In this document: positions 1 to 64,000 of the stretch, piece after piece
How the letters are laid out: each line of letters begins with the position of its first letter
Position numbering within the stretch: the first letter of the stretch is position 1
NCBI GenBank assembly: GCA_046563655.1
Contig: CM102286.1
Span: forward strand, 9,176,001-9,240,000
Source of the DNA: Yuukianura sp. NJ FZ-2021
Lineage: Eukaryota
Direction: 5' to 3'
Length of the DNA stretch: 64,000 nucleotides
Made by a program: the position numbers and the translations under genes
The notes under the pieces: generated by a model
Seen by the model: the letters and a program-made list of their open reading frames with translations, nothing else
Database searches by the model: none
What the model was told of the DNA's origin: nothing

Positions 1-3000
1 GGAGCTTCTTTTTTCATATATTAACTCAATTTGAGAATATTTTATGGTAAGTGGTTCCTGGTTTCGTCACTTTCCAGGGAGTCCTTTGCCAGCCATTTGC
101 TTTATCATTTATTTCAATGAGAAGAGTCAGAAAGTTTGCAGAGATCCTCTATATTTAATTGCGCTCTGCCGCGGGAGCAAAGCACCACCAAATTATTCTT
201 TGGCACAATATGCATAAATTTTGCCAACTTTTGAAGTTTGGGACTCCACGGCGAATCTAATCTGTAGAAACAGCTTTTCCCGTATGAGTTCAATATTAAA
301 CTATAATAAGTTTAAAATTTGGACAGTTCTGGCCAAAAGAAATCATAAAATTGTTTTCACTTTTTTTTTAAAACTTTAATAAACATTTTGTCAAAAACCA
401 ATTTTGGCTTACCTTTTGTTCCTATGTTTTATAATTTTTGCTTTCATATAAGTACCTTAACCCAACAGCAATAATTGTTTAATTACACTATAATTACCCT
501 TTGAATGTCGAATCAGACAATCTCTTAAAGTATCGAAATTCCAAGCCGGGGGTTGAAATTGGTGTGAGTCATATTTGTGCATTTCCTGACAATAAAATTT
601 ATAAGAAAAGCTTTCTCTCGAGGCGGATATTTCAGCTGTGCAAACTTTCGAGTTCCTTTTTTCAATAAAATTTTCAAACTCATTTTAAACTGTGGCCTCA
701 GCTTTTTCTCTTCTAGAAAGAATAAAGTTTTCTTTTCCCGCTCACGCACATGTTAACCGGGAAGAAGCTCCGCGCTCCTGTGCTGCTTTATGCTGATTTT
801 CAACTTTGATGTTTGAGAAAATCTTGGAAGAAATTGAAGCGGAAGCCCCTCCCACTTCGTTCCGTTTTTTCTATTAATCCACTTCAATTGCTCCGGCTTC
901 CGCCTTTCGATTGAACATTTGAGCTGAAGGAGAAAGTAAAATAGAAGAGAAAGTGGAAAGAGGTCTGCGTCTTTTCCGTTACAATTTAATTAAGTAAATG
1001 ATCTCTCTCCATATGAAACTGTCTCCGGTTTCATTTGAACCCCTTCCAAATTTATTATTTCCTCTCCATCCTCTCCGCATTGACTGTCTCCCTCTGACTC
1101 CTGTGGTTCTCCAGTCCTTATGAATCTTGATTTGATGCTGGAGAGAAAGTGCGTAATGGTGTTCCTCTGTTCCTTTTTCCATCCACTTGAAACGTAGTCT
1201 GGAATTGAATAATATGTATCCAGAAGAAGAAAGTGAATTGAACAGGGCAGCAGGAGAAAGTGATGATTTGGGTGGATTGAAGACAGGAGCAGGGTATATG
1301 GTTAGGTTATGTTATTCTTATGGTGAGTGTCAGAGTGCGTGCCATCCGGACCAAGGAACAATGACTTTGTCCTAATGGACTAAGAAAATTCGTTTCCTTT
1401 TTCCTTCAGAGTAAGTGAGGATTTATGGTTTGTGTTCTGGAAGGAGAAAAGAGAAAAGAAATGAAGAAGAATCTTTCTGCTTTTCTTTCTATTTATTCAA
1501 AGGAACAGAACTTATACTTGTAGTTTGACTACGTTTGGGGAAAAGTAAATTCACAACTTATGTCTTCTTCCCGCACTTTTTATTTTCTCAGATGCGGTTG
1601 TCCACTAAAAGTTAAATCCAGTTCCAAGTTGAATGCTTAAGTACACATAAGGTCAGTTTCCAAGTGCCAGAAAGTTTTGTCCACTCCTAAACCTGTTAAA
1701 TCTTGCACAACTTTCGATCTTGTTTATCTTTTTGGATTTGTTCAAAAGTTTTGAAATTCGCTCTACGTGGGGTAAATGAACTAACATAAAAATAGCATAT
1801 TATATTTTTTCCCAATTTGTAGCGTCATATTTTGGGATGCAACTTGGCGTAAATCTTGGATCCTCACAAATCCCTGATGGATTGTCTTATTTGTAGCAAA
1901 ATCAGAGCCAAGAATTTTCGGAAAGAGAAAAATTGGTGTCTTAAACTTGATTCTTGAAAATCCTTGAAAATAGCTTCTTTTTTCAAAACACTAAATTTGT
2001 AAGAAAAAGACTATACTTTCAGTGAAGTGTAAAACATCATGACATGGCGTGTGTGTTAGTGTTGGAACATAAGGAGGGAGGCCTGCGTAATAACCGGCAG
2101 TAAGAATGCTGTGCTGTTCTTCTGTTGCACATTTCTCCATTGTCTTGTTTTCCCCTCCCTACGGAAGAGACACTTCAAAAATTATAAATGAGACTTTAGG
2201 GAATTTTGACTCAAAATTGGAGAAGTGGAAATAACATACAATGCACAAAGCACTAGCACATACAGCACTGCTTTAGGAAAGGAGCCACTTCGTTTTTTTT
2301 AAAGCGAGGAGAGCTTTTTCCCGCGCTTTCTCTTTTTTGAAACTTTGTACCCCATCATCATCTCCCGCCGCTTTTTCCTTTTCACTCCATTATCTCCTCA
2401 AAGTCACTTTCCCTATTTCAACCCACTTGACTTTCATTTTCCTCAAAAAAAAAACCAAGAGTCCGATTAGATTATTTCTACTCTGATGACTTTTCATCTT
2501 TTTTTGGCGGGAAAGCTCTAGGAGGGGAAAGTTCTAGCTAACGGGCTGCAGTGCCACCACTAGCTTTCACTTCCACAACCTAACCAAGGCCTCCTGCGGC
2601 CTACCCAAGTTAGTTCTAAAGCCCCTTCGAGCCTCAATGCCTAAAAATAATCACTTTTAATACTGATGAGAAACCGGAAAGTTATTACGAGAGAGATGAA
2701 GGGTTGGAAGGGAGTTATAATCAGGTGATGGAACAAAGTTTTATTCCGTCTTTTCCATGTCGGATCCAATTTTAAAAATTCGAATTTTCCCGCTGCCAGA
2801 AGGCGTGGTATACGGAAGGCAAAAGGAGGAAAGCCAAATAGGCATTGGCGCAATTTAAACTTCATTTTATACTTTCACTTTAGTCTTTTCTGGTGTAGTG
2901 AAGCCTGAAGCATGGTTACCACCCTAGGAGACAACCTTCCTGGATAAGTCCTCACGTTTTCTCCTGTGCTCTTATTAACAAATTACACTTTTAATTAATT

Positions 3001-3360
3001 CTGGAGGAAGTTTTTGTGACTATTGTTGTCCTTGGACTTGTTGCCAGGAGTCGGAATGAGGAAAGCTTTAATTAAAATGTTCCTCGTTCTTCATTAAACA
3101 CTCCTCTGTTTGCAAAATCTACATGTCCCGCAACATTTTATTTAGAGCTGCGTTCATCAGAAAGTGAGGGAAATTTTTTAGGAGACATGCAACTTTTAAA
3201 CTAAAATGATGTAAATGCGTGCGGAAATGGTCAGTGAAAGTTGGAAGTCATTTGAATGCGTTTCTGTAACAAAGGTTAATCTAACCTAATATTGTAAGGA
3301 AACAACCCGTGAAAGTTGTCGTGATAGTAATTGGTCCGTTTCCGTTTGTTTCCGTTCCAG

Positions 3361-6300
3361 GTCACATCGTGCTGTGCTCTCATTCCTTGCGCCACCACCG
3401 AAACCATCCGTCAACCCCCTTCTTGTCACCGCTGTCTTCAGGAAACAGTGAAAGTGACGAAGGCGAAGAGCCAAGTGACTCATCAATGGTAGATGGGAGC
3501 CCTTCAGCCTCAATGACCCCTTCAGGGTCACAACTCAGAGGAGGTCAGAGTGACAAGGTGACAGACAAGGAACTCCAAGACGAACCTACACTAGTTCCCC
3601 AAATGAAAGTTAAACCTGGGCAAGAGCTGAAACTCAAATGCGACCTGAACAATACGTATGGCCGAATCACTTGGTTGCTTAACAGTAAGCCGATAAGGAC
3701 GGACAATGGGCGGTATGCTATTCAGGGGCCGACGTTGAATCGAGCCATTGAGGGTCGCCTCACAATAAACAACGTTTTGCCAGAAGACAATGGGATTTGG
3801 CAGTGTCATGAAGTTAAGTTTGACGGGAAGGAACACATCTCGAAACCCATTTGGGTGGTTGTCATGGGTGAGTGACAATACAAATATTGGACTTTCTCCG
3901 CTTTCTCTCGTTTCCGCGTCTTTTAAACCAACACTTTCACTTGCGCTTTCTTTATTGAAGCTTTGAAGATTTGAATAGAGAAGTAGGAGGGGGGTTTGCG
4001 TCAATGGCAGGACTCCCCTACACGGCAACTTACGAACCGAAACGTATATAAAACTAAAAATAATGTATATTTTTGAATAAGTCTGGTTTACTTTACTTTA
4101 TGTTAATATAAATCATCGGTATATTAGCGACCGTCCGTGTGTGTCAGGTTAAGTCTGGTGTTTCAGAATTCATAAGCTAAGAAACCCAAAGGAGAATGAC
4201 AGTTCAATTTAAGTAATGATTCAAAGAGTTTGTTAAACCGACAAATGTTTGTTGACCATATCGCACCTACCGACTCTGCTGTTTTCATCATAAATATTTC
4301 CTTAGCATTAAGAATGCAATACCGTATCGGTAACGCTGCAAGAATAGCGTGAAAACAAAGCTTCAAAGTTGAAGCCTTCAACCTTTGAAGTGCTGCGTTT
4401 ACTCAACCCTAAAATTTCTTTTTAAACCCCAAAAGTAAACAAGATGCACCCCACCGCACGAGCTGATTGTTGCAACCATGACTTTCAATCTGCCTTTCAA
4501 AAGGAGATGAGCATCATTTACATCTCTGAGTAGGAGAAAGTGGAGGGGAAAAGCGACAAGGACGGAAACGATTTAAAGGATTTGGTTCTATTTTGAATTT
4601 GAATTTCCCTCCCGCCTTTGATCTATAATTGCAACTTATTTTTTTCCTTCCAGCACCACCCCGAGCAGTCCATTTAGAATTTGATGGTCGTCGGTTGTCC
4701 CCGTCCTCAACCCCATCCACTCGAGTCACCTACAGAGAAAAAGATAACATCTCGATCCAATGTGTCGTGGAGGGTGGAAATCCACCGCCCAAGATAACAT
4801 GGTTCCTCAGTTCAGAAAACGTTACGAATCGAAGTTCCCTATCTACGGAGTACTTGGAAGATGACAAAGTCTACCTAACCCGAAGCACCCTACTACTCCC
4901 CAATGTCTCAAGAACAGACCACAATAAAAGTGTTGTTTGCATTGTGGATCACGAACTACTGGGAGTTGGCAGCGGCAGCCCAGAAACCAATCAAGAACCT
5001 TCCGCCGTTTCCTCGGCCACTTATTTACGAGCTGCGGCTTACTTTAATATTGAATGTAAGTAAAACTCTCATTTTGTCTGTTCAGACACAAGATCGTAGC
5101 TTCCCAAATTGTGCAATGGCAACCTTTTCTATTTCAATTCCCGGTATTTTCTGGACGCGCGCTTGTCAACCGAAAAATTCTAAACCCTGGCTTAAATATA
5201 ACAGCCAAGCCTAACCTAAATGTTCATTAGATAACGGTAATATGACTATCCCGGTGCAATATTTGCCGTTCAGAAGTGCCGTGTTATGTCCCGGCGCCGA
5301 ATTTCAATCTTTCGATGTAATCATCCCAACTTTTATAAGACCATGAATTTCCAAGTACCAAAAATTTCAACAACTTCCACAAGAAAAAATACCGCATCTG
5401 TTATAATTTGCTATGATCTTTACACTCACTTGAACTTTAGAAACTGTGATTTATGCACCAACTTTTTTCTTGTTTTCAAATTAGTTTTCTGTAAAAGTTG
5501 ATTTGAAAATGAAAATCGTGACAAGGTTTATATTCAACTGTTTTTCTTCCTCCACTGTGCTGCATGGCTACATATTGAAATGAAAACCGGGAGACTTAAA
5601 TCATTTTTTTAAGTGGAAAGAATACGGCAATGGGACTTTTCTTGATTAAAGTTGGAGAAACTCTTTTAATTTATTTTGCACTTCCATGGACTAACTTCTT
5701 TTCTTTAAAATTTTCCAGTAGAATTAATAGGAGAACAAAAGCGAAATTTTGTGCAATATTTTATGCACCTAACTCATCTCCTTCATTTGCAGAATTGGCA
5801 AACTTATTTCGCAATTAGGGCCGCATGGGGCCAGTGGCATAAATTATTCATTTACTGTATGGCGTAAGAACCGAGTAAGTGTAGAATCATAAACACCCAA
5901 AGTCAATGCTTTTCCCATTATCTCTGTACTTTCTTTCTGGAAGTGTCAGCTTGAGTAATGACAGACTCTGGGCACATTTTGGCATGAATCATGGAAAAAG
6001 GCTAACCTGTTCCAAACTCCTCGCGCGCATTTTTAAATAATAAACCTCCGCCTTATTACTGCGGAAAGGCAGCTTTAAACCCAGTGAAAAGTGGGCACAA
6101 ATCACAGGGCAGCTGGTTTAGGGCAGTGCTGAATGGGAAGTGTCTTAAGTTGTGAAATCATGAATAGGAAATTAATGGTGTGGGATATGGGAGAAAATAA
6201 GGAATTCTGGAAATGAAGTTAGAAAATCCTGAACATGTCGCGCCTGTTGGGGCTCGACTGGGAGTCCTTAAATCCTAAAGCCTTAGAACTAGGAAGCTCT

Positions 6301-9300
6301 ACAACATGAAGTATTGGTCGTAGTTAGCATGCCAAGTGAAGGAAAAGCCTGGATTTCCTCTCTGACTTGTACTATTTGTCACTACCAATGAGCAAATGTT
6401 TGTGAAAAATGTCACATTTAGGGGATGCCGCACGTTTGGGGGATGGGAAATGGCGGATGGCAAGTGAATGTATTCATTTTGATTTTTATCTTTGCTTTTT
6501 TTTTTCGAAAAATATCCAAAAACAAATACAACTCGAAGTTGAAAAATGGTCAACAAACAAAAGCAGCCACCGCGAAGTGGTGAACTGGCTAAACAAAAAA
6601 GCTCCCTGGCGTGATTAACAAAATTAATCAAAACTAAATTAAAGAATTCCAAAGTTACAATTACGGCTGCATATTCTATTCAGTTAAGTTTATTTGTTTC
6701 CTTTGAATATAATTTGTTTTATCTTTTTTTTTTAATTTGTATGTAAATTTAATTCTGAAAAAGCATGTATGAAGATATACGGTTCTTATTAATTTAATCT
6801 GTGATTTGTTCAATTCGTTTTGTTCCTGTATATTAGAAGTTCCAGAACTGGATGACTCAAATACACTGGTTTTATATATAAACACCAAAAGTTCTCCGTT
6901 AGCAAATTATACTTGTGGTGCTACATCAATTCTGTTGTATTTTTTATTTTCTTTGGTGCTGGGTTTGCTTTCGCTGAATTTTTGTTGATCTTATTGCAGT
7001 AGGCTCCTTTGCAGCGGTAACTGCGTAGATTCTGATCCTTGAAGCGGGAAGAAGAGACAGGACAGGGCAGCGTTGTGAGGGCGAGGGATGAAATGGTGGT
7101 GACTGTGGCGGGAAGTCTGGGTTTAATGCCGAGAAAAACAGGATAGACTACGTCCCATGCATAATTCATGGTAGGTGAAAGTCCTCTTGGCCTCAAAGAA
7201 AGTCTCGCAGGAGACTTTCACTTCTGCCTTCTTTGAGGTGAAATCTTGGTGAAAACTTTTCATATCTCTCTCCTTCCTGCCTCCTTTGATAGATCGAAGA
7301 ACTCCTACAAATAAATCCCGCTTACAATCGCTGAAAGGCTTTCTCGGACTAAGACGTTAGTAGCTCCTGGAGGCTGCCTGGAGTGGGCTAATAAAATGGA
7401 GCTGCGGTCTCTTTCGGATAGATTCCCGTCCTTCTTCTTGTCCATTCATTTCAAAAAGTTGGCAAAAGGCTTAGGCAATTCCACTAGAAAAACTAATTTG
7501 GACTTTCCAACTCTGTTCCTGTCCCTTAGAGATCATACGCAGAAAGTTGACTTTTTTTTTCGTCAAAAATCCTAGAAAAACTTTTTGAATTGAATTTTTC
7601 TTTTTTTTTCAACGTGTATATGTTGACTAACCGAAAGGATAAAAGAGAATTTCCGTAACTAGATGGAAAACCTAAAAGGTTTTTTCTTAAGAAGCAAGAT
7701 GAAATGCACGGACGTCTTCTGGAAAAAAGGCGTTAAATATTCAGTGGAGGTGCAATATCCAACGCTGAAAAAGGAAGGGATGATACGAGTTTTGTTGGAA
7801 GTGAGTACGTGAAGTCAATTTCAAAACATGAAACCCTGTTTTGTATTTTCTTTAAAAAAAAGTAACAACGACCGAGTGACTTTCTTTTTTTCTTTTTTGA
7901 AAAAAAGTCAAGTTGGTAAGGTTTTCATCCTTTCCCCTTACGAGCACTTATTTTGTCTCCTGCTTTTAAATCCGAACGCCAGTTATAAAAAGTAAACCTC
8001 CTACTGGGATCTTTTTCGCTGAGATGAAAACTTGTGTCTCTTATGCCACAGAGCTAAGAAGAATCCCGGCATTTGAGAATCGGATTGAGACGTGTTGTTG
8101 TTGTCCTATTGTGACTTCCATGCTCTAATCAAATTCACTTTCACTTCCACTTTCTCCATCTTAATACCAGCACCAGCCAAAACCGCCTCTCTTCCACAAG
8201 TTGAAATCCCATGAGCCAGTGACAAGTGCTTTTTCTACCCCGAATAGAATTCGGTTCAATTTCAAGATTTCCCGCTCTTCCGTATCCCCCCTTGCTCACA
8301 AAATACAAAATCCCTGTCATTTCCAATTTCATTAATTCTTTTGAAAAGCGTAAAAGCATTGAAACTAATCTGCTACAAGTCCTCGTGGACTCGCTTTCTT
8401 AGAAAATGTTTTTTGCTTCGTCTCACTCCAAAGGCATCTTTATTACAAGCAGAGACGCCGAACACGCTTGACTAATTTTTAATACAAAAGATCAACTTTT
8501 GAAATTAAATGGTCTTATAACTTAAATGAAGAAACAACGAACCTGTTTTTGAAACTTTGCAATTGCAATTATTTTGAAAAGAAAAACTTGGTTTCCCAAT
8601 TATTGAATTTTTGGTTTCCTTCTCGATCTGACATAACTTCAGAGGAAGTAGTTTCAGAGGTTGTCAATTTCAATCGCTTTCTGTGTAAAGTGAAACCCTG
8701 AAACGAATTCTTGAAATTGAGTTTTTGCCGTATTTCTATGCCAAAATACTCTTGGTTACTTCACCAAAGTATTTTTGTTATTCAAACTCGCTACCGCAGC
8801 TATGCAAACCTTTTAGATTATTAGTTGCTCTCGGAAATTGACTCTGAATCACGCTGAAATTACGTTGTCGAAACTTTTTTTTGAATTTATGAATGTAAAC
8901 ATTAATTGGTTCCAATTGGAGAAACTGCTTAAAGCATCATGCATCTGGTTAATGTTTAGGCAGAGGCGAGAAAGGAAAGATCTTTGAGCGCCGCTTTGCC
9001 TAAAAAATGTGACTTTTTGTTCTTTTTCCGCTCATTTCTGTTCGTTTGCGCCCCGCTAACTTCAGTGGTGCCCGGAAAACTGTTCTTCCGCCGCCTTTTC
9101 TCGGCGAGTAAACATTATGTAATGTAATAAAATAGGGAGGCAATCAGGAGAGCATCTGACAAGGAAATGAAAGTGGAGCAGGAACAGGAATTGTCTCTGG
9201 CAGGAGGCGGAAGAAGAGGCTAAGGGCACATAGTAGAAGGCGCTTTGTTCCATTTGTTGTCTTGGGTGTGCCAGCGTCCCTCTTGGATTTAGTACAGTAA

Positions 9301-12300
9301 ATATGTGCTCAATGATCCATAGCGAAATAAAAATGTCAGGGACTTCGGGAGACAACTGGGCCGACATTTTGCTTCGTCTTTTACTTTTACAAAGAAAAAG
9401 AAACGAAAGGCGCTTTCATTCACCCCAGTCGCCAATATTTCTAGCAACTGCCTTCTTTTCCCGCCAACGTTTGAATGGTTACAAAGCTTCTGCGGGGTTT
9501 TATCTCCCATCTTGACCCTATATTGTTTGGTACTTGGAGATTCGCAGTCTTTGCAGATTAATTTTGCAAATAAATGGGTCAATTTTTTGGCCTTTCGCTT
9601 CAGCCAACATTAATTCAGCAAAATGCTTGCTGAAATTTTGAAAAATGGTGTTTAAGTCCCGTCCAAAAAGAATACCACCCGCTGCTTTCTGCGCGTCTAG
9701 CCAAGATTTGAACTTTTTCGTAGGAATTTGTTTTTCACCAATCTTTTCCTCTTTACAGATCCACCGTCTTTTGTTATCAGCAGAATTCCAGGGTTTGGAT
9801 ATCCAATCCGTGAAGGAATTGCGATGGCTCTAAAGTGTGACATTGATGCTAATCCTTGGAGTGCTCCCGCATGGGTCAAAGGTAAGAATTTTTTGCAGTT
9901 TCGAAAACTTTCTAAAAGTGTTCCACTGTCACCGGTCGAAAAGGCATTTTCAGCTGTCAAGGCCCTGTCCAAAAGTTTAAAGTTGGTTCTTCTACCCTAA
10001 CAAATTGGTCAACTGGACCAGTCTTCACTGTTTCTATAATAAATGGCAAGAATTTCCAGAAAAGTAAACTGTTATAGAAGTGTTATCCTTTCCGTCCAGT
10101 TGGTCCAAGTGCCGCTAGCTGTCTCGTTCACATCAACGTGAGTAAGTTCTAGTATTCTAATCTCGTTCGTCCAAAGGAAGCGTTTTTTCTCCTTCCTTTT
10201 CCAATGAAAACATCCAGACAAAAGAGAAAGAAGAAGAAAACTCAATTCCGACTTGGCTTTTGAAGAAGGAAAATCTAATTTGGAATTTTCGTGTGAGAGC
10301 AAGGAGGGAAGGGGGCAAAACATAGAATATTTCATTGTGCTTTCTCCCTCCCTACTAGTATAGCCGCGGGTTCCATTCATTGGAAAGTTGGAGATGATAG
10401 AAAGTGAAGGGTTTTAGAATGAATGCTTTCAAATTGGAAGAAATTCATCTCAAAAGGACATAAGAACCTAGCCTAACCTAAGAATGGTCTGTCGATAAGT
10501 TTCCATTATGGGTGGACTACTGGCGGCTAAAGCTTGTTTAGCTTACATAAACGACGACGACGTTGTTTGGGAATTCTCCAACAAATACAATTGTGATCTA
10601 TTGGAAAAATGGGCTCAAGGAATCCAAAAGAGGAAACGAGCAAACAGAGGGACAAAATACAATTTGGAGGAATGAAAAGAGTAAAGTTGCAGAAAATGGT
10701 TAGAAGCTGGAGCAACTTAAGATTTGATTGGTTCCATTTTTAGGATCGGAGAAAGTATGAAAAACAAAAGAAAAATTGAAATGGAAAACAAAAAGAAAAA
10801 AAAAGAAGTTAAGTTAACAAAAGGATGTGCGGAGACTATTATTACTTCCAGCATGTTCAATTCCATTCAGAGCATGATAATAGGCTTTCCTTTGTAAAAT
10901 CCTCATGCGAATCACGACATTTTCATCAATGAGATTCAAAGTTGAGCTCAATGTAAGTAAATAACCCTCTTTTTCTTCAAATAACAATGACCTTAGGGGC
11001 TAGAAATGTACTTTCCAGGTCAAAGCCAACTCGAATTTAATCCCACTTTTCCAAAATTGCCAATTTTCTTTTTCCTTTTTTTCAAAATCAATTTCAAAAT
11101 ATATTCATTTTCTCTTTTTTAAGCCTTTCACAGAAAAAAGAGCATCATTCTCTTCCAACTTGTTCAGAATTGGTACTTTGATCATCTGAACTTTTGGAGA
11201 CTTAAAATTCAATTCCATGCTACTAAAAATTTCATTTTCCTACCATGCTTCACTCATGTTCCACAAAAGTTCAAAACGTCCTCTTCTTTTTTAAACGACC
11301 TATTTTTTGTAAAACAGGTTAGGATTTAGATAGGAGTGAGCATTGGGGTGCTAAAAGTAGAGTTCTTGGAAAACATCTTATTCTTTGAAATTTAGAATGT
11401 TGGAATAAGTCTTAAACTGTAGACTCCGTGCTTTCTAGGAGCTGGAATGGGCAACTAGGCGACATGAATGGCTTCTTCTTGAAATATATGGGTATTCTGT
11501 GGAGTAAAACACTTTAAATTGAATGAGAAACGGTTTACTTGGACGAAGCCGAGGAAGTGGTCCGCGCTGCTGAACAAGCACACACGACGACACAACAGTT
11601 CCACTGCTGCAGGGAAGCACGTGGAATAGGCTTTAATAACCTAACATAACCTAACTTTCACCACTTATAACTTCAAAGGATTTTAATAATGAACTAAAAT
11701 TTCTACCTGCCAACACCCTCCGTTGCTCAATGGCTAAACAACACTTTATTGGGTGAAAGCATAAGGCATAGTCCACTTCCACCTGCTAACGTAAGTGTTT
11801 TGAAACCAAGGACTAAATTACATGATTTCGAGGTTTCAAAAATAATTGCACCAATTTCAAAATTTTCCACCCATCATCTAGATATTGGAATCCAATTAAA
11901 GTTAGTTTCATCATTTTAGGTAAGTGCGACCCATTAATTTAGAGTTTGGTTTAAGTTTATACCAATGTTTTGCTGGAATTAATTGCGCTGTCAGTTAAGT
12001 TGGAGAGGAAAGGGGAAGAATTAGACATATCTATGCAAATAAGAACTTTCTCCCCTAAACTAAATTTTCCTAACCTAAGTTTTCCTAGCGTTAACTTTGT
12101 GCGGAGCCACTTCCAAACTTATCGTTTTCCAAGTTGTCCCCCACAACTGAAAAGTGGAAGTAACTTTAAGGTAGACTCAGACTCAAAGTATAGAAAGTAC
12201 AACGTGTTCCAAAAGTTACTCGAACATAAGCTGATTCATCGAATTGTTTTGCATTTTAAATTTTGACGATTGGAAGTTAGAACTGAATTGTTTCTGGGTT

Positions 12301-15300
12301 TTAGTAATTCACTGCATTCTCAGTTTCAACTTCACCTTCCGTTTCCTGACGCGCTGATGAATCAGCCTGTACATTTTGTGAATCCAGGAGTGAAGGATGG
12401 ATATGGAATTTGGTGCCTTTGTAGTTGATTTGTTCTGGTCCAGTGGAATCCAAACGTCTTCTCCAATCGGAATAAATTCAAACTGCAGTACACTGCATCT
12501 CTGCTTCCCCCCTTCCGCACTTTCTACAAACTTTTTTCTTTTTCGAAAATTCGGTGTGAGCGTCATTAGTATGCATCCAGTTCCTCCTCATTGTCTTGCC
12601 GTAATTCAATAATAGGGAAGCGAGAAAGGGAGGGAAGTGGATTCGGGAAAAACATAGAGGCCTAACCTAACTTAGCAATAGTGCCTATGGCCTTATCCTT
12701 TGATTATTGACATTGTAGTTAAGGCGGGAGAATAAGGGGAAATGAAAAGTCAGGGAATTGCTTCCAAGATTCCGAACTTTTGGATCCGGATTCCCTTACT
12801 TCCTGCTTTCTTCATTTTCTTCTGGATTTCTGCTTTCTGCCAAAAGAAATCTTCCAAAAGAAGAACATCCCCTTCTGGAAACTGTTGGAAGCATCGTTTC
12901 ACACTGCAGGGCCATATCATTTATTCCATTCCATAAACTTTCTCCTGCCAAACTTTTAGCTGCCACTCAATTACAACCCAATTCAAAGTTTTGAAATTTT
13001 TATAGACGCTAGCTTATAATTTTTATTCTACGTCATCTCCTTTCCTCAAGACAAAAATTAACAATAGCTTAGAGCTTATCATTTAAAAAAATAGCGATGG
13101 ATTCAGTGCTGGCTGGGGATTTGGAATTAGTGTTGGTTTGGTGAAAAATCAAACGGAGAATTTGCTTTCCGGAAAATTTGATCAAAAAAGGAACTGTTTC
13201 ACATGTTGTACATCCCTGTCCTAGGCATGTTGTGAGAGACTCACGATTCTTGCAGCATCTTGAATACTGGAAATGGAAGGAACTGCGTGTGATGATGGTG
13301 AATGATGGTCATGGTCACTGGTGGTACGTAGGAAGCGATGTGTGTTCGGTTGCTGGTGGAACATGGTGGGCTACCAATGTTTTCGTGCTGGAATGCTTGA
13401 TCCACCATTCCTGCTGTCGCTGAGTAAAGTTTATGATTGGAAGTGTTGGAATTATTGGTTGTTTGCAGATGGAGGGGATCCTCCGCCGGTGGCTGCGTCG
13501 GAAGATGGGTTTCTCAATTTTACGAACGTCGAGCGGAATCAGACCGGATGGTACAAATGGTAAGAGCTCAAGATGTTGAACAACCCTACTATTCCAAAGT
13601 TTCATTATTCTTGCTCAATGTGAATCAAAATACTTGGTTTTCATTAAACCTTCATACTATCTTGTTTCAAAATTCAGCATTCTATTCAAAATTTACACGT
13701 AGACAACGAGACACACAAATATATGTATTTCAAACGCGTCATTTTGCGAATATTGTGTTGTCAGAAGTTGTTTTACTAACGTAAGATAAAATCGAGTGCG
13801 GAGTGAAACAGGGCAGCTATCTAACTTTTATTTTTTCTTTTAGTGTTTCGCACCATCCGCTGGGGAAGTACTCGTCTGTCGGCTACTACCTCAACGTTCG
13901 ATGTAAGTTACAAACTTTCACTGCCAACACGCACCACTTTCTCCTGCAGGAAGTGCAAAACAAACTTGTATTCGCAAACACATCGCACGATGCGCAATGT
14001 TAGTTCCCTTCCCATTTAGTTGTTTAGACAGAAAACATCAAACGCAACACAATTCGGACGATTGCATTTTGGCAGATTTTTTTTTCGGCTATACGCACTC
14101 TGTCTCTATGTTTTATTGTGGCGAAATGTAGGCAACTTTTGGTTTTAAACTTTTCTCTCTCCTTGCGCTTCCGACTAAAGTTTTAAATTACTGTACTGTT
14201 GCGTTAGCCCGTTGACGTTTTACAGCTCAAACTGCAATGTCCTCTAAGTATAAGGACTCCACAAAATGAAAAATGAAGTCTGTCTTATTTGAGTGTCGTG
14301 ATTTTTGGATTTGAACAAATGACGAGCTCTCTCGTTGCAACTTCACTCCCGCTGTTTGTCCAGGAAAAGATGACGCTTTTAGTTGCAAGACGCGCCTCCA
14401 AAGTAAACGGGAAGCATTTGAGGCGGAATGAAACACAACTTCCTAACTGTATGCAACCCCTGCTGCTTTCTCAGATGTTGATTTAATGAATAAATGAGCA
14501 TCCTTCCAACTTCTCCATGCTAATTCTGTTTACTTTCTTCATTTGATACGTCCTGGTGCTTCCCCATCCTCACTAAAGTTTTTCTAAGATTTGTTGAACA
14601 TAAACACCACAGCGAATGGCAGCAGGAAGCTGGATAAGTCGAAAACGGAGAAAGTGACGGAAGGATTTCCAGTTAAAGCTTTGATTTGCTTGGCCTGGCG
14701 TTAAACTCGTCTTTTCTTCGAATTACAGACTCCACTCTTTCTTAAGGAAAATTGTAAATGCGCGGCGTAGGAAACGTTAAACAAAGTAGTCTCCATCCTG
14801 AACATTGTATATGTTCCCTGCTGGTCACTTCCTGGAAAAAATCTATTTAGAAAGCGGCGAACGCCTCTTGTGATTGACGCTAACAATTTTTCATTCTTTC
14901 TTTTCCAGATGAACCAACAATCGTTCATCAACCTCCAGCCAGAGTCGAGGCGGGGGTGGGGGAGAAAGTGGGTCTCAAATGCGAGGCTGATGGTAAGTAG
15001 TAGTGGGTATGAAATAATAATCCTATGATCGTATTTTATGCATTACACTTATCATTTTATGCCTAGAATAAGGTTAGGCATATGGTAGGAGAAAACAGAA
15101 AATAATTCTTGTCGAGAATTTTTGACCATAATTCGAATTTCTGATGTAAGATCTTCGGAGAAAAGTACATTTTTTACTTTATCTATGAACTAAGGCTGTG
15201 AACGTAAAAAATATAATGCTGACTGAACCGAAATTGTTCATTTTTGATTTTGAAAATGAGCTGTTTATTTTTATTTTAATTTTCAGGTCGTCCGTCCCCG

Positions 15301-18300
15301 GGTCTTTGTTGGAGTCGGATCGGGTTTGGTGGTTCCCTGACCGCTGTTGGTTCAGGTCAAGAATTGATTCTGGAGAATATTTTATATCAAGAGGCTGGAT
15401 CCTACCGTTGCGTTGCACAGAATCGATTGGGACTGGAGGAACGAAGAGCTCAGACCCGTGATGTCCAAGTAGTCGTGACAGGTGACATGCCCCTTTGTAC
15501 CCACCTTCTTCTGATATCCACTTAAGTCCACGTCACATTCCACTTACGCAACTTCCATTTCAATCCACAACTTATTTTGACAACTTGAATCTGAATCTCG
15601 TTAGACCACTGCCAGGTTCCTGAATTATGCATCTTCAACGTGATCAAAACCCGGAAATTCCTATATTCCACAAAAAAAATTAGTTTGGGTTTAAACTTTT
15701 TTTAAAAAGTTGTTTATGCAAAGAGGTTTCAAAAAACTTCAAAAACCAGAAATTATCAGAAAGGCACAGTTTATGGTCAAATGCCCAATTTTTGAATCAT
15801 AAGCCCAACTTTTTTTGTGTCTTTTTCTCAGTTCACGCCAGTCTTTGTTCTCATACTGCTCCTTTTTTTTCGTTTGTATAGACAGAGTAAGTTTGAAATC
15901 ATGGACATTCAGCTTTCATCTACTGAGCTGATCCATTTAAGTTGTAGTGGAACATGCCAAATATAGGAGTGCCCGCCCTCGGAGTTCCGTTCCGAGAAGG
16001 TTTTTGGCACTTTCCAGGGGGATGTCAATTAAATTTAATGGATTTCCCTTTAATCATGTTAACTGGATTTTACGTTTCTCAGTTAAGGTCGTAGCCTCCC
16101 GAGGAGTCGAGAAGTGAAAGTCGCTTTTCACTTTTCTTTTCACACATTCACATCATTCCCTCGCGTGTCAAAGTTCAACTAAGGAACAGAAAGGGAAGTC
16201 GCTAGAACCTTTCAACTTGAAGCGTAATAAGACTTTTTAGCAAATAGGATTGAGATTGAGCTCTTCTTTATAACCTCCCAACGAAACGGGCCTGTAACGC
16301 TTTCTAAACGCACAAGATAAGGCGGGAACGAGGGAAGTTTGAAGTGAGTTGGAGCTCCTCTCTTGCTCCTTTGTCAAAAATCATTTTGAAGGCCTTCCAC
16401 AGTGACTGAGGGAGAAAGTTAGTGTTAAGAGGCCATAAAGATAGAGGAACAGAAATGGGCTACTAACACCGTAGCAGGTCATAACCGACAATCCAAAAAC
16501 CGACAATCCAATAATCGACAATCAATAATCGACAATTTCAAAAATCGACAATCCCTTAAGCGACAATCCTAAAATCGACAATTTCAAAAATCGACAATTT
16601 CAAAAATCTACAATTCTAAAATCGACAATTCTAAAATCGACAATGTCAAAAATCGACAATCCTAAAACCGACAATTCCAATATTGTTAGAAAACAGAAAG
16701 AAATCTAACGGAAACATTTTACTATCGGCTGCGGTATGTTGTAGGTTGTATTCTCTAAGTCTGGCTAGAGTGACACAATTAGCAGTGCTGATGAAGTGTA
16801 TCGCCTTAGCATGCGGTACCGCGCCGAAGGCGCGGCGATAGGTTTGGTAAAGCAGACAGTAGTGATTACGTCGGTAGGTTTTATTGTCTAGAAATAAGTC
16901 TAGGTTAGGTGGGCTAGGAAATTCTCAAAATTTCAAAAAATCATAACCTTGTTGTCCAGCGAGACTTCACAAATCTGATTACATATTCGTGTTCAGCACC
17001 GCGATAGTGAAATTTTCCGTTAGATTTCTTTTTATTTTCTAGCGAGTTTGGAATTGTCTGTTTTAGGATTGTCGATTTTTGACATTGTCGATTTTAGAAT
17101 TGTCGATTTTAGAATTGTAGATTTTTGAAATTGTCGATTTTTGAAATTGTCGATTTTAGGATTGTCGCTTAAGGGATTGTCGATTTTTGAAATTGTCGAT
17201 TATTGATTGTCGATTATTGGATTGTCGATTTTTGGATTGTCGGTTATGACCTGGAACCACTAACACTATACGGCCTAAAGCTCCCATAGGTCTCGCAAGA
17301 GCGCAGAAAGTAAAAGTAATTTTACGAAGAAAGTTGATTATTACAAAGGAGCAAGATAGACCTATGTAGTTGTAGTTAATTTTCATTAGAGCCGTACACG
17401 ACGCCTCGAGGTGTCCCTACGCCTTTACTGCCAAACTTTGTTCTTGACCGAAATGTTGTTCGTTTCGAGGTCAAACTTACATGTCTAACGAACTGTCTTG
17501 CTTACATCCGGACACTTTTCTTCAGAACCTAACTTAACATGTCGAAAACAGGCTCCTATTCCAAGTCCAAATGCATGTCTCCTGGGAAAATAGAAAAGGA
17601 ATTCATCCTTTTGAAATGACAGAAGGAGGTTGCTGGGGAGCTTATTTTTGACTTTGAAGAGGGAACGTCTATTTTAAGGGCATTAAAATTCTACTCAACA
17701 AAGTCATTAGCACTTGGGAAAATAAACGATGGGGGAAGCATTTGTCATAAACTTTCCAACCGAGTTCATTTGTAGAGTTGTGAGCCTGATCCTATTATGC
17801 CTCTGACATAAAACTGTCGGCGTTAATTTATGATTTCCAGGTCGCCCTGTTGTCTACCCTACGAATCGTACCATAATGGGCTACACTGGACAGCCCTTGT
17901 CACTTTCCGTAGAAATGTGTGCCAATCCACCACCGGACAAGTCCTACTGGGTCTTTGGGAATACGGCACTCAAACCTGGAGGGAGGCATAGAAACAAATA
18001 TGCCGCCAAGAAACTGACGCTAACGGTAAGTGAAAGTTCAGAAGCCAAAAGTCAAAAACTTAAAGCCTCAGATCAATCATCCATTTGAAGGTTCTGTCAA
18101 TATACCATAGGAAAAGTCTGTCAGATTTTTATCAAAGTTTGAAAAATTTGAGACAAAAAGCTGCTGTTACGCTTAAAAGCAAAACGCAATGAGCTATTTT
18201 GCTTAATTTAATTTTGGTGGAAAGGATAATGTCAACTACGTTCTAATTTCAGATTCAAAACTTCTAAGGAGAAACCCCAAAATGTGATTTTTGTAGTTGA

Positions 18301-21300
18301 AATTGAAGGAATTCCATTTTGAATATGCAATTTTAAATTTCGAGTCAATGGAGTGTGAAACTGGAAATACTTTTTGGTGGTTTTTCAAATTGAATGAAGC
18401 ACAAATCTGTTAGCTCTGATCCCCATTACACACATGAACAAATACTTATCACACAGAAGTGGATAAGTGTATGTGAGAAATGCGAAGAGATGCACCTTGT
18501 CGCCTTCCCAGACAATCTTCCCAGAGGAGTGAATGGATATGAAGCCATTTTTCATGTTGCCTTACTTTTAAAAATGTATTAAGGGCATACCTTACCCTGG
18601 AACTGAAGGGATGTGGAAGAAAACTATTAAGGCAGAAGCAAATAATGCACGGAATATGATTTATGGCTACAAAGGAACCTTGGAAAGTGAAATAGGGCCT
18701 TTTCAGCTACTCTTCGCGTCTTACACTTACACTTTCTCAAGGAAAGGAAGATGAAAGCATCAATATGAACAAATGCAGGGTTTCCTTTTCCCAATTTCCA
18801 GGGACACTCAGTGTATGCTTTGGGCTGGAATTTTGAAATGGGAAATGGAGCAATAAGTGCGGAAAAGAGCCGTTAGGGTAGCCTTATTAGGGAAATTTAA
18901 TAAAAATTCAAATTGTTGTTTCTATTAAGGGGAAGCGTATTCTTCAAAGGGCTCGGGAGTACTTTGTACAGGGTGAAATAAAACTTACAAACACTTGGTG
19001 TAGTTTGTGGTGGTGCAGTGGATGATGATATTCAATATCCATGTTCTCATATTAAGATGCTAAAATATGCTGCTGAAGCAGGGTTTTAACGTAGTGACAG
19101 TCCTGTGAAAACTGCCAGATGATATGCTGAGTAAGGGAAACAAAAAGGATTTGCTTTCATGCAAAAAATATTTTTTGAACAAGGGGCTAGAATATGTTTT
19201 AAAAATCGGCTGCCTTTTGAGTTTTTATTTTTGGATTAGCAAACAAAGGAGATTTTTAAACTGATCCGAATTTTTTTTCAAACAGTAATTACTAATTTTT
19301 TGAATTTATTGCCAGAAGTTATTTGCTAAACTAGCGTAAAAAGTAAGTAACTCAAAAGCTAGCATTCTGCATTAAAATTGCAGAAACTTTTTATCAACGT
19401 GCTTGAAAGCCAATTTGTCACGGACAAAATTTTTCAAAGAAAGTTTCTGGAATTTTGAAAATTACGAATTGGTTTATGGAATGATACTTATTACAAATGG
19501 GAGACACTTCTTCACCAAACTCAAAGATAAAATCGAACCACGAATTTTCCTGCAACGGCTACTGAATTCTTAATGTCTCGCTCGATCCCCCGGGAAAATT
19601 TCAAAAGTCAAGAAGTGCTCTAGTTTGCAAAAAAAAAGTTTCACTGGACTCCAAAGGCTTTGTTCAAAATTTCCTAATTTTAAAGTTCCATGGAGAACCG
19701 TAATTAGTCGAGTATTTCAATCCCCTCCAGGAAGACTTAGGCATGCCATTGGTAGAGAAAGCCAAAGTTGTGAAAACTTTCCTGTTTAATTCATTCCTTG
19801 GAGTCATCAAACGCCAAGAATAGAAAGTCAGGTGAAAGAAGTCGTGTAAATGGAATGTGCTAAATTCAGAAGATAGAAAAGACAATAAGTTGGTTACTTT
19901 CGTGGAAAGATGCAAAGTAGGACGGAATTAAGCTGACGAAGACTACTGTGACTGTGACTGTGGTCTTACTTGGATCAATTCTTCCTACCAAAAGACGATG
20001 TGGCCGGAAGCTTTTGGTTTAAAAACCTACTTTAGAGGAAAGCGTCACATTAGGCTTTCGTTGGAGCTTTTCATTTTGCTTCTAGCGATGGAAGAAGAAA
20101 GCTTCTGGAAGCTGCTCAGTAGTATTTAGGCCTTTCGATTACACGAAGACAGACGCATAGTTACTTCCTCCTGGGGCAAAAATAGAAAGCAAAGGAAGAA
20201 AGATGAGTTTTGTCTAAAAGCTTATTTTTGAGTACAGTAGGATCTGGAGAAAGGAATTGTACAACTGAAAGTCTAAATTTCTATTCCCACTCGACTATTT
20301 CCATTTATTCGTGTATTTCCCAGTGTATCGAGGATCTTTTGCAAAAGTTAAACTAAAATGCCTTTCCTTTCTATATCTTTTTCCAAGAAAATACTAAAAC
20401 CTAAAAGCGGATTCCTTTCCTCTCATTACACGAAGTACTCATACAACCTAACACAATATCTGAAAGTAGGACTTTCACTAACTGAAGCCCATTGAAAGAT
20501 TAGACTCCAAAATGGAACAAATTTAATTAGAACAAAAAGTCTCTCTTAGCTGCAGCACTCCAAGCACTTTCTCAGCTTCTACGCTTTTTGAAAAAGGAGA
20601 GCAATGACGGAAGCCACACCGACACATTTGACTTACTTCTACTTACACTAAGTTAGGTTCTTCGTACTTTGAAGTGAGAATTGTCATGGGAACGCATGGA
20701 TTCGGACGTGTCCAGGAGCAAAGTCAGGAGTCTGGACCCTCCTTTTTGCTGTATGCACAAAAGTGCCAAAAAGTAAATCCATTTTGTGCACATGTTAATG
20801 ATACCCTACCATGCACCATATTCATTTGCGATTTTTCAGTTGACTTGGATTGGAGAAAGTTTTGATTTAAACGGTGCGTGAAAGCGGCAATTATAAAAAT
20901 ATATTTTCAGCGATTGGCTTATGGGTTCACTGGGGTTAGGTGCAGTTGAAGTGCGACTGGAACTGACTTGTGCTAAATTACGGGGTCCAACAGCATGATT
21001 AAATTTAAATCAATGTTCTAATCCGCCCACTGACGTTTCTAATGACTATTGAGCTCTGCACAGCACCAAACAATTGAATGGTACTTTTTAAACAAGCAGG
21101 GCTTCTATAAAATGCATATGCAGAGCAACGTCAATGCAAATTCTTCCTAATTATAACCTCCTGTGGCTCCCTGCAAGCACAAACACAAGCTCCTAAATTG
21201 TAATGACTAAGCGCACACGTTACAACTTTCACTTGTGGGCTTTCACTTTCCACCAAAACTTTTCAAAATTTCTATTCCCGCGGAAGCCCTAAACAAGGAT

Positions 21301-24300
21301 CCTGTTATAACGTTAAAGCAGAATGCGGGAGATTATAAAAGGACTTTTAGAGTAAATGAAAGTACCACATAATCTTGGGGTGGGGAATCACTCAGGAAAT
21401 TAGTTATGGAATGAAGTGGAAGTGGAACTTTTGGTTGAGGTTCAAAACTACCACAATGGCACTTCCATGTAAATTCAAAATTAGGATTCACTTGTACTGG
21501 TAAGCTTTGTACGTATACTTGTGGGGTAGCAAAAGACACTCCAGAATAATCAAGTTCCCTTGACTTGTTAAAGTTAATCAATCTAATGACTAATGAATAC
21601 GAAACCCTCTCGATGCTTCTTCTGGAAGGTTAGGTTTATGCTGGTATAAGTTGGGTAAGACTTTCTGGATAGGAAATGATGAGGGAGAGTTCGAAGTGTG
21701 GATTTGTGAAGAAGAGAAAGTGGAAATAGAAAGGTGCTTCACAATCCTGTCAATCCATCATTGTCATCCGCCCGCATTTTGGCTTTCGGCGGGAAAGTTG
21801 AGCCTCGAAGCATTACTTTTTAAAATTTCCTGCTTCATTCTCCTCTCATTTTGATTCTGCTCGAGTTCATTGTCTCAAGTAATTAATCTGTCTGCATTCT
21901 CAAAATCCAATGAGAAGTCAAGGAGTTGAAGATTCCTAAGAGGAAGATTCTTTATAGTGTACAGCATCGTTCAAGAATTCCATTTTAATGGTTCACTTTA
22001 AATTTTTAGTGGAAGTATTTTTTTCAGTCTCGCTAGGAATTTCTTGAAAAAGAAGATTAGAATTTGAAAATCAAAAGCTCTGTAGTGTTAAATCAGATTA
22101 GCCCAGCCCAAAGTCATCTAGACCATGAGACTTAGATCTTTGAAGCTTTTGTCAAAGATTTTAAAAAGTCAGACCCAATTCCAGGAACGAGCGTGGATGG
22201 ATCATCGTGTACTTTTCCAAGAACCAAATGAGTTCCAGCGGGAGTTGAGTTCTAATTAATGTAATTAATGAGACTAAAGGTAACTGGAGAGTGTTGCAAA
22301 GGAGGAATCCTTGTAAAGTCAAAGTGTTTCCAAAGAAACTGTCTCTGTTCATTAACCTCGACTGCTAGAAGAGACGAGAGTTTTGGGCAGGTTTGGATCT
22401 TTAGTACAAGAGAGATCGACGCACGTATTTTCGAGACGACTAACAATTTGGAAGTAACGCGATTTTGATCTTTCCCTCCTCATTTCCATTTCCTTCTCTA
22501 GCGTTCACCCTAGGCTTCCCCTACGTTAGAGTTGAGTAAGACCAAAAAGGAACCTCTTGCTTTCCCTGTGGAGAAACTGAAAGCAATAATTCTTAATGCG
22601 TTGGTTACAATTAAGGAACCTTTTTGTCAGAAATAAATTACTTTTGTATAGATAACGTTTGGGCGGACTCCTACTACGACTACGAGCAAAAGCTTTGTTC
22701 AGAAAATCACATTCTATACAGTACTATGCTATACACGAAATAGTCAAAGTCATTTTCATTCAGACTAATCTGAGCGACTTTTAATTTTCAAAGCTCTTTT
22801 CACTTTGAAGTTCAGACTTAAAGGAAAATCTAGCATTGATTCCGTTTGAGATAAGGAAAATCAATAGATGTGATCTCAGAAAAACAACGGACTATGGGAC
22901 CTTTATGTGCAATGTAGACAAATTTTGACTTCGCCGCCCTAGTTTTCAATTGGAAAAAAAAAGTTCTGGAAGTATGGGATTCAAACGAGTTCTAAAACTA
23001 AACTAGCAACTGTCAGTCATGATCAGTTTCAATTACTCGAAGGCCCTTTGTTATAGTTTTTCGCTTCATTACGCAACGAAGAACAAAGGCATGGTGTCAC
23101 CATTGCAGAAATGTACACAGCGTCCCAAATTTTTTTCAAAAGAAAAGTAAAACAAACGACATCACAAGAGTGGCTATGGTTCTGCCAAAACTGGAACAAT
23201 GCGAGTTTTAGGATACTTACAGTTGACAGGGATTAGAAAGAAGGAATGTCATAGGAGGAGGACACTTTCATCGCAGTCTGACAAACGACTTAAACTTAAT
23301 TCCCTACGCATGCCTCTCTTCACTTTGATTCACTCTGAGGCATTTTATTAAAATGGACAAAGGAATGCGGAAACTGCGCTTCAAGTGACACACGAGTACA
23401 ATAGAAATGTGCTACATGATACCGGAAACCATGCTTGAAAAACATTGCCTTTTGTAGAGGTTTCTCTAGCTTTGTTCCGAGTGCACTACAACATAGTTAA
23501 GTTGAAGCTTGGCTGAAACCCTATATGCAATCAAAGTTACATAAGTTGTTATGTAACTTTCTTTGGAAGAAGAATTTTTCTGGTATTTTGTTCAATGTGC
23601 TGCCACGTGGAAAGTTAGTTACCTGATCAAAGAGAAGTGAAAGCACGCCAAAGAAGAAGAGATTTCATGCTCGAAAGTGTAGCAAAGAAAGGGAAGTAAA
23701 ACTAACAAAGACTTTCTTTATTCTGCTGAACTTTTTTTATTGTTTCAAAACGAGAGAGCGAACAATTTTTGTGGTCTCTTGAAATTGAGTGTAATTTTTT
23801 CAACTGGCAGTTTCTGCCAAAAATGCTGGCTTTGTCATTTTCAAGTCTTAGAAAGTGCTCTCGGACTTTTCAGATTTTTAGTACCGATTTATTATGTGCA
23901 ATAAATTAGGTAAACGCCAATGAGTTAACATTAGCTATTCGATACAGTAGCTCATAGGTTTCGGTTAAAAAAATGACAGCGCCGTTGATCGCATTTGATT
24001 TTTGGGGTTTGCAATACGTTTCCTCAAATAGAAAACCAGCCCATGCTTTTGGGGTTTGGTGCCTTACTATATTTAGTATTTATTTCATTCATGTTACTGA
24101 ATTCCTCAAAATACAGATAGTATATGTTTAATTAATATTAAATCGTAGTAAATTTTTATAAATAATGGAATAATTCATAAATAGAGCAATGTAATTTGAC
24201 AATGTAGACCAATGCGTGTTTGTGATTGGCGGCAGGTTCGAGATTGTTTTTTGAAAGTCTAGGATTCTTGTTGGCCAAATTGCTCCCTTTGTCACGGACT

Positions 24301-26549
24301 GCTCTGCGGAAAAGCTTTTGAACTTTTACTTTGATTCAAATTTGAAGAACTTCCTTTTCACGGTCTCCACATTGTAAAATAAAATAAAGTACTGAAGGAG
24401 TTTTACCAACTTGAAGTTGACGAAGGAGTTCTTTGTGTGAGACATGAATTTGAAAGGTTGAAATATTCATTCATCTGAATTGGCACTGTGAGAACTTTTG
24501 AACAAGTTATGATTACGGTTGAAGTTTTTTTTTTCAATTTCAAATATAAAACAATTGGTTAATAAAAGCCGGAGGATGTGGACAAGCTTCAAACTTTTTT
24601 TACGCCAGAACTCCTAACCCAAACTTTATTACAGAACGCGCTTCGTCTCTCACCCACGAAACTTTGTTTCATTATAAAACCATACAATTTCAGACTAAAA
24701 ATTCAAAAAATTTAATATAATTTTGTGCTTGATTCTAGGGGAAAAATTTCAAGTTTTTTCCAACTATTATCAAACAAAAATTCATTTTCCCACTTTCTCC
24801 TTGGGGTCATAAACTGTGAAATTCTTGAATTCGTTTTTTTGCCACTCGTAAAAGACAGATTTCTTTTTTTTTAATTCTCACAGTGACGAGCTACATATCC
24901 ACTTTTAAAATTTTAAATTATGTATAACTTAGCTTGATATTTAAAGAAATTATTTTCATAACGTAATACTTTATACTTTCTCAATAGTACGACAGAAAAT
25001 GCCGCCTCTTTTTATGGATTCAGAAACAAAAGCAGTATGACAAATTAGACATTGTTCGGTAGAGATAAATTTTTAGCGGCTTTTTACCGCAAAGTCAGTC
25101 TGCAGGCATGAAAAAATTTAAATTCTCCAAAATACTAAAGAGTTTTTTTTTCTAGCGCTACTCTATTACAACATGAAATTGCACAATTTTAACAAAGAAA
25201 TTCGTGTTCAACTTATAACAAAAATTGGTTTCTGTATACAGAAATAACCGGTGCACTGGGCTAGGTTTTGTATAGTTTGTTACTATTGATTAGTTTATTT
25301 CCAAACCTTAAATTAATTAGGAGGTCCCAACCAATCAAAAACTATAACCCAAATTGCTTGGAAAGTTTTTATCAGCACAAAAAGGTAACCTTCAGCAAAG
25401 GAAGTGCCTCCTAAATTTGCAATATAGCAAACGTTGCAAACAACTTCCAGACAAAATTGGAAGAAACAGCAAATGCTTTGACAAAGGATTAATAGAATTG
25501 GGTTTTACTGAATAGCAAAACATTTGACATTTCTTTTGTTGTTGGGAAATTAATAACAGTGCCAGCAGTACTCGAGTTGACGAGAGATTAAAATATTTTT
25601 GTTTCTGTTGAATTTATTAAAGAAACTGCTGAAGACATAGTCCCTTGTGTCCCTTAAAGTCCATTAATCAATTCTTTTAACGCTTCACTGTGACACTGAC
25701 TTACGACTGAAAGGGGCAGGGTTAGAGCTCTAAGGCCCCTTCCCCTTGAGTAAACACTGGACACGAACTGTGCTACAAAGCTTACAAGAGACACTTTATC
25801 ATGGCATCCTAAATAATAATGTTTACCGCTTCACGGCACTTCATAAAAATGAACCCTCAAAACCCCCACCAAAAATATTAAGGACAGTTGAATGTAGTGT
25901 TCTGCTATGCGTGACCCGATTCTGAGGACTCCTCAACACAATTACACTTAACATTATTTTTGCACGATTAAACTCGAGCTTGCTATGAGCTTAGGAACAG
26001 TGTTGTAAACAAGTAGACATGTTCGTCAAAGACAAAGTAGAACGCTCTGCGTGGACAAATTTCCATGATTGCATGTGCGATACGTATTAATGAATAAGTT
26101 ATTCAATCCCAATTTGGAGTACCGCGTTGCTCATATTGTAGTTGAGCTATTGACCTGTCGAGCTTTCGGGGAATATTACTATGGTAGTGCTTTTCTAAAA
26201 GTATGTTTTTATTTCCCAGAGTCCGGATTCACCAAACTGCTACTTGGCAGTACTTAGCATCCAGAATCTGTCTTCGGAAGACGGTGGAGAGTACATGTTT
26301 GTAGCCCGAAATAGCAAAGGGATTCATGAGGGTACGATACTGCTAAATATCACGCAAGCCAGTTACTCCGTGTCCAGTATTTCCACGGCCACTTCCACGT
26401 CGTCCAGAGCTTACAGTGGTCGCTTCTCCTCCTACTCCCGCATCATTACGGCCCATTGCCTCACGCTCATCCTCCTGTTCATCATCAGTCCACTGGCCAT
26501 GGCATGTCCAGCACAGCAGCATCCCCAGGCATCAGCATCGCCGTTATGA
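3361..26549 (+). CDS. Immunoglobulin-superfamily cell-surface/adhesion protein with 5 Ig domains (Kirrel/nephrin/Fasciclin-3-like), 5'-partial, ~658 aa in window
   Basis: Nine exons joined by phase-compatible GT-AG introns: 3361-3867, 4654-5055, 9759-9881, 13469-13559, 13844-13902, 14909-14992, 15287-15481, 17841-18025, 26220-26549 (TGA). Ig1 LKC..ITW..DNGIWQC; Ig2 IQCVVEGGNPPPKITW..VVC; Ig3 LKCDIDANP..W..GWYKC; Ig4 LKCEADGRPSP..W..AGSYRC; Ig5 MCANPPP..YW..DGGEYMF. These are followed by a Ser/Thr-rich linker and the hydrophobic stretch IITAHCLTLILLFIISPLAMAC. The start/signal-peptide exon was not identified. The subfamily assignment is inference. Confidence 0.88.
16470..17258. mobile_element. 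Non-autonomous foldback/MITE DNA transposon (789 bp) in an intron of the Ig gene
   Basis: ~240-bp inverted arms (caggtcataaccgacaatcc... / ...ggattgtcggttatgacctg) built from ~15-16-bp tandem subrepeats (aaaatcgacaatt). Perfect 8-bp flanking direct repeat ACTAACAC at 16462-16469 and 17259-17266. No transposase ORF. Confidence 0.9.
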
Positions 26550-27744
26550 CTTTCTCCCAGAGTCCTAACCTAACATTTCCCTTCTGCATCACTGCCACCA
26601 CTACTTCTTGTGCGAATCAACTCTCCCTTCCTCAAGGACAACTTCAACAGGCCCCACCACATGGAAGGAAAACAAACCAAATCGATTTTTGTTAATCTAA
26701 TGAAAGAATAACACTAAAAGGAGAAAAACTCCAGTGGAATTTATATTCAATACGGAAACAAGGCACTGTAGGAGCTCATCAAATGAAAAGTGATTGTTTG
26801 TGGATGAAAACTTAATCCTAGTGTTAAACATTATGGTTACACATAATGTTACGAAGGTTTCACTTTCGGTCTTAACTTGAAACATTGTCACGAAGGAAAA
26901 ACGATTACGTATTCTTAAAATACGTTACAATTAAAAATTTATGAAGATGAACCTATCGGTTTCCAAATTCAAGCCAACAAATAAAATGAACTTCTTTTCC
27001 AAAAGTATTCTACAAATGCTTTTAGACAAGTATGCGTCCTTCGACAGTCGCCACATCGAGTACGGCAAAGGTGACAGTATTTCTGTTTTGTATACATAAC
27101 ACACGCAACCTGAGTGGAAATTGGGTAAAGGGCAGTGGAGCATCATCGACATTAGAAGTAAGTCAAAGCCAAATTAAGTATGTTACACAATATTATCCTG
27201 TACGCATTAAATCCGCAGCTACATTATCAAACCATTGGTAAGTATTTATTATTTTATGGTCAATAATTGACAATAAATTATATATTCAATTTAGGCTTGG
27301 ATTCTAATCGTTTGCGCAAACAATGCGAGTTTTAGCAACTTCAAATCAAAAAAATGGCGGAAAGAAAGAAAAGACCGCTTGTTTGAACACCTTAACATTA
27401 AAAATGTTGAAAATGACTTTTTTCAGATGTTGTTTAGTTTATTATAAAAATTTGAATCTCAATTCCAATTTCAACTTGCTTTGCAAAACGCTTATGAAAA
27501 TACTGAAAGCGCTGAAAAGTCTTTGAAACTGGAACACGAATTATCATGGTATCCAATAATCGCAACAATACCCTGAATTGGATATTCAACGAAAGAAATC
27601 TTTGTGGACCTTTGATTCATTGGGATTCAAATGGAAGCATCTGCCTCATACAAAAACGGGATGGAAGTATTGTGGCATTGTTTCAAACGAAATATAAAGG
27701 AAAAAATTTATTGAAAGTATTTTTTGTGGAGAAATTTTTGTGAC

Positions 27745-30700
27745 TATTGAAGTGCAAAATATTTACATGCGTAAAATTCCAGGAGCATTTGCTCACTGGT
27801 AACCAAAGAAGAGCGTTACGAGGCCATTTTCTTAATCAAGCGAACGGGTAAGGCGGAAGTTTCATTTCTGATCAGAATAATTAACAAAGACAAATGTTTA
27901 CCGGGACGGTCCGTTTTTCATACTTCGATATGAGTGCAATACTGAACTGCGAAATATTTACGTGCGAAAAGTTCCAGGAGCATTTGTTCACTGGAAATGA
28001 AAAAGAGCGTTACGAGGCCATTTTTGTTATCAAGCGAAAGAGTAACGCGGATGATTCATTTCTGATCAGAATAATTAACAAAGACAAATGTACACCGGGA
28101 CGGTCCCGTTTTTCATACTTCGACATGAGTGCAATATTGAAGTGCGAAATATTTACGTGCGAAAAGTTCCAGGAGCATTTGCTCACTGGAAATGAAAAAG
28201 AGCGTTACGAGGCCATTTTTGTTATCAAGCGAAAGAGTAACGCGGATGAGTCATTTCTGATCAGAATAATTAACAAAGACAAATGTTCACCGGGACGGTC
28301 CCGTTTTTCATACTTCGACATGAGTGCAATATTGAAGTGCAAAATATTTACGTGCGTAAAATTCCAGGAGCATTTGCTCACTGGTAACCAAAGAAGAGCG
28401 TTACGAGGCCATTTTTGTTATCAAGCGAACGGGTAACGCGGATGATTCGTTTCTGATCAGAATAATTAACAAAGACAAATGTTCACCGGGACGGTCCCGT
28501 TTTTCATACTTCGACATGAGTGCAATATTGAAGTGCAAAATATTTACGTGCGTAAAATTCCAGGAGCATTTGCTCACTGGTAACCAAAGAAGAGCGTTAC
28601 GAGGCCATTTTCTTAATCAAGCGAACGGGTAAGGCGGAAGTTTCATTTCTGATCAGAATAATTAACAAAGACAAATGTTTACCGGGACGGTCCGTTTTTC
28701 ATACTTCGACATGAGTGCAATACTGAAGTGCGAAATATTTACGTGCGAAAAGTTCCAGGAGCATTTGTTCACTGGAAATGAAAAAGAGCGTTACGAGGCC
28801 ATTTTTGTTATCAAGCGAAAGAGTAACGCGGATGATTCATTTCTGATCAGAATAATTAACAAAGACAAATGTACACCGGGACGGTCCCGTTTTTCATACT
28901 TCGACATGAGTGCAATATTGAAGTGCGAAATATTTACGTGCGAAAAGTTCCAGGAGCATTTGCTCACTGGAAATGGAAAAGAGCGTTACGAGGCCATTTT
29001 TGTTATCAAGCGAAAGAGTAACGCGGATGATTCATTTCTGATCAGAATAATTAACAAAGACAAATGTACACCGGGACGGTCCCGTTTTTCATACTTCGAC
29101 ATGAGTGCAATATTGAAGTGCAAAATATTTACGTGCGTAAAATTCCAGGAGCATTTGCTCACTGGTAACCAAAGAAGAGCGTTACGAGGCCATTTTTGTT
29201 ATCAAGCGAAAGAGTAACGCGGATGAGTCATTTCTGATCAGAATAATTAACAAAGACAAATGTTCACCGGGACGGTCCCGTTTTTCATACTTCGACATGA
29301 GTGCAATATTGAAGTGCGAAATATTTGCGTGCGAAAAGTTCCAGGAGCATTTGCTCACTGGAAATGAAAAAGAGTATTACGAGGCCATTTTTGTTATCAA
29401 GCGAAAGAGTAACGCGGATGATTTATTTCTGATCAGAATAATTAACAAAGACAAATGTACACCGGGACGGTCCCGTTTTTCATACTTCGACATGAGTGCA
29501 ATATTGAAGTGCGAAATATTTACGTGCGAAAAGTTCCAGGAGCATTTGCTCACTGGAAATGAAAAAGAGCGTTACGAGGCCATTTTTGTTATCAAGCGAA
29601 CGGGTAACGCGGATGAGTCATTTCTGATCAGAATAATTAACAAAGACAAATGTTTACCGGGACGGTCCCGTTTTTCATACTTCGACATGAGTGCAATACT
29701 GAAGTGCGAAATATTTACGTGCGAAAAGTTCCAGGAGCATTTGCTCACTGGTAACCAAAGAAGAGCATTACGAGGCCATTTTTGTTATCAAGCGAACGGG
29801 TAACGCGGATGATTCGTTTCTGATCAGAATAATTGACAAAGACAAATGTACACCGGGACGGTCCCGTTTTTCAAACTTCGACATGAGTGCAACATTGAAG
29901 TGCCACATATTTACGTGCGAAAAGTTCCAGGAACATTTGCTCACTGGAAATGAAAAAGAGTGTTACGAGGCCATTTTTGTTATCAAGCGAAAGAGTAACG
30001 CGGATGATTCGTTTCTGATCAGAATAAGTGACGAAGACAAATGTACACCGGGACGGTCACGTTTTTCATACTTCGACATGAGTGCAATATTGAAGTGCAA
30101 AATATTTACATGCGTAAAATTCCAGGAGCATTTGCTCACTGGTAACCAAAGAAGAGCGTTACGAGGCCATTTTTCTTATCAAGCGAACGGGTAACGCGGA
30201 TGATTCACTTCTGATCAGAATAATTAACAAAGACAAATGTTTACCGGGACGGTCCGTATTTCATACTTCGACATGTGTGCAATACTGAAGTGCGAAATAT
30301 TTACGTGCGAAAAGTTCCAGGAGCATTTGCTCACTGGAAATGAAAAAGAGTGTTACGAGGCCATTTTTGTTATCAAGCGAACGGGTAACGCAAATGATTC
30401 ATTTCTGATCAGAATAATTAACAAAGACAAATGTTTACCGGGACGGTCCGTATTTCATACTTCGACATGTGTGCAATACTGAAGTGCGAAATATTTACGT
30501 GCGAAAAGTTCCAGGAGCATTTGCTCACTGGAAATGAAAAAGAGTGTTACGAGGCCATTTTTGTTATCAAGCGAACGGGTAACGCGGATGATTCATTTCT
30601 GATCAGAATAATTAACAAAGACAAATGTACACCGGGACGGTCCCGTTTTTCATACTTCGACATGAGTGCAATATTGAAGTGCGAAATATTTACGTGCGAA

Positions 30701-33408
30701 AAGTTCCAGAAGCATTTGCTCACTGGAAATGAAAAAGAGTGTTACGAAGCCATTTTTGTTATCAAGCGAACGGGTAACGCGGATGATTCATTTCTGATCA
30801 GAATAATTAACAAAGACAAATGCACAACGGGAAGGTCCCGTTTTTCATACTTCGACATGAGTGCAATATTGAAGTGCGAAATATTTACGTGCGAAAAGTT
30901 CCAGGAGCATTTGCTCACTGGAAATGAAAAAGAGCGTTACGAGGCCATTTTTGTTATCAAGCGAAAGAGTAACGCGGATGAGTCATTTCTGATCAGAATA
31001 ATCAACAAAGACAAATGTTCACCGGGACGGTCCCGTTTTTCATACTTCGACATGAGTGCAATATTGAAGTGCAAAATATTTACATGCGTAAAATTCCAGG
31101 AGCATTTGCTCACTGATAACCAAAGAAGAGCGATACGAGGCCATTTTTGTTATCAAGCGAACGGGTAACGCGGATGATTCGATTCTGATCAGAATAACTG
31201 ACAAAGACAAATGTACACCGGGACGGTCCCGTTTTTCATACTTCGACATGAGTGCAATATTGAAGTGCGAAATATTTACGTGCGAAAAGTTCCAGGAGCA
31301 TTTACTCACTGGAAATGAAAAAGAGTGTTACGAGGCCATTTTGGTTATCAAGCGAACGGGTAACGCGGATGATTCGTTTCTGATCAGAATAATTGACAAA
31401 GACAAATGTACACCGGGACGGTCCCGTTTTTCATACTTCGACATGAGTGCAATATTGAAGTGCCAAATATTTACGTGCGAAAAGTTCCAGGAGCATTTGC
31501 TCACAGGAAATGAAAAAGAGCGTTACGAGGCCATTTTTGTTATCAAGCGAACGGGTAACGCGGATGATTCGTTTCTGATCAGAATAATTGACAAAGACAA
31601 ATGTACACCGGGACGGTCCCGTTTTTCATACTTCGACATGAGTGCAATATTGAAGTGCCAAATATTTACGTGCGAAAAGTTCCAGGAGCATTTGCTCACA
31701 GGAAATGAAAAAGAGCGTTACGAGGCCATTTTTGTTATCAAGCGAACGGGTAACGCGGATGAGTCATTTCTGATCAGAATAATTAACAAAGGCAAATGTT
31801 TACCGGGACGGTCCCGTTTTTCATACTTCGACATGAGTGCAATACTGAAGTGCGAAATATTTACGTGCGAAAAGTTCCAGGAGCATTTGCTCACTGGAAA
31901 TGAAAAAGAGCGTTACGAGGCCATTTTTGTTATCAAGCGAAAGAGTAACGCGGATGAGTCATTTCTGATCAGAATAATTAACAAAGACAAATGTTCACTG
32001 GGACGGTCCCGTTTTTCATACTTCGACATGAGTGCAATATTGAAGTGCAAAATATTTACATGCGTAAAATTCCAGGAGCATTTGCTCACTGATAACCAAA
32101 GAAGAGCGTTACGAGGCCATTTTTGTTATCAAGCGAAAGAGTAACGCGGATGAGTCATTTCTGATCAGAATAATTAACAAAGACAAATGTTCACCGGGAC
32201 GGTCCCGTTTTTCATACTTCGACATGAGTGCAATATTGAAGTGCAAAATATTTACATGCGTAAAATTCCAGGAGCATTTGCTCACTGATAACCAAAGAAG
32301 AGCGTTACGAGGCCATTTTTGTTATCAAGCAAAAGAGTAACGCGGATGAGTCATTTCTGATCAGAATAATTAACAAAGACAAATGTTCACCGGGACGGTC
32401 CCGTTTTTCATACTTCGACATGAGTGCAATATTGAAGTGCAAAATATTTACATGCGTAAAATTCCAGGAGCATTTGCTCACTGATAACCAAAGAAGAGCG
32501 TTACGAGGCCATTTTTGTTATCAAGCGAAAGAGTAACGCGGATGAGTCATTTCTGATCAGAATAATTAACAAAGACAAATGTTCACCGGGACGGTCCCGT
32601 TTTTCATACTTCGACATGAGTGCAATATTGAAGTGCAAAATATTTACATGCGTAAAATTCCAGGAGCATTTGCTCACTGATAACCAAAGAAGAGCGTTAC
32701 GAGGCCATTTTTGTTATCAAGCGAACGGGTAACGCGGATGATTCGTTTCTGATCAGAATAACTGACAAAGACAAATGTACACCGGGACGGTCCCGTTTTT
32801 CATACTTCGACATGAGTGCAATATTGAAGTGCGAAATATTTACGTGCGAAAAGTTCCAGGAGCATTTACTCACTGGAAATGAAAAAGAGTGTTACGAGGC
32901 CATTTTGGTTATCAAGCGAACGGGTAACGCGGATGATTCGTTTCTGATCAGAATAATTGACAAAGACAAATGTACACCGGGACGGTCCCGTTTTTCATAC
33001 TTCGACATGAGTGCAATATTGAAGTGCCAAATATTTACGTGCGAAAAGTTCCAGGAGCATTTGCTCACAGGAAATGAAAAAGAGCGTTACGAGGCCATTT
33101 TTGTTATCAAGCGAACGGGTAACGCGGATGATTCATTTCTGATCAGAATAATTAACAAAGACAAATGTACACCGGGACGGTGCCGTTTTTCATACTTCGA
33201 CATGAGTGCAATATTGAAGTGCGAAATATTTACGTGCGAAAAGTTCCAGGAGCATTTGCTCACTGGAAATGAAAAAGAGCGTTACGAGGCCATTTTTGTT
33301 ATCAAGCGAAAGAGTAACGCGGATGAGTCATTTCTGATCAGAATAATTAACAAAGGCAAATGTTCACCGGGACGGTCCCGTTTTTCATACTTCGACATGA
33401 GTGCAATA
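27745..33408. repeat. Tandem satellite array, 29 monomers of 194-196 bp
   Basis: The motif ATG(A/T)GTGCAA recurs 29 times, from 27930 to 33397, at 194-196-bp spacing with high identity. Two main variants: ...ggaaatgaaaaagag (195 bp) and ...g(g/a)taaccaaagaagag (196 bp). Confidence 0.98.
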
Positions 33409-34757
33409 AAATATTAAATCATGTTAGAATGAACCTTTATCTTTAAAATTTCAACAAACGCTTTGTTGGGCGTGTACCTTTCAGTTTAAAATTACAAAAG
33501 TTTAATTTAGATTTAACCGGATAATGTCAGTTGTTCACCTTCTGTCAGTAGTAATGAATTTGATAATATCACACGAACCTTTCGAGGAAAAAAATTGGAA
33601 GTATTAAGTTTCAATATTATCCACCCTCTACTTTTTTTTCTAGTTTATCGTACGTTAAACACCGTCTAAAAGTAAAACAATCTATTCAATTGTCAATAGA
33701 TTATGTCATCTATAATTAAATTAAACTCCTAAAATTAGCTTCCCGGAAAATCTTCAAAGAGGGGTACTGAAAAAACGCCTGTTACCCCCCGTAAGAATTT
33801 TAAAACTTTATGCTTTTTGAACATCTCCGAAAAACGACAGGATTGAATCGAAAGAAAATTTCGAAGGTCATTAGGGCTTATTTTGAAGTTACATGTCAAA
33901 TTTTATCAAAATCCAAAATAACCATGTCGGGCCTATTCCTGGTTAGAAACCTCGCTCTCAATTACGCTAAAGTATTTAAATTCTTCTAAGGAGCACAGAG
34001 ATGTACAGAGATGTATTATTGAAATATTAATGGACGATTTTTTCGGATAATGAGCAGTCGCCTAATTGGTTCTCCTTTTCACTTGATTTGGTTTTGCATT
34101 TCCAACTGTAAATATTATTTCATATTTATTGAAATTAAATTTTGCAATATATTGGACCTACAGTCTGAGTAAAGAAATGAATTGTTTAACCTTACGAAAA
34201 TGTGCGTTACAAGTGTTGTTGATTTACCCGTGATCTTCAAAGTGGAATTGAGAGCAAGAGGCCAGGGCTTGATGACGAAGAAACCAAAATTCAGTAAATT
34301 CTGGAAAATGGCTCTGACGCACTGGAAGAATAACCTCTAATTTAGGTAATGTGCAAATTTTATTACAATTAAGTATTTTGCTAGATTGAACTAGACCTTC
34401 ATTCATACCAACAAGCACGTGTCTTCTTTTTGTAGTTTGTTATTTCCCTATTACTCACAAAGCAAATGGAGGAAGTCAGCTACCTATACATCAACGCTAT
34501 TTCCAATATACACTTCTTCCCGCTTAAATTTGTTTCTTCTTGTTCAACCCCAACACTGCTGGAGATTTGGGATGACGCGCAAGAGACGTCAGTAAACACG
34601 AAGTAGCGATTTTAGTTGACTTACCTTAGGTATACTAGTATTTCCTTCGATTTTTGAAAATATAAATAGAAATGTCCAAAAATATTGATTCAGTTGATAT
34701 TTTTGTAACTGATTGTAAACATTGTTTTAACTTAGACACAAAGAGGTTGTTTCTGCT

Positions 34758-37173
34758 ATGGAATCGCTTTTTGATTGCTTGAAAGCAATTCCCTCAAGTG
34801 TACAATTTTTGAAGCCAAGAGTCTTAATATCCGCAGTCGTAATTACGTTACTTGCCCAAAGTTCGAGAGAAGCTGAGGCTAATGGAATCACAAACCGTGA
34901 GCTTTCAACCGCATAATCAAATTTTGGTGGAACCATGTCCCCTTTTCCACCAGCAGTACAAGTTGTCATCGGAAATAGTACAGGGCAATACATCACAGTA
35001 GTACAGAGCGGGTTTTTCATAAATCTAAAAACTAAATTACTCGGAAGCGAAATTAGCTTCACCCGATCTTGTACACTCTAAAATACAAAAGCAGTTTTGT
35101 TGAACCCCTCTGCATTTTTTTAAGAGATACACCTTTGTTTACTTTTAAAACTCAATTAAAATTTTACCGTTATGAAGTCATAACGTTCTTATGATTTAAT
35201 TATCATTTCAGAATTCAAAGGTAATTGAAATCAAATTTCTTTGATCTTCTGTAGTAGCGTCTCATGTCATCTGTGGGAAGCAACTGACGCGGAGGCCAAA
35301 GGTCATTGGTGGAGAAGACGCTTTTCGAGGAGAGTTCCCTTGGATGGTTTCGGTCAAAGAGAAATTTGGCGGAAAGTTTCAACATATCTGCGGCGGGTTC
35401 ATTGTCAACGACCGCTTCGTCATCTCTGCCGCTCACTGCTTCGAGTCCTACATGTCTCGGAATGGGTAACAATAACTTTAACCTACACCTTAACCTTAAC
35501 TTTTCAAATTTTATCTCTAAATCCGCCCGGAGAACTATGGATTTTGTGATGTGTCGGAAATGATTTCATTCGGGCACATAAATCTTGTCGAAGACTCGCA
35601 CTTACAGTTTAAGTCTCTTTTTGTTCCTTTCGTTCTCCAAAAACTGTTTTACTTTCCCTTGCTTTCGATTTATATCAACTGAATTTACGAAGGTAAAAAC
35701 ACAAGTTTTCCGGATGCCTCCCTCTTCTTACTCTTCCATTTTCTAAGGTTGTAGCCATAGGTCGTTAGCAGAGCAAGGGAAATTGGGAAAAGCCTTTATT
35801 GAACTGGCCTATCCGTTCCAAGCAATAACGACAGGAAAATGGAATTGGAATACTTATGTTGACTGTGGGGAAAAAAGCTTCCAATGAGTTCCATTTTCCA
35901 AAAACGTATAGTTGGAAACACTATTTTTCTAATACGAATTGTCTTCCCATACTCTGGCTAAACCTGAATCCTTAGGTGTGAGATTTCAGTTTCTCCAAAA
36001 CTGGAAAACTTTTCTCCTCGAAAAAAAGGCAAACAGGACAACAATAACAGTCACAAAAGTTTCATTTCGGAGAAACAAATACGGAAAAGAAAAGAGATAA
36101 AGGAAATGAAACCCGTTTTTCTTCGAAAAGAAAGTTCCGATTTTTATTTGCTTTTTCTTTTGAAATCTCTGTTTTCGAACGAGTTTAGAAGAGCTGTCCA
36201 CTTGGATCGTCTTGTAGTTACTATAGGAGAACATGACTTGGCCAATGTAGAAGTTCCGATGGATGCTGTGGACGTTGGCATTGAGAAATTGACCATTCAT
36301 CCCCAGTTTAACATTTATGGCTACGTCAACGACATTGCCATTCTGAAACTGGACAGAGATTTGGAGTGGTCACCCTATGTTTGGCCAGCGTGCCTCAGCA
36401 GCTCAGGCTTTGAAGCGGAAGAGGGACAAAATGGAACTGTGGCAGGATGGGGCTCTTCAGTGGATATTATTGGAGGTTTGAATTTATGACATTCAATTTT
36501 ACAAGTCATTTAATTCAAAGTTAATTTTTGATAGGTTACGTTTTATGTCAAAGGTCATTAGAGTAATGGTGACCTGTGACATTTTCAAATTGACATACAT
36601 TTATCAATTTTATTACAGATCAGACAGGACAGTACCCGAATTTGCTACAGAAAGCGTCTATACCAATTCTGAGCAATTCGGAGTGTCGCAAATGGTTTCA
36701 TAGAAGAGCGGTTAATTGGACTCCGACAAGTTCACACCTCTGTGCAGGATATTTGGAAGGTGGAAAAGACGCTTGTAGGGTAAAATAATTTTTGTTACTT
36801 TCCATACTTCTTTAATTTCTTATCATTTTCAAAAAAAGAAAAGTTAGGTTTAGTTTTTCTTCTCTTTTTCATGAAATGGCTATTTGGAATTTCGAACGTA
36901 GCTTGAGCAAGCTTCCGCGTCATAAATTTGTACGTCATTGTGAAGAAGGTGCCGGATCAAAGCGTGCTAAAAGTTGTGACTAACGGTAGTAACGTTTCCT
37001 TTTTTGAACAGGGTGATTCTGGTTCGCCATTTCTGGTCCAGAACGGAGCTGACTCTGTGGTTATTGGGATCGTGGCTGCTGGAAAAGGTTGTGGAAGGAG
37101 TTCACTTCCTGGAGTGTACACAAGATTAAATCGCTATTTGAATTGGATTGAAACGGAAATTAATTCTAGCTAA
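34758..37173 (+). CDS. Secreted trypsin-like serine protease (family S1A), ~319 aa
   Basis: Exons: 34758-34896 (hydrophobic VLISAVVITLLA; least certain exon), 35255 (or 35258)-35465 (CG..RRPK|VIGG..GEFPW..CGG..SAAHC), 36189-36475 (NDIAILKL..PACL..VAGWG), 36619-36779 (LCAG..GGKDAC), 37012-37173 (GDSGSP..GCG..PGVYTR). The His/Asp/Ser triad is intact and Asp189 (KDAC) indicates trypsin specificity. All intron phases are compatible. Confidence 0.92.
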
Positions 37174-39976
37174 AACGTATGGATTTCTGTCCAAAATGAA
37201 ATTGAGCGACTTCCTTTTCCACACACTGGAACCACACTCTAATGCAGGGCTGAACCTATTTCTTCTTCGAAATCCAAAAGTATAATACTCAAGGAACGGA
37301 AAATAAAGAGCGAGTCGTTTCCCTCATCTTGAAATTGAATATTGAAATATAAGTGTGTACAAAGGCGTCGCAGTCGTTTCCATTTTTTTTTGCAAAAAGT
37401 TTTTGTTAGTGGATTTCGTTTGTGTTGCATTTGGAGGATGAAGTGCCGAAGAAAGAGATTGAAACAAGTTATGTGTTTTCTTGGTCTTTTGTTTTATATC
37501 GAAAGTTGACTATTTTCATAGGGTAGAGAGGAGGCCCTATGGTGATAGGGATGAAGTCCTCCTTTGCGACAGATCAGACAGATCTGCAAGAATAGGGAAA
37601 AGAAAGTGAGTTTGAGGAGATGAGATTGGAGACTTAACTTTTTGTTTCCCGGGTTTTCCTTGCGTCAATTCAACTAAACTGTGGCAAAGTAGCGCCCGGA
37701 AAGTGTGCGTCGTTCCATTTGGGATCTTCTAAAGAACACGGAAAAGCGAAGAATAGGATAAGCGTCGTTCCGTCGTAAAATTTTACTGTGGAATTGAATA
37801 TGGAAGAAAAGTGGAGACTACAAAATCCTCCAAGGCATCGGGATTCGTTAGGCCCATCTCAGTACTCGTCCTAGCTTTCGTCGAAATCAAATCCAAAAGC
37901 TTTCTAGTAAACCAAGAGGATTCGCCTTCGCAAAACCTTTCATGCAAAATTTCTTTTTCCAAATTGCAAAAAAAAGACAGTGAAGCCAAGTTTTTCAACA
38001 AAATGTTAGGTTTATAAGGTTCTTCTGACCTGGCTGATCAAGACATAACAGTAAATTTCTTTTGGAAATTGGGGTTTCGACTCCATAGCTAGCTCAGGGT
38101 TCAAACTTAAAATTTATTATCGAAACTTTAAGATTAACAATAACTTTTTGTTGTATGCTAATATATCCAAAGGTTAGAAATTTTAAGTTAAACTTTTTTT
38201 AAAAATTGCTTTACTAGTATAGTTATCTACAAAGAGGCATCGGCGAAGAACACAAAATTTGCAAATTCGACGCTGACCCTTCATCGTTTGCACCAACTCT
38301 TACACATACATTTTTAATTTTATCTCGTAAAATTCAATTGTGCAAGTGTGAGAATTTTTCTAACGACGCTATAGTCTTACGCAAAACAAAAACTCCTTGA
38401 CGCATAATATACTTTCAATATGCAGATTATAATACACCTAACATAATATGCATAAGATGTGTGTATGCATGTATTTGTAAATCGAAATATATATTTTAAA
38501 CTAGGCACAAAACAAACCCGTTTACTCTTTTGGTAAAACAACACCACACTTTAAGGTTAAGCAGATCCTGAGAGCTCCGGGCCGTATAAACCCTACAAAT
38601 AAAATCACTTAAAAGCTAATAAATTATTTCAACAAAATAATAATTTGAACAATAAATTATAAAATACAGTAAAAAACCTGGTATATCATTTGTAAAATTA
38701 ACGATTTCGACTATCTGTTTGATTCAAGATAAAAACTAGCATGCAAAAGCTTATAAATATCAATACAGTATAATTAATTAAGACTTATAGTATAGCTAAT
38801 TGAACGTCCGTGAAAGTCCTTATTAACAATAAGTCAAGATTCAAGACTTGTTGGAAATAAGATTGATTTCAAAGTTCAAACTAAACAATTTCTCAAGAAA
38901 CAAGATTCAAAATCCAATTCACTTCCTTTGACTTTTGCCTTATTCCGAGAACCAGAGGAGCTGGACAGAAGCTCATTAATTTTCATCAAGACAAATGAAA
39001 GGGCTCCCGTTTGAGACTTGGTTCAAATTCCGAATTTCTTGGGGCTAATCGAGATGCCACTCTGCTTCCAATCCATTTGTTCCTTCCACTTCCAACCTAA
39101 GTTAAGTTAAGTTGCCCCTAAGGAGTTGACCCCATGTCAAGCTAGGGGTTTCTTAGCTCATCCCCAGACACAGATTCAACGCTAGAGAATATTGAATGCA
39201 AAGGGAAGACTTCCCGTTGTGATCAATTTTCTTAAAACTTGACACTGACAACAAGCAAATTCCACAAAATTCATTATAGTCGTGAGAACGAGTAGCTGGA
39301 AAATTTAAAAAATTTAAACAGATAAGACAAGAGCATAAAAGCGTTTCAACCCAAACCAAAAATGAAAGGCTAAGTTATGTTAAGATACAATGGTAACAAT
39401 TGTGTGGTAACATTTTGGCACAATGTTTAAAAATACAGTAAAACTTTTAGCTTCTGAAAATCCAAACTTCACAAAGTTTCAGAAGACACGATGTTTTGAA
39501 GAAAAGATGAGTTAGCAATGTCTTGTTGTAGAATCGGACGCTTCGAAAAAATCAGGTTGAGTTCCTTTTTCTTTTTTTGTCGAATTAGTTGGAGGGATAA
39601 AAGTTGGATTTGGAATCTGGAACTTTGGAATTTTGAAAAGAAAGTCTGGAAAGAAAGAATAAGTTTAAATTTTCGTTGTGAATTGAATCCTCCAGGAAGA
39701 AAGTTGAATTGGCAGTGGATCTGTGGACAATGAACTTTCAGTAAGAAATCGTAAGAAGCACTTCAGCTTGGCATCTTTCGCCTTGCAATTTCCTTTTGGT
39801 TCTTATCCAGCACTGCCGGATCAGACTCAGTAAGTTGAAAAGAACATAATTCCTTTTCCACGCTAGATCACACTTTTTCCGGACTTTTGGAAATGGTGTC
39901 GTTACACTCGTCTGGTTACTTAAGTTTATCAGAACGACGAGCAGAGTTGGCTTTGTTAGAACGACTTCGCTTAGAA

Positions 39977-43115
<3,139 letters not shown>

Positions 43116-44628
43116 CTGGAATTGACAAATCCAATAGACAAGCCTTTATTGTCATGTCACCAAGTCCTGTCATCTGATCTCGCTTCCCAAAAAAATCGAA
43201 AAATATAGGGCTGGGGTCAGGTCCAAATGACCTTTTTGGCACAAGCTGCCTTTTACTAACATAAAATGTCCAGTGATATTTCAAGAGTTCAAAGCCCTCG
43301 ATTTCTTAAGAGAAATCTGAACCAAAAGTATCAATTTCTTTTTGATTTTGGTTCTAAGTCTGTTTTTGTTTTAAAAAAAAATGTGTCCCGGCAAAGAAAT
43401 TTGATCCTTCTTCTCTTGTACGTTTGATGCTTTAGTGAAATTTTACGCCCTCGATATTTGAGAATTGGCGTATTTCAATTACCATTGGTTCAACAAGAAT
43501 AGACGGCGCAAGATGTAAAAGTTCGCAAATTTTGAGCCGAATCGTGCAATTTAAGAACGTGTTGAACGTTCTAGCATATGGGTTGAAAATTGATTTCCCT
43601 TGGTGGATGGTGGTGCGGCGGGAAAGTGAAAGTGGAAAAGAATCAAATGCGAAGTGTAGAGTTTCACTAGCACCCGCAATTTGAAGACGGAATTGCATTA
43701 GGATTGGTTCACTTCTTCTATTCAAAAAAATATGAAATGTTGGGAAACTTTAAAAGTGTACCGCGTGTTCCATCGTAGATCAAAACCTTTTTTTTAAAAC
43801 AAGCTTTCCCATAAAAACTCTCTCACTTTTGTACAACTCCAGGAAAGTGAAGTAGGTAATAATGAAATTGATTTTTTTTCTATCAGTTACAAAACTTGCC
43901 GCAAGTGACTTTGCCTGTGAATTTCAAATTTCGGAGATTGGTCTAATCTGACCTGTGCCATTTTGAACCACACTGTACATTTCTTTTTTATGATTCCATT
44001 ACACTCCATGAGTCTGTGGACCTTGCACCTTTTATGGATTTGAAACGATCACTCAAGTGGGCTCAATCAATGCTGGCGAAGAAGGAGAAAGTGGAGACGA
44101 AAGTTTTACATATTTCTTTTCATGTCTTTTCTCTTCTCTCCTTATGAAGTTGCAGTGCGGTTCGTCTGAGATCAAAACTTTTCGTGAATCGCTGCCTCTG
44201 TCTGAAGCAGAAGGCCTTTCCCTTGCTCGTTATGACGCCTCTGAACTTTTGGTCTCCTAACCGATTTAAGAGAAAGTTTTCGTTTGAATCAATTGAAAGT
44301 TGTGGAAGAGGATTTCTATAATTTAGGGCAAGAAGGTCTACTTTAATCAGCGGCTCGATTAGCGAAGACAGACGAAGAGAGAGACTAATGGATTTATTGT
44401 GTCCAACCAAAGAGAAAGTCACCACAAGGAAACTGCACAAGGGAACAAGAAAGTCTTATAAGACAACAATTTGCTTTTGTGAGCTTCGTAAGAAAACAAC
44501 CAAAGTGGTTTCGCAACCGAAGTGGTTGGTTTGCTGCTTTCAAGCTATATCTGGTCGATTTACTTACTTCAACCCTCATTGCAAATAAGACAGTGCAAAT
44601 AAGTGCAAACAAACATTATTAATGAGGC

Positions 44629-44696
44629 AGCAAAATAACACGTAGCAAAATAACACGTAGCAAAATAACACGTAGCAAAATAACACGTAGCAAAAT
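44629..44696. repeat. 15-bp minisatellite (AGCAAAATAACACGT) x4.5
   Basis: Perfect tandem copies visible directly. Confidence 0.95.
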
Positions 44697-47170
44697 GTCT
44701 GTTTAGAAAATGCAAATATTTTTGCCTTTAAAAATTTTCGAGTAGACAGAAGTATAAGATTTGCTTTTGTAAATGTGCTGTTGGGTTTCTTGGGTTTTTT
44801 TCCGACATTCGTGCTTAGGCGAATTCAAATAAAAGACATTTTAGAATGCGGTGTTTATTTGCAACCGCTTGTGCACCACGAATTTGGGATTGTAGAAAAT
44901 GGGGACAGAGCGACATTCTGCGCCTGTATGGTTTCCATAAAGTGGTTGCGTTTGCTAATAAAGAACTCCGTTCGGAGTGGATTTGGCTCTTTGTTCTATT
45001 CTCGAATTTGTATCTCCATAATGTAAAGTTTACACGAGAGAACAAAAAAAAAGCGCATTAAATGTCGGCATCATTTTTCTTGTTTTCTCTTGCCCTACTT
45101 TCATTCTTTCCATTTCTATCTTCTGCACAAACAATATGGAAGAAGATCCGAAAAATATGTCCCAGTGCACGTTCTGTGACTGGAACAACAAAATCTGTAT
45201 AAATGAATAAATGGTGGTGGTTGGGTGGTGATGATGGAAAAAAAGAAAAGAAAGTAGACAAAGTGCCACAGTCATTTTGCACGACCGAGGAAAATAAATG
45301 TGGTTTTTGACTCGCTAAAAAATGATTGTTTTAAATGTGTGACTTTTCCTTGAAGTTTCCCGCTCCGACGTTTTTGTTTGTAAAGCACGACGAAAAATCC
45401 CATGCATCTCATTACACAGCACAAAACGGAAAGAGTTATTACCACCCAAGTCCTACGTTCTGAGACTTTTGGATTTGATTAAGGACGAGATGTAAAGTGA
45501 AAGTCATAAGCTCCTCTGGCTCAAATTTTATATTTCCCGCCCTTTCTATTTTAGTCGACTCGCTTTTTGTCGTTGGAGGCTTTAGATTTGACGGAATCCG
45601 CTTTCATCCTAAATGTGCCTCATCAACTATAGACGGCGAAAGAGACACTTTTTAGAACTTAACCGCAAAGGGAAAAGTTACTACAAACTAGGTTTCGTGT
45701 CCTCAGAATCTAATTTCTTCCCTGGAAGAAAAAAAATTTGACGACAAAAGATTTGATAGAGATTTCTCTTTCGTAAAGTCTCACACTTGTGCTTTCTCCT
45801 TTGTTGGCTAGAATTTTAAATCCTCGCGCCTACACTTGACTATGGGGAAACTAAAACGAAAACGGAACAGTAAAATGGTGTTGGCGGGAACGGAGAAAGT
45901 TGTTATTCTCCCTGGAGGCCTTTTTAGGTTTCTTTTGTTCATCATGTTGGACACGTTCTTAGGACAATCTCCAGTGTAAACAACAGTCATTTGAGAGCTC
46001 CAAAAAATAAAAGTAGTGAAAGAATTTTTGTCGAAAGTGGCTTGCTTTTTATAAGGTAACTGGACTCCGGCTTAGTTTTTGTTCTTAGGTGAAAGCCTTT
46101 TTCCACGATTTCCCGGGTGAAAGTGGGAAGAATCAAATTCAAAGAATCAGATCAGGAAAAAGAAGGTCTAAGTCAAGGAAAGAAATAAACTTTTTCCGTC
46201 CTTCTTTCTTGCTGTACTACTTGACGAAAGAGGTCAAGCCACTTAAGAAGTTGAATGATAAAATAAAGCCTTCCTCTCGGAATGCCAAATGGCCTTGTTC
46301 ACTCTTCTTGGATTCCAGTTTGTAAGGTCCTAAGATTCTTAGATTTCCGAGGATTCTTAAGGCTAGCCCAGATTTTAAGGAGACGCTGGAACTCCTCCTC
46401 AAGATTGTAACTTAAAACTTGAGTCAATAAAGTGGAAAAGGAATCTGCGGAGGCTAAAGGCTTTTTCTTCGGTTGGATTAGTTTCGCCAAAAAAGAGAAA
46501 GTAAGATTAGCAATACTTAAAGTGAAGCCATTTCCAGTTAAAAGAAAACAACAAAGACGGAACTCAAAAAAATGGTTCAAGATAAAGAAGAATAAAAGTA
46601 AAAAGCCTCGTTTCACAGTCCACTTGGCTAAAGGAAGTAGTAGAGTCCTTACGGCCAAACAGACAAATACAAAAGTGAAAAGGGAGAGTTACTTTTTCGT
46701 TGTTGGCCAAAAATAAAATGGCGGCAATGTTTAATAAACATAGAGGGAAAGTTGGAAGCTATCAAATAACTCAGGGAAGAAGCGCTGGCTTTAGATAAAC
46801 TGAGGATGAATAAAGGGCCATTAGCTTTGCGCTTCTGAAATGGGATATCTGAAGGCTTTTGGAGAAAGTTTACGTTTTTAGAAAAGTTGAAGTTAGGAGA
46901 CTCCAAACGTAGTGGGGAAATGGTAACAATAACAAAGGAGTCAAACTTAGGTGGAATCCACATCATTCCACCTGAACCTGATACCTTATGTTGCCATTCG
47001 CATGAAACATTCGGAATTTCATCAAAATTTGGAAAGTTTATTTTCGGATACGGATTTTGATCAATTGTAGCCCCATGTGCTGTAACTTAAAACTTTATAC
47101 TGTTCACTAAGACCAAAAACGAATACCTGTCATTCATTATTTTTACAATAATAAAACTTCAACAACATTG

Positions 47171-48274
47171 AAAGGGCAACGTAGTTCGCTTATGGGCGAC
47201 AGCGGACCCGTACGATTTGGCTGAAAATTTAACCAGTTGTTCTCCAGACCTATAGGAACAACTTTTGTACAGGGTGCAGATGGGGCATCAAACGGTTTGA
47301 CCCCCAGGGGTCACCAAAGGTCACGAGGTCATCCTATGACAACCCCCCATAAGTAAGGTGTCGTTGGAAAGGTCTTGACCTTGTGGTTCAGAAAATGTAT
47401 AGGTATCAATACTTTGGTTCAGGCGTTTAGCCGTGAGGGGTCACTGAAGGTCAACTATGAAAAAAGTTGCAAAGTACTAAAAAGTGTTAATCATTTCATG
47501 ACAACCGACAAAATGACTTATAGATAAGTTGTTCCACACAACAAAATAAGCAACTTTTCCCTCTTACATTTTTTTCTACGGCGAACAGCTGATGACATCC
47601 CGAGCCAGGCTAAAACTACTAAAAGTAGATTGTAGATAGGACTTTCGCGACGGAAAACGGAGTCTGATTTTTTAGTACAGCATGGGCTTAAACGTCAGCA
47701 TATTGTATTAAGAAGTTCGTTTTTTCAATCTTTTCCGTGTTCTGCGGGAATCTAGAGGTGTAGAACCGTCGTTATTATCCAAATTCCTTATGCCGTCGCG
47801 AAAGTCCTATCTAAAATCTACTTTTAGTAGTTTTAGCCTGGCTCGGTATCTCATCAGCTGTTCGCCGTAGAAAAAAATGCAAGAGGGAAAAGTTGCTTAT
47901 ATTTTTGAGTAGAACAACTTTTGTATAGGTCATTTTGCCGGTTGTCATGAAATCATTTTCAGATTTGGTACTTTGCAACTTTTTTCATAGTTGACCTTCA
48001 GTGACCCCTCACGGCTAAACGCCTGAACCAAAGTATTGATACCTATACATTTTCTGAACCACAAGGTCAAGACCTTTCCAACGACACCTTACTTATGGGG
48101 GGTTGTCATAGGATGACCTCGTGACCTTTGGTGACCCCTGGGGGTCAAACCGTTTGATGCCCCAACTGCACCCTGTACAAAAGTTGTTCCTATAGGTCTG
48201 GAGAACAACTGGTTAGATTTTCAGCCAAATCGTACGGGTCCGCTGTCGCCCATAAGCGAACTACGTTGCCCTTT
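47171..48274. mobile_element. Non-autonomous palindromic TIR (foldback) element, ~1.1 kb
   Basis: Arms 47171-~47653 and ~47793-48274 are reverse complements (aaagggcaacgtagttcgcttatgggcgac... / ...gtcgcccataagcgaactacgttgcccttt). The outer ~300 bp are nearly identical and the spacer is ~140 bp. Candidate TSD is TTGAA (47168-47172 / 48273-48277) or TGA, depending on where the ends are placed. Confidence 0.92.
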
Positions 48275-49832
48275 GAAAACTGTTCTGACAATGCGAACTC
48301 TACTCTACCTCTGTGATAGTCATAACTCAAAAAAATACTTACTTAGTTAGATTAATGCACCATATTCTTGAGTATTCAATATAAAAATACCTTACTCGTG
48401 GCAAGCAACCATATATCTCGTTAATTTAACTATCAACTTAGTCATGAATAATAATTATAGCCGTTATTTAAATGAACTGAATGAGTATAGATATAAATAA
48501 ACTCCGAAATTCAAATAATATGATAAAGATTGAAGTTCAAATTGATTGAAACTTTAGCCCAGAATCCCAATGCTGCTTAGATACGAAAAACCAAGTTGAA
48601 CAAAATTTTGAAAACATTTTTCGCTATTTGTTCATCTTCAGATGAAGTTTGGTTTTAAAATTTCATTATTATTGCGAACGCAAGGCAGAGATGACTTCCA
48701 ATTAGAAATTAATTTCAAGACAACATTGCTTGTTCATTAGCCAGACTCACCTTGGCTTACCAGTTTGTCTAACCCGTGACCATGGAATTTGCCCTTGAGT
48801 AAACTAAATTGACAAGCTTAATTAAACGTACGACTTCATCTGTCGCAGTTATGTAAGCCGTCCTTTTACAAATAGGTTTGTAGCTGTAAACATGAAAACG
48901 CTATCAAGCAAAGAAGCTTAAAATTGGAACATTAAAGCTACGTGGAAAACAAGAATAGTGTCAATTAAAACCACCTGCAAAACGAGAATTTCCGCATCAG
49001 CTCCAAAAATTTTTTCAATTTAACCCTAGAGTGGAGGTAAAATCATTCCCATTAACGCTAATTAAAACCTCGTTCGATTAAAAATTAAACTAAATTGCAA
49101 ACTTTGGCCTTTTCCGTTTACCACTTCCCAAAATTTACTGTTTTTCCTTGAGCAGAATTTAGCAATAATTTTAAACTCTAAAAAACTAGTCCTTAGGCCT
49201 GACGATTTTATAATTGGCATTAATTGTCACAGCCGTAATTATCTGACAATTCATTAGTGATTTAATTATACCGGGTAAACAACCCATTTGTAAAAGTGAG
49301 TCAAACTTGTTTTGCAAAAAGAAAACTGCTTGTATATCACACAATTTTTGTTGAGAGAGAATAATTATTTAATGAAGATTTGAAGGTTAGGTATGTGTGA
49401 GAGCACAATGAAAAGTATTTAAAGCACGACTGTAATCTACCTTCAGAGCACTTTAGCTTGTCAGCTTATTAGACTCTGAAGAGATATCATTTGGTGTCAT
49501 TTATAATTTCTATTCTTAACAGATACTAAAAATAGTGCTGGGTTGTACGCCAATTCGCTCTTAATCCCTGAGTACCAGCGGATCTGACGACAGTACTTGA
49601 CGGAGAGAGCGGTGACCGTAGGAGCAGTTTCAATTAAACAAGTTAGTAGAAAACTATTAAACCGGGAAACTGACTCTAAGAAATTGGTTTGCATCATTTC
49701 AGAACACTTTTTCCTTCGGTTCATTTTACGTTTTGTAGCAGTTTGGGTTTCGTCTTCGTGGCAATTCATTCGACGCAATAGGGAACACTCTCCAGGTCAT
49801 AAGCGCCTCCAGATTCAATGAAAAACCACCTA

Positions 49833-50547
49833 CCCTAACTCCCCACGTACAAGCCGCGGTTTATCTGAGAAATTTCCAAAAAATTTGGAAAGCAAAATAA
49901 TTTTTTCGCTGAAAACTGAAGATTTTTGTTGAAAATTTGTAGCAATTATCGGTAAATGTGCTACAGTCTACTTGACGCGGTTTTAATCTAATGTCAATGC
50001 ACCAAATCCAGCATTATTGCCATGGTTCTGGTGCCTGGCAAATTCAATTGACTCGGAACTTCGTCCATATTCAACATGTTTTTTGGGGAATTTAAACCCA
50101 AGCACCTCATTTCAGCCACATAAGCGCTATAAAGTCCCGCTCCCGACTTTCTGACCAGTCTTCTGGCAGTGGTTGACCAACAGATGTTATGCACCGAATT
50201 TAAAAATTGTTTCTTTCCATGAAGTTTCCGTACCACTCGTTACTTGCAAAAAAAAGTTCGGTATTCCTTCGATTTGTGCCTGCCTATGTCTTTGCCTGAA
50301 GTCTAAAAACACAATCCGTTTCCTGCAGAACAGAAACTGCTGCGTACAATTTACGAGTAACGTTTGGTGTCACATCCATCGTTAAAGCCTTAAAAGTAAA
50401 ATAACCTAGTAAAATAGAAATTAATTTCTCCACCAAGTTAAGAAAACAGGTGAAAAATCTAAGTTGTCAACTTTAAACTATAGGTTTTCACACTGTTTAA
50501 ATATATTTGAGAATTTCTGAGTGCGGCTTATAGGCAAGGAATTAGGG
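49833..50547 (-). mobile_element. Decayed, internally deleted pogo/Tigger-like (Tc1/mariner superfamily) DNA transposon
   Basis: Imperfect TIRs ccctaactccccacgtacaagccgc / gcggcttataggcaaggaattaggg, with TA immediately left of the left end. The minus strand encodes a CENP-B-type HTH remnant FASNEWYGNFMERNNF*IRCITSVGQPLPEDW and, after a frameshift, the DDE-domain start NMLNMDEVPSQLNLPGTRT. Confidence 0.75.
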
Positions 50548-51240
50548 AAATTTAATTACTAACCAAAGGTAAGGAGAAAACCCGGGGAAGTAATCAGTAT
50601 AATGAACTTCAAAAAACGTAACGTAAACACTTGAGACGTAATAAGTATTGCGAAATTTAAAAAACCTAACACCGCGCCTTCCGCGCGGGAAACTATAAAC
50701 ACAAGCTTGTTAGATAACTACACTTGTTGACTGAGAGTAGAACTTGCAATTGAACGAACGCAAATAAATCTGGTTTTAATTGGAGCTGGAGGCGTTTTTT
50801 GGTTAGGCGCTTTTGGATGGAGGCTCTTTTGGGGTGAAGGCGCTTTTTAGATGGAGGCGCTTATTTTTTAGACTCTTATTGAGATTGAGAGGTGCTTATT
50901 GGAGAGGAGCATTTTGGTTAGGCACATATGGATTGCTACGTTAGTTTTTGAAGGGTCATTTCAATAAGGACACACGAAGGGTACCCTGCTGGGTTTTTGG
51001 TGGAAGTTTATTTAACACTGTTGCATGATTGATAAACGCCAGAACGTGCCAAAAGACGTTTTTTTTAAAAGTTGAAACGAGTTCAAACCCTATTGCCTGA
51101 TACCGAAATGTTTTTTTTTTCATTTTCAGAGAGTAATTTTTTTTCTCTTCAAGTTGACTTCTTTTGCAGATAATTTTCCGTTTATTTGGAAATTTTCACT
51201 TAATTATATGTTTTTATATGTGAATTCGAAGTTGGCAGCA

Positions 51241-51732
51241 ATGGAGGGGGTTCGTGACATGTCTATTCCTTATACTGAAAACGAAATTCAGAGAGTTTTG
51301 GCAAAATTACGGACTTTCAGAACTTATGACCCCGTGACGGACTCCATCGGAACAGACGACACTGTCAACTCTGGTCTAGCTCTGGGAATTGGAAACTCGG
51401 ATGAGCAAAATCGAGCTTACGCAAGCTACTTTGACAGGAATCACGGGGGGCGCTGTAATCTGACTGACTACGAACGACTTATGCGTTCACTCCATTCAGT
51501 TGCCCTTCATGCTGGATGGTACGCCGACATGTGCGACCTCAATAAAGATGGCGCGATCAGTAGAAATGAATTTGAGCAAATATACGAACTTATGTCTGTT
51601 CAATGGCCAGTGATTGCAGGAAAAAATTACGAAGAATTCGCTCAAGAAGCAGACACAAATCGCGACGGAATTGTCCAAATTTCCGAAATGAAAGCCTGGA
51701 TCGAGAAAACGGCAGCTGAAGGAAAGCGTTAA
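51241..51732 (+). CDS. Small EF-hand calcium-binding (calmodulin-like) protein, 163 aa, single coding exon
   Basis: ATG at 51241 to TAA at 51732. Canonical EF loops DLNKDGAISRNE and DTNRDGIVQISE, and a degenerate loop DRNHGGRCNLTD. Possible 5'UTR splice acceptor (ttttcattttcag) ending at 51129. Confidence 0.85.
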   Translation: MEGVRDMSIPYTENEIQRVLAKLRTFRTYDPVTDSIGTDDTVNSGLALGIGNSDEQNRAYASYFDRNHGGRCNLTDYERLMRSLHSVALHAGWYADMCDLNKDGAISRNEFEQIYELMSVQWPVIAGKNYEEFAQEADTNRDGIVQISEMKAWIEKTAAEGKR

Positions 51733-51768
51733 CATATTAACATCTCAGAAAATATATTGTAGTAAGAT

Positions 51769-51948
51769 TAGTTTTCATTTTTCGGATTATCACCAGTTGT
51801 GGAAAAATGATTTTATTGAGAAAAAAACCCAAGCTTTCGGACAATGTACTCTATCCTTCTTCAGGGATAAAACTTATGACAAAATTTTAAAGGAAAATCT
51901 ATAAAATATAACTTGAGTGAAAATTCAAAAAGTATTTGTTGACGAAAG
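51769..51948 (-). mobile_element. 180-bp Penelope-like-element/retrozyme-type insertion
   Basis: Bounded by the 16-bp direct repeat TATATTGTAGTAAGAT (51753-51768 and 51949-51964). On the minus strand it contains a hammerhead core followed by AATAAA (plus-strand tttatt, 51812-51817). Confidence 0.65.
51827..51868 (-). ncRNA. Minimal type I hammerhead ribozyme motif
   Basis: Minus-strand RNA: AUCC CUGAAGA A GGAUA gaguacau UGUCC GAAA GC UU GGGU. This gives stem I (AUCC/GGGU), core CUGANGA with an extra A, a 5-bp stem II, GAAA, a minimal palindromic stem III (AAGCUU) and a UH cleavage site. Confidence 0.7.
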
Positions 51949-52402
51949 TATATTGTAGTAAGATATTCTTTGGTTACTTTGCTTTTTGCAGTGACAGTTT
52001 GACAATAACATCAAAGTGCGTAGCTGTGTCTTACATTGCAATCGTCACTGAAAAAGTTCGGTTTTAGTTGATATCATGAACACAATAAATTCGACATATC
52101 GCCACCTTTGGTCGAAGTAAACTTGGGCCCCCGACTCAACCCACCCACCCTTTCAAATTTTTGCGCCGCTGTAACTGGACCCCACCCACTGTACCCGTCG
52201 AATGGATACATCTGTACCTTCCGACACTGCAAGCAATGAGGCTATTCAACGCAAAATTAACCAAAAATTATGTTGAGTCCGAAAACGAGAAAATTATTTC
52301 ACTAAAGCGAGACAGCTGAGATGCCCCCATTTTCCGGTTGACCTTTAACACGGAATTAGTGGCAGGTTATGGCAACATTTGAATTAGTGAGAGGTTACGG
52401 CT

Positions 52403-52694
52403 ACATTACAATTGGCAACATTGCAATTGACAACATTGCAATTGGCAACATTGCAATTGGCAACATTGCAATTGGCAACATTGCAATTGGTAACACTGCA
52501 ATTGGTAACATTACAATTGGCAACATTGCAATTGGCAACATTGCAATTGGCAACATTGCAATTTCAACATTGCAATTGACAACATTGCAATTGGCAACAT
52601 TGAAATTGGCAACATTGCAATTTCAACATTGCAATTGACAACATTGCAATTGGCAACATTGAAATTGATAACATTGAAATTGGCAACATTGCAA
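52403..52694. repeat. 15-bp minisatellite (ACATTGCAATTGGCA) x~19
   Basis: Tandem copies with minor variants. The unit contains overlapping palindromes (ATTGCAAT, CAATTG). Confidence 0.95.
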
Positions 52695-53089
52695 TGTTGT
52701 CAGTAACTGTCGTTATTTAAAAAAAAATTTTGGACGTTACTCTCTGGAAGAAAACAAAAAAAATATTTCAGTGATTTCACTTCCGCGAATCAATTTAAGT
52801 GTAGGCTCGATAATTAGGCAATTGCCAGCCCCCTGAAATGGCGCCCATAGCAACCAACGCAATTTTTGTTTGTGACGTCACCCGCTGAAAAAATACCGTA
52901 ATCGTGAAATAGGACCCCGCTGGCTTCTATGTAAACAAGATGTGTCATACGGGTTTCTATAGGACACGATCATTAATGGGCAAAAATCCGGTATTTTTCA
53001 GCGAGTGCCGTCATTTTTTTCCACATGGCAACCAAACAAACTTTCCATTCGCACTACCTAGTAGTATTCTATTTACCTTGGGTAATTGC

Positions 53090-53544
53090 TTGTGCTTCAA
53101 GTTCGAACTTCCGAAATCGAACCTGGCTGTTTTACTAGGTTCGAAGTTTGGACCTCAACCAAAAGAGTTCGAACTTACACGTCAATATTGGCAAGTATTT
53201 AACAATGTATGGATTTCAACAAACACGAAGGCACATTGCCACAAAAAGTAGTTTTAGTTTGCTTTAAACCTATTGCTTTAAGTTAGTTTTTGAAAAAGAA
53301 TTCGGTTAGATTATACCCATATGTGCGTATGTTAAAAACTTGGAAAAATTTTGAGAAAGTTTTTAACATGCGCACATATGGGTGTAATCCAACCAAGAAT
53401 TCAAATACAGAGGGAAATGCACATTGGCTGTGAATTGCTAAATTTATTACCTTCACCATTTTTTTCACCGTCCATTTGCATTTTGCATGTAAAAATAAGA
53501 TTCGAAAGTTCGAACTTGGGTTCGAAGTTCGAACTTTTCATTTC
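53090..53544. mobile_element. Possible degenerate MITE with (GTTCGAAC)-rich subterminal repeats
   Basis: Clusters of gttcgaac/ttcgaa near 53100-53176 and 53500-53535. The right end ...aacctaagcactg resembles a CAGTG-type TIR end. The left end is degenerate and no TSD was found. Confidence 0.35.
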
Positions 53545-56500
53545 GTGCCCGAACCTAAGCACTGCTTAGATTGTTACTTAGATTGTTACCACTACTAGTG
53601 CTCGATTTAAGGAAGTGAACATTGTGAAATATTGTTGAGTACCGCAAAAAAAAAAAAAAAACTTAGGACAAGAATGAACGCTGTCACTCGCATCTGCATA
53701 AACGCACCTATATTGCCAAAATTCCAACTGATCACATGTAATATTATATTCTATTAATTTTAAAATATGTTTGAAATTGGTTACATGGGAAGACGGTTCT
53801 ATCATTCCAAGTTGCCAAACTATTCACAAAAACCATCGCCATTACTGCAAAATCCTCTCTTCCCCTACATCTGCATTAGGGTTACGATTACTATGCAAAC
53901 TGCTATCCAAAACTGGGAAATTGCCATTTTAGAGATATGGGATTGAGTAAGACGGCAATTTGAAAAAATAAAGTGGGTTTGAAAGCTTTTAGCCTACTGT
54001 AGCCCAGCACTCGCGTCCTGAGCAAGAAAAGATGAAGGGCTCATGTCATCAACATTTTCAAAAACGATTTAGTTATGGCCTATAAACTAAAATTCGGTAA
54101 GTCCAAGCATCACTTTTTACATGAAAAATAATTATTATTCCTTCAAGGGAGTTGAAAATTTTAAGAAACGAGGTTGGAATTGAAAAGTGGAGCAAACTTT
54201 TTGCAAGAACAAAGGGGACCGATTATGGATTTTAAAATGGTCCATTTTCATTTACGATCTTTGCTTCTGCGTCAAAGCTCAGGAAGGAACGAGGAAACGG
54301 AGCCCGCATTGTCTTATCTGGAGCTCAATAATAACCATTTAGTGACTATAATTTTATACGGGCAAAACGATAAGACTTCAGAAGCATCATCTTTTCCTGA
54401 GAAGAATTCTTACTAACGTCCGTTAAGAGTGAAGTTCCATTGATCTTTTAATGTTCTCAAAACCATTACAGTAGAATATGTGGTTGGTAATGGTAACTGA
54501 TTGAAGTAATACTAAAAGCTGTGGATGAATTTTCATCTCCATTCAATTCTCATTTGAAATTTCTCGCTAAAACTTTGCACCATTTTTATATAACTCCCTC
54601 ACACTACTTTTCTCATAAAATTTATTTTCCCATTAAACATATTTTTGTGATTTCGTGAAATGGTTCATGGTATAACTTTAATGCCTTTGCAGATCTAGAA
54701 CAAAGATTTTTTTAATATTGTCTCCTAACAGTGCTGTTGTTTAGATAAAAACTGGCAACTTTAATTTCTGAAAGGACTTTCTGTTTCTCCCGGGACAAAA
54801 CAAAGCAGAGTTTTCATATTTACTAGTGTATGAAATCCAGCTTTTAAAATGCACCCTTGTGAACACTAAAATTGTCTCCGAATTTTACACTGGGGTGAAG
54901 TATCAAACAACGAATATCTCCGCTGTCATTTTTTCGTATGCTGTGTTTTTGTAAGCTGAGATTGTGAATAAAATATTTCGTGGCTGGCATTCCAAAGGTT
55001 TGCAATATTCATAATTTAGAAACTCCAGTCTAATCAACGAACGCATGGAAAATATGTTTTAAAATTTTCGAATTCATGCAAAACTATTTGACGCTCAAAT
55101 TATAAAAAAAATCCGAGAAAATTTTAGCTCATAAACTTTCAACAACCATCTAGTCTAACACGAACTTAATTCCTATGATGGCTTTTATAAAATAACTTTT
55201 TCCTTTCGAAACAAACTTTTTTTTCCTTAAAAAGACTTAAAAAGTATTTCAGAACGAGTCAGTTTAGGTCAACATATTCAACCAGCGTGCAAACCCATTC
55301 CAGAAGTTGGACACGACCCTACAGTATTAAGGCTGTTCACTAAAGACGTAAAGTGGAAGGCGCTTTGTTTATTATCTCATAATGCTTTTTCAACTATCCC
55401 CATGCACATGCAGAGGGTTTTGCAAACTAAAATATGCTTAGATCCAGGAAACAACCGAAGATGCGTCCCGTGCCAGTTGGAAGTGTACTGTTAATTGTGG
55501 TAATTTGCAATAAATTGCAGGCCCAACACGTTAAGCCATGGAGGGCATCCTAGTGTTTAAGTACCTCTCATAAATCTTACTTTCTCGCCCTCGTCCCACT
55601 TGAACTTTGGATGAGTCAGAAAGAAACGGAAAAATCATATTTTGCTCAACGTGCAACACGAAATCAATAACGCCCAACGTCAAAATAAAATAATTTTCCA
55701 AACTTACTTTGACTCTGCGGCAACTCTGAACTTTCTTTCCCATCATAAAGTTCATCCAAACTAGAGACATGTTGAACACGCGTTGATCCAAATTTTTAGA
55801 AATGCGAAACTCCACAATTGACAAATTGAAGAATCTCAAAAAGATTTTTTTTTCTTGGAGTGAACTGAATTTACGAAGAGAGAAGATGACTTGTGATTGA
55901 AGCCAAATCTGACAGGCGAATGGTTCAGAATAGACTGTAAAATTTAACAGTAGGAACACATCTAAGGGACAAAAAGAAGAATGAATGGAAGGATTTGTCA
56001 GTCAAAGAAGAAACTGAAGGATTTGACAAGAGCAGTGAAGGAGAAAGTGATGTTTCGTGTGCCAAATCAACTTTTGCAAAAGGTGTAACGAACTAACACT
56101 TGAACAACTTTCCGTCAAGAGCTACACGGCACTAATAGCTTTTTGCAACTACTGGCACAGAGTGGGACTTACGATTTTAGAAATATCCAACCGAACATAC
56201 TTCCTCTGCTCATCAAAAATCTGGTTTAGCGATCCCTGTTTCCGGCGGTTTTTGTTCAAAGACATTTGTGTTAAGATGTAACCCTAGATATCCAGCAGTC
56301 CGTACTAAAATCCAACCCACTTTTGTAAAAAGTTACCAACAGTTGTGATGTATAAGTGGAATGCATCGGTAGGCGTAACTTCAAATATTTAGTCAGACTG
56401 TACTGCTCAATTTCGGTGAGAAGTAACAGAAAACTTTTTTTTTTGCTTAGCAGCTTGTAACGCCCCCCAGAAGATTTTTGGCCGAAGAGAGAAATCAATT

Positions 56501-59500
56501 TATGGGGTTACAACAACAGACATGCATATCTATATTGTGACCAAATATTTCGCATAATCATAAATCCTTCGACACAACCAACGAAAACCACTCAAAAGTG
56601 AGTCATTCCAAAATTTTCAAAATTCCGCGCCTTGATGACTTTTTTAATGACTAAACCATACAGTTAACTTACTAAGCAGACTAGGTGACGACAATTCTAT
56701 TTCTGGCAAAAAGGCTATTATTATTGGCCATTTTTACAAGTATGCAACTATTGCCAAAATTTCCGGCACGAGGTGTTCATAAAGCTTATTGCGCCGCGTT
56801 TCATAAAATTAATTTAGTAATAGTGGTAACTCTTTTAAGTAAAAATCTTGTTACAATTTTGAAAAAAAAATAGACAAAATTTAAGGAAAAACCGTGAAGT
56901 CAATATGAGGCAGATCTTCTGCGGAGTGACAGTGAGAGTGAAGGTAATGAACCTACGCCTTAGCTTCCTATCACATGTCATCACCAGTGCTTTCTGATCT
57001 ATTCATCATCATTATACGCGGGAGCGGAAAACGCATATTCTATCTTTTCCCAAATCTGTAATTCCAAAAATAAAACTAGGCCTCTGTGAGATGTTTGTTC
57101 GGGGTAAATGACACGACGCCATGTCACAGGATGACAGGTCACGGCAGTGCTGACACTCTGGCTGAAGGTCTTCATGTTCCGCAATGTTACATTTCAACGC
57201 TGCGTAAGAGCAACACTAACTTCCTTATGGTGACTTTTACTTTCTACACACTCACATTGCCGCATGGCCCGTAACCTATCGATTCTCAATCCTAACTTTC
57301 CCATCTGAAGCAAAAAGTCTTATGAGTAGTAGCCGAGACTCAAATGAAATCGAAGTTCGTTATAAAGCTGGCGGGAGTAACTACGAAGAAATCAAACATG
57401 ATAGCCATTAGGAGACCTCCAACTGACCCCTCCTGTTCATTTCTCTTCCCCAACCAGCTTTTCCACCGAAAAAAGCAATTACAGGGAAATCTCATCAAAA
57501 CTTACTGATCTTGGAAAGATGGTTTTAGGCCTGGCTGCTCTTGTTTCCACTTTAGTTCGAACACAGACTGGTTTGAAAGGCGATGGGTTTGAACAAGATA
57601 GGATTTTAGGAAAGTGAGAAAAATGTCACGTTTTTTGAGTTATAGTCATTGGAACTGCGTCTTTTGAAAAAAAGATACAGTATGAAATTTAACCTAACCT
57701 CGAGGAAAAACAACACCGTGAAAGCCACGTTGTGTGCTTAAAAGCTGAAGCACTAAAAAAGAAAATATTTTTTCCAAATATGGAGCAGTAGAAAAAGAAA
57801 GATTTTGGAAACCTTAAAGTTTGTTAGAACTGTTAGAGGAAATGTGATTGAGAAAGTTTGGAAGTTGTTAAAGGAAAATGACGGCAGAAGAAAGAAGATG
57901 GGAATCTTTAGTATAGTTTTGTGCTCTTGAAGACTAACTGCAAATGGGAACTTCTAAGATGTCCAACTTTCCACCTCTGAAGTGCTTTGAACTTTGACCG
58001 ACAAGAAATTAGTAAGGAATCGTAAGGGGAAGCTATAGGCTTCATTTGCTGGAAAATCATTGAACTACTTTTCTTTTTCCATTTGAACAAAGTCAAGGAA
58101 GTGGATTTAACCTTGCATGACACGAGGTCATGGAACTTAATGATAGAAAAAGAGTAGGAGGGTGTTCAAAACCTAACGTAAACCTTAGGGGAAACGATTT
58201 AGTTTGGTGCTTATACGCAACTAGACGACTACCCATTAACCACTAGGGCAGTAAATGTTGGCATTTGTGGCTTTTTTCCTAATAATAGTTACTCCCTCCA
58301 AGTTCACTTCCGGCTGTAGAGAGTGTTTCTAGAAAGAATTTGCAAAATAACAAAATTCAAAACAAACAATTCAGGATTACCGAATTCCTTTTCTTGGCCA
58401 CCAGAAACAGGATGACTTCATTGTTTTGAATCACTTTGGGAAAGATTCACTTTCCAAAAATGTGTTTCATTCTGTTTAACACAAAACATGAAATGAGGCC
58501 AAGATCCTGCTCCTCCAGCAGAACCGTGTTTTAGGCCGAGAAGTTATTGAATAACGTACAGAATCTTAACCAAGAACTATGACTAAAGTCAAAACGCAAC
58601 TTTGCATACTAAATTTGGTTTGCGAGTGGGAGAGATAGGCTGATTGTTCTGCAACAGATACCGCTAAAGCTCTCACAGTAGAAGACTCTTTCAAAATACC
58701 CGGGTAAGTTTTGAGCTTTTACTCTAATAAATCGTCGTCATCATCCTCAACAAGGAGGCAGGCAGGCAGTCTGTCTCCGCTGCGATGTATTTAAATGAAT
58801 TCATCGTGCCTAATTCCTAAAAGCCTCCGGGATGGATATGACGCTTTCGCTCGTCGACTTTACATTTGCGATTTTAGTTTTAGCGGAAAGTTTCATAAAA
58901 TCCGAATTCCAATTTGAGTATTTCATTCATTTCCGCCATATGGTTTATGCAAATTCTTCAAAACTGATTTATAAAATCTTCTGCACAAATGTAGTAGTGA
59001 AGGTTGTTCTAAGGGTAATGCAACATGCCACGAGCGCTTTTATAGAAAGTTTTAGCAAGTTTTGGTGTCAAGTTTGGCCTGTTTAAATAAAAAAAAATTG
59101 GACGACGTCTTATAGCTTTTTATTTTTAATCGCAAAATATTGTATATGTTTAAGTTCATAAAGCTTGGTACAAAGCCTAAATTTCAAAATTTCGAACGTT
59201 TCTGCAAAATGATTTCAAAAAAAAACTTCAAAACAGCGCGATCCATCATCTTATGTCATTACTTTTATTCATAAAAGTTCCTTGCATCAACAACGTTATG
59301 TGATCAACGGAAGTAGCATAACAATAAGCGTTACGTTCAGAATTAGTTTTATGGTTTAAGAAAGGTTAGGAATTGCATTTTCATTTTGGAATTCCATAAC
59401 CATGGAAGTTGGTTCATATAAAAACAATAAGTTTTGGAATGAAAACTTGTCAAATTCTGGTCCTGTGTTCCTTACGAAATCAAAGAAAAGAAATTAGTGG

Positions 59501-60632
59501 TCTTTTCATTCCAAAACCCATCATATTTCTCTCCTGCTTTCTTACTCTCCTTAATTCCTAGTGGAAATAAGAGGTTTGATTTGAACTTTTTCTTCTTTCC
59601 TGCTGCTGAAGATTTGTGCGGAATTTTGCCAAGTTCCTTTCCTATTTTCTATATAGCCTCATTTCGCGATGAAAGAAAGCAGGTGCTTTCCTGTAAGTAA
59701 TCAAAAAGTTGATTGACTAGATTCCTCTCATCTCCTATCCTGATTGAACATGAAAGAGAACATACACTAGATAGCATCAAAGGCAGCTAACAAAAATTCT
59801 TATCCTAAATTCAAAATTCGTGCTCTACTTTGAGTCATGTCCTAACCTAAATTTGAGTTGAAACTTGAAAAATTGGAAAACCTTTTGAAAGAAAAGACTC
59901 TTGAGTTTAGGCATGCCTCTTGTAATACTACAAGAAGTTGAAAAAGTTCTAATAACCTATTTTTTCTTGAAGACACAAGTAGTAGCCATATACTAACGAA
60001 AAGTTATCGTAGGTTTGATTTACAGCGCCACAGTTGGATTTCATGCAGCATTACCTTTGAATACTACATTCTCTCTAGTCCTACATTTTTCTACTTTTAT
60101 TTTGCAGGTTAGGCGTTAGAATTTGACATTATACACATCTGGGCCATTTCAAACGTAGGCTTGGAAAATAGGTTCGTTTTCATGCACATGGCCCAAGTCT
60201 CATGGAACTCAGCCATAAGAACAACGAAATGTACTTTGGGATTTTAGTGCTAACCGCCACGGCTTCATTTTGGAATCTTCACTGTTGCAGCCCCAGCGTC
60301 TGTTTAAGGTTGGCAAAAGACACACTAATATCCTCAGCAGTACAAGATGGACGTGTTAAATTACCCGCTTCATAGTGTATTGGGCGGGAGGGAAAGTGGA
60401 GTAGGACGAGAATTATAGACAACATGGAACATGTTGTGGCTCCCTGAATTTGTAAACTTTAAAATTACTTTCTCCTTTCTACAAACAAGTCTCGCCAAAA
60501 ACTTCAAAGTCGAGAGAAAGTCTGGAGAAAGCTAACGTTATTTTTTCCGGGAGGGACTCTGTTGGACATGTGGGTCATGTACATCCAATTACAGTGTTGA
60601 AAGTAAGTTGAACAAGATGAGAAAGTGCTAAC

Positions 60633-60756
60633 CTGTTGACACAGTTCAAAGGCAGCAGTAGTTTGTTCGGAACTGTTGGAATTTCCCTTCAAGCCGTCTT
60701 CTTCCGTCTTCCCAAAGGACAGTGAGCCTTTGTCTGGTCCGTCGTCACTGCTTCCA
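60633..60756 (-). CDS. Probable upstream coding exon of the PHLDB gene
   Basis: Long polypyrimidine tract plus TTAG acceptor, open frame GSSDDGPDKGSLSFGKTEEDGLKGNSNSSEQTTAAFELCQQ, and CAG|GTTAGC donor in phase 0, matching the 43115 exon. No family motif is present, so the linkage is inference. Confidence 0.5.
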
Positions 60757-62529
60757 CTAAATCCACAGTGAAAAGGAACAAACAAAGGAAAACAAATAAG
60801 CAAACTTTGGACTGTAAGGTACCAGTACCTTCCGCTGTACAAACTACAAACTAACAATCTTTACTTTCACTTTAAAGATAGTTTCTGTTAGATTGTTTGT
60901 CTATTACTGTAACAAAGTAAAAGGGCTCACAAAATCATCAATTAAATTGGTTCTACGCTTAGAAACCATCATCTGCAAAATGACGCGCAATAAACCATGT
61001 GCATTTCAAATGCGACAGGTGAATTTAATTCAGAAAGGGCAGATTTAACATCTCCACGTTCCAATTTACTGTTTAGCTGGTTGACGCATCCACTTGAATG
61101 AAGAGTTCGTTAGTACCGTTTGTTGTGGACATTTTGAAAATACGCAAATATGGTAACGAAGGTGCGCGCGGGAACGACAGTATAAATACCATTTCCTTAC
61201 TTATAATGTAGAAATAAACCAGCTTTCCTGCTCCTACGGAATATGAAGAAAGACTGGTAGGAAAGTTCAAATTCAGCATTTCCATTCCCCGGTATGGAAG
61301 TGTTCCATAATGTAAGTCCTAAAAGAGGTTGTCAGTCAAAATGCAGAAGTGCACCCCAAAAGTGGATTTCGTCCAATGGCAATAATGAAGTTGACGCGGG
61401 GAGAAATTCTGAGCAATCTCTCTGCAAAAGCAATCGGCTTGTAAAAGAGAGTGGGAGAAATCGAAACGGATCAATCGCTAAATAATGTATATGAAGAAAT
61501 TGGTACGTCGTATGAGATACTGAAAGAGTCGTTCTTTACTTCAAGTCAATAATGACAGTGACGGGAATCTATCGATATAGCGGGCGCAGTATCAACATGT
61601 AATGAGAAATCAAAGATAAATGGTTAAAACACAGCAATTAAAATATGCCCAAAATTAAACGCAGTATCATTTCGAAATGGTTGAGAAATAAATTGACCTT
61701 TGTTCCGGAAGGAAGTCACTTAGGCACAAATCATAAGCACAATATCAGTAGGGGTCAATTCCTCGATAGAGCAGACGTTGCAATCATCCCTCTTCCCTCT
61801 CTACTTCAAGGAGTCAGAAAAGTTACATCGCGGAAAGCAGAGGAATATCCCGATAGAAAGCGCTATTCTTCGAGGAGAAAATGAAACACGCCATGTAGCG
61901 CATGCTCAGCGTGGGTCTCGCTATCATCCTTATCAATTGCTTGTGAGTCCCATCTTATAAACACATAATGATCAATTATCATAGGATGAAAACGGACGAC
62001 TGCGACGAATCGTGCTCATAATCGTAAATTTTTTTCCCAAGCGCAAGCCTTCTATTTAATTTCTTTCTTTTTTTGGAGTTTTTACGGTCATTTGGAGTAT
62101 AGGATCTTTTTTTCTTTAATGTAATAATTGTATGATAAAGCCTGTGCATTTTCCCACTTTTTTGTCACAATTCTCATGGAAATATTGATGTAAATTATAT
62201 GGACGAAAAAACTATATAACTATTCTTTATGCAACTGTGGCCAGAGATTGTGGTTCGGTAACCCAACAACCTTTGTAACCTTCGCAACCTTCATGTAATC
62301 TTCGGGAAAAACCAAAAACAAAAGTTGCTTTGGAAAAATTATTTTGGTTGTTAAAAGATCCAGATTCATATGAGTTTGCGAATTAATTAATTATTTTTTG
62401 AGAAGTTTTCATGGCAAACTGGTTTCAAGATAAGATCTTTAGTTGTGAAAGAAAACAAGGAAGGAGGAAGGCTTTGAAAGCTTACTGCGACTACATAGTA
62501 GAGAGTACTACTTGCGAAAATGTGGACTA

Positions 62530-62575
62530 ATATATATATATGAGACAGTTTCAATTCTGTTTACCAATTACAGTT
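62530..62575 (+). promoter_or_regulatory. Candidate TATA-box/Inr core promoter of the terpene synthase gene
   Basis: TATATATATA at 62531-62540 and an Inr-like ACAGTT at 62570-62575, upstream of the ATG at 62607 (context AAAAATGG). Confidence 0.35.
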
Positions 62576-62606
62576 TTATTCTCGCTCTATCCACATAATT
62601 CCAAAA

Positions 62607-63885
62607 ATGGTTTCAATTGAAAATGGATCGTATCGTCTAACAAGTATTACACAATGCCCACCCGGAAAATTAAAATTAGTTTTTGATTTAGGGATTGTTG
62701 ATCATCCCGTTTTTGCAAAAGCTTCTCAACTTTACGGAGAAGTTCCACTTTTTCAACGAAAAGAGTAAGTTCTAAGATGAAAATAAATATTTAAAAACCT
62801 TATTCCAGGGTTAACCTTTTTTAACATTAAGTTGTTATGTAATCTTCAGAGAGATTACATTGTCAAACTACTTCGAAATGACACAGGAAGAACAAACTAA
62901 AATTCTAGATGATGCTATCAAGCGTCTCCGCTACATTCTTGATAACTTGGACGAAGAAGAACTGAACAAATACATACAGGCTAACATCCTGGCTGCTTGC
63001 TCGTGTTTTCCAATTATCGACGTTCGTACTATCCGATTTGAACTTGCTCTATTATGCATCATTGCTGGTAGTATGGGTGATGATTTGGAAGACGATTTCA
63101 AGTTTTTGTTGGAGGATGTTGGCGAGACCAATCGATTGCTCATTGACAAAGTAGATTTGGATTGGAAAGCATTCAAAGCAAGCCAATATACTCTAGATAA
63201 CCGTGTCAAGGGCTTCACTGGTGTAATTCGTGCGAACGAAAGTGAAAAAAATCAGCGCATCTTTGCCGAAATTATGGCAAAGATGAAGGAAGAGTTTCCA
63301 GAGGGATATCCAGATGACGTCAAACATTGCATTCCGCAAGCCATAGGTATTCTTCAGTGTCAGACGTTGCGCTACAGGACGGATGACCCAATGCCTCTCT
63401 CAGAAGACATGCAGAAGATTCTTCGCGGCTACGATGCAGGGTTTGGTCCATGCGCAGAATTTGCAATAATATTTCTCAGGCTATCAATCCCAAAGAAGAT
63501 TAGGAAAAGCCTTTTGTTTAACCTTTTGACGACCGCTGTAATGGACTTCGCTGGGCTCCTCAATGATGTACTCGGGGTCTTGAAAGACGTCAAAGAAGAA
63601 GCTTTAGGAGAGAACTACATACTGCGTTGCGTTACACGAGAAGGAACTCCGCTACAACAGGCATTTAATGATGCATTTAAGCGACTTCGAAACTTGATAT
63701 CTGACATCGAAATCCTAATGTACCGTTTGTTGGAAGCCTTTCCGGAAGAAAAGGGCCTGCGTGCATACATTCAAGCGTGTAAGGATGTTTGTGACGGTCA
63801 AACAATAAGTTACGTCGTTGGTGCACAAAGTACCAAGCGCTACGGCGGCACTTTAAAAATTGTGCCAATGGAGACCGTCGGGTGA
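62607..63885 (+). CDS. Microbial-type class I terpene synthase (terpene cyclase), 397 aa, 2 exons
   Basis: Exon 1 62607-62764, an 85-bp intron (GTAAGT...TCTTCAG, phase 2), and exon 2 62850-63885 splice in frame. Motifs in canonical order: DDLEDD (63079-63096, DDxxD), RGYDAG (63424-63441, pyrophosphate-sensor Arg), NDVLGVLKD (63562-63588, NSE/DTE-like) followed by ENYI, and KRY (RY at 63838-63843). ATTAAA poly(A)-type signals at ~63912 and ~63922. Confidence 0.88.
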
Positions 63886-64000
63886 ACGATTTGTCGGTGG
63901 TTATGGAATTTATTAAACAGCATTAAATAGTAATATTGTAAAAACCATTACTAAAACTTCTAGATTTTTGGTGAAAACCTTGGCGGGTATGTTGAATATT

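What the first reader, a model, noticed from the sequence alone, without database searches (positions are those of the whole stretch)
51753..51964. Hammerhead-ribozyme-bearing 180-bp insertion with a 16-bp direct repeat, just downstream of the EF-hand stop codon
Seen: TATATTGTAGTAAGAT is repeated exactly at 51753 and 51949. Between the copies the minus strand reads AUCC-CUGAAGA-A-GGAUA(8 nt)UGUCC-GAAA-GC-UU-GGGU, followed by AAUAAA. Established: minimal type I hammerheads with a palindromic, nearly absent stem III occur in the terminal repeats of Penelope-like retroelements and related short elements, and are thought to cleave mainly as dimers. Inference: this is a recent PLE/retrozyme insertion. 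It is antisense in the EF-hand 3'UTR and sense in the putative PHLDB intron, so it could affect processing of either RNA.
Basis: partly seen in the sequence, partly recalled or inferred. Interest (0 to 1): 0.7.

Follow-up and report, generated by a model that had tools for sequence, protein, structure and literature searches.

The report
Hammerhead-bearing short retroposon beside EF-hand gene
A 175-base mobile element carrying a minimal self-cutting "hammerhead" RNA motif of the type found in Penelope-like retroelements has jumped in just after an animal calcium-binding-protein gene; it is a real catch but an ordinary member of an already described kind.

Summary
The 16-mer is exact at 51753 and 51949. 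It extends to a 21-nt direct repeat (20 of 21 identical) around a 175-bp AT-rich insert, 51769-51943.

The minus strand carries a complete minimal type I hammerhead at 51868-51827. It shows every hallmark published for Penelope-like-element (PLE) hammerheads:
- a 4-bp helix I;
- an unpaired A between A9 and G10.1;
- the G10.1-C11.1 pair;
- a loop-less palindromic helix III (AGCU).

A descriptor built from those features hits the window once. It hit 1 of 1000 shuffled windows.

Public contigs from two studies show many copies of the insert in different flanks. They also show alleles with one repeat copy and no insert, so this is a true, polymorphic insertion with a target-site duplication.

Rfam finds nothing. 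It also misses the same motif next to a GIY-YIG endonuclease ORF in a metagenomic PLE, so that negative is uninformative.

No reverse transcriptase or GIY-YIG ORF, tandem copy or partner hammerhead lies in the window. The copy is a solo monomer and is probably catalytically idle. The "PHLDB intron" claim could not be tested.

Verdict: a new member of a known kind, of low to moderate interest.

The parts
51748..51768 (.). Left copy of the target-site duplication (21 nt; the exact 16-mer is 51753-51768)
   Evidence: Other copies of the element diverge from the window exactly at 51767/51768 (loose ends).
51769..51943 (-). 175-bp inserted element, 28% G+C, sense strand taken as minus. The 5' end is at 51943 and the 3' end at 51769 (A-rich, ...CCGAAAAAUGAAAACUA).
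   Evidence: Contigs in 4 runs map only to this stretch and run on into unlike flanks. Joints 51768/51769 -> 51980 skip it. There is no other copy in the window.
51944..51964 (.). Right copy of the target-site duplication (21 nt, 20/21 identical to the left copy; the exact 16-mer is 51949-51964)
   Evidence: One other copy of the element runs into an unlike flank after 51944 (table 7, X2).
51827..51868 (-). Minimal type I hammerhead motif (42 nt), with predicted cleavage between U17 (51831) and G1.1 (51830)
   Evidence: feature list in PMC4209133
51858..51864 (-). Core box CUGAAGA (C3-A9), followed by the unpaired A at 51857
   Evidence: [quoted passage not shown]
51839..51856 (-). Helix II (GGAUAG 51856-51851 / UUGUCC 51844-51839) with loop AGUACA; G10.1 is 51856 and C11.1 is 51839
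   Evidence: Family contigs mostly read C instead of U at 51853 and A instead of G at 51851 on the minus strand. Both letters pair with the opposite strand in either form (table 3).
51831..51838 (-). Core GAA (51838-51836), palindromic loop-less helix III AGCU (51835-51832) and U17 (51831)
   Evidence: palindromic 15.2-16.2 is a listed PLE-HHR feature
51865..51868 (-). Helix I 5' strand AUCC, pairing with GGGU at 51830-51827
51241..51732 (+). Neighbouring EF-hand ORF (163 aa plus TAA), related to KChIP / neuronal calcium sensor proteins. The insert lies 36 nt after its stop, antisense. The first AATAAA on the + strand after the stop is at 52084.

Best explanation
The insert is a short, non-coding retroposon copy derived from the hammerhead-bearing terminal region (pLTR / 3' end) of a Penelope-like element. 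It is either a non-autonomous 'monomer' family or a strongly 5'-truncated copy. An RNA read from the minus strand was copied into the chromosome by target-primed reverse transcription supplied in trans by a PLE reverse transcriptase/endonuclease. Staggered nicks 21 bp apart gave the direct repeat. The 42-nt motif is a minimal type I hammerhead that has no helix III of its own. Its AGCU can form helix III only with the AGCU of a second copy, so it would cut (after U at 51831) only in multimeric or paired transcripts of the source element. At this locus the copy is solo and antisense to the EF-hand message. It is most likely a catalytically idle, recently fixed-or-segregating insertion whose only local effect is to lengthen the presumed 3'UTR by 196 bp. 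Shown: the insertion, the duplication, the empty alleles, the multicopy family and the motif anatomy. Inferred: the PLE machinery, the sense strand, dimer-only cleavage and inertness.
For: 1. Insertion. The 16-mer is exact and the 21-mer is 20/21 identical on either side of 175 bp. In one search, contigs of X1, X2 and X4 join 51768/51769 to 51980 with 15-18 intervening letters. Those letters are a slightly diverged version of 51965-51979, i.e. one repeat copy followed directly by the right flank. One further X1 contig joins 51777 to 51980.
2. Repeated family. In one search, position 51853 is covered by at least 6 (X1), 13 (X2), 7 (X4) and 10 (X5) contigs. Loose ends at 51767/51768 have discordant flanks (agreement 0.62-0.68). 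X5 is a different organism label and a different study.
3. Motif. All core letters are present, helix I has 4 bp and helix II has 5-6 bp starting G10.1-C11.1. There is one unpaired nucleotide after A9 and a palindromic AGCU with no loop 3. These are the four features that PMC4209133 lists as emerging in PLE hammerheads. The descriptor gives 1 hit in the window and hits in 1 of 1000 shuffles.
4. Variation. The two best-supported differences between this copy and the family inside the motif both lie in helix II and keep pairing (C-G versus U.G, A-U versus G.U).
5. PLE link. A pattern of the core alone retrieved metagenome locus L006. There the same architecture (extra A, GG..CC helix II, GAAAGCUU, 4-bp helix I) lies about 130 nt after a GIY-YIG ORF with two Cys between GIY and YIG, and about 60 nt before the next long ORF. 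That is the PLE tandem layout.
6. Position. The cut site is 62 nt from the element's 3' end. PLE hammerheads lie near the 3' end, PLE target-site duplications vary in length, and PLE reverse transcription starts about 100 nt past the hammerhead.
Against: No hammerhead family of Rfam matches, either at gathering score or at E <= 10 on 321 bases. However, the PLE-linked motif of L006 and those of L003 and L004 are missed as well. No reverse transcriptase or GIY-YIG ORF, second hammerhead or tandem unit lies in the 64-kb window. No genome is held, so homology to a PLE of this organism is untested. The strict family pattern found nothing in metagenome contigs. The whole 176-nt RNA (51769-51944) folds no better than shuffles (z 0.18 on either strand), unlike the self-paired retrozyme circles described in PMC7229834. 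In this copy a competing hairpin (UUUUAUCC/GGAUAGAG, -8.7 kcal/mol) beats the hammerhead helices (-7.3). The family evidence comes from contigs at >= 80% likeness. Only the best-supported differences were printed (98 substitutions and 42 indels were not shown), so conservation of the core across copies is not demonstrated. The sides of the empty-site joints are short (31-46 letters).
Confidence: 0.8

Rival explanations
1. The element is a real retroposon (SINE-like or LINE-dependent), but the hammerhead is a chance look-alike with no catalytic history.
For: There is no Rfam hit. Only one copy could be read letter by letter. AT-rich sequence easily yields GAAA and CUGA-type words. The scan covers very many windows, so a 1-in-1000 event per window will occur somewhere. 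The competing hairpin is more stable in this copy.
Against: The motif sits inside an independently defined mobile element. It shows four features that were not needed to call a hammerhead but are typical of PLE hammerheads. Both listed helix II variants keep pairing. The same core occurs in a PLE context in L006. The Rfam negative is uninformative.
Confidence: 0.1
2. It is a unit of a true non-LTR retrozyme: a tandem-repeat family expressed as about 175-nt circular RNA. This is a dispersed monomer offspring of that family.
For: The size falls within the 170-400 nt range and the G+C content is low. Target-site duplications longer than 4 bp are described for metazoan retrozymes. Dispersed monomers, and exon overlaps mostly in 3'UTRs, are reported in the 2026 preprint. 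At least one other copy shares the same 5' boundary at 51944.
Against: There is no tandem copy here and no 'go back' joint among the contigs. The RNA is not unusually self-paired. The hammerhead is the minimal PLE type, not the canonical type with loop-loop contacts that marks invertebrate retrozymes. Other contigs share only 51769-51876 and then differ (loose ends at 51876 in X1 and X5).
Confidence: 0.25
3. It is not an insertion. The 16-mer arose by local duplication or assembly error, or the element is a DNA transposon (MITE).
For: None beyond the bare presence of a direct repeat.
Against: Both empty and filled forms occur in public contigs, and many copies lie in unrelated flanks. There are no terminal inverted repeats. 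A 21-bp duplication is far longer than those of the DNA transposon superfamilies (recalled).
Confidence: 0.02

Closest known systems
Minimal hammerheads (min-HHR) of metazoan Penelope-like elements (Cervera & de la Pena 2014, PMC4209133; whole main text read in parts 1-2)
   Same: [quoted passage not shown] It is mostly dispersed as single motifs attributed to truncated PLEs, and the family is multicopy.
   Different: Helix II here has 5-6 bp against 7-8 in the Schistosoma families. No PLE ORF or second pLTR is in reach. Activity is untested.
Non-LTR retrozymes of animals and their monomer derivatives (Cervera & de la Pena 2020, PMC7229834, passages; Li, Clavereau & Pollet 2026 preprint 10.64898/2026.07.22.740005, abstract and Results part 1)
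   Same: A short, AT-rich, non-coding unit with a type I hammerhead and a long target-site duplication. Monomers are scattered along chromosomes, and the rare exon overlaps are mostly in 3'UTRs. The units are thought to be non-autonomous derivatives of PLE pLTRs.
   Different: Retrozymes are defined by tandem units and abundant circular RNA. Neither is seen here: there is a single unit and no RNA run was listed. The hammerhead is of the minimal type, not the canonical one.
Canonical EN+ PLE in tandem, as in metagenome locus L006 and PAc of Anolis (PMC11167929, passages)
   Same: The hammerhead architecture and flanking core letters are the same (CCCUGAAGA-N-GG...CC-GAAAGCUU-GG). The hammerhead lies a few tens of nt before the unit's 3' end or the start of the next ORF.
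   Different: L006 encodes RT-motif and GIY-YIG pieces, whereas the window element encodes nothing. Similarity outside the motif is weak and lies in AT-rich sequence.
Sm-alpha / Sj-alpha SINE-like hammerhead elements of schistosomes (as described in PMC6765202, passages)
   Same: A short interspersed retroposon that carries a type I hammerhead.
   Different: Those elements have a promoter region ahead of the hammerhead, as described in PMC6765202, and a canonical hammerhead (recalled). No tRNA, 5S or 7SL match was found in or near this insert.

Membership tests
Hammerhead ribozyme, minimal type I variant of PLEs | Catalytic core C3 U4 G5 A6 N7 G8 A9 ... G12 A13 A14, the A15.1-U16.1 pair, and H17 not G | tested here: met
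   CUGAAGA at 51864-51858, GAA at 51838-51836, A at 51835, U at 51832 and U17 at 51831
Hammerhead ribozyme, minimal type I variant of PLEs | Helix I and helix II flank the core in type I order, with a G10.1-C11.1 pair | tested here: met
   Helix I is AUCC/GGGU (4 bp). Helix II is GGAUAG/UUGUCC (6 bp including two G.U pairs). G51856 pairs with C51839. 0 of 1000 shuffles matched as well.
Hammerhead ribozyme, minimal type I variant of PLEs | An unpaired nucleotide between A9 and G10.1 | tested here: met
   A at 51857; the feature is listed in PMC4209133
Hammerhead ribozyme, minimal type I variant of PLEs | Helix III reduced to a palindrome (15.1-15.2-16.2-16.1), which can pair only in a dimer | tested here: met
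   AGCU at 51835-51832 with no loop 3. Dimer formation itself is not shown.
Hammerhead ribozyme, minimal type I variant of PLEs | A consensus family within the genome showing compensatory changes | tested here: inconclusive
   The family is multicopy. The two listed differences in helix II keep pairing through wobble, but no double-sided change was seen and most differences were not printed.
Hammerhead ribozyme, minimal type I variant of PLEs | Self-cleavage at the H17 site | not testable with these tools
   No RNA run was listed. An in vitro assay is needed.
Rfam Hammerhead_1 (RF00163; accession recalled) and the other Rfam hammerhead models | A score at or near the model's threshold | tested here: not met
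   No hammerhead hit at gathering score or at E <= 10. The control PLE-context motif in L006 and those in L003 and L004 are also missed, so these models do not cover this variant.
Autonomous Penelope-like element | An ORF with a reverse transcriptase and a GIY-YIG endonuclease between pLTRs | tested here: not met
   No such Pfam hit on any of 127 window ORFs scanned (6 + 66 + 55). No long ORF adjoins the insert.
PLE-derived non-autonomous element / 5'-truncated PLE copy | A variable-length target-site duplication, a defined 3' end, and a hammerhead near that 3' end | tested here: met
   A 21-bp duplication. Many copies break off at 51768. The cut site is 62 nt from the 3' end.
PLE-derived non-autonomous element / 5'-truncated PLE copy | Sequence homology to the pLTR of a PLE in the same genome | not testable with these tools
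   No genome is held.
Non-LTR retrozyme (strict sense) | Head-to-tail tandem units, each with a hammerhead | tested here: not met
   A single unit and no second hit in the window. No back-joined contig. The genome-wide state is unknown.
Non-LTR retrozyme (strict sense) | Circular RNA of unit length | not testable with these tools
   No RNA holder was listed.
Pol III SINE | A head derived from tRNA, 5S or 7SL | tested here: not met
   No such Rfam match in the window or at E <= 10 in 51700-52020.
MITE / DNA transposon | Terminal inverted repeats and a short fixed-length duplication | tested here: not met
   No inverted repeat at the insert ends. The duplication is 21 bp.

The most novel reading that the evidence does not exclude
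The family may be a discrete, currently active, roughly 175-nt SINE-like parasite of Penelope-like elements that moves as a monomer. Independent insertions would share both ends. The family would share only its roughly 108-nt hammerhead-plus-tail module (51769-51876) with other elements, which would make that module the recognition signal for the PLE reverse transcriptase. The insertion would be segregating in the population inside the 3'UTR of an EF-hand gene. This would give a natural system for asking what the PLE hammerhead is for.
Probability: 0.25. Interest if true: 0.4.

Novelty: new member of a known kind. Interest (0 to 1): 0.25.

Why it matters
It adds one well-documented case to a known phenomenon: a target-site duplication, empty and filled alleles, and full motif anatomy. 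Minimal hammerheads scattered through animal genomes as short PLE-derived copies have been described since 2014, so specialists would not be surprised.

Two points have practical value. First, Rfam's hammerhead models miss this variant, even beside a GIY-YIG endonuclease, so covariance-model screens undercount it. Second, a polymorphic insertion with a defined shared 3' module could help define what the PLE reverse transcriptase recognises.

Tried and rejected
- Earlier notes of this scan: none for this genome or this sequence.
- Strict family pattern in metagenome contigs: 0 hits.
- Relaxed core pattern: 0 hits in viral contigs. It gave 5 loci in prokaryotic MAGs. Of these, only L009 has even 3-bp helices, so I treat all five as chance.
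- Of the 6 metagenome loci, L002 and L005 do not fold as hammerheads at the match. L001 has only 3-bp helices. None is a member of the window's family.
- RNA evidence: no RNA holder was listed. No starts, ends or circular joints could be examined.
- Organism identity: the search for homologous proteins returned nothing at E <= 1e-5 for the EF-hand protein or for the terpene-synthase-like ORF. PDB gave only distant KChIP-type matches for the former and none for the latter. Ig, trypsin and PH domains indicate an animal.
- Alignment of the insert with the L006 pLTR: similarity outside the motif is weak and AT-rich, so it is not used.
- Homodimer folding predicts an extended trans duplex of helix II (-28.6 against 2 x -8.7 kcal/mol). 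Any hairpin can do this, so it is not taken as support.
- Lunse et al. 2017 (PMC5785218) is not held. It is cited only through the review PMC6765202.
- Supplementary figures of PMC4209133, with the descriptor and alignments, were not consulted.

Full report
**The observation**

The 16-mer TATATTGTAGTAAGAT is present exactly twice in the window, at 51753 and 51949. The match extends leftwards to 21 nt with one A/G difference, at 51748-51768 and 51944-51964. The sequence between the copies, 51769-51943, is 175 bp and 28% G+C. It has no other copy in the window (blastn).

Helix II can take a sixth pair (G51851.U51844), which leaves a 6-nt loop. AAUAAA follows at 51817-51812. That word is no rarer than chance in this AT-rich window: 211 AWTAAA against 238 expected.

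The EF-hand ORF (Pfam EF-hand_1, E 1.1e-10; distant KChIP-type matches in PDB) ends with TAA at 51730-51732. The first AATAAA on its strand after the stop is at 52084. The insert therefore probably lies in the 3'UTR, antisense. This is inferred, as there are no RNA data.

**Is the motif more than chance?**

I wrote a descriptor from the features published for minimal hammerheads of Penelope-like elements. It specifies, in order:
- helix I;
- CUGANGA;
- 0-1 extra nucleotide;
- helix II;
- GAA;
- A, then a palindrome of 0-6 nt, then U;
- H17, then the return strand of helix I.

It gives one hit on both strands of the window, at this site. In 1000 dinucleotide-preserving shuffles, 1 shuffle had any hit at helices >= 4 bp, and none had a hit as good as the one observed. 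The descriptor was written after I had seen the motif, and the scan as a whole covers very many windows. This number alone would therefore not settle it.

**Is it a mobile element?**

No genome is held for the window. Contigs of three runs of one sample (X1, X2, X4; organism A) and of a run from another study (X5; organism B) were laid on 51100-52340 at >= 80% likeness. Three results matter.

1. Many contigs match only the insert and then run into unrelated sequence.
   - Position 51853 is covered by at least 6, 13, 7 and 10 contigs in X1, X2, X4 and X5.
   - The loose ends pile up at 51767/51768 with discordant flanks.
   - One X2 contig leaves the window sequence after 51944.
   - The boundaries of the repeated unit thus coincide with the inner edges of the 21-nt repeat.
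2. Contigs in X1, X2 and X4 join 51768/51769 directly to 51980, with 15-18 letters between.
   - Those letters (for example CTTTAGTTATTTAAA) are a slightly diverged version of 51965-51979.
   - These contigs therefore carry one copy of the repeat followed at once by the right flank. They are empty-site alleles.
   - A filled contig that differs from the window at 19 of 449 positions (X4, record 22) and a contig identical to the window over 51774-51910 (X1, record 4) occur in the same sample.
   - The insertion is thus polymorphic among the haplotypes in that sample.
3. Some contigs of both organisms share only 51769-51876 and then continue with a different common sequence (loose ends at 51876 in X1 and X5). 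This suggests that the hammerhead plus the 3' tail is a module shared between elements.

Limits of this evidence:
- These are contigs, so depth is not copy number.
- The joint sides are only 31-46 letters.
- Only the best-supported differences were printed.

**Anatomy against the literature**

Cervera and de la Pena (PMC4209133) describe metazoan PLE hammerheads as type I motifs with these traits:
- a short helix I (4-5 bp) and a poorly defined loop 1;
- a highly conserved G10.1-C11.1 pair;
- palindromic 15.2-16.2 positions, with or without a tiny loop 3.

Helix III therefore exists only in a dimer. The authors add that most such motifs are dispersed singly and are "probably related to truncated PLEs".

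The window motif has each of these traits: A51857, G51856-C51839, AGCU at 51835-51832 and the 4-bp helix I.

Within the motif, the two best-supported differences between the window copy and the family are 51853 and 51851. On the minus strand the family mostly has C and A where the window has U and G. Both lie in helix II, and both forms pair with the opposite strand. That is mild support for the helix, not proof. These are single-sided transitions.

**Rfam**

No hammerhead model matches, either at gathering thresholds over the window or at E <= 10 over 321 bases. As a control I ran the same search on four metagenome loci that carry minimal hammerheads, including one in a clear PLE context. None was detected. 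The Rfam negative therefore says nothing about this variant.

**Link to PLEs**

A pattern holding only the core letters and two flanking pairs (CCCTGAAGA, 16-24 N, CCGAAAGCTTGG) found:
- 6 loci in metagenome contigs;
- none in viral contigs;
- 5 loci in prokaryotic MAGs.

Of these 11 loci, L004 and L006 satisfy the full descriptor (extra nucleotide, 5-bp helix II, AGCU, 4-bp helix I). L003 holds a different neat minimal hammerhead with a CAUG palindrome. L001 and L009 have only 3-bp helices.

The minus strand of L006 reads, in order:
- a fragment with an RT-like YVDN motif;
- an ORF with a GIY-YIG domain (Pfam E 1.5e-6) and two cysteines between GIY and YIG, as in PLE endonucleases;
- about 130 nt of AT-rich spacer;
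- the hammerhead;
- about 60 nt of further sequence;
- the ATG of a 319-aa open frame.

That is the tandem PLE layout with the hammerhead in the pLTR. This exact core type is thus PLE-borne elsewhere. L006 is not a relative of the window's element outside the motif.

In the window itself, none of the 127 ORFs scanned shows a reverse transcriptase or GIY-YIG domain.

Two further PLE traits fit. Target-site duplications are of variable length. Reverse transcription begins internally about 100 nt beyond the hammerhead (PAc). Here the cut site is 62 nt from the element's 3' end.

**How it probably works**

The source element is transcribed, and the PLE enzyme copies the 3' module into a staggered break, which duplicates 21 bp. 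The hammerhead can assemble only when two copies pair through AGCU. That happens in tandem or multimeric transcripts.

Published in vitro rates for such motifs are low even as dimers. In PAc, hammerhead mutants did not affect insertion in vitro.

This copy has no partner within the window, that is, none within 12 kb to its right or 51 kb to its left. It is antisense to the EF-hand gene. Its U51853 favours a competing hairpin by 1.4 kcal/mol. I therefore judge it inert.

The whole 176-nt RNA (51769-51944) is not unusually structured (z 0.18). That argues against a viroid-like circular retrozyme.

**The PHLDB intron claim**

PH-domain pieces lie on the minus strand at 40893-41312 and 39980-40165. 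No Pfam domain was found on any of the minus-strand ORFs of 55 aa or more scanned between 41.3 and 64 kb; three frames inside the 15-bp repeat at 52387-52699 were not sent. Whether that gene's introns reach 51.8 kb cannot be told from these data.

**Novelty**

Dispersed minimal hammerheads from PLEs are known from cnidarians to reptiles. Scattered monomers of PLE-derived retrozymes, with exon overlaps mostly in 3'UTRs, are described in a 2026 preprint. This is a new member of a known kind.

Noticed in passing
window 27745-33408: A 195-bp unit is repeated 29 times at 94% identity (score 9654). It is open in one + frame across many units, in ORFs up to 350 aa with the repeated peptide ...ERYEAIFVIKRKSNADDSFLIRIINKDKC.... 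Pfam gives only sub-threshold noise. It is either a satellite or a repetitive protein-coding exon.
   Followed up: partly
window 62815-63885 (+): A 356-aa open frame in an animal-type window matches Pfam Terpene_syn_C_2 (PF19086, E 2.3e-7, above its cut-off). It contains DDxxD-like (GDDLEDD) and NDxxG-type metal-binding-like strings. There were no homologues at E <= 1e-5 in the protein collection and none in PDB. It may be an animal terpene cyclase.
   Followed up: partly
window 52399-52695: A 15-bp tandem repeat (GGCAACATTGCAATT, about 20 copies, 90% matches) lies 430 bp downstream of the insert. Each unit is partly palindromic (TTGCAA).
   Followed up: no
window 16486-16680 and 17043-17245: Two arrays of a 15-bp repeat lie in inverted orientation (CGACAATCCAAAAAT and its complement-like CGATTTTAGAATTGT), about 360 bp apart. 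They may be the arms of a large inverted repeat or a foldback element.
   Followed up: no
L003 (+ strand; the second motif found): This metagenome contig holds a textbook minimal hammerhead with a 5-bp helix I, an unpaired U after A9, a 4-bp helix II and a CAUG palindrome in helix III. It is distinct from the pattern match in the same locus. Rfam also misses it at E <= 10.
   Followed up: partly
L006 1-1749 (minus strand): A metagenome contig carries a tandem Penelope-like element: a fragment with an RT-like YVDN motif, a GIY-YIG ORF, a minimal hammerhead, and the start of the next 319-aa ORF. There appears to be a frame break between the RT fragment and the endonuclease.
   Followed up: partly
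window 53304-53394: A 38-nt inverted repeat, 92% complementary, with a 15-nt spacer could form a strong hairpin. Its nature is unknown.
   Followed up: no
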